Source of the DNA: Fimbriimonadales bacterium
GTDB taxonomy: Bacteria > Armatimonadota > Fimbriimonadia > Fimbriimonadales > JABRVX01
Direction of reading: 5' to 3'
Length of the DNA: 31,363 nt
NCBI GenBank assembly: GCA_045862955.1
Contig: BTVI01000036.1
Location: 1 to 31,363, forward strand
Below the pieces are notes generated by a model. The model did no database searches. It saw only the letters and a program-made list of their open reading frames with translations, and was not told the origin of the DNA. Position numbers and translations under genes: made by a program. Below, piece after piece: positions 1-31,363 of this stretch (within the stretch, counting starts at the first letter, position 1; each line of letters opens with the position of its first letter).

Positions 1-161
1 AGCAGATGGACACCGTAGCGCTGGGTGAAGCCCTCGACGGCATCGGTGCGGTGCTCCCACACCCTCCGGACGATGTCGGAGGTGACACCGATGTAGAGAG
101 TGCCGTTTCGTCGGCTTGCCATGATGTAGACGGCGGGCTGCCTGCGCATGGACGGCGCCAT
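1..161 (-). CDS. GIY-YIG nuclease family protein (small UPF0213-like), 5' part only; runs off the window edge
   Basis: Manual translation of the minus strand gives MAPSMRRQPAVYIMASRRNGTLYIGVTSDIVRRVWEHRTDAVEGFTQRYGVHL..., with the VYI..LYIG-T...RR..EH signature. GGAGG lies just upstream of ATG 161; an alternative ATG is at 149. Not in the ORF track. Confidence 0.92.
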   Translation of the reverse strand, partial: MAPSMRRQPAVYIMASRRNGTLYIGVTSDIVRRVWEHRTDAVEGFTQRYGVHL

Positions 162-199
162 TGTTCCTCCGAGTGTCTGCTGGATGCCGGGTGGGTGGG

Positions 200-346
200 A
201 TTCTGGATTCCCGCCTTCGCGGGAATGACAATGGCCTTCGCGGGAATGACAAAAGGGGTGCAGACGGTGTCTGGTCATTGTCATTCCCGCGAAGGCGGGA
301 ATCCAGAATGCCGCGGTTGTCATTCCCACGAAGGCGGGAATCCAGA
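200..346. repeat. Cluster of 4 TGTC-tagged REP-like palindromes (TGTCATTCCCGCGAAGGCGGGAATCCAG)
   Basis: 200-233 and 276-309 are a perfect 34-bp inverted repeat. A partial copy is at 234-252 and a one-mismatch copy at 317-346. Each full unit is an ATTCCC-N8-GGGAAT hairpin. Confidence 0.95.
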
Positions 347-1606
347 GCCCTGGGGGGCGGGGAGCTGTAGGGCCGTGGGTAGGTCGGAGAGGGGGACCTC
401 GGCCTGAGACTGCGTGCGGAGGTCTTTCAGCGTCACAGCTCCGCGCGACCACTCGTCCTCGCCGAGCACCACGGCGAAGCGCGCGCCGGAGCGATCTGCC
501 TGGCGGAATTGGCTCTTCGCGCTGCGGCTCTCCAGGTCGAGCTCGGCGGCGATACCCGCTCGGCGTAGCTGGGTCGCGAGCTTCAGTGCGCGCGGCCCCA
601 TGTCGGTGCCGATGGCCACCACGAAGGCGATCGGCGCCTCCTCTGCCCCAAGCGCCTCCTCGTCGAGCAGCATCAGTGCACGCTCGATGCCCATCGCCAC
701 CCCCACCGCAGGTGTCGGCGGGCCACCACACAGTTCTACCAACCCATCGTAACGGCCGCCCCCGCACACGCTGTTCTGCGCTCCCAGACTACCGCTTACC
801 ACCTCGAACACCGTCCGGTTATAGTAGTCCAGCCCGCGCACGAGCCGAGGCTCCAGCACGAAGCTCACCCCGAGGTCATGCAGCAGCGCCTGCAGACGCA
901 CGAAGTGTTCCCTGCTCTCCGGCTCCAGGTAATCGAGGATGCTCGGCGCGCCGGCCATCGCCTCTATGCACTCGGGGTCCTTGCTGTCCAGCAGTCGTAG
1001 CGGGTTGTTGCGCATGCGCTCGGCGGCATCCTCGGGCAGTGAGGCGATGTAAGACGCGGCATACGCAAGGAGCGCCTCGCGATATCGGCGGCGACACTCT
1101 GCATCGCCCAGCGAGTTGAGCCGAAGCTCGAGGTCCTTCAGCCCCAGCGCCTCGTAGAACGCCATCGTGAGTTGTATCACCTCGGCATCGGCGCTGGGTG
1201 ATGCTGCGCCGAACACTTCCAGCCCCACCTGGTGCGCTTGGCGCAAGCGCCCGGCTTGGGGCCTCTCATAGCGGAAGATCGGCGTGATGTAGAACAACTT
1301 GGTCACCGCACCCTGCCCGCCTAGGTGGTGCTCCACGTAGGCACGCGCAGCCGGCGCGGTGCCCTCTGGCTTCAGTGTGATGCTGCGGCCGCCCTTGTCC
1401 AGAAAGGTGTACATCTCCTTCGACACGATGTCCGTGCCCTCGCCCACGCCGCGAACGAACAGCTCGGTGTGCTCGAACACCGGCGTGCGGATTTCGCCAT
1501 AGCCGTAAAGGCTGCATAGTCGGCGAAACGTATCCTCCACGAAGCGCCAGCGGCGTGCTTCGTCGGGAAGGACGTCTTTCGTGCCTCGGGGTGCGGAGAT
1601 GTCCAT
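320..1606 (-). CDS. hisS: Histidine--tRNA ligase
   Basis: PRGTKD N-terminus, EIRTPVFEHTELF, KEMYTF, LKPEGTA, FRYERPQAGR, LVRGLDYY, GGGRYDGL and a C-terminal anticodon-binding domain. Confidence 0.98.
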   Translation of the reverse strand: MDISAPRGTKDVLPDEARRWRFVEDTFRRLCSLYGYGEIRTPVFEHTELFVRGVGEGTDIVSKEMYTFLDKGGRSITLKPEGTAPAARAYVEHHLGGQGAVTKLFYITPIFRYERPQAGRLRQAHQVGLEVFGAASPSADAEVIQLTMAFYEALGLKDLELRLNSLGDAECRRRYREALLAYAASYIASLPEDAAERMRNNPLRLLDSKDPECIEAMAGAPSILDYLEPESREHFVRLQALLHDLGVSFVLEPRLVRGLDYYNRTVFEVVSGSLGAQNSVCGGGRYDGLVELCGGPPTPAVGVAMGIERALMLLDEEALGAEEAPIAFVVAIGTDMGPRALKLATQLRRAGIAAELDLESRSAKSQFRQADRSGARFAVVLGEDEWSRGAVTLKDLRTQSQAEVPLSDLPTALQLPAPQGSGFPPSWE

Positions 1607-1748
1607 CGGGCTGCCTTTCTCGCGCCTGATCCCTGGCGCGCTAGACCCGCGAGTGGCGGGCGTACAAGGGATACCCCATCGAAACGCCCCCCTACCGAGA
1701 TCGGGTATCAGGAAGGGTAGTTTCGACTACGGAACGAAGGAGGCTCCC

Positions 1749-3005
1749 ATGCGGTTGGCGGTCTTTGTTGCATGCGTCGCGCTCGGCGTGGGGTCGGTCG
1801 GGTATGCCGATCCGGTCGTCACTTTTGCCCGTGGGCAGCTCCTGTCGCTCAACTCGGGCGACAGGAACCAGTTCGAGCCTTCCATCGCTGCAGATGGCAA
1901 AGGCGGTGTGTACGTGGCCTGGAAGGATGGGCAGTCGGGCTCCAGCCACATCCGTTACGCCTACTCGCACGACTACGGCGAGACTTGGTCACAGGACGTG
2001 CTTCTGGACCACGAGGGCTACAAGTTTCAGAGCGACCCAGTGGTGGTCATCGGGCAGGACGGCCGAGTCACGGTGAGTTGGGTGGCCTATAACACCTTCG
2101 CAGACACTGCCATCGGATTCCGGGTGTCGCGCGACAGGGGTGTGACATTCGGCGAGCCCTCGCGGCTATCCGTACCCACGCGAGAGGGCGCCAAGGACTT
2201 CTTCGACAGGCAGTGGCACATCGTGCATGGTGATGAGGTGATCACCAGCTATCACGTCGGCAACCGCATCTTCGTGACGCGTTCCGTGGATGGGGGCAAG
2301 ACGGTGGAAGGGGTGGCGAACCCGGACGGCGAGCGCCGGGGGGCACTTTCTGCTGTGCTGGCGCGCTCGCCGGATGGAAAGGTGCACTCTGCATGGCTGC
2401 AGTTCGGGCGGCGACCAGCCATTCGCTACAGCCGCTCGCCCGACGGAGGGAAGACGTGGGACGCTCCTAAGGACATCGTACTGATGTACCCGCTGGACTA
2501 CCGAGGTAGGGCGCAATGTTTCCCCACCATCGGCGTGGACCCGCAGGGGACAATCCATATCGCATGGGCCGAGGGCAAGGGCCGCGACGGCTCGTCGGAC
2601 AAGGCCGGGGACGTGTACGCGGTGCGGTCGGAGGACGGCGGTGAGACCTGGTCGGCCCCGCTGAAGCTAACCGACGGGGAGGAAGTGGACGAGGCGTACA
2701 AGATACAACCCTGGTTGATGGTGGATGCGACGGGCCGCGTGCACGTGGTGTGGATCGAGCGACGCGGGACACACTGGTCCGTGCGATACACGCTCTCAAC
2801 GGACGGCGGGAAAAGCTTCTCGCCGACCGTGGCGGTGACGACACCGCATCTTATTCGTGGGGCTTATCACAGCGACTTCATCTCCGTATGCTCAGACGAT
2901 CGGTTCGTGTATGTGGCCGCGCCCATCCCGGTCGGCGGGGTCTACTCGATGAACGTAATGCGTGCGCCGGTCTCGGGTCTACCTGCCGGCCCGGTGGCGA
3001 GGTGA
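1749..3005 (+). CDS. Secreted BNR/Asp-box (sialidase-like beta-propeller) protein
   Basis: AAGGAGG SD before ATG 1749; signal peptide MRLAVFVACVALGVGSVGYA; six Asp-boxes (SHDYGETW, SRDRGVTF, SVDGGKTV, SPDGGKTW, SEDGGETW, STDGGKSF). Confidence 0.85.
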   Translation: MRLAVFVACVALGVGSVGYADPVVTFARGQLLSLNSGDRNQFEPSIAADGKGGVYVAWKDGQSGSSHIRYAYSHDYGETWSQDVLLDHEGYKFQSDPVVVIGQDGRVTVSWVAYNTFADTAIGFRVSRDRGVTFGEPSRLSVPTREGAKDFFDRQWHIVHGDEVITSYHVGNRIFVTRSVDGGKTVEGVANPDGERRGALSAVLARSPDGKVHSAWLQFGRRPAIRYSRSPDGGKTWDAPKDIVLMYPLDYRGRAQCFPTIGVDPQGTIHIAWAEGKGRDGSSDKAGDVYAVRSEDGGETWSAPLKLTDGEEVDEAYKIQPWLMVDATGRVHVVWIERRGTHWSVRYTLSTDGGKSFSPTVAVTTPHLIRGAYHSDFISVCSDDRFVYVAAPIPVGGVYSMNVMRAPVSGLPAGPVAR

Positions 3006-3018
3006 CCTCGGGTTCTGG

Positions 3019-3047
3019 TTGACCGAGAATGGGAATGGCGGTACAAT
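3019..3047 (+). promoter_or_regulatory. Sigma70-type promoter of tRNA-Ala
   Basis: TTGACC-N17-TACAAT, 16 nt upstream of the tRNA. Confidence 0.8.
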
Positions 3048-3063
3048 GGGGTCGCTTCGAGGT

Positions 3064-3139
3064 GGGGCCATAGCTCAGCTGGGAGAGCGCTTCCATGGCA
3101 TGGAAGAGGCCACGGGTTCGAATCCCGTTGGCTCCACCA
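3064..3139 (+). tRNA. tRNA-Ala (GGC)
   Basis: 76-nt cloverleaf GGGGCCA...TGGCTCCACCA with G3:U70 pair, anticodon loop ATGGCAT, T-loop TTCGAAT and encoded CCA. Confidence 0.98.
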
Positions 3140-3147
3140 ATCTTCGG

Positions 3148-3171
3148 GACTTTGCGCCCGGGCGCATAGTC
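3148..3171 (+). terminator. Hairpin downstream of tRNA-Ala (possible terminator or processing stem; no U-tract)
   Basis: GACTTTGCGCCCGGGCGCATAGTC is a near-perfect palindrome. Confidence 0.4.
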
Positions 3172-3391
3172 TGCCAAAGCTAGCATGCGAACTTCCCGAG
3201 GCGTCGCGAAGCCTACGGGATCGGTTCCGGGGTCAGATCCCTGCGAAGAAGGGCCCTCAAGGCATCTCTCGACGTACTCACTACCCGCAGAAGCGCCCCA
3301 TCCGCATCACGGGATGCCGAGCCAGCAGCTGCAGCGAGTACGAAGACTGCCCATCTGCCGGCACCGCGGGAAACGGATTCATCCTTCGGCA

Positions 3392-4151
3392 TGGTGTGCG
3401 TCAGGCCGGTGCAATCCGTCGGACGTGGGCCGGGGGATGGAGTAACACCCCTACCCGTCATGCTGAGCCTGTCGAAGCATGCAGACGCAAGCCGCAAGCG
3501 TTGCATCGGATACCGCCATCATGCCGACGGCGAGGGCGCGGGTGTCCCGACTCTCCCCCCGCGGTCCTTGGGTCAGCGGTGTGCGACGGGCCGGTGCAAT
3601 CCGGCGGGCGCGGGCCGGGGCATGGAGCGTCTAGGCAGGCAACGTTGGGTGCCTCGACGTTCGGCTGCTCGGGGAGTTGCTGGGCGAGGGCTTGGCGGCA
3701 GAGGGCAGCCGAAACGTCTAGGCATGGAACCTCCGCGCTTCTCTGCGTCCTTTGCGTGACAGTCCCTGCCGGTAGCCTCGGGCCGGGGCATGGAGTAACA
3801 CCCCTACCCGTCATGCTGAGCCTGTCGAAGCATGCGAACGCAAGCCGCAAGCGTTGCATCGGATGCCGCCATCATGCCGACGGCGAGGGCACGGCTGTCC
3901 CGACTCTCGCCCCGGCGCGGTCCTCGGGTTAGCGGCATGCGGCAGGCCGGCGCAATCCGGCGGACGCGGGCCGGGGCATGGAACGTCTAGGCAGGCAGCG
4001 TTGGGTGCCTTGACGTTCGGCTGCTCGGGGAGTTGCTGGGCGAGGGCTTGGCGGCAGACGACAGCCGAAACGTCTAGGCATGGAACCTCCGCGCTTCTCT
4101 GCGTCCTTTGCGTGACAGTCCCCGCCGGCGGACGCGGGCCGGCGCATGGAG
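3392..4151. repeat. Composite repeat array: about two tandem copies of a ~355-bp unit (3427-3779, 3780-4135) built from four repeat modules
   Basis: Direct alignment of the two units. A GGGCCGGGGCATGGA-like motif recurs at 3427, 3612, 3780, 3968 and 4136, and CGTCATGCTGAGCCTGTCGAAGCATG at ~3456 and ~3809. Confidence 0.93.
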
Positions 4152-4195
4152 ACGTGGGTGCTCTGTCCAAAGACACCAGGAGGTCCTGAGAGGCG

Positions 4196-4915
4196 CTACG
4201 GAATGGTGTAGCGCATGGACTTTCCTGCCTTCACCAGGATCGCCCAGTTGCCGACGTCGGTGAAGGTGGAGCCTCCTCCTCGTCGTGTAACCGACCGCAG
4301 GACCAACAAGTAGCTGCCGTCCCTCACACCGCTCAGCTTCACGCTGCCGGTAGTGACCTCGGCCTCGATGACCGGGCCGGACCCTCGGGTGATATCGGCT
4401 CCACGAAGTGGCGATGCTCCTCGCTCGGTAGCGGGGATCAGAAGTACTCGATAGGTGCCAGGGCCTTTGGTGATAGCGATCTCCAGGTCGCTCATTCGGC
4501 TTGGGCTAATCGCCAGAGAGGTGTTCAGCCGAGCCGAGTCGTTGCTGACATTGATCACCTTCCAGTCGAGATAGGTCTCCCCATATTTGACGTACACCAG
4601 GTAGGTGCCTCTGGGCAGATTGGTGTGCTGGAACGTTAGCCCGTCGGAGGAGGACCACACCAGGCCGGTACGGCGGGGCTTGTAGGTATCACACCACACG
4701 TGGCCAGACGAGCCCGTAGGCGTCAGACCCGCCATATTGGTGATGTGTTGTCCCGTGACGGTCACGCCTTCGTAGCCGACCTTCACCATCTCCCTCAGAT
4801 CGCCCTTGAAGTGGATGCGGCCGGCTATCACGGCTGCGATGGCGCATGGTCCGAGAAAGAACATCGCGATCACCGCACATACTTGCCAACGCACTTGCCG
4901 CCTCCTGTCCATCAT
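4196..4915 (-). CDS. Hypothetical exported protein, possibly two prealbumin/Cna-B-like beta-sandwich domains
   Basis: Basic then hydrophobic N-terminus; two F/V-x(3)-L/V-x(2)-G-x-Y-L motifs (FQHTNLPRGTYLV, VKLSGVRDGSYLL). Confidence 0.7.
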   Translation of the reverse strand: MMDRRRQVRWQVCAVIAMFFLGPCAIAAVIAGRIHFKGDLREMVKVGYEGVTVTGQHITNMAGLTPTGSSGHVWCDTYKPRRTGLVWSSSDGLTFQHTNLPRGTYLVYVKYGETYLDWKVINVSNDSARLNTSLAISPSRMSDLEIAITKGPGTYRVLLIPATERGASPLRGADITRGSGPVIEAEVTTGSVKLSGVRDGSYLLVLRSVTRRGGGSTFTDVGNWAILVKAGKSMRYTIP

Positions 4916-5051
4916 GTACCCACCCGGCCTCAGCCTGCCAGAGAGATTGTCGGGCCATCGAGTCTGCCGCTGAAGCGGGGCGAAGCGCAGGCGACGTGGT
5001 CAGCCCGCTGCCCCGTTACCGCAGACACGGCGGAGAATCCCGCGTGCCGAG

Positions 5052-5348
5052 CTAGTCCCTCCCGACCAGGAACGCAAGCCGAAATGGATAGCAGTCGGCG
5101 GTGAAGACGCCCTGGTACACAGCGGGATCCGAGTGGACGGTCTGGTCGGCATGGTCGGCGTCCTCGGCCACGAACACCACGATGCCGAACTCCGCACCCT
5201 CGGTCCTTCCAGCGAGTAAGAGCCGACCCTCTGCCCTTAGCTCCTGCAGGTAGGCGAAGTGCGCAGCCACAGCGTTGGCTTCCTCCTGTGTCGCGTCCGC
5301 CACGAAGGTCGGCCTGGGCGGTCGGACCACGTAGATGAACTCGGCCAC
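5052..5348 (-). CDS. YCII-related protein
   Basis: GTG start with GGAGG SD; AHFAYLQEL...LLLAGRT...GIVVF...DPAV..GV...YPF is the YciI-family pattern. It is the C-terminal part of track ORF 5052..6008. Confidence 0.85.
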   Translation of the reverse strand: MAEFIYVVRPPRPTFVADATQEEANAVAAHFAYLQELRAEGRLLLAGRTEGAEFGIVVFVAEDADHADQTVHSDPAVYQGVFTADCYPFRLAFLVGRD

Positions 5349-5477
5349 TCTGAGTTCCCCCTCCGGAGCCGGCCTTCCGGGCCGATCCCCTCGGTACAGA
5401 GTTCGCCAGCCCAGAACCCGGCTCCTCCATGGCGGGTCGCCGGTGGAGGATGAAGCGCTGTTGCCGGGGAACCCTGA

Positions 5478-9329
<3,852 letters not shown>

Positions 9330-9334
9330 AGGCT

Positions 9335-9411
9335 TGGTAGCGAAGGTCGGACTCGAACCGACGACCTACCGGGTATGAACCGGTTGCTCTAACCAACTGA
9401 GCTACTTCGCC
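9335..9411 (-). tRNA. tRNA-Met (CAT), elongator type
   Basis: GGCGAAGTAGCTCAGTTGGTTAGAGCAACCGGTTCATACCCGGTAGGTCGTCGGTTCGAGTCCGACCTTCGCTACCA; lacks the C1:A72 mismatch and the three consecutive G-C anticodon-stem pairs of initiator tRNA. Confidence 0.95.
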
Positions 9412-9421
9412 ACCACCCATG

Positions 9422-9450
9422 ATTCTGGCGCGGATTGCGACGGATGTCAA
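9422..9450 (-). promoter_or_regulatory. Sigma70-type promoter of tRNA-Met
   Basis: Minus strand TTGACA-N17-CAGAAT, 10 nt upstream of the tRNA. Confidence 0.7.
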
Positions 9451-9573
9451 CCTCTGGGCTGCTGCGGGCTGGCGGTCCGAGGCGGCTGGTCAGAATGTGA
9501 CTGGGCCGGGGGGATCGGCTAGCGCACAGGTAGGGACGGGTGGGTCGCTGGAGGCGCCGGACAGCCAGAGCGT

Positions 9574-9723
9574 CTCCATGCCCCGGCCCGAGGCTACCGG
9601 CAGGGACTGTCACGCCAAGGGAGCAGAGACGCGCGGAGATCATCTCCATGCCCTGGCGCGGTCCTTAGGTTGGCTTCAGACGCCCCGTGCTGCCGAGCGG
9701 CGGACGCGGGCCATGGCATAGAA
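9574..9723. repeat. Dispersed copy of the same repeat modules (inverted module C plus hairpin module A)
   Basis: 9574-9638 is a near-identical reverse complement of 3731-3795; 9644-9723 reads CTCCATGCCCTGGCGCGGTCC...GGACGCGGGCCATGGCATAGAA. Confidence 0.9.
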
Positions 9724-9893
9724 ACTTTGTGCGGCTGCCGTACGGTATGAGTCGGAACCACCGTGTCGGTGCAGTCATGGACTATCTGGGCAAGCTTGAA
9801 GGCGGAAATCCAGGAGGCGAAGGTGAAGCGGCGGTGAACACAGTGCCAGATGGCAGCAGCCGTGCGCGCCAGGTAAACTGGCCGGTAACCGGA

Positions 9894-10349
9894 ATGGCTC
9901 CTGGGCGCGTCGTCTCCCTTCAAATCAAGTTGCAGCGCGGCAAGATGGAACCGCGAGACATCGTCGTTGCCGAGCCCGAAGGGGGCCTGCGAGATGACTT
10001 TCACGCCAACTCCGTCGGAAGGCAGATACTCCTGATAGACACTCAGACGCTCGACGACTTCGGTCACGAACCGGGCCAGATCCGCGAGCAGATTACGCTG
10101 GACATGCCCAACCTGCAGACACTCCCAGCGGGAACGCGGTTGGCCATCGGCGAGGCGGTGCTGGAGGTCGGCAAGTCCTGTACACCGTGCGAACACATGG
10201 CGAGGCTCGTCGGCGGGGCCGATCCTCAGGGATGGTTGGAACGCATTCGGGGGCAGCGCGGCGTGTTCGCTCGCACGGTCACTCCCGGAGCCATTCGCGT
10301 GGGTGACACGGTGATCGTGCTGAACGAGGAAGGCGCAGTCCGTGGGTGA
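9894..10349 (+). CDS. MOSC domain protein
   Basis: GRVVSLQI, RQILLID, GTRLAIGEAVLEV, CTPCEHM, RGVFARTVTPGAIRVGD; start uncertain (9834 GTG or 9894 ATG). Confidence 0.88.
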   Translation: MAPGRVVSLQIKLQRGKMEPRDIVVAEPEGGLRDDFHANSVGRQILLIDTQTLDDFGHEPGQIREQITLDMPNLQTLPAGTRLAIGEAVLEVGKSCTPCEHMARLVGGADPQGWLERIRGQRGVFARTVTPGAIRVGDTVIVLNEEGAVRG

Positions 10350-10653
10350 GCGCGAGGGCAACGGTGGAGGAGCCGGCGGAAGTGGCTTAGGGGCGGCCTT
10401 GGGTGTGCTCGCTTTTCTTGCCGGCGTGGCCGCGCTGCTTTGGGTGTTCTTCGCAGCCAAAGGTCTCTACGCGCTTCCGCCCGAGGATTTGGTTCGCGCC
10501 GGGTCGGAGGCTACTCCCGACCTCACCGGGCTTGCCCAGTCGGCGACTGCCACGCTCTTGCGCATACTAATGCTGGTGGTGATGGCGATTGCCGCAGCCC
10601 TGCTGGCGGGCGTGGGGGCTCGCATGTTTCTCTCCTCCCGCCGCTCGGAATAG
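10342..10653 (+). CDS. Small membrane protein (2 TM helices)
   Basis: Two hydrophobic stretches; overlaps the MOSC stop; GAGGAAGG upstream. Confidence 0.7.
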   Translation: MGEREGNGGGAGGSGLGAALGVLAFLAGVAALLWVFFAAKGLYALPPEDLVRAGSEATPDLTGLAQSATATLLRILMLVVMAIAAALLAGVGARMFLSSRRSE

Positions 10654-10661
10654 CTAGCAGG

Positions 10662-11960
10662 TTAGCGCAGCGGTGGGATGTACTCGCCGTGCGCTTCGAT
10701 AAGGTCATCCACCAACGACTTAATCTCGTCGATCGTCAGCTCGGCCGCGGTGTGCGGGTCCAGCATAGCCGCCTGATACACGTAGTCGCGCTTGCCCGTC
10801 AGCGCCGCCTCCACCGTCAGGCACTGCACGCTCACGTTCGTCGAGATGTAGCCCGCGAGTTGCGGTGGCAGGTCGCCGATGTAGGTCGGCTGAATGCCCA
10901 TCCCGTCCACCAGGCACGGAACCTCGACGGTGCAACCGGGCATAAGGTTAGTGATGATGCCCGTGTTCGGCACATTGCCGTAGATGACCCGTGGCGTGTT
11001 GGTCTCGCAGCTGTCCACGATAAGCGAGCCGTACTCCGCACTACGCTTTACCTCGATGGGGTCGTCGCTCTCGAACTCGATGCGTTGCCGCTCCCACACC
11101 TCGATGATTTCCTCGCAGCGTCGAATGTACTCGTCCAACGGCACGAGGAAACGATCGATCAGGTCCGGGCGATCTCGACGAATGAAGTGCGGCACGTACT
11201 CGCTGAAGTGCTCGCTGGATTCGGTGACGAAGTAGCCGAGGTGCTTCATCATCTCGAACCGCACGGCATCCTTTCGAAAGATCTCGGGGTCCTTCGCAGC
11301 CTCTGAAAGGCGATTGTATAAGTTTTCATCGCCTAACTTGAACTCAATGAAGAAAGACATGTGGTTGATGCCGGCCGAGCGGTAGGTCACTTGCTCGTAC
11401 GGCACGCCGATGTAGGAGCAGAGCTGCATTGCGGTCCCCTGAACGCTGTGGCAAAGACCGACGTTCCGGACGCCTCCGGCGCGGTTGAGTGCCCAGCAGT
11501 TCATCGCCATTGGGTTCACGTATTGGAGCAGCAGCGCGTTGGGGCACAGCTGCCGCATGTCCTTCGCGATGTCTAGCAGCACCGGGATGGTTCGCAGCCC
11601 GCGCATGATGCCGCCGATGCCGAGCGTGTCGGCTATGGTCTGTCGTAGACCATACTTCTTGGGAATCTCGAAGTCCGTCACGGTGCAGGGCTCGAAGCCA
11701 CCGACCTGAATCATGGTGATGACGTAGTCGGCATCTCGAAGCGCCTCGCGGCGATCCCTCGTCGCCAGAATGCTGTGTGGACGCGCGTTCACGGCCCTAG
11801 CCACCTTGTGAGCCACTCGATCGGCTGTATGCAGCCTGTCGGGGTCTATGTCCATCAGCGCGATCTCCGCATCCGCCATTGAGGGAAAGCTGAGAATGTC
11901 TCCCAGAAGGTTTTTTGCGAAAACGACGCTCCCCGCGCCGATGAGAGTTACCTTTGCCAC
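10662..11960 (-). CDS. melA: NAD-dependent alpha-galactosidase/alpha-glucosidase (GH4)
   Basis: IGAGSVVF Rossmann start, DFEIPKKYGLRQTIADTLG, YVNPM, GLCHSV, AGINHM, FVTESSEH; GGAGG SD. Confidence 0.92.
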   Translation of the reverse strand: MAKVTLIGAGSVVFAKNLLGDILSFPSMADAEIALMDIDPDRLHTADRVAHKVARAVNARPHSILATRDRREALRDADYVITMIQVGGFEPCTVTDFEIPKKYGLRQTIADTLGIGGIMRGLRTIPVLLDIAKDMRQLCPNALLLQYVNPMAMNCWALNRAGGVRNVGLCHSVQGTAMQLCSYIGVPYEQVTYRSAGINHMSFFIEFKLGDENLYNRLSEAAKDPEIFRKDAVRFEMMKHLGYFVTESSEHFSEYVPHFIRRDRPDLIDRFLVPLDEYIRRCEEIIEVWERQRIEFESDDPIEVKRSAEYGSLIVDSCETNTPRVIYGNVPNTGIITNLMPGCTVEVPCLVDGMGIQPTYIGDLPPQLAGYISTNVSVQCLTVEAALTGKRDYVYQAAMLDPHTAAELTIDEIKSLVDDLIEAHGEYIPPLR

Positions 11961-12027
11961 GCGTGCCTCCTCGGATTTGGGCCTCGATTCGGCCGTATTG
12001 AATAGGTTTCGTGTGAAATCTTGATCA

Positions 12028-13527
12028 TCACGCTTGGTCTGTCACCCCCAGGGCCATGCGCATGACTGCCTCCTGCGTAGCGGATCTGCCATCCGTTTCG
12101 CCCACGATCCGGCCATCGCGCATCACGAGAATGCGGTCGCTCATCCCCAGTACCTCGGGCAGGTCGGACGATATCATCAGAATGGACACACCGCGGTCTG
12201 CCAAGTCGTTCATCAAGTTGTAGATCTCCACCTTCGCTCCCACATCGACGCCTCTGGTGGGCTCGTCGAAGATCAACACACGGCACTCGGTGAAGAGCCA
12301 CTTGGCCAGCACCAGCTTCTGTTGGTTGCCGCCGCTGAGGTTCTCTGCGGCTTGCTCGATACTGGGCGTCCGGACGCCGAGGCTCTGCACCAATCGCGTC
12401 GCAGCCGACCGTTCGCGCGCCCGGCTGATCACGCCGACCGAAGACACTGCAGACAGCCGCGCCAGTGTGCAGTTCTCGCGGACCGTCATTCCCACGACGA
12501 GCCCCAGCGCCTTTCGGTCTTCGGAGAGCATCCCGATGCCATAGCGAATCGCGTCTCGTGGCGAGTGGATGCGTGCGGTTCGACCCTCGACACGAATCGT
12601 CCCCGCATCCAGCGGATCCGCACCGAAGATTGCCCGTGCCAGTTCCGTTCGCCCGGCACCCACCAAGCCGGCGATACCAACGATCTCGCCACGGCGAAGT
12701 GTCAGGCTCACGTCATGCAGAGCGCCGGTGCGGGTCAGTCCGGAAACTTCCAAAACCACGTCGCCGATTTCGCGGTAGCGCCGCGGGTACTGCTCCACGA
12801 TCTCCCGCCCGACCATGGCACGAACGATGTCATCGTGCGTCCAGTCAGGCACTGGTCGGCTCTCGATTACTCGGCCGTCGCGCAGCACCGTGGCTCGGTC
12901 GCACACCTCGAACACCTCCTCCAGTCGGTGCGAGATGTACACGACGCAGGCGCCCGAATCGCGTAGGCGCCGGATGAGATCGAAGAGCTTGCGCAGCTCG
13001 TGCTCGGTGAGCGTGGCGGACGGCTCGTCCATAACGATGACACGCGCATCTTGTGAGACTGCTTTGGCGATCTCCACCATCTGCTGCTGCGCCACCGACA
13101 GTCGCTCGATCGGCATGCGAGGAGGGATGCTGACCCCCAGACGACTTAGGTATTCCGACGTCGAACGCTCCACCCGCCCGAAGTCGGCCAGGCCAGGTAC
13201 GGCACGCGAAGGCATGCGCCCCAGAAAGATGTTCTCGGCAGCGCCCAGCGTCGGAACCAGATTGAGCTCCTGATAGATCATCGCGATCCCGTGCCGGATG
13301 GCGCTCAGCGGGTCGTGCAGGTGGACGGTGCGGCCGAAAAGACGGATCTCGCCAGAATCCATCTGTTCCGCCCCTGCCAGGATGCGCATGAGCGTGGACT
13401 TCCCCGCCCCGTTTTCGCCCAGCAGCGCATGCACCTCGCCTGCCTCAGCCCGAAAAGTGACGTCGCGCAAAGCCCTTACGCCGGGAAAGGTCTTGTTGAT
13501 GTTCAGCATCTCCAGCGCAGGCGGCAT
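12028..13527 (-). CDS. Monosaccharide ABC transporter ATP-binding protein (RbsA/MglA-type, two NBDs)
   Basis: GENGAGKST, LSVAQQQMVEIAK, MDEPSA, YISH, LSGGNQQK, FDEPTRGVDVGAK. Confidence 0.95.
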   Translation of the reverse strand: MPPALEMLNINKTFPGVRALRDVTFRAEAGEVHALLGENGAGKSTLMRILAGAEQMDSGEIRLFGRTVHLHDPLSAIRHGIAMIYQELNLVPTLGAAENIFLGRMPSRAVPGLADFGRVERSTSEYLSRLGVSIPPRMPIERLSVAQQQMVEIAKAVSQDARVIVMDEPSATLTEHELRKLFDLIRRLRDSGACVVYISHRLEEVFEVCDRATVLRDGRVIESRPVPDWTHDDIVRAMVGREIVEQYPRRYREIGDVVLEVSGLTRTGALHDVSLTLRRGEIVGIAGLVGAGRTELARAIFGADPLDAGTIRVEGRTARIHSPRDAIRYGIGMLSEDRKALGLVVGMTVRENCTLARLSAVSSVGVISRARERSAATRLVQSLGVRTPSIEQAAENLSGGNQQKLVLAKWLFTECRVLIFDEPTRGVDVGAKVEIYNLMNDLADRGVSILMISSDLPEVLGMSDRILVMRDGRIVGETDGRSATQEAVMRMALGVTDQA

Positions 13528-13582
13528 GAGGGAAAGGTTCCGCCGAGTCCGTCTCTATCCTGCGGCGAAGTACAATCGTCCC

Positions 13583-14053
13583 ATGGGCCTAGAGCTCGTG
13601 GCAGCGGTTAACGACGACTCGCCCGCGATTATTCGTGTGATCCGCTCCGTGTACGACGAGTACGGTTTCACGTGGGAAAGCGGGGGCTATCACGCAGACT
13701 TGGAGCAGATCGAAGAGCACTACCCCAACAAGGGTGGGGCTTTCTGGGTGCTACGCGAGGATGGCGAGGTCGTTGCCACGTGCGGAGTGCATAGGCACAC
13801 CCAGTCGGATTGCGAGCTAGCTCGCCTGTACCTGCTCGCCAGGCTCAGGGGCCAAGGGATCGGCAGCAGGCTTTTCCGACACACAATCGAATGGAGCCGA
13901 GCGCAGGGCTTTCGCCGGATGTTCATCTGGTCCGATGTGAAATTGACCCTCGCACACTCGCTCTACTTTCGTCACGGGGCAAAGTGGATTGGCCAACGTC
14001 GCTGTAACGACCCGGACAACAGCCTAGAGCAGGGGTTTCTCTACACGCTCTAG
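13583..14053 (+). CDS. GNAT family N-acetyltransferase
   Basis: ELARLYL..RLRGQGIGSRL acetyl-CoA motif and AHSLY..HG; the likely start ATG 13583 is clear of the ABC gene. Confidence 0.9.
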   Translation: MGLELVAAVNDDSPAIIRVIRSVYDEYGFTWESGGYHADLEQIEEHYPNKGGAFWVLREDGEVVATCGVHRHTQSDCELARLYLLARLRGQGIGSRLFRHTIEWSRAQGFRRMFIWSDVKLTLAHSLYFRHGAKWIGQRRCNDPDNSLEQGFLYTL

Positions 14054-14904
14054 GGTGCGAAGTCCGGCTCCAGCCCCGCTCCCTTGAACACTTGGGTCTT
14101 GATCGGCTTAGGCTTCTTGCCGTCCGAAATGTCCGAGTACTGCACTAGCAGCGATACGCGGCGGTTGCTGAAGTGGAACTTGTCTTCGGGGACGCGGGGC
14201 CGTGTGTCTGCGTAGGCACGCACCTGAGACAGCTGCTCTTCGCGTCCGTACTTCTTCATGGTGAGGCGCGCGGTGTTGGCACGGTCGAACGACAGCTCCC
14301 AGTTCGAGTAGCCCTTCGTAGAGTATTGCCTGGCATCGGTGTGGCCTTCGATGATCACGCGGTTGGGTAGCTTGGCTATCTCCTCGGCAAGCATCCGCAG
14401 GAGCTGCTCGGCCTGTGGATTGAGCTCGGCGCTGCCCAGCGCGAAGAAGGCGGCATCCATGCGATCGACCAACTCGATGCGAAGCCCCTCCGAGGTTAGT
14501 CGCAGGTGGATCTGACCCGCCAACCCGGTGCGGCTCCGCATCTGTTTGAGGGCCTTCTCGATACCGCTCTTCACCTGACGCATGCTCTTCTTCTCGCCCA
14601 GTCGCCCCGCGCCGGATGCCTCTGCCAGCTGCCCGCCCGTCTTGTCTTTGCCCCCCTCGGCCATTCCCGTCGTGGCGAAAGGGCTCCTGCCGCTCTGATA
14701 TCCCGCACTGAAACCGATGGGATCGTTGAAGTACCCCTCGATGGCTTTTCGCGTCTCCTGGTTCAATCCGAGGATCCACATGACCAGGAAGAACGCCATC
14801 ATGGCGGTCATGAAGTCGGCGAACGCGACCTTCCACGCTCCGCCGTGGTGGCCGCCGTGCTTCTTTCCCTTCTTGACGATACGAATCGCCTGTTCCTCTG
14901 CCAT
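14050..14904 (-). CDS. motB: Flagellar motor stator MotB
   Basis: HGGAWKVAFADFMTAMMAFF with the conserved Asp; OmpA-like IEGHTDA..SNWELS..RA..NRRV. Confidence 0.95.
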   Translation of the reverse strand: MAEEQAIRIVKKGKKHGGHHGGAWKVAFADFMTAMMAFFLVMWILGLNQETRKAIEGYFNDPIGFSAGYQSGRSPFATTGMAEGGKDKTGGQLAEASGAGRLGEKKSMRQVKSGIEKALKQMRSRTGLAGQIHLRLTSEGLRIELVDRMDAAFFALGSAELNPQAEQLLRMLAEEIAKLPNRVIIEGHTDARQYSTKGYSNWELSFDRANTARLTMKKYGREEQLSQVRAYADTRPRVPEDKFHFSNRRVSLLVQYSDISDGKKPKPIKTQVFKGAGLEPDFAP

Positions 14905-14907
14905 CGG

Positions 14908-15765
14908 CTAGGCCGCCTTATCCCGTACGAAGTCCTCCATCTCGTTGAAGCCTGGGCGCAGTTCGGGTTCGATGTTGCGGCGTGCGAACTCGCAGCAGGT
15001 AAGAGGCGCTTCGCCTCTGCCGAAGGAGATCAGCGCGTTCTTGATGGCCATCATGTACATGTGCTGGGCCTGTACGCGCATCTTCATGGCAGAGGAGAGT
15101 GGCCCGAAGATGCCGTAAGCACAGAGAACGCCGAGGAACGTACCTACCAAGGCTGCCGCCACGTGGTGGCCGATCTCCGCAGGGCTTCCACCCACCGAGC
15201 CCATCGTGATAACGACTCCGAGGACAGCGGCGACAATTCCAAAGCCCGGCATCGAGTCGGCAACGGATTGCATCAGGTTCGGGATCACCATCTCCTGCTC
15301 GTGGGCGGCATCCAGGTCGTTGTCCATCATGTCCGACAAGTCCATCGGTGAGACCGTTCCTGTTAGAATCACCTTCATCGTGTCGCAGAAGAAATGGAGC
15401 GCGTGGTGGTTCTCCAGGAAGCGCGGGAAGCGAGTAAACACCTCGCTCTCGGTGGGACGTTCGACGTGGCTTTCGAGGGCCAGCAGTCCTTCACGACGAG
15501 AGAGGTTGAAGAGCGTAAACAGCAGCTTCAGAAGTTCCTTGTAGGACTCCTTGTCGTATGAGTGTGGCTTCATGAGGGCCATGACCTCGCGGATAGCCCT
15601 GCCTATGATGCCGGGACCATGGGAGACGATCATGGAACCGACGGCGGCGCCACCAATGACGATGAACTCTGCGATCTGCAGCAAGACGGCCAGCTTGCCC
15701 CCGGCCATTGTAAAGCCGAAGACGATGCTGCCGAACACGACCAACATGCCGACAATCAGAGCCAT
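14908..15765 (-). CDS. motA: Flagellar motor stator MotA
   Basis: Q.AEFIVIGGAA, RREGLLALE, PGFGIVAAVLGVVITM, AALVGTFLG, EFARR. Confidence 0.95.
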   Translation of the reverse strand: MALIVGMLVVFGSIVFGFTMAGGKLAVLLQIAEFIVIGGAAVGSMIVSHGPGIIGRAIREVMALMKPHSYDKESYKELLKLLFTLFNLSRREGLLALESHVERPTESEVFTRFPRFLENHHALHFFCDTMKVILTGTVSPMDLSDMMDNDLDAAHEQEMVIPNLMQSVADSMPGFGIVAAVLGVVITMGSVGGSPAEIGHHVAAALVGTFLGVLCAYGIFGPLSSAMKMRVQAQHMYMMAIKNALISFGRGEAPLTCCEFARRNIEPELRPGFNEMEDFVRDKAA

Positions 15766-15900
15766 CGCGCGCTAGAGCCTCTCCCTCCGCTACACGTCCC
15801 GCATCTTTGTTCCATACTTGGCCCCTCCAGAGCCCCGTCGAAGTAACGGCGGAGCACGGAGGTAGACTAGGTTCGAACAAACGAGGGAGTCGACAGACGA

Positions 15901-17079
15901 ATGCCAGCACGCAGCCGAAGGCTTGACTGCATTCCACCTTACCTTTTCAGCGAGATCGCCCGCATCAAGGCGAGAGCGCGGGCCGAGGGCAAAGACATCA
16001 TCGACCTGGGGATCGGCGACCCGGACGTGCCGACGCCAGGGCAGATAGTGGAAGCTTTGTGCAAGTTCTCGCACGAATCTTGGACTCATCGGTACGATGA
16101 GTCACCGCATGGCCTTCCCGACTTTCTCGAGGCCGCTTCGGACTGGTTCTATCGGAACTACCAGGTGAAGCTGGACCCGCAGACCCAGCTACTGCTGCTG
16201 ATCGGGTCCAAAGAAGGGCTGGCCCACCTCTGCTGGACGTACTGCGACCCTGGCGACGTGGTGCTGGTTCCTCAGCCCGGATACACCGTGTACAAGGTGT
16301 GTTCACTGATGGCGGGTGCCGAAGTGCACGAGATGCCCCTGCGGGCCGAACGCGGGTTCTTACCAGACCTGGGGTCAATCCCCGAGGACCTTGCGGCCAG
16401 GGCCAAGCTAATGTTCGTGTGCTACCCGAACAATCCCACCGCCGCCATCGCGAACCTGGACTTTTACCGGGAGGCGCTGGAGTTCTGTGACCGGCACGAC
16501 ATCCTGCTCGTCAACGATGCCGCGTACGCGCAAGTCTGTTACGATGGCTTCTCGCACCCAAGCCTGTTACAGGTGCCGGGTGCCGCTGAGCGAGCGTTGG
16601 AGTTCCACTCGCTCTCCAAAATGTTTAATATGACGGGATGGCGGCTCGGCTTCGCAGCGGGGTGTCCCGATGTCATCGAGAACCTTGCGAAGTTGAAGTC
16701 GAACCTGGACAGCAAGCAGTTCATGGCGATCTCCGCTGCTGGTGCGTTCGCCTTGCGGTCGGCGGACAACGGAGAGGCCCTGCGGCTCTACCAAAGACGG
16801 CGCGACATCCTGGTAGGCGGCCTACGAGACCTCGGTTGGAACGTCCCGCTACCCAAGGCCACTTTCTACGTGTGGGCGCCGGTGCCGAAGGGATACGACT
16901 CGATGGCGTTTGCCAAGGACCTGCTGGAGCGCGCGCACATCGTTTGCATCCCGGGGGTCGGCTACGGTGAGGCGGGGGAAGGCTACGTAAGGATGTCTCT
17001 CACGGTGGACGGGGATCGCGACGGCGACCGCTTGGCCGAAGCGGTTCGACGCATCTCCGGCCTCGGATACGTGTTCTAG
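15901..17079 (+). CDS. dapL: PLP-dependent aminotransferase class I/II, LL-diaminopimelate aminotransferase-like
   Basis: IPPYLFSEI, DLGIGDPD, IGSKEG, YPNNPT, DAAY, SLSKMFNMTGWRLG; substrate inferred from family resemblance. Confidence 0.75.
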   Translation: MPARSRRLDCIPPYLFSEIARIKARARAEGKDIIDLGIGDPDVPTPGQIVEALCKFSHESWTHRYDESPHGLPDFLEAASDWFYRNYQVKLDPQTQLLLLIGSKEGLAHLCWTYCDPGDVVLVPQPGYTVYKVCSLMAGAEVHEMPLRAERGFLPDLGSIPEDLAARAKLMFVCYPNNPTAAIANLDFYREALEFCDRHDILLVNDAAYAQVCYDGFSHPSLLQVPGAAERALEFHSLSKMFNMTGWRLGFAAGCPDVIENLAKLKSNLDSKQFMAISAAGAFALRSADNGEALRLYQRRRDILVGGLRDLGWNVPLPKATFYVWAPVPKGYDSMAFAKDLLERAHIVCIPGVGYGEAGEGYVRMSLTVDGDRDGDRLAEAVRRISGLGYVF

Positions 17080-17086
17080 GCACTCG

Positions 17087-18364
17087 ATGAGCAGGCAGAG
17101 CGCAATCCACGAGACAACCCCTCCGAGGGAACAGGCGGTACTCGTCTACGTGAACACTGCGCCGGAAGAAGACGAGTACGTGGCATCCGAGCTTCGCTCC
17201 CTCGCCGTGAGTGCCGGCTACGATACGGTGGGCGAGTTACGGCAGCGAATAGACCGGCCGAATCCACACACGTACCTGGGCGAGGGCAAGGTCGAGGAGT
17301 TGCTGGACCTCGTGGCGCAGTGTCGGGCGGACTGTGCCATCGTGGACGCAGAGATTTCTGCCCGGCAGCAGCACAACTTGGAGGAGGTGCTGCGCTGCCG
17401 TGTGGTGGATAGGCCCCAGCTCATCCTCGAGATCTTCGGGCAGCGTGCGCACACCTCCGAGGGAGTGCTGCAGGTCGAGTTGGCCCAGCACACCTACTGG
17501 TTGCCGCGCTTGATGAGTCGCTACACCAAGTTCGAGCGCCAGCGGGGTGGAACCGGCACCCGAGGTGGAGGGGGTGAACAGCAGCTCGAGCAAGACCGAA
17601 GGAGAGTGCGCGATCGGATTGCTGCGCTGAAGGTCGAGCTAGACGAGGTGCGAAGGAAACGCCAGCATCAGCGAGACAGCCGCAGGAGATATCCGTTCCC
17701 CTTCGCAGTACTCGTTGGATACACGAGCGCCGGCAAATCCACACTGCTCAACACCATCAGCGGCTCGAGCGTGTGGGTCGACGCACAGCTCTTTTCGACG
17801 CTCGATCCAACCACGCGAAGGGTGGCACTTCCCGATGGCTACTCTGTATTCGTCACCGACACGGTGGGGTTCATCCGCAATCTACCCACTCAGCTGATTG
17901 CAGCATTTCATGCCACGCTCGAGGAGGTGACCTTCGCCGACCTGCTTATCCACGTGGTGGATGTCAGCCATCCCTATTGGGAGCTTCAGCGGGATGCCGT
18001 ATACGACACGCTCAACGAGCTGGGCGCCGGAGGCAAACCGATAGTAACGGTATTCAACAAGTGCGACCTGGTGAAGGATCAGCATCGGCTCGTGGAACTA
18101 GTGGCAGAGACGCCGTGTTCGGCATACATCTCGGCGCGAGATGCGATTGGCATCAACCACCTATCCGATCGCCTCGTTTCGGTGGTCCGCTCGCTCCTAA
18201 CACCCGTCGTTGCTCTGGTTCCCTACGCTGACAGTCATTTAGTGGCAGACTGCTACGAGATGGGACGCGTGTTGGACGCCAAGTATCTTCCCGAGGGCAT
18301 TCTCGTGACTGCCGAGGTGGTCGAGGGCATGGCGGCTCGGTTGACCCCATACTTGCAGCGATGA
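17087..18364 (+). CDS. hflX: Ribosome-splitting GTPase HflX
   Basis: GEGKVEEL, ILEIF..RA, LQVELAQ, GYTSAGKST, LFSTLDPT, DTVGFI, NKCD. Confidence 0.97.
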   Translation: MSRQSAIHETTPPREQAVLVYVNTAPEEDEYVASELRSLAVSAGYDTVGELRQRIDRPNPHTYLGEGKVEELLDLVAQCRADCAIVDAEISARQQHNLEEVLRCRVVDRPQLILEIFGQRAHTSEGVLQVELAQHTYWLPRLMSRYTKFERQRGGTGTRGGGGEQQLEQDRRRVRDRIAALKVELDEVRRKRQHQRDSRRRYPFPFAVLVGYTSAGKSTLLNTISGSSVWVDAQLFSTLDPTTRRVALPDGYSVFVTDTVGFIRNLPTQLIAAFHATLEEVTFADLLIHVVDVSHPYWELQRDAVYDTLNELGAGGKPIVTVFNKCDLVKDQHRLVELVAETPCSAYISARDAIGINHLSDRLVSVVRSLLTPVVALVPYADSHLVADCYEMGRVLDAKYLPEGILVTAEVVEGMAARLTPYLQR

Positions 18365-19407
18365 GCCCGCCTTCCCGATCCGTGCCATCTCCGTTGTACC
18401 CTGCCAATCGCAAGTATCTCGGCGCGAAAACGACTCTCCTGCCTTGGCTGCTGGAATGCTTTCAGGTTCTTACGGATGGTGGCATCGGCTCCTTCTGCGA
18501 TCCGATGGCAGGTACGGGAGTCGTGGCCTATGCAGTGGCGTCGCTACCGGACATCAGGCGGATTGTGGCCGGTGACATTTTGGTATCCAACACTGTCCCC
18601 CTGCGGGCTTTCCTGCTCGACGGAGTCGGGTTCGAGAGGGCTGCCAGGGCAATCGAGGTTCTGAGCGCCCAACCACCCATCGAAGGATATGTGTGGACAC
18701 ACTTCGGGGGGAGATACTTCTCGCACGAGAATGCTGCGCTCATGGACGCGATCCGAGAGCGCATTCAACAGGAGCAGGACCCGCGACTTGCTGACACGAT
18801 GCTGACATCCCTGCTCTACGCTGCGGACAAGGCAGCCAACACGGTCGGACAGTTCGATGCGTATATGAAGAACCTGCATGCTCCTGCAAGGAAGAGTGGC
18901 AGGCACCTGGTAGACAGCAACGCGCTGAAACCGCTCGATCTAAGGGTGCCGATCGCGGTTCGCTGCAAGGAGTCCATCGTGGACACCGCGGACGCGTGTG
19001 ATCTGCTAACCCGTCATGTGGTTGACACGGTGTACTTGGATCCACCCTATAATACGCGGCAGTACAGCGATCTCTATCACGTGCTCGAGAACATAGCACG
19101 TTGGGAGAAACCCACGGTGCATGGGCTAACGCGCAAGTTCCGGCGCGACCACCTCCGCAGTCGCTTCTCGTCGAAGGCCACTGCCGCAGACGAACTGGCT
19201 CGAGTCTGCTCGGCCGCGCGCTGCAAGCACCTCTTCCTCAGCTACAGCTCGGAGGGCATTATCCCCCACGACGAAGTCTTGCGCATATTAGGAACCATGG
19301 GACAGGTAGTGCTCCGTGAGACCGAGTATCCGGTGTTCGGTCGGGGAGCAGGACGGGCTCGTAAGCGATCCGTGATCGAACGTCTCTACTATGTCCGAAA
19401 ACGCTAA
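18361..19407 (+). CDS. DNA adenine (N6) methyltransferase, D12/alpha class (NlaIII/FokI-domain-like)
   Basis: YLGAK, DPMAGTGVV (SAM-binding), YFS.ENA..MDA, ADKAANTVG, YLDPPYNTRQY (catalytic), LSYS.EG. Confidence 0.88.
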   Translation: MSPPSRSVPSPLYPANRKYLGAKTTLLPWLLECFQVLTDGGIGSFCDPMAGTGVVAYAVASLPDIRRIVAGDILVSNTVPLRAFLLDGVGFERAARAIEVLSAQPPIEGYVWTHFGGRYFSHENAALMDAIRERIQQEQDPRLADTMLTSLLYAADKAANTVGQFDAYMKNLHAPARKSGRHLVDSNALKPLDLRVPIAVRCKESIVDTADACDLLTRHVVDTVYLDPPYNTRQYSDLYHVLENIARWEKPTVHGLTRKFRRDHLRSRFSSKATAADELARVCSAARCKHLFLSYSSEGIIPHDEVLRILGTMGQVVLRETEYPVFGRGAGRARKRSVIERLYYVRKR

Positions 19408-20230
19408 CATCCGTGGCCTAGTGGCCGAAGCGGTGTCACTACTGCAGACATCAGGGGATGCTGCTCGGCTAGAAGCCGAAGTGCTGGCCGCACATGTACT
19501 CGGGATGTCGCGATCGCTGCTCCTCGCGCATCTAGACGACGCGCCTCCTACCGAGGCGGTTAAACACTTTCGCGAACTGGTAGCTAGGCGGGCGGCGGGA
19601 GAGCCTCTGCCCTACATCCTCGGCTATCGCGAGTTCTACGGTAGACGATTTCACGTAACATCCGCGACACTTATCCCGAGGCCCGAGACCGAACTGCTAG
19701 TGGAAAGGTTCCTGGAGTTAGAGCCCGCTCTCCCTGGTGGACCTATCGTAGACGTCGGCACGGGATGTGGGTGCATTCTCGCCTCTGCCCTGCTTCCTAA
19801 CGAGAGAATCGGTATCGGCACCGATGTATCCATCGATGCACTGCGTGTCGCGGCCGAGAACGTGGCCGAGCTCGGGCTCTTCTGCCGCGCCTCCCTCATC
19901 GCGGCCGACCTGCTACGGGCCGTCCGGAAGGACTCTCTCGCGGCCGTGCTTGCAAACCTGCCCTACGTGGCCGAGGGGGATTCGCGGCTCGAGCCCCAGG
20001 TGGCCGAGTGGGAGCCGCCGCTCGCACTCTTTGCTGGTTCGGACGGGCTCTCCCTCATCCGCAGTCTCATTCCCCAAGCAGCAGTCGCGCTGAGGCCTGG
20101 TGGAGCACTTATCATGGAGATCGGAATCGGCCAGGCCGAGGAGGTAGTAAGGTTGCTCGCTGGGTGGCAGGACCTCGCAGTACTGAATGACTTGGCTGGT
20201 ATTCCGCGCGTCGTCTCGGCACGAAAGTAG
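19391..20230 (+). CDS. prmC: Release factor glutamine methyltransferase
   Basis: RRAAGEPLPYILG.REFYG, LIPRPETE, DVGTGCG, NLPY, EPPLALFAG.DGL, EIG.GQ. Confidence 0.95.
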   Translation: MSENANIRGLVAEAVSLLQTSGDAARLEAEVLAAHVLGMSRSLLLAHLDDAPPTEAVKHFRELVARRAAGEPLPYILGYREFYGRRFHVTSATLIPRPETELLVERFLELEPALPGGPIVDVGTGCGCILASALLPNERIGIGTDVSIDALRVAAENVAELGLFCRASLIAADLLRAVRKDSLAAVLANLPYVAEGDSRLEPQVAEWEPPLALFAGSDGLSLIRSLIPQAAVALRPGGALIMEIGIGQAEEVVRLLAGWQDLAVLNDLAGIPRVVSARK

Positions 20231-20272
20231 GAACAGAGCCTCGCACGACGAATCACTTGCCGGGAGGAACGC

Positions 20273-21442
20273 ATGCCGAAACAGAAACTGAACGTCGCTC
20301 TCATCGGATACCAGTTCATGGGAAAGGCGCACTCCAACGCCTATCGCCAGGTCACCCGCTACTTCGACATCCCCATCGAGCCGGTGATGAAGGTGATCTG
20401 TGGTCAAAACGCCGAGCAGGTCGCGAATGCCGCCGCGCGCCTCGGCTGGGAAGAGTGGTCGGCGGACTGGCAGCAGGTAGTTCGCCGCCCGGACGTCGAC
20501 ATGGTGGACATCTGCACCCCCGGGCACATGCACGCGCCCATGGCAATCGCCGCGGCCGAAGCCGGCAAGACGGTACTGTGCGAGAAGCCGCTAGCCAACT
20601 CGCTGGCGGAGGCACAGGCCATGCTGTCGGCGGTGACGAAGGCCGGGGTGCCCCATGGCATCTGCCACAACTACCGTAAGGTGCCCGCCGTCGCGCTCGC
20701 GCGCCAACTTATCGAGGAAGGTCGGCTGGGAACAATCTATCACTTCCGCGCTGCCTACCTGCAGGACTGGATCCTAGACCCATCTTTCCCGCTCGTGTGG
20801 AGGCTGCAGAAGGAGTTCGCGGGCTCCGGCGCGCACGGCGATCTGAACGCACACATCATCGACCTCGCCCGCTTCCTGGTCGGCGACATCGCCGAGGTGT
20901 GCGGGCACATGGTGACATTCATCGAGGAGAGGCCCAAACTGGCAGCAGCAGCCGGCGGACTGGCTGGGGCCTCGGGCGCTACAGAAATGGGGAAAGTCAC
21001 CGTGGACGATGCCACCCTCTTCCTCGCCCGCTTCGAAAATGGGGCAGTCGGCACCTTCGAGGCCACGCGCTTTGCCCAAGGGCGCAAGAACTGCAACCGG
21101 TTCGAGATCAACGGTTCGAAGGGCTCGCTCGCGTTCGACCTGGAGCGGATGAACGAGCTGCAGTTTTATTCTGCCGAAGACCCAGGGAACGCGCAGGGCT
21201 TCCGCACCATCCTCGCCACCGAGGCCGCACACCCTTACGTCGGTGCGTGGTGGCCGCCCGGGCACATCATCGGCTACGAGCACACCTTCGTGCACTTGCT
21301 GTACGATGCGTTCAGGGCCATCGGCGAGGGCAAGCCGATCTCACCGAGTTTCGAAGACGGCGTGCGCAACCAGGCGGTTCTGGAAGCAGTGGAGATCAGC
21401 GCGCAGGAGCGACGCTGGGTCTCGCCCGGTTCTCTGCTCTAG
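20273..21442 (+). CDS. Gfo/Idh/MocA family oxidoreductase
   Basis: [43 protein letters not shown]. Confidence 0.93.
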
Positions 21443-21451
21443 CCACTTTCA

Positions 21452-21482
21452 CAGGGCCGCTGCCAACCCCAGCAGCGGCCCT
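21452..21482 (+). terminator. Strong hairpin right after the Gfo/Idh/MocA stop
   Basis: CAGGGCCGCTGC / GCAGCGGCCCTG perfect 12-bp stem; no U-tract. Confidence 0.5.
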
Positions 21483-21747
21483 GCCCGCCGGCTTCATGCC
21501 TGCGCTGCTCCCGCGGCGGAGGCATCGGATAGCCGGGGAGAGCGCGAGCACGCACGATCCGAGGCGGTGCGGTGCTTGTGCTCTCCGCGCATCTGTGTGT
21601 GCTCGAGGCGACGCCCAACCGAGCGTCATGCCTTTGACCCCGCGGTGCGAGGTGCCGGCGTAGCGCGCGTAGTCACGCAGTGTTCGCAGAGGGGGCGCGA
21701 AGACCGCGAGGTAGAACCGAACGACCCCTCGCACGTGACGCCCTGAG

Positions 21748-21775
21748 TGCCCCCACCGCAGGTGCGGTGGGGGCA
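21748..21775 (-). terminator. Strong hairpin after the prepilin gene stop
   Basis: TGCCCCCACCGCA-GG-TGCGGTGGGGGCA perfect 13-bp inverted repeat; no U-tract. Confidence 0.5.
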
Positions 21776-21799
21776 GGAGAGGCACGGATAGCGTGCGAG

Positions 21800-22666
21800 C
21801 TACTTGAGTTCGGGCCAGGGGTCGCGGAACTGGTTCTCCAGAGTCTGCTGCGCAGGCAGGCCGCGCAGGATGGTCACGTCCGTCCACATTTGGCTCGGAT
21901 AGATGGTCTGTGCGAATCGCAGAGTCTTCGCGTGCGTATCAGCGAAGATCCAGTTGTGCTTCTTGTCGTGATTGAAGAACAGACCGTACACCTGGCTGGG
22001 GGTGCCATCGGTATCGCAATACGCGCATGCGCATGCTCCGCGCACCATGCACCAGTCACCGAGGTCGGGCGGTGTGCCGCGCGTCTCCAGGATGTAGATC
22101 ACGTTAGCGGGGGTCTGGAGCTCCGCCGACCTGCGTGGGCGCTGTCTGGTCGCCTTGCCTTCTGCCATGGGCTCCGACTCGTGAAACCATGTTCCGTTGT
22201 ACGCATAGCTCTTGGGTAGCCACTCGGGCCTATCTTCTGGCCTGTCGGTAGCACGGCCGTAGCAGTGATTCGACTCGATTCCGGGATAGTCGCTCCACCA
22301 CTTCTCTGCAAACTTCCACGCGAACGGGTTGGACGGACACTTCTGCACGTTCTTGTCCTTCACGTACGGCATGATGGCCCGCTTCCAGTCGTAGCACGAG
22401 CCGTGCAGGTCCCCCCAACCGCTCCCTGCGTTTCGCCCGTGCGCGGGGTCCGGGAAGCGGTTCATGGGATAGGTGCCGTTGTAGCTCGTCATGTACACCT
22501 CGATGGCGACGGCCATCTGGCGTTGATTGGACAAGCATACGCGAAGCTGTGCCGCCTTGCGAGCGTTGGCAAACACCGGGAAGAGAATCGCCGCCAAGAT
22601 GGCTATGATGGCGATAACCACGAGGAGTTCGATAAGCGTAAAGCCCTTCGCACGGCCAGGGGACAT
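21800..22666 (-). CDS. Prepilin-type N-terminal cleavage/methylation protein (DUF1559 / H-X9-DG-like)
   Basis: MSPGRAKG|FTLIELLVVIAIIAILAAILFPVFANAR, C.SNQRQ, CPS, SYAYN, C-terminal HDKKHNWIFADTHAK; GGAGG SD before ATG 22666. Confidence 0.92.
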   Translation of the reverse strand: MSPGRAKGFTLIELLVVIAIIAILAAILFPVFANARKAAQLRVCLSNQRQMAVAIEVYMTSYNGTYPMNRFPDPAHGRNAGSGWGDLHGSCYDWKRAIMPYVKDKNVQKCPSNPFAWKFAEKWWSDYPGIESNHCYGRATDRPEDRPEWLPKSYAYNGTWFHESEPMAEGKATRQRPRRSAELQTPANVIYILETRGTPPDLGDWCMVRGACACAYCDTDGTPSQVYGLFFNHDKKHNWIFADTHAKTLRFAQTIYPSQMWTDVTILRGLPAQQTLENQFRDPWPELK

Positions 22667-22699
22667 GATTCCCTCCATCGGGCGCGATGCCCAGCATCC

Positions 22700-22728
22700 A
22701 TTATAAGACCTTACTGCTGAGGTGTCAA
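22700..22728 (-). promoter_or_regulatory. Perfect consensus sigma70 promoter for the prepilin-type gene
   Basis: Minus strand TTGACA (22728-22723)-N17-TATAAT (22705-22700). Confidence 0.9.
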
Positions 22729-22977
22729 CGTTCCTGCACCCGAGGCTGCCGAGGAGCCGGAGAGCGCACCGCTTCGAGATCGTCGCGAGGGGCGCATGCG
22801 GAGGCGGCGGAACCAAGCCTCCGACCTCTCAGCCAGTGCGCACGCGGGGCCGAGCAGAAACGCGCCGGCAAGTATGGCCGCCGTCGCATCGAGGAAGTGG
22901 GCGAGCGCGGCCAGGAAGCCGACGAGTAGCAAACTCCAACAAAGGCCGACAACGGCGGCAAACATGACCCGCTCCAA
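22711..22977 (-). CDS. Putative small membrane protein
   Basis: Two hydrophobic segments followed by a basic tail; GGAG before ATG 22965; fills an otherwise empty gap. Confidence 0.45.
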   Translation of the reverse strand: MERVMFAAVVGLCWSLLLVGFLAALAHFLDATAAILAGAFLLGPACALAERSEAWFRRLRMRPSRRSRSGALSGSSAASGAGTLTPQQ

Positions 22978-23122
22978 GGTGGTGAGATCGGTCCTCTACT
23001 GAAGACTACGCACTGGAATTGTTGGAGTTTCCGGAACGGAAGTGGAGGCCACGGAGGGCGTAATCGTGGGGGTACGATCCCGATTGCACGAAGCCGCGCC
23101 GTCGGCGTTTCCGGAGGTCACC

Positions 23123-26100
23123 ATGTCCGCATCCTTCCTAGCCATCGTCCTCCTCGCGACTCTCTCGCAAGGCAAAGCGAACGACCTCTCGTCATTCCCT
23201 GCTGGACCCCTCGGCCCATGGAAGGTGGTGTCGGGAGACTGGAGCGTACAGGGCGGACAGCTCGTGCAGACGGGGGCGAGCTTCGACCTGTGCGCCATGA
23301 CGGCTCGAACCACCTCGGACAAGGCATTCCGGATCACTGTTCGCTTCGAACCGATGGCTGACTTCGTGGGCGGGGGCCTCGTGTTCGGCGCTTCGCGGGC
23401 GGACAGCATCGCCGAGAGCATGATGGTTCGGCTGGACAACGATGTGCTGCTGTACGGCTACTTCGACGACAAGAAGGTGTTCCAGCCGACAGGAACCCGC
23501 GACGTAGCGCTGCGCTCGGGCCCCCGCACGCTGAGCGTCGTAGCCGATCCAGGCAAGCACGCCTACTCGATATATGTGGACGGCTCGCGTCTTGTCTCTA
23601 ACGCGCCCTTGGAGTTCGAGCGAGGCTGGGTCGGCCTGATGTCGTGTGGCGGCCCGCATCGCTTCCTCTCGCTGCAGATCGCGGATGCAGGACCAGCGGA
23701 CACTGCCGACCTGCATGCGTCGGTCATGCCGCAGCCGTTCAGCATCGCGGCGGGAGCGCACTACCTTTATGTGCTGACCAAGGCAGAGCGCCCGATCCAG
23801 GTGTGGAGTCGCGATGGGGCGCTGCTGCGGTCGCTCGGCGAGGGACTGCAAGGGGCACGACGCATCTCGGTGATCCCGGCTGCTCCGGGCACGATCTCGG
23901 AGACGCTGGTCGTGGAGACGCGAGCTGGCCTGGTGCTGATCGACTCGCGCTCGGGGGCGGTTAGCAGACGACTGCCTAAGTCGGAGGGAGTCGAGACGGG
24001 CTGCCTCGCACGTCCGGGAGGTGAGTGGGCTTACGTGTGGTTGGGCTCGGATGGGCACGTGACTCTTCAGCCGTTGCCGCCTGCCACGGGCTCGCCGACG
24101 GTTCACCTCACGCCACAGGTGCAGAAGCCCGCTCATGCCGCATGGCGTGACGGCAAGCTGTACGTGGTAGACAGCGATACGGAACGCGCGCGCTTCGTCA
24201 CACACATCTACGGATGGAGTGGAGAGGAGCCGGTGTTCGAGCGCACGGTACCGACGTGGCTCGATCCGCAGTCGCTCGCAATCACGCGCGAAGGCAATCT
24301 CGTTTACACTGGCGGCCTGGGCTACTACGAGCCTGGTGGAGCAGTGCGAATCCTTCGACCCGACGGCTCCCGGGTGGCTCACGCCGCCATGTTCCCCTAT
24401 GGCACACTCAGCAAGCGCTCGGCGGTCGCGGTCGGCCCGGACGACCGCATCTACGTCGCCGACCCGGGAGCGAATGCGGTCTTCATCTATCCACCGGACC
24501 TAACAGAACCGGACCCGGTGGTTACCACTCGTCCCGGGGAGGCACACATCCGATGGATTGCGCCGATCGCGCGTGGCGCCAAGGTTACGTACGGTACGAG
24601 CGCGAACGGCTTCGGCTGGAAGGAGATGCGTGCGAAGCGCTTGGGCGATGGGTGGGAGGTGTTCCTAACCGACCTCGAACCGAACACGCGCTACTACTAC
24701 CGCTTTACCCCCGGGCCCGAGATGCTGCCGGAGACGAGGCCCTCGCGGGTGTACAGCTTCGTCAGCGCCCCCGAGAAGGGGTACCGGCAGGCGGTGGAAG
24801 TGCGAGTGGTGGTAGCCATCTATCTCAGCACCTACGCCGATGAGAAGCACCGTTGGACTATCCCCGAAGCGGGCGTGGTGGACAAGGTTCGGCGCGAGTT
24901 CGAGAAGAGCCGCCTATTCTATTGGCGAAACAGCCGCTGTCGCTTTCACGTGAACATAGCCGACTACGTGCTGATCCGAGACCGTGAGGCTATCGTGAAA
25001 GGTGGCTGGCTGGAGCCCACCCAGGTGCGTCGCGACCTCGATAGCGTCCTGAAGTCGCAAGGCAAGGCCGCCGCCGACTACGACTCGATAGTGGCCACCT
25101 GGGCCGAGCCGGGCTTCGACCCGAACACCGATGACGAACTGGGGGCGGTAGGGGGCGGTGGACTAACGCCGCCGCGCTACTCGTGCTTCGGCATCTCGGG
25201 GCGGCTGAACTGGCTGATGGTGCACGAGTTCAACCACCAGATAGACGCCTTCTATGACATGTCGGGCTCCATCGAGTACTGGCTCAACCACCCGGACTAC
25301 ACGATCCACCCAGGTAGATATGGCCAGCACTTCGACTGCAACGCCTACCTGAATCGGCTGTGGCGCGATGATGAGTACCTCACCGCCCGATTCGGGCGCA
25401 TCGTCACGTACGAGGACCGTGACGAGGACGGCATGCCGGACAACGACTTCCGGTTCCCCATGGATGAGGCGCGCTTCGGCTCCGATCCAACGAAGAAGGA
25501 CACGGACGTGGACGGGCTGGACGACCTCGCGGAGTTCATGGCAGGCACCTTCAGTGCGAGCGACCCGACGAACTCGGACACCGATGGAGACGGGTTGAAG
25601 GACGGCGAGGACCCTTGGCCCCTCTATGAAGCGTCGCCCGAGATCCTGCATCGAGACTCCACCACTGCCCGTCAACCGATCGGGCTCGTGGACCCAAACA
25701 GCCGCTATCTGCGAGGGAGCGACCCGTCCGGGTCCGGTCAGCCGGGGTTCGGCGAGTACCTAGGCTATGCCAAGTTGAACTGGCACGAACAGGGCCTAAC
25801 GTTGACCCTGATGCCGCCGCGCGATTTCCGATACCGCCAAGCGCCCGTGAAGACCTCGCCGATGCGCGTGGAGTTCGACGTGGACTTCGACAACGACGGT
25901 TGGTTCAGCGGGCAGGGTAACTTCGAGTTCCGGTTCGACACCGGGTCGGGCAGCAGCACGAAGGGCACGACGCTCCGCAAGGACGGAGACGCCTGGGTGT
26001 TGGACATCCCCGCTTCGACCCTGGGGGTCCAGAGGATCGAGCCTGGGAGGAAGATCGGTATTCGTCTCCGCGCGGAGCAGGACAAGCGGGCCGTGAGCGC

Positions 26101-26140
26101 CTTCGATCCCTGGTCGCTGCTCGAGATGGAGCTGCGCTAG
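23123..26140 (+). CDS. Large secreted multidomain protein: beta-sandwich, beta-propeller, FN3-like, HEXXH domain, Ca-binding DxDxDG repeats
   Basis: GGAGGT SD before ATG 23123; signal peptide; VAVGPDDRIYVAD (NHL-like), LTDLEPNTRYYYR (FN3), HEFNH, DRDEDGMPD/DTDVDGLDD/DTDGDGLKD. Confidence 0.8.
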   Translation: MSASFLAIVLLATLSQGKANDLSSFPAGPLGPWKVVSGDWSVQGGQLVQTGASFDLCAMTARTTSDKAFRITVRFEPMADFVGGGLVFGASRADSIAESMMVRLDNDVLLYGYFDDKKVFQPTGTRDVALRSGPRTLSVVADPGKHAYSIYVDGSRLVSNAPLEFERGWVGLMSCGGPHRFLSLQIADAGPADTADLHASVMPQPFSIAAGAHYLYVLTKAERPIQVWSRDGALLRSLGEGLQGARRISVIPAAPGTISETLVVETRAGLVLIDSRSGAVSRRLPKSEGVETGCLARPGGEWAYVWLGSDGHVTLQPLPPATGSPTVHLTPQVQKPAHAAWRDGKLYVVDSDTERARFVTHIYGWSGEEPVFERTVPTWLDPQSLAITREGNLVYTGGLGYYEPGGAVRILRPDGSRVAHAAMFPYGTLSKRSAVAVGPDDRIYVADPGANAVFIYPPDLTEPDPVVTTRPGEAHIRWIAPIARGAKVTYGTSANGFGWKEMRAKRLGDGWEVFLTDLEPNTRYYYRFTPGPEMLPETRPSRVYSFVSAPEKGYRQAVEVRVVVAIYLSTYADEKHRWTIPEAGVVDKVRREFEKSRLFYWRNSRCRFHVNIADYVLIRDREAIVKGGWLEPTQVRRDLDSVLKSQGKAAADYDSIVATWAEPGFDPNTDDELGAVGGGGLTPPRYSCFGISGRLNWLMVHEFNHQIDAFYDMSGSIEYWLNHPDYTIHPGRYGQHFDCNAYLNRLWRDDEYLTARFGRIVTYEDRDEDGMPDNDFRFPMDEARFGSDPTKKDTDVDGLDDLAEFMAGTFSASDPTNSDTDGDGLKDGEDPWPLYEASPEILHRDSTTARQPIGLVDPNSRYLRGSDPSGSGQPGFGEYLGYAKLNWHEQGLTLTLMPPRDFRYRQAPVKTSPMRVEFDVDFDNDGWFSGQGNFEFRFDTGSGSSTKGTTLRKDGDAWVLDIPASTLGVQRIEPGRKIGIRLRAEQDKRAVSAFDPWSLLEMELR

Positions 26141-26661
26141 GCGACGCGATAGCTGCGCCACCGGTCGAGGGACCGAACTGCCTGCTCCCACTCGGCACGC
26201 CAGGCATCCAGGGTGCTTTTCGGCAGGTCCCGATGGCGCAGTGCATCCGTGGCCAGGCGGGACCGAAGGTTCTCGTCCAGCATTACGCCCGGCGAATCCT
26301 CGCCGGGGTGCTCCAGATGCGTGGTCTCTTTGACTGCCAGGTACCAGTCGAAGTGCGCACCTAGCTTGCCGGACGTGCGGTCTGCGGGCCGGAAGCGCGT
26401 AGCCGCATAGTCCAGTGCAAAGCGCGCCAGCCCCAACGCGTCTGCCCCCGCTACCTTGTAGCGGAAGCGAGTGCTGTTCGCCGTGTCCACGAGCCAAGCG
26501 ACGGGAGGCGTGCGCCCACACGCGAGGTGGCCGCGGATGTAGGACAGCGCCAGGAGACCGGTCGTATCGAGCCTCGCCTCTGTGGCTCCCGACCGTATGG
26601 CCAGGACGCCGAGCGCGGTGAGCACATCCGTCTCCGCGATCGCGAATCGGTTTGCCGCCAT
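26137..26661 (-). CDS. Hypothetical protein
   Basis: 174-aa ORF filling the gap with protein-like composition; candidate upstream promoter; no recognised motif. Confidence 0.6.
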   Translation of the reverse strand: MAANRFAIAETDVLTALGVLAIRSGATEARLDTTGLLALSYIRGHLACGRTPPVAWLVDTANSTRFRYKVAGADALGLARFALDYAATRFRPADRTSGKLGAHFDWYLAVKETTHLEHPGEDSPGVMLDENLRSRLATDALRHRDLPKSTLDAWRAEWEQAVRSLDRWRSYRVA

Positions 26662-26722
26662 CTCTGATGATCATCGGCGGGCCGATCACACTCCCGCATT
26701 GGGCGGGGAAACATATTTAGCC

Positions 26723-26752
26723 ATGCTATGAAATAAGAAGGCCTGTTGTCAA
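26723..26752 (-). promoter_or_regulatory. Candidate sigma70 promoter for 26137..26661
   Basis: Minus strand TTGACA-N18-TAGCAT in an AT-rich patch. Confidence 0.5.
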
Positions 26753-26884
26753 GACTTTGGCACCGAATTGGGTGCTGAACCTGTTCGAATACACCCAGCG
26801 AACATTCCTTTGGCCTTGTCTTGACTGTCTTTCGGCTCCGATAATCGGGATAATGGGTTACGGCTTCGGCAAGGACCTGCTACC

Positions 26885-27856
26885 ATGATCCGTACGTCAA
26901 GACCGATCGGTGAACCGAAGAGGCTTGCCGTCATATCGGCTGCCGCTTGTCTGCTAGGGCTCGCGTTCGCCTCGGGCCTGCCCACGCGGCGCGATCAGGA
27001 CGACGCCCCCCCTACATGCCAAGAGTGCCATGCCGAGACGGCGGCAATGTGGCAGAACTCGCTGCACCGAGGCTATCTCCAGCGCCATCTGGGGGTGGCC
27101 GCAGCAGACTGCTCGCACTGCCACGGTGACACGAGCGCACACCTGGCTGACCCGAGCGAGGACAACATCGGCCGCTTCATACCGAAGAAAGCCGACAACG
27201 TTCGCCAGGCCGCCCGTCTGTGCGCGGGCTGCCACAAGAGCGTGGTGAGCGAGCGAAACTGGGCGTCCACACCCCACCCATCGGCAGGCATCTCTTGCTT
27301 CGACTGCCACCGCGTGCATGGGCCCGATGACGCCTACGCACATCTTCACCTGAGCACCAGTGGCACGCCGAAGTTGCCTGCCGTCGCCGGACAGGTCGAC
27401 TCGCCCACGCAGGTCGTGAATGCCGCGTGCGTCGCGTGCCACAAGGACGTAGCTGGGCAACTTCGCGCACGATCCCACCACCCGATGCTGGAGGGTCGCG
27501 TGAAGTGCACGGATTGCCACGAGGTGCACCGCTCGACTGAGACGGCCCTGCTGCCCGCGGGCCGTGACATTCGCGATGTGTGCACCGGTTGCCACACCGA
27601 CCGGCGCGGGCCGTTCGTTTTCGAGCACGAGCCGGTTCATGCCTCAGGGCTGGGAGAGGGTTGCATCACCTGCCACCGCCCGCACGGGTCGCCCAACCCG
27701 AAGCTCGCGCCCTACTTCGGACGGGCCTTGTGCATGCAGTGCCACACCGACATCCTGGAGGACGGAGCGCATCGCAGCCGACCAGGCAACTGCTGGCGCG
27801 CCGGGTGTCACGCTGCCATCCACGGCTCCAATCGCAGCGAGGCGTTCCTTGAGTAG
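26885..27856 (+). CDS. Periplasmic decaheme c-type cytochrome, MtrA/DmsE/PioA family
   Basis: Signal peptide; CQECH, CSHCH, CAGCH, CFDCH, CVACH, CTDCH, CTGCH, CITCH, CMQCH plus CWRAGCH; family motifs RSHHP..EG, RGPFVFEHEPV, PHGS, IHGSN. Confidence 0.92.
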   Translation: MIRTSRPIGEPKRLAVISAAACLLGLAFASGLPTRRDQDDAPPTCQECHAETAAMWQNSLHRGYLQRHLGVAAADCSHCHGDTSAHLADPSEDNIGRFIPKKADNVRQAARLCAGCHKSVVSERNWASTPHPSAGISCFDCHRVHGPDDAYAHLHLSTSGTPKLPAVAGQVDSPTQVVNAACVACHKDVAGQLRARSHHPMLEGRVKCTDCHEVHRSTETALLPAGRDIRDVCTGCHTDRRGPFVFEHEPVHASGLGEGCITCHRPHGSPNPKLAPYFGRALCMQCHTDILEDGAHRSRPGNCWRAGCHAAIHGSNRSEAFLE

Positions 27857-29480
27857 GGCACTCACCCTCCTCACGGTGGCAGTCGCTGCGAGTGCGTACG
27901 CGCAGTCGTGGGAGGTGGAGGCGGACCTCGGTTGGAGCGGCCTGGATACGGGTGGCAATCAGACTAGATTGCGCCAGTACCGAACACTACCAGAAGGGTG
28001 GTACGTGCCCCGCGTAGGTGTCACGATCACCGAGCCGGGGTATCGCCTAACGAGCGGCTGGCTGACGCCCGGCGAGGGCGACTACATGGGTGTCGCTCGC
28101 TGTGTGGCGTCGGAGCAAGGGCACTGGATGCGCGCGAGTTGGGATCGGTTCCGCTACTTCGCGGACCCGACGGTGCTCTTCGACACCGCCTCGCAGACCG
28201 AGTCGCGGCAGGTTGCGGTCCATATGGATGGTGGGCCGAGCGGAGCGTCCCTCGACTTTCGTGCAGCGGACAGGTGGGTGCGGCAGCCCGACATCATTCG
28301 GCTTCGTCCCGGGAGTGGCTACGAGTATCGAAGCCTGGCCTATGAGGCTGCTGTGGCGCTACCCATCCGCGGCGGCTCGCTGCGCGCCGACTTTCGTGCG
28401 GTCGGGCTGGACGATGCGACGGCGCGCGCGCCAACGGGCTGGACGAGAGAGCTCGCGCTGAGTGGCGAGCGCGAACTGGGCGAGACGCTGCAGGCACGCC
28501 TGTTCTACCGCGACCAGCGCACCGACCAAGACGGATACACGTCGGCATCGGCGAGGCAGTGGGGGGGCGGAGCCACCTGGTCCCCGCGGCCCGACATTCG
28601 CCTGCGAGTGGATGGTAGGCTATCGCGAGTCGCCCTGCCGATGACCGTCAGTCGGCACGCATCGAACCGAGACCGAGTGACCACCGAAGTGACGTGGCGG
28701 CCGTCTCGCGGGGCCAGCTTGACCGGCACCTACGAGTACGCGGCATGGTTGCTGGAGCAAGACGGCATGCCGTTCTCGGAGAGCACAGCGAGTCACCTGG
28801 TGCGGCTGGTAGGGCGTCGCTCGGACCCGTCACTCGGGCTACTGCAACTACGCTACGAGCAGGGATACCTGCTCGACCCGCCGATCACTACCATCGCAAC
28901 TCTGGTGAGCTCTGCCAGCCTGTATGCCGATAGGTGGCAGCGTCTTTCCGGCACGTGGACGCGCGACTTGGGAGCCGCGTCGTCCGCTCACGCAGAGGCC
29001 AGATGGACCGAGAAACGACTGACCGCGCGGGACCTCGCGCTCCGAACGCTATGGGTGGGTGGTGGTCTCAGCATCGCACCCACCGACACGCTAACGGCAT
29101 CGCTCGACTACTACTGGGAAAGCTACGACCTCTCTCTGTGGGATTCCGATCCCTTCGATCTGAACGATGGCAACAGCGGTGACCTGGGGTCCGGGCTGGC
29201 GAGCCGGCCTTATTCCTCTCGCGCCGACACGCTGACTGGCGCCCTATCGTGGCTGGCGAGTGAGCGCACTTCCCTGTCCGCGAGCATCTCCTTGCGCAAT
29301 GGTTACGGTGGTGAGCGCGGCACCTATCTGGGCTATGGAATCGAGTTACAGCACAGCATCGGGAGCCGCCTCGCCCTCGCACTCAGTTACCTGCGCGAGG
29401 AGTTCAGCGATGATTTCGTCAGCCTCTACGACTATGACGCGAACGTCCTTCGCCTGTCCTTGCGCGCCGCGTTTCCTTGA
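27849..29480 (+). CDS. Outer-membrane beta-barrel, MtrB/PioB-like porin
   Basis: TTG start overlapping the cytochrome stop with GAGG upstream; signal peptide MSRALTLLTVAVAASAYA; RLRQYRTLPEG resembles the MtrB/PioB N-terminal motif; alternating beta-strand pattern with aromatic residues; ends LRLSLRAAFP. Confidence 0.75.
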   Translation: MSRALTLLTVAVAASAYAQSWEVEADLGWSGLDTGGNQTRLRQYRTLPEGWYVPRVGVTITEPGYRLTSGWLTPGEGDYMGVARCVASEQGHWMRASWDRFRYFADPTVLFDTASQTESRQVAVHMDGGPSGASLDFRAADRWVRQPDIIRLRPGSGYEYRSLAYEAAVALPIRGGSLRADFRAVGLDDATARAPTGWTRELALSGERELGETLQARLFYRDQRTDQDGYTSASARQWGGGATWSPRPDIRLRVDGRLSRVALPMTVSRHASNRDRVTTEVTWRPSRGASLTGTYEYAAWLLEQDGMPFSESTASHLVRLVGRRSDPSLGLLQLRYEQGYLLDPPITTIATLVSSASLYADRWQRLSGTWTRDLGAASSAHAEARWTEKRLTARDLALRTLWVGGGLSIAPTDTLTASLDYYWESYDLSLWDSDPFDLNDGNSGDLGSGLASRPYSSRADTLTGALSWLASERTSLSASISLRNGYGGERGTYLGYGIELQHSIGSRLALALSYLREEFSDDFVSLYDYDANVLRLSLRAAFP

Positions 29481-29489
29481 GGTGTCGAA

Positions 29490-30917
29490 ATGAGTGGCAA
29501 TTACGATAACTGCAGCCCATCTCCCGACTCGACCGGAACCAACACAACCGGTCAAGCCAGCCAAAGGGTGGGTTCGCATGTCATCCCCTCCCCCTGGAGG
29601 CCTCGCGGAAGGGGGAGGGTTGGGGAGGGGGTCGAGTCCGGTCGACCTCTCTTGCGCCGTCTGCCCGCACGAGACGTCTCGTATGGGTCGGTGCTGGCCT
29701 TTGCAGCAACCGTCTGCTTCATCGCCACGCTGGTGATGGCAGGATGCGGGGGTACTGGCACCCTAGGGGGTTCGCCTCCGCTCGACCCCGAGAAGCTGAA
29801 TGCCGTGTTCGTCTCGCGCGCACCTACCCTCGACGGCGATCCCTCCGATGCCGAGTGGGCCACCGCACCAGAGCTGACATTCGCAACCGGCGAAGGCATG
29901 GACACATCGCTAGCGAGCTTCCCCTGTGCCACCTGTCACGCTCAGTCTGGACCTATTACTGTTAGCATGCGCGCGGTGTACACATCGGATCGAATCTACT
30001 TCCTCGTACGATGGCCCGACTCGACGGCGAGCCTAACACGTCGGGATGCGTGGACCTACCTGTTCGGCAACTGGGTGAAGCTGAGCAGCGGGCAGAGCGA
30101 AGACCGGCTCTCCCTCTTCTTCCCCATCGGACAGATCCGAGGAGACGACTTCAACACGGGCGGATGCATGACGAAGTGTCACGTAACCGACAACCACAAC
30201 TCCGGAGCGTGTGGGCAGGAGTGCCACATGCCGGTGAAGACGCGAGGCGTTACGGGCTGGCGCGACGAGGTGTATCTCGCGGAAGGCAAGGCCGACCTAT
30301 GGCACTCGAAGGCGGCGCGGGGCATGGCGGCGTTGGGGGCTACGTCCGCAGACGCCGTCGCGGACGAGGACACCAACGAGATGATTGGTGGAACGCTAAC
30401 CCTGCTCGGCTACTGCGACGATGAGTATGTCACACAGTACACCGACGAGGAGCTGGGGGGCAGGCTGCCGGATGAGGGCGAGGGTGCCGACGTGCTGAAT
30501 GCTACCGCCTCGAAGAGCGCACCGCTTTTCATGGAGAAGAACCCTACCGACTACGCCGATGCTATGGTGCTCACGCAGAACGAGATTGACGCAGGAGAGT
30601 GCTACGGGCATCCGGTCAACGGTGTCACCAAGGCAGAAGCGAATCAGGCGTGGCCGAAGTATAAGGCGCTAGGGGCGGTCGTGCCGGAGCGCATTCTGCG
30701 CGCACCGAGCGGCAGCCGCGCGGATGTGCGAATGGCAGCCACATGGCGCGATGGGTGGTGGACGGCAGAGCTGTCGCGTGCCCTCGACACGGGGCGGCCG
30801 GACGATGTGTGCTTCGTCCCCGGCCAAGGCTACGTGTTCGGGTTGGCGATCATGGACAACAGCGGCGGCGGCCGCCACTTCCCCGCCCGCAAGCGCATCC
30901 TCATGCTGTATCGGTAG
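29490..30917 (+). CDS. Putative lipoprotein with ethylbenzene-dehydrogenase-gamma-like (EB_dh/DOMON-like) domain and c-heme motifs
   Basis: Lipobox LVMAG-C; PTLDG...EW..AP, MRAVYT.DRIYFLVRWPD, SEDRLS, DLWHSKA.R, WRDGWWT.ELSRAL; CATCH, CMTKCH, CGQECH; start uncertain. Confidence 0.78.
   Translation: MSGNYDNCSPSPDSTGTNTTGQASQRVGSHVIPSPWRPRGRGRVGEGVESGRPLLRRLPARDVSYGSVLAFAATVCFIATLVMAGCGGTGTLGGSPPLDPEKLNAVFVSRAPTLDGDPSDAEWATAPELTFATGEGMDTSLASFPCATCHAQSGPITVSMRAVYTSDRIYFLVRWPDSTASLTRRDAWTYLFGNWVKLSSGQSEDRLSLFFPIGQIRGDDFNTGGCMTKCHVTDNHNSGACGQECHMPVKTRGVTGWRDEVYLAEGKADLWHSKAARGMAALGATSADAVADEDTNEMIGGTLTLLGYCDDEYVTQYTDEELGGRLPDEGEGADVLNATASKSAPLFMEKNPTDYADAMVLTQNEIDAGECYGHPVNGVTKAEANQAWPKYKALGAVVPERILRAPSGSRADVRMAATWRDGWWTAELSRALDTGRPDDVCFVPGQGYVFGLAIMDNSGGGRHFPARKRILMLYR
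29585..29632. repeat. C/G-rich palindromic repeat-like element inside the 5' end of the lipoprotein ORF
   Basis: CCCTCCCCCT...AGGGGGAGGG hairpin followed by TTGGGGAGGGGG; translates as PSPWRPRGRGRVGEG. Confidence 0.6.
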
Positions 30918-30919
30918 GC

Positions 30920-31294
30920 GGTAGTCCGTGGTTCCGTCACGCTGAGCCCGTCACAGCGACGGCCTGCGCCAGTTTCCTGGCAGACGCACCCTGATGCTGT
31001 CCAGGTTTCATGCCTCGGCGTTTCGGCTGCCGGTGTCGGGAGCCTTCCGACCACCGCCGACCCCTGCAGCCGAACGGCGAGGCTCCCAGACGCCCCGGCG
31101 CGGTCCCTGGCTCTGCGGCACCCGATCCGGGAAGCAGTAGCCGACGGGACGCGGGCCGGGGCATGGAACGTGGTAGTAAGTTGTTCCGTCACGCTGAGCC
31201 TGTCGAAGCGTGCGCTCAATCGCCGCGAGCGTTGTGGCAAGAGACGGTAGGGGTACGGCAGGCGAGGGCACGCTTCGACAGGCTCAGCGTGACG
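30920..31294. repeat. Third mosaic repeat locus: partial CGTC REP, inverted module B, module A and an inverted CGTC REP doublet
   Basis: 31187-31213 and 31268-31294 are a perfect 27-bp inverted repeat; 30920-30952 resembles 31172-31204; module B at ~31009-31083; module A at ~31092-31169. Confidence 0.92.
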
Positions 31295-31363
31295 ATGTGG
31301 CTGGGCCCCGAGAGCCATCCCTAGCCCGGCAGCTCGAAGTACAAGCTTAGCCGGGACGGAATC

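What the first reader, a model, noticed from the sequence alone, without database searches (positions are those of the whole stretch)
1..346. GIY-YIG nuclease gene headed by TGTC-tagged REP palindromes: candidate REP-nuclease unit
Seen: a small GIY-YIG gene, absent from the ORF track, begins ~40 bp from four TGTCATTCCCGCGAAGGCGGGAATCCAG palindromes arranged as inverted doublets. Known: GTAG-tagged REPs flank their cognate HUH transposase gene (RAYT/TnpA-REP). To my knowledge no dedicated enzyme is established for CGTC/TGTC-tagged REPs, and the ATTCCC-N8-GGGAAT core matches Neisseria dRS3. Inference: this layout mirrors a REPtron with GIY-YIG in place of RAYT, so the nuclease may be the cognate enzyme that nicks or spreads these repeats.
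Basis: partly seen in the sequence, partly recalled or inferred. Interest (0 to 1): 0.85.

Follow-up and report, generated by a model that had tools for sequence, protein, structure and literature searches.

The report
Ssn nuclease gene amid hairpin repeats
A tiny nuclease gene sits between arrays of short DNA hairpin repeats on both sides; it matches the Ssn nuclease/hairpin-repeat system published in 2025, so the protein likely cuts single-stranded DNA next to these repeats, and this is a new example of a known pairing rather than a new system.

Summary
Window 1-161 (minus strand) is the start of a 97-101 aa GIY-YIG gene cut by the contig end; 41 bp upstream lie three full TGTC-tagged hairpins and one half copy, not four full ones. 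The rest of the gene is on contig C91, followed by seven more copies. Public contigs bridge the join, and a sister species has hisS-repeats-gene-repeats-sepF on one contig. The link is general: 65 of 80 homologues have a tagged hairpin within 300 bp. But it is published: the repeat is the NTS/SRM motif and the protein is Ssn-type (62% identical to the Neisseria gonorrhoeae homologue, catalytic Y/Y/E in register; Chenal et al. 2025), enzymes shown to cut single-stranded DNA beside this hairpin. The scan reported this pairing before on other DNA. A side result: the same genome holds a second, more UPF0213-like GIY-YIG gene boxed by a different hairpin family (787 copies), and the two repeat types sort with the two protein groups (72 vs 0 and 0 vs 48 of 80).

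The parts
1..161 (-). 5' part of a small single-domain GIY-YIG (Ssn-type) nuclease gene; ATG at 161 (or 149); runs off the contig end and is completed on contig C91 1-234 (97 codons from ATG 149, no internal stop)
   Evidence: Pfam PF01541; 89-nt terminal overlap with C91; single public contigs of 456-497 nt cover both parts in 4 of 4 runs laid; 92% aa-identical full gene in G001
165..170 (-). Likely ribosome-binding site GGAGGA, 3 nt before ATG 161
   Evidence: sequence; conserved in G001; function inferred
203..230 (-). Full TGTC-tagged hairpin repeat (NTS/SRM, CGTC-1/dRS3 type), pointing towards the gene
   Evidence: matches published SRM exactly and NTS with 1 mismatch; 8-bp stem, 4-nt loop
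234..251 (-). Half repeat: tag, left arm and loop only
   Evidence: sequence; no hairpin; same half copy in G001
252..278 (.). Spacer of the head-to-head repeat pair; identical to the spacer in the downstream array on C91, different in G001
279..306 (+). Full hairpin repeat, pointing away from the gene (head-to-head partner)
   Evidence: SRM exact, NTS 1 mismatch
318..345 (+). Repeat copy with one stem mismatch; contains the hisS stop codon (320-322)
   Evidence: hisS runs into this copy also in public contigs of runs X1 and X2
320..1606 (-). hisS (histidyl-tRNA synthetase), upstream neighbour on the same strand; not part of the element
   Evidence: Pfam PF13393, PF03129

Best explanation
This is a gene for a small Ssn-type GIY-YIG nuclease flanked on both sides by arrays of its cognate NTS/SRM hairpin repeat, and the protein likely binds that hairpin in single-stranded DNA and cuts a few bases upstream of its GTC tag, as shown for four other family members. 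Shown here: the gene, the two-sided layout, the motif match and the family placement. Inferred: the cassette reached this genus once, by horizontal transfer, and now stays single-copy between hisS and sepF; cuts in transiently single-stranded DNA (replication, repair, incoming DNA), repaired by host recombination between repeat copies, would drive the local expansion and turnover of the arrays and seed the roughly 30 copies elsewhere in the genome. Unlike HUH RAYTs, GIY-YIG enzymes are hydrolytic with no known strand-joining step (established knowledge, recalled), so any spreading would need host repair.
For: Two-sided layout. Protein: the G001 copy is 62% identical over 92 ungapped residues to a 94-aa N. 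gonorrhoeae protein that is itself surrounded by NTS copies; Y8, Y19, E66 align with the Y6, Y17, E64 whose mutation abolishes cutting in SsnA; both fall in one 80-row clade, SH-aLRT 92 (quick tree). Motif: published SRM matches 2 window and 5 C91 copies; NTS (1 mismatch) has 18 copies in the genome. Enrichment in 80 homologues from GTDB genomes: generic tagged hairpin within 300 bp in 65, both sides in 39, versus 17 of 397 distal windows and 22 of 1490 shuffles; about 6 per kb within 150 bp versus 0.1-0.3 beyond 1 kb; nearest copies point inwards in 31 of the 39; published SRM within 500 bp in 42 of 80 versus 3 of 132 distal windows. Co-occurrence in kin: this repeat is found in 2 of 41 related genomes, the same two that carry the close homologue. 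The genome's HUH/Y1 genes carry none of these repeats. Purifying selection: 12 synonymous vs 7 non-synonymous codon differences from G001. Array turnover: copy number and spacers differ between G000 and G001 while the gene stays in place.
Against: No activity was measured for this protein. The cd10448 profile that defines the family could not be run, and the N. meningitidis SsnA sequence itself was not obtained; the N. gonorrhoeae protein is taken as its orthologue by length, residue numbering and NTS flanks. 15 of 80 homologues show no hairpin with the generic detector. The kin co-occurrence is one evolutionary event. No clean empty site exists for this locus: hisS and sepF are not neighbours in the four other relatives examined. 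At 11 syntenic repeat sites of G001, G000 holds a recognisable copy in 3 and other repeat families or relics in 8, with no precise insertion junction. The tree is a quick one on 102 columns with many open forks.
Confidence: 0.8

Rival explanations
1. REPtron-like selfish unit: the nuclease itself mobilises the repeat-gene-repeat cassette and creates new repeat copies, so it is the missing dedicated enzyme of CGTC-tagged REPs.
For: Inward-pointing repeats bound the gene in 31 of 39 two-sided homologues. The cassette is patchy at orthologous sites: present in 1 of 22 syntenic loci in the genus of L053 and 3 of 21 in the genus of L034, filling the whole intergenic gap in L053. Four of five genomes tested hold several matches. 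The window's protein nests among proteobacterial sequences (14-row clade, SH-aLRT 96). Repeat type sorts with protein group.
Against: One copy of this clade in G000 and in G001, at the same site. No target duplication or precise junction seen; the empty sites are often filled by unrelated hairpin families, so they look like general hotspots. Patchiness can be loss or host-mediated transfer. Only cutting, not joining or transposition, is reported in PMC11893778 (parts 1-6 read). The cassette is no more conserved between G000 and G001 than the adjacent sepF.
Confidence: 0.3
2. Domesticated gatekeeper: the enzyme mainly restricts incoming single-stranded DNA that carries the repeat, as in N. meningitidis, and the repeats spread by other means.
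For: In N. meningitidis, loss of ssnA raises transformation with NTS-bearing DNA about 5-fold (PMC11893778). G000 has ComEC and DprA family genes. The gene is stable, single-copy and under purifying selection.
Against: ComEC and DprA are near-universal (10 and 11 of 14 control genomes), so they do not show competence. Only about 33 copies exist in 3.4 Mb, 19 of them in two clusters, too few to screen most incoming DNA.
Confidence: 0.2
3. Passive pile-up: repeats spread by some other enzyme accumulate in a tolerant intergenic region and the nuclease has nothing to do with them.
For: This genome's intergenic regions are crowded with several repeat families (787 copies of one, about 250 of another), and one array of 10 copies (C71) has no nuclease gene in the assembly beside it.
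Against: Repeat density falls 20- to 60-fold within 1 kb of the gene across many phyla; the abundant second family is absent from this gene's flanks and sits around a different nuclease; direct biochemical specificity is published for the family.
Confidence: 0.04

Closest known systems
Ssn nucleases with NTS/SRM repeats (SsnA = NMV_0044/NMB0047 of Neisseria meningitidis; CDD cd10448; Chenal et al., Nat Commun 2025, PMC11893778)
   Same: Single-domain GIY-YIG of about 95 aa, catalytic Y/Y/E in register, 62% identity to the N. gonorrhoeae homologue, repeat matching the published NTS (1 mismatch) and SRM, repeat-gene-repeat layout.
   Different: A different host lineage (holders are sludge and bioreactor metagenomes); only about 33 repeat copies instead of hundreds; TGTC rather than CGTC tag at this locus; one copy supplies the hisS stop codon; activity untested.
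CGTC-tagged REPs, family CGTC-1, including Neisseria dRS3 (Di Nocera et al. 2013, PMC3733652)
   Same: CGTC/TGTC tag, 8-bp stem starting AT, 4-nt loop, CCA tail, head-to-head dimers and clusters.
   Different: That paper found no dedicated transposase beside them; here, as in the Ssn paper, they flank a GIY-YIG gene. The Ssn main text has no occurrence of 'CGTC-tagged', 'Di Nocera', 'RAYT' or 'REPtron', so the two literatures are not explicitly joined there.
REPtrons: RAYT / TnpA-REP (HUH, IS200/IS605-related) genes flanked by GTAG REPs
   Same: Single-copy enzyme gene boxed by its cognate hairpins, repeats dispersed in the genome, recognition of hairpins in single-stranded DNA.
   Different: Enzyme is GIY-YIG, not HUH/Y1; tag is (C/T)GTC, not GTAG; no strand-transfer chemistry is known for GIY-YIG (recalled). 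The genome's own Y1 genes carry unrelated repeats.
UPF0213 / YhbQ small GIY-YIG nucleases (PDB 1zg2, 1ywl; E. coli YhbQ)
   Same: Same fold family and size.
   Different: Only weak similarity (E 0.011; 23% to YhbQ over the window's part); YhbQ lies on a long branch outside the clade.

Membership tests
Ssn nuclease / SRM system | Small single-domain GIY-YIG protein (under 150 aa) | tested here: met
   97 codons from ATG 149, no internal stop; full G001 copy has only PF01541, 56.7 bits
Ssn nuclease / SRM system | BLAST match to Neisseria SsnA, E below 1e-10 over at least 75% of its length (strict: at least 60% identity) | tested here: met
   62% identity, 98% cover, E 5e-39 at a proteome-sized database, using the N. 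gonorrhoeae homologue (L115) as stand-in and the G001 full-length protein; G000 halves 70% and 57%
Ssn nuclease / SRM system | Catalytic residues Y6, Y17, E64 of SsnA | tested here: met
   Y8, Y19 (window part) and E66 (C91 part) align without gaps; residue numbers from PMC11893778 Fig. 3 legend
Ssn nuclease / SRM system | SRM/NTS repeat within 500 bp on both sides of the gene | tested here: met
   published SRM pattern: 2 upstream (window), 5 downstream (C91); 3 in the contiguous G001 locus
Ssn nuclease / SRM system | Falls in the SsnA clade of the GIY-YIG tree | tested here: met
   80-row clade with the N. gonorrhoeae protein, SH-aLRT 92, quick tree of 167 rows; support is moderate
Ssn nuclease / SRM system | Best CDD hit cd10448 (GIY-YIG_unchar_3) | not testable with these tools
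   CDD is not among the libraries; NCBIfam gives no model over its cut-off
Ssn nuclease / SRM system | Sequence- and orientation-specific cleavage of single-stranded DNA only | not testable with these tools
   needs purified protein
CGTC-1 REP family | CGTC/TGTC tag, 8-bp stem opening with AT, 4-nt loop, CCA tail, head-to-head dimers | tested here: met
   against the text of section 6 of PMC3733652; the consensus figure itself was not seen
REPtron (RAYT) | HUH/Y1 tyrosine transposase gene | tested here: not met
   protein is GIY-YIG; the three PF01797 matches lie on other contigs
REPtron (RAYT) | GTAG-tagged flanking REPs | tested here: not met
   tag is TGTC
Autonomous mobile element | Several near-identical copies or a precise empty site for this locus | tested here: inconclusive
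   one copy per assembly in G000 and G001; hisS-sepF synteny lost in 4 of 4 other relatives examined; homologous cassettes patchy at two other sites without precise junctions

The most novel reading that the evidence does not exclude
Small GIY-YIG nucleases are the missing engines of the whole CGTC-tagged REP superfamily: separate nuclease clades each cut and propagate their own hairpin type, and this genome runs two such pairs side by side, the Ssn-type pair in the window and a UPF0213-leaning nuclease (contig C31) boxed by a different hairpin that has reached 787 copies and is not captured by the published SRM pattern.
Probability: 0.3. Interest if true: 0.62.

Novelty: new member of a known kind. 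Interest (0 to 1): 0.2.

Why it matters
As found, it adds one more Ssn nuclease/hairpin pair, in a lineage where the pair is confined to one genus among the 41 genomes searched. That is a tidy natural case but no surprise after the 2025 paper. It matters a little more for two reasons. It ties the Ssn motif to the CGTC-tagged REPs that were said in 2013 to lack an enzyme. And the genome offers two nuclease/repeat pairs of different type, which makes a clean cross-specificity test and a test of whether these nucleases amplify their repeats.

Tried and rejected
Literature: 'GIY-YIG' + 'repetitive extragenic palindromic' gave 0 papers; with REPIN only false matches; two searches gave REP/RAYT or unrelated papers; 'GIY-YIG' + 'dRS3' found the Ssn paper, the only hit also; 'UPF0213' + 'GIY-YIG' + 'hairpin' gave 0. 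These searches cover open-licence papers and bioRxiv only. One search used the SRM with its two N(0-2) gaps collapsed; it missed the real repeats and is discarded (redone with a specific pattern and the full SRM). The full SRM is loose: 57 genome hits versus 30 on the reversed genome, so it was not used as a copy count. Recent transfer of the cassette between G000 and G001: four-fold sites differ less than in hisS (7/42 vs 88/212) but like sepF (15/66), so rejected. Contig depth over the gene is about 2-4 times that of the flanks in four runs, but this is not a copy number and no second copy is in the assembly. No RNA holder was listed. Empty site at hisS: not testable, synteny is lost. A RAYT as the repeat's enzyme: none of 3 Y1 loci carries the repeat. 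NCBIfam gave nothing useful; no solved Ssn structure by sequence; no structure prediction was run. The SsnA sequence was not found in 12 of 14 supplementary files searched. The type-A and type-B patterns were written after seeing the flanks, so those counts are descriptive; the generic detector was also written after seeing the set-1 flanks, and only the published SRM is independent of them.

Full report
Observation. The window is the whole of contig C36 of its genome. On the minus strand, bases 161/149 to 1 encode the start of a GIY-YIG protein (PF01541, 31.1 bits, cut-off 22.6). Upstream lie exact copies of a 28-nt TGTC-tagged hairpin at 203-230 (minus) and 279-306 (plus), a copy with one stem mismatch at 318-345 (plus), and a half copy at 234-251 (minus) that cannot fold. 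The region folds far better than shuffles (z -11.4, 0 of 200). hisS (320-1606, minus) ends inside the outermost copy.

The missing flank. Contig C91 begins with 89 nt that are the reverse complement of window 1-89, completes the reading frame, and after 92 nt carries six reverse copies and one forward copy of the repeat, then sepF. In 4 of 4 public runs laid, one contig of 456-497 nt covers both parts; in runs X1 and X2 it differs from the C91 part at 12 places, so alleles exist. The sister species G001 has hisS, repeats, a 92%-identical gene, repeats and sepF on one contig. The innermost repeats point towards the gene from both sides. Array length and spacers differ between the two species while the gene stays put, with 12 synonymous and 7 non-synonymous codon differences.

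Generality. A generic tag-plus-hairpin detector finds a copy within 300 bp in 65 of 80 (upstream 54, downstream 50, both 39), against 17 of 397 distal windows and 22 of 1490 shuffled flanks; density is about 6 per kb within 150 bp and 0.1-0.3 per kb beyond 1 kb; 31 of the 39 two-sided loci have inward-pointing nearest copies. The published SRM pattern, which is independent of my inspection, gives 42 of 80 within 500 bp (22 both sides) against 3 of 132 distal windows. Among 41 related genomes the repeat is found only in G000 (33 copies) and G001 (30), with 0 for the reversed control; these two carry the close homologue, while other relatives hold 35-53% identical GIY-YIG genes with other hairpins or none. 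This is a single evolutionary event. The three HUH/Y1 loci of the genome carry none of these repeats.

What it is. PMC3733652 (read: abstract, section 6, passages; figures not seen) defines CGTC/TGTC-tagged REPs, equates CGTC-1 with Neisseria dRS3 and says they lack a dedicated transposase. PMC11893778 (read: parts 1-6 of 11 of the main text, i.e. abstract to mid-methods, one supplementary table, and a term search of 12 of 14 supplements; figures not seen) defines the NTS, which contains dRS3, and the wider SRM. It finds them beside 71% of ssnA homologues (42% on both sides), shows that SsnA and three homologues cut only single-stranded DNA a few bases upstream of the hairpin in an orientation-dependent way, shows an effect on transformation in N. 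meningitidis, and proposes that NTS-ssnA-NTS is a domesticated mobile element akin to REP-associated transposases. The window's two exact repeats match the SRM and differ from the NTS at one base. The G001 protein is 62% identical without gaps to a 94-aa N. gonorrhoeae protein surrounded by NTS copies, which I take as the SsnA orthologue; the three residues needed for cutting align, and both lie in one clade (SH-aLRT 92; quick tree of 167 rows, 102 columns; rows under 75 aa, with X or stops, and L102 were left out). The cd10448 profile could not be run. I found the paper both through my own search and through earlier notes of the scan, which had reached the same verdict on other DNA.

How it most likely works. 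Shown: layout, motif, family. Inferred from the family: hairpin binding and 5' cutting in single-stranded DNA. Inferred further: the cassette entered the genus once (the protein nests among proteobacterial sequences), and cuts repaired by host recombination reshape the arrays and seed distant copies. Evidence on self-mobility is mixed. Homologous cassettes are patchy at orthologous sites: 1 of 22 syntenic loci among 30 fetched in the genus of L053, and 3 of 21 among 30 in the genus of L034. But no precise junction or target duplication was seen, empty sites often hold unrelated hairpins, the gene is single-copy in both assemblies, and hisS-sepF synteny is lost in the other four relatives examined. 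Of 17 G001 repeat sites fetched, 11 were syntenic on one G000 contig; 3 kept a recognisable copy and 8 held other repeats or relics.

Side result. G000 has a second small GIY-YIG gene, cut at the start of C31, complete in G001 (L109) and boxed on both sides by a different CGTC-tagged hairpin with 787 copies in G000, 196 in G001 and 13 in G002; four copies lie in this window. It is 42% identical to the Neisseria protein, closer to UPF0213 structures (E 5e-10 versus 0.011 for the window's protein), and falls outside the 80-row clade, although it would still pass the paper's BLAST threshold (E 4e-12 at a proteome-sized database). The SRM does not match its flanks. Among 80 metagenomic relatives, 48 have this second hairpin type (27 on both sides; 2 of 180 distal windows) and 0 have the window's type; among the 80 relatives of the window's protein, 72 have the window's type and 0 the strict second type (patterns written after viewing the flanks). 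One paper search for it found nothing, which is a weak negative.

Verdict. Real, well supported, and a new member of a system published in 2025. Interest 0.2. The open and more interesting question, whether these nucleases propagate their repeats, is not answered by this locus.

Noticed in passing
G000:C31 1-131 (L002); full copy G001:C45 (L109 1447-1743); repeats in window at 3457-3477, 3810-3830, 31188-31208, 31273-31293: A second small GIY-YIG gene, more UPF0213-like, boxed by a different CGTC-tagged hairpin with 787 copies in this genome; the pairing recurs in 48 of 80 metagenomic relatives and is not matched by the published SRM pattern.
   Followed up: partly
window 318-362: hisS ends inside a repeat copy and is 428 aa against 414 aa in G001: the repeat supplies the last codons and the stop.
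   Followed up: partly
window 234-345 and G000:C91 477-604: The upstream and downstream arrays share an identical dimer spacer and a 39-bp tandem period, inverted about the gene; in G001 the spacers differ. Either recent homogenisation or an assembly artefact.
   Followed up: partly
window 3393-4160, 9574-9730, 31003-31171; G000:C14 44079, C71 8304, C30 37139, C4 3653; window about 9796: A third repeat family (about 250 copies, core GGACGCGGGCCGGGGCAT) builds long composite elements, and several of them start right at the loop of a broken TGTC-type hairpin.
   Followed up: no
L016 (G000:C8 23887-24222) and L017 (G000:C12 51638-51985): Two RAYT-like Y1/HUH genes are each surrounded by their own unrelated palindromic repeat arrays: likely REPtron- or TIRtron-like units.
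   Followed up: no
G000:C20 50153-50789 and C71 8602-9172: Tandem arrays of the window's repeat with a 61-bp period and variable spacers (11 and 10 units); they could be mistaken for CRISPR arrays.
   Followed up: no
L105, L107, L108; L169, L183, L189, L200: Another small GIY-YIG group lies directly beside tRNA-like sequences (recognised by eye), mostly without tagged hairpins.
   Followed up: no
L115 (NZ_CP119140.1): A 2.17-Mb N. gonorrhoeae record is filed as a plasmid in PLSDB but is chromosome-sized.
   Followed up: no
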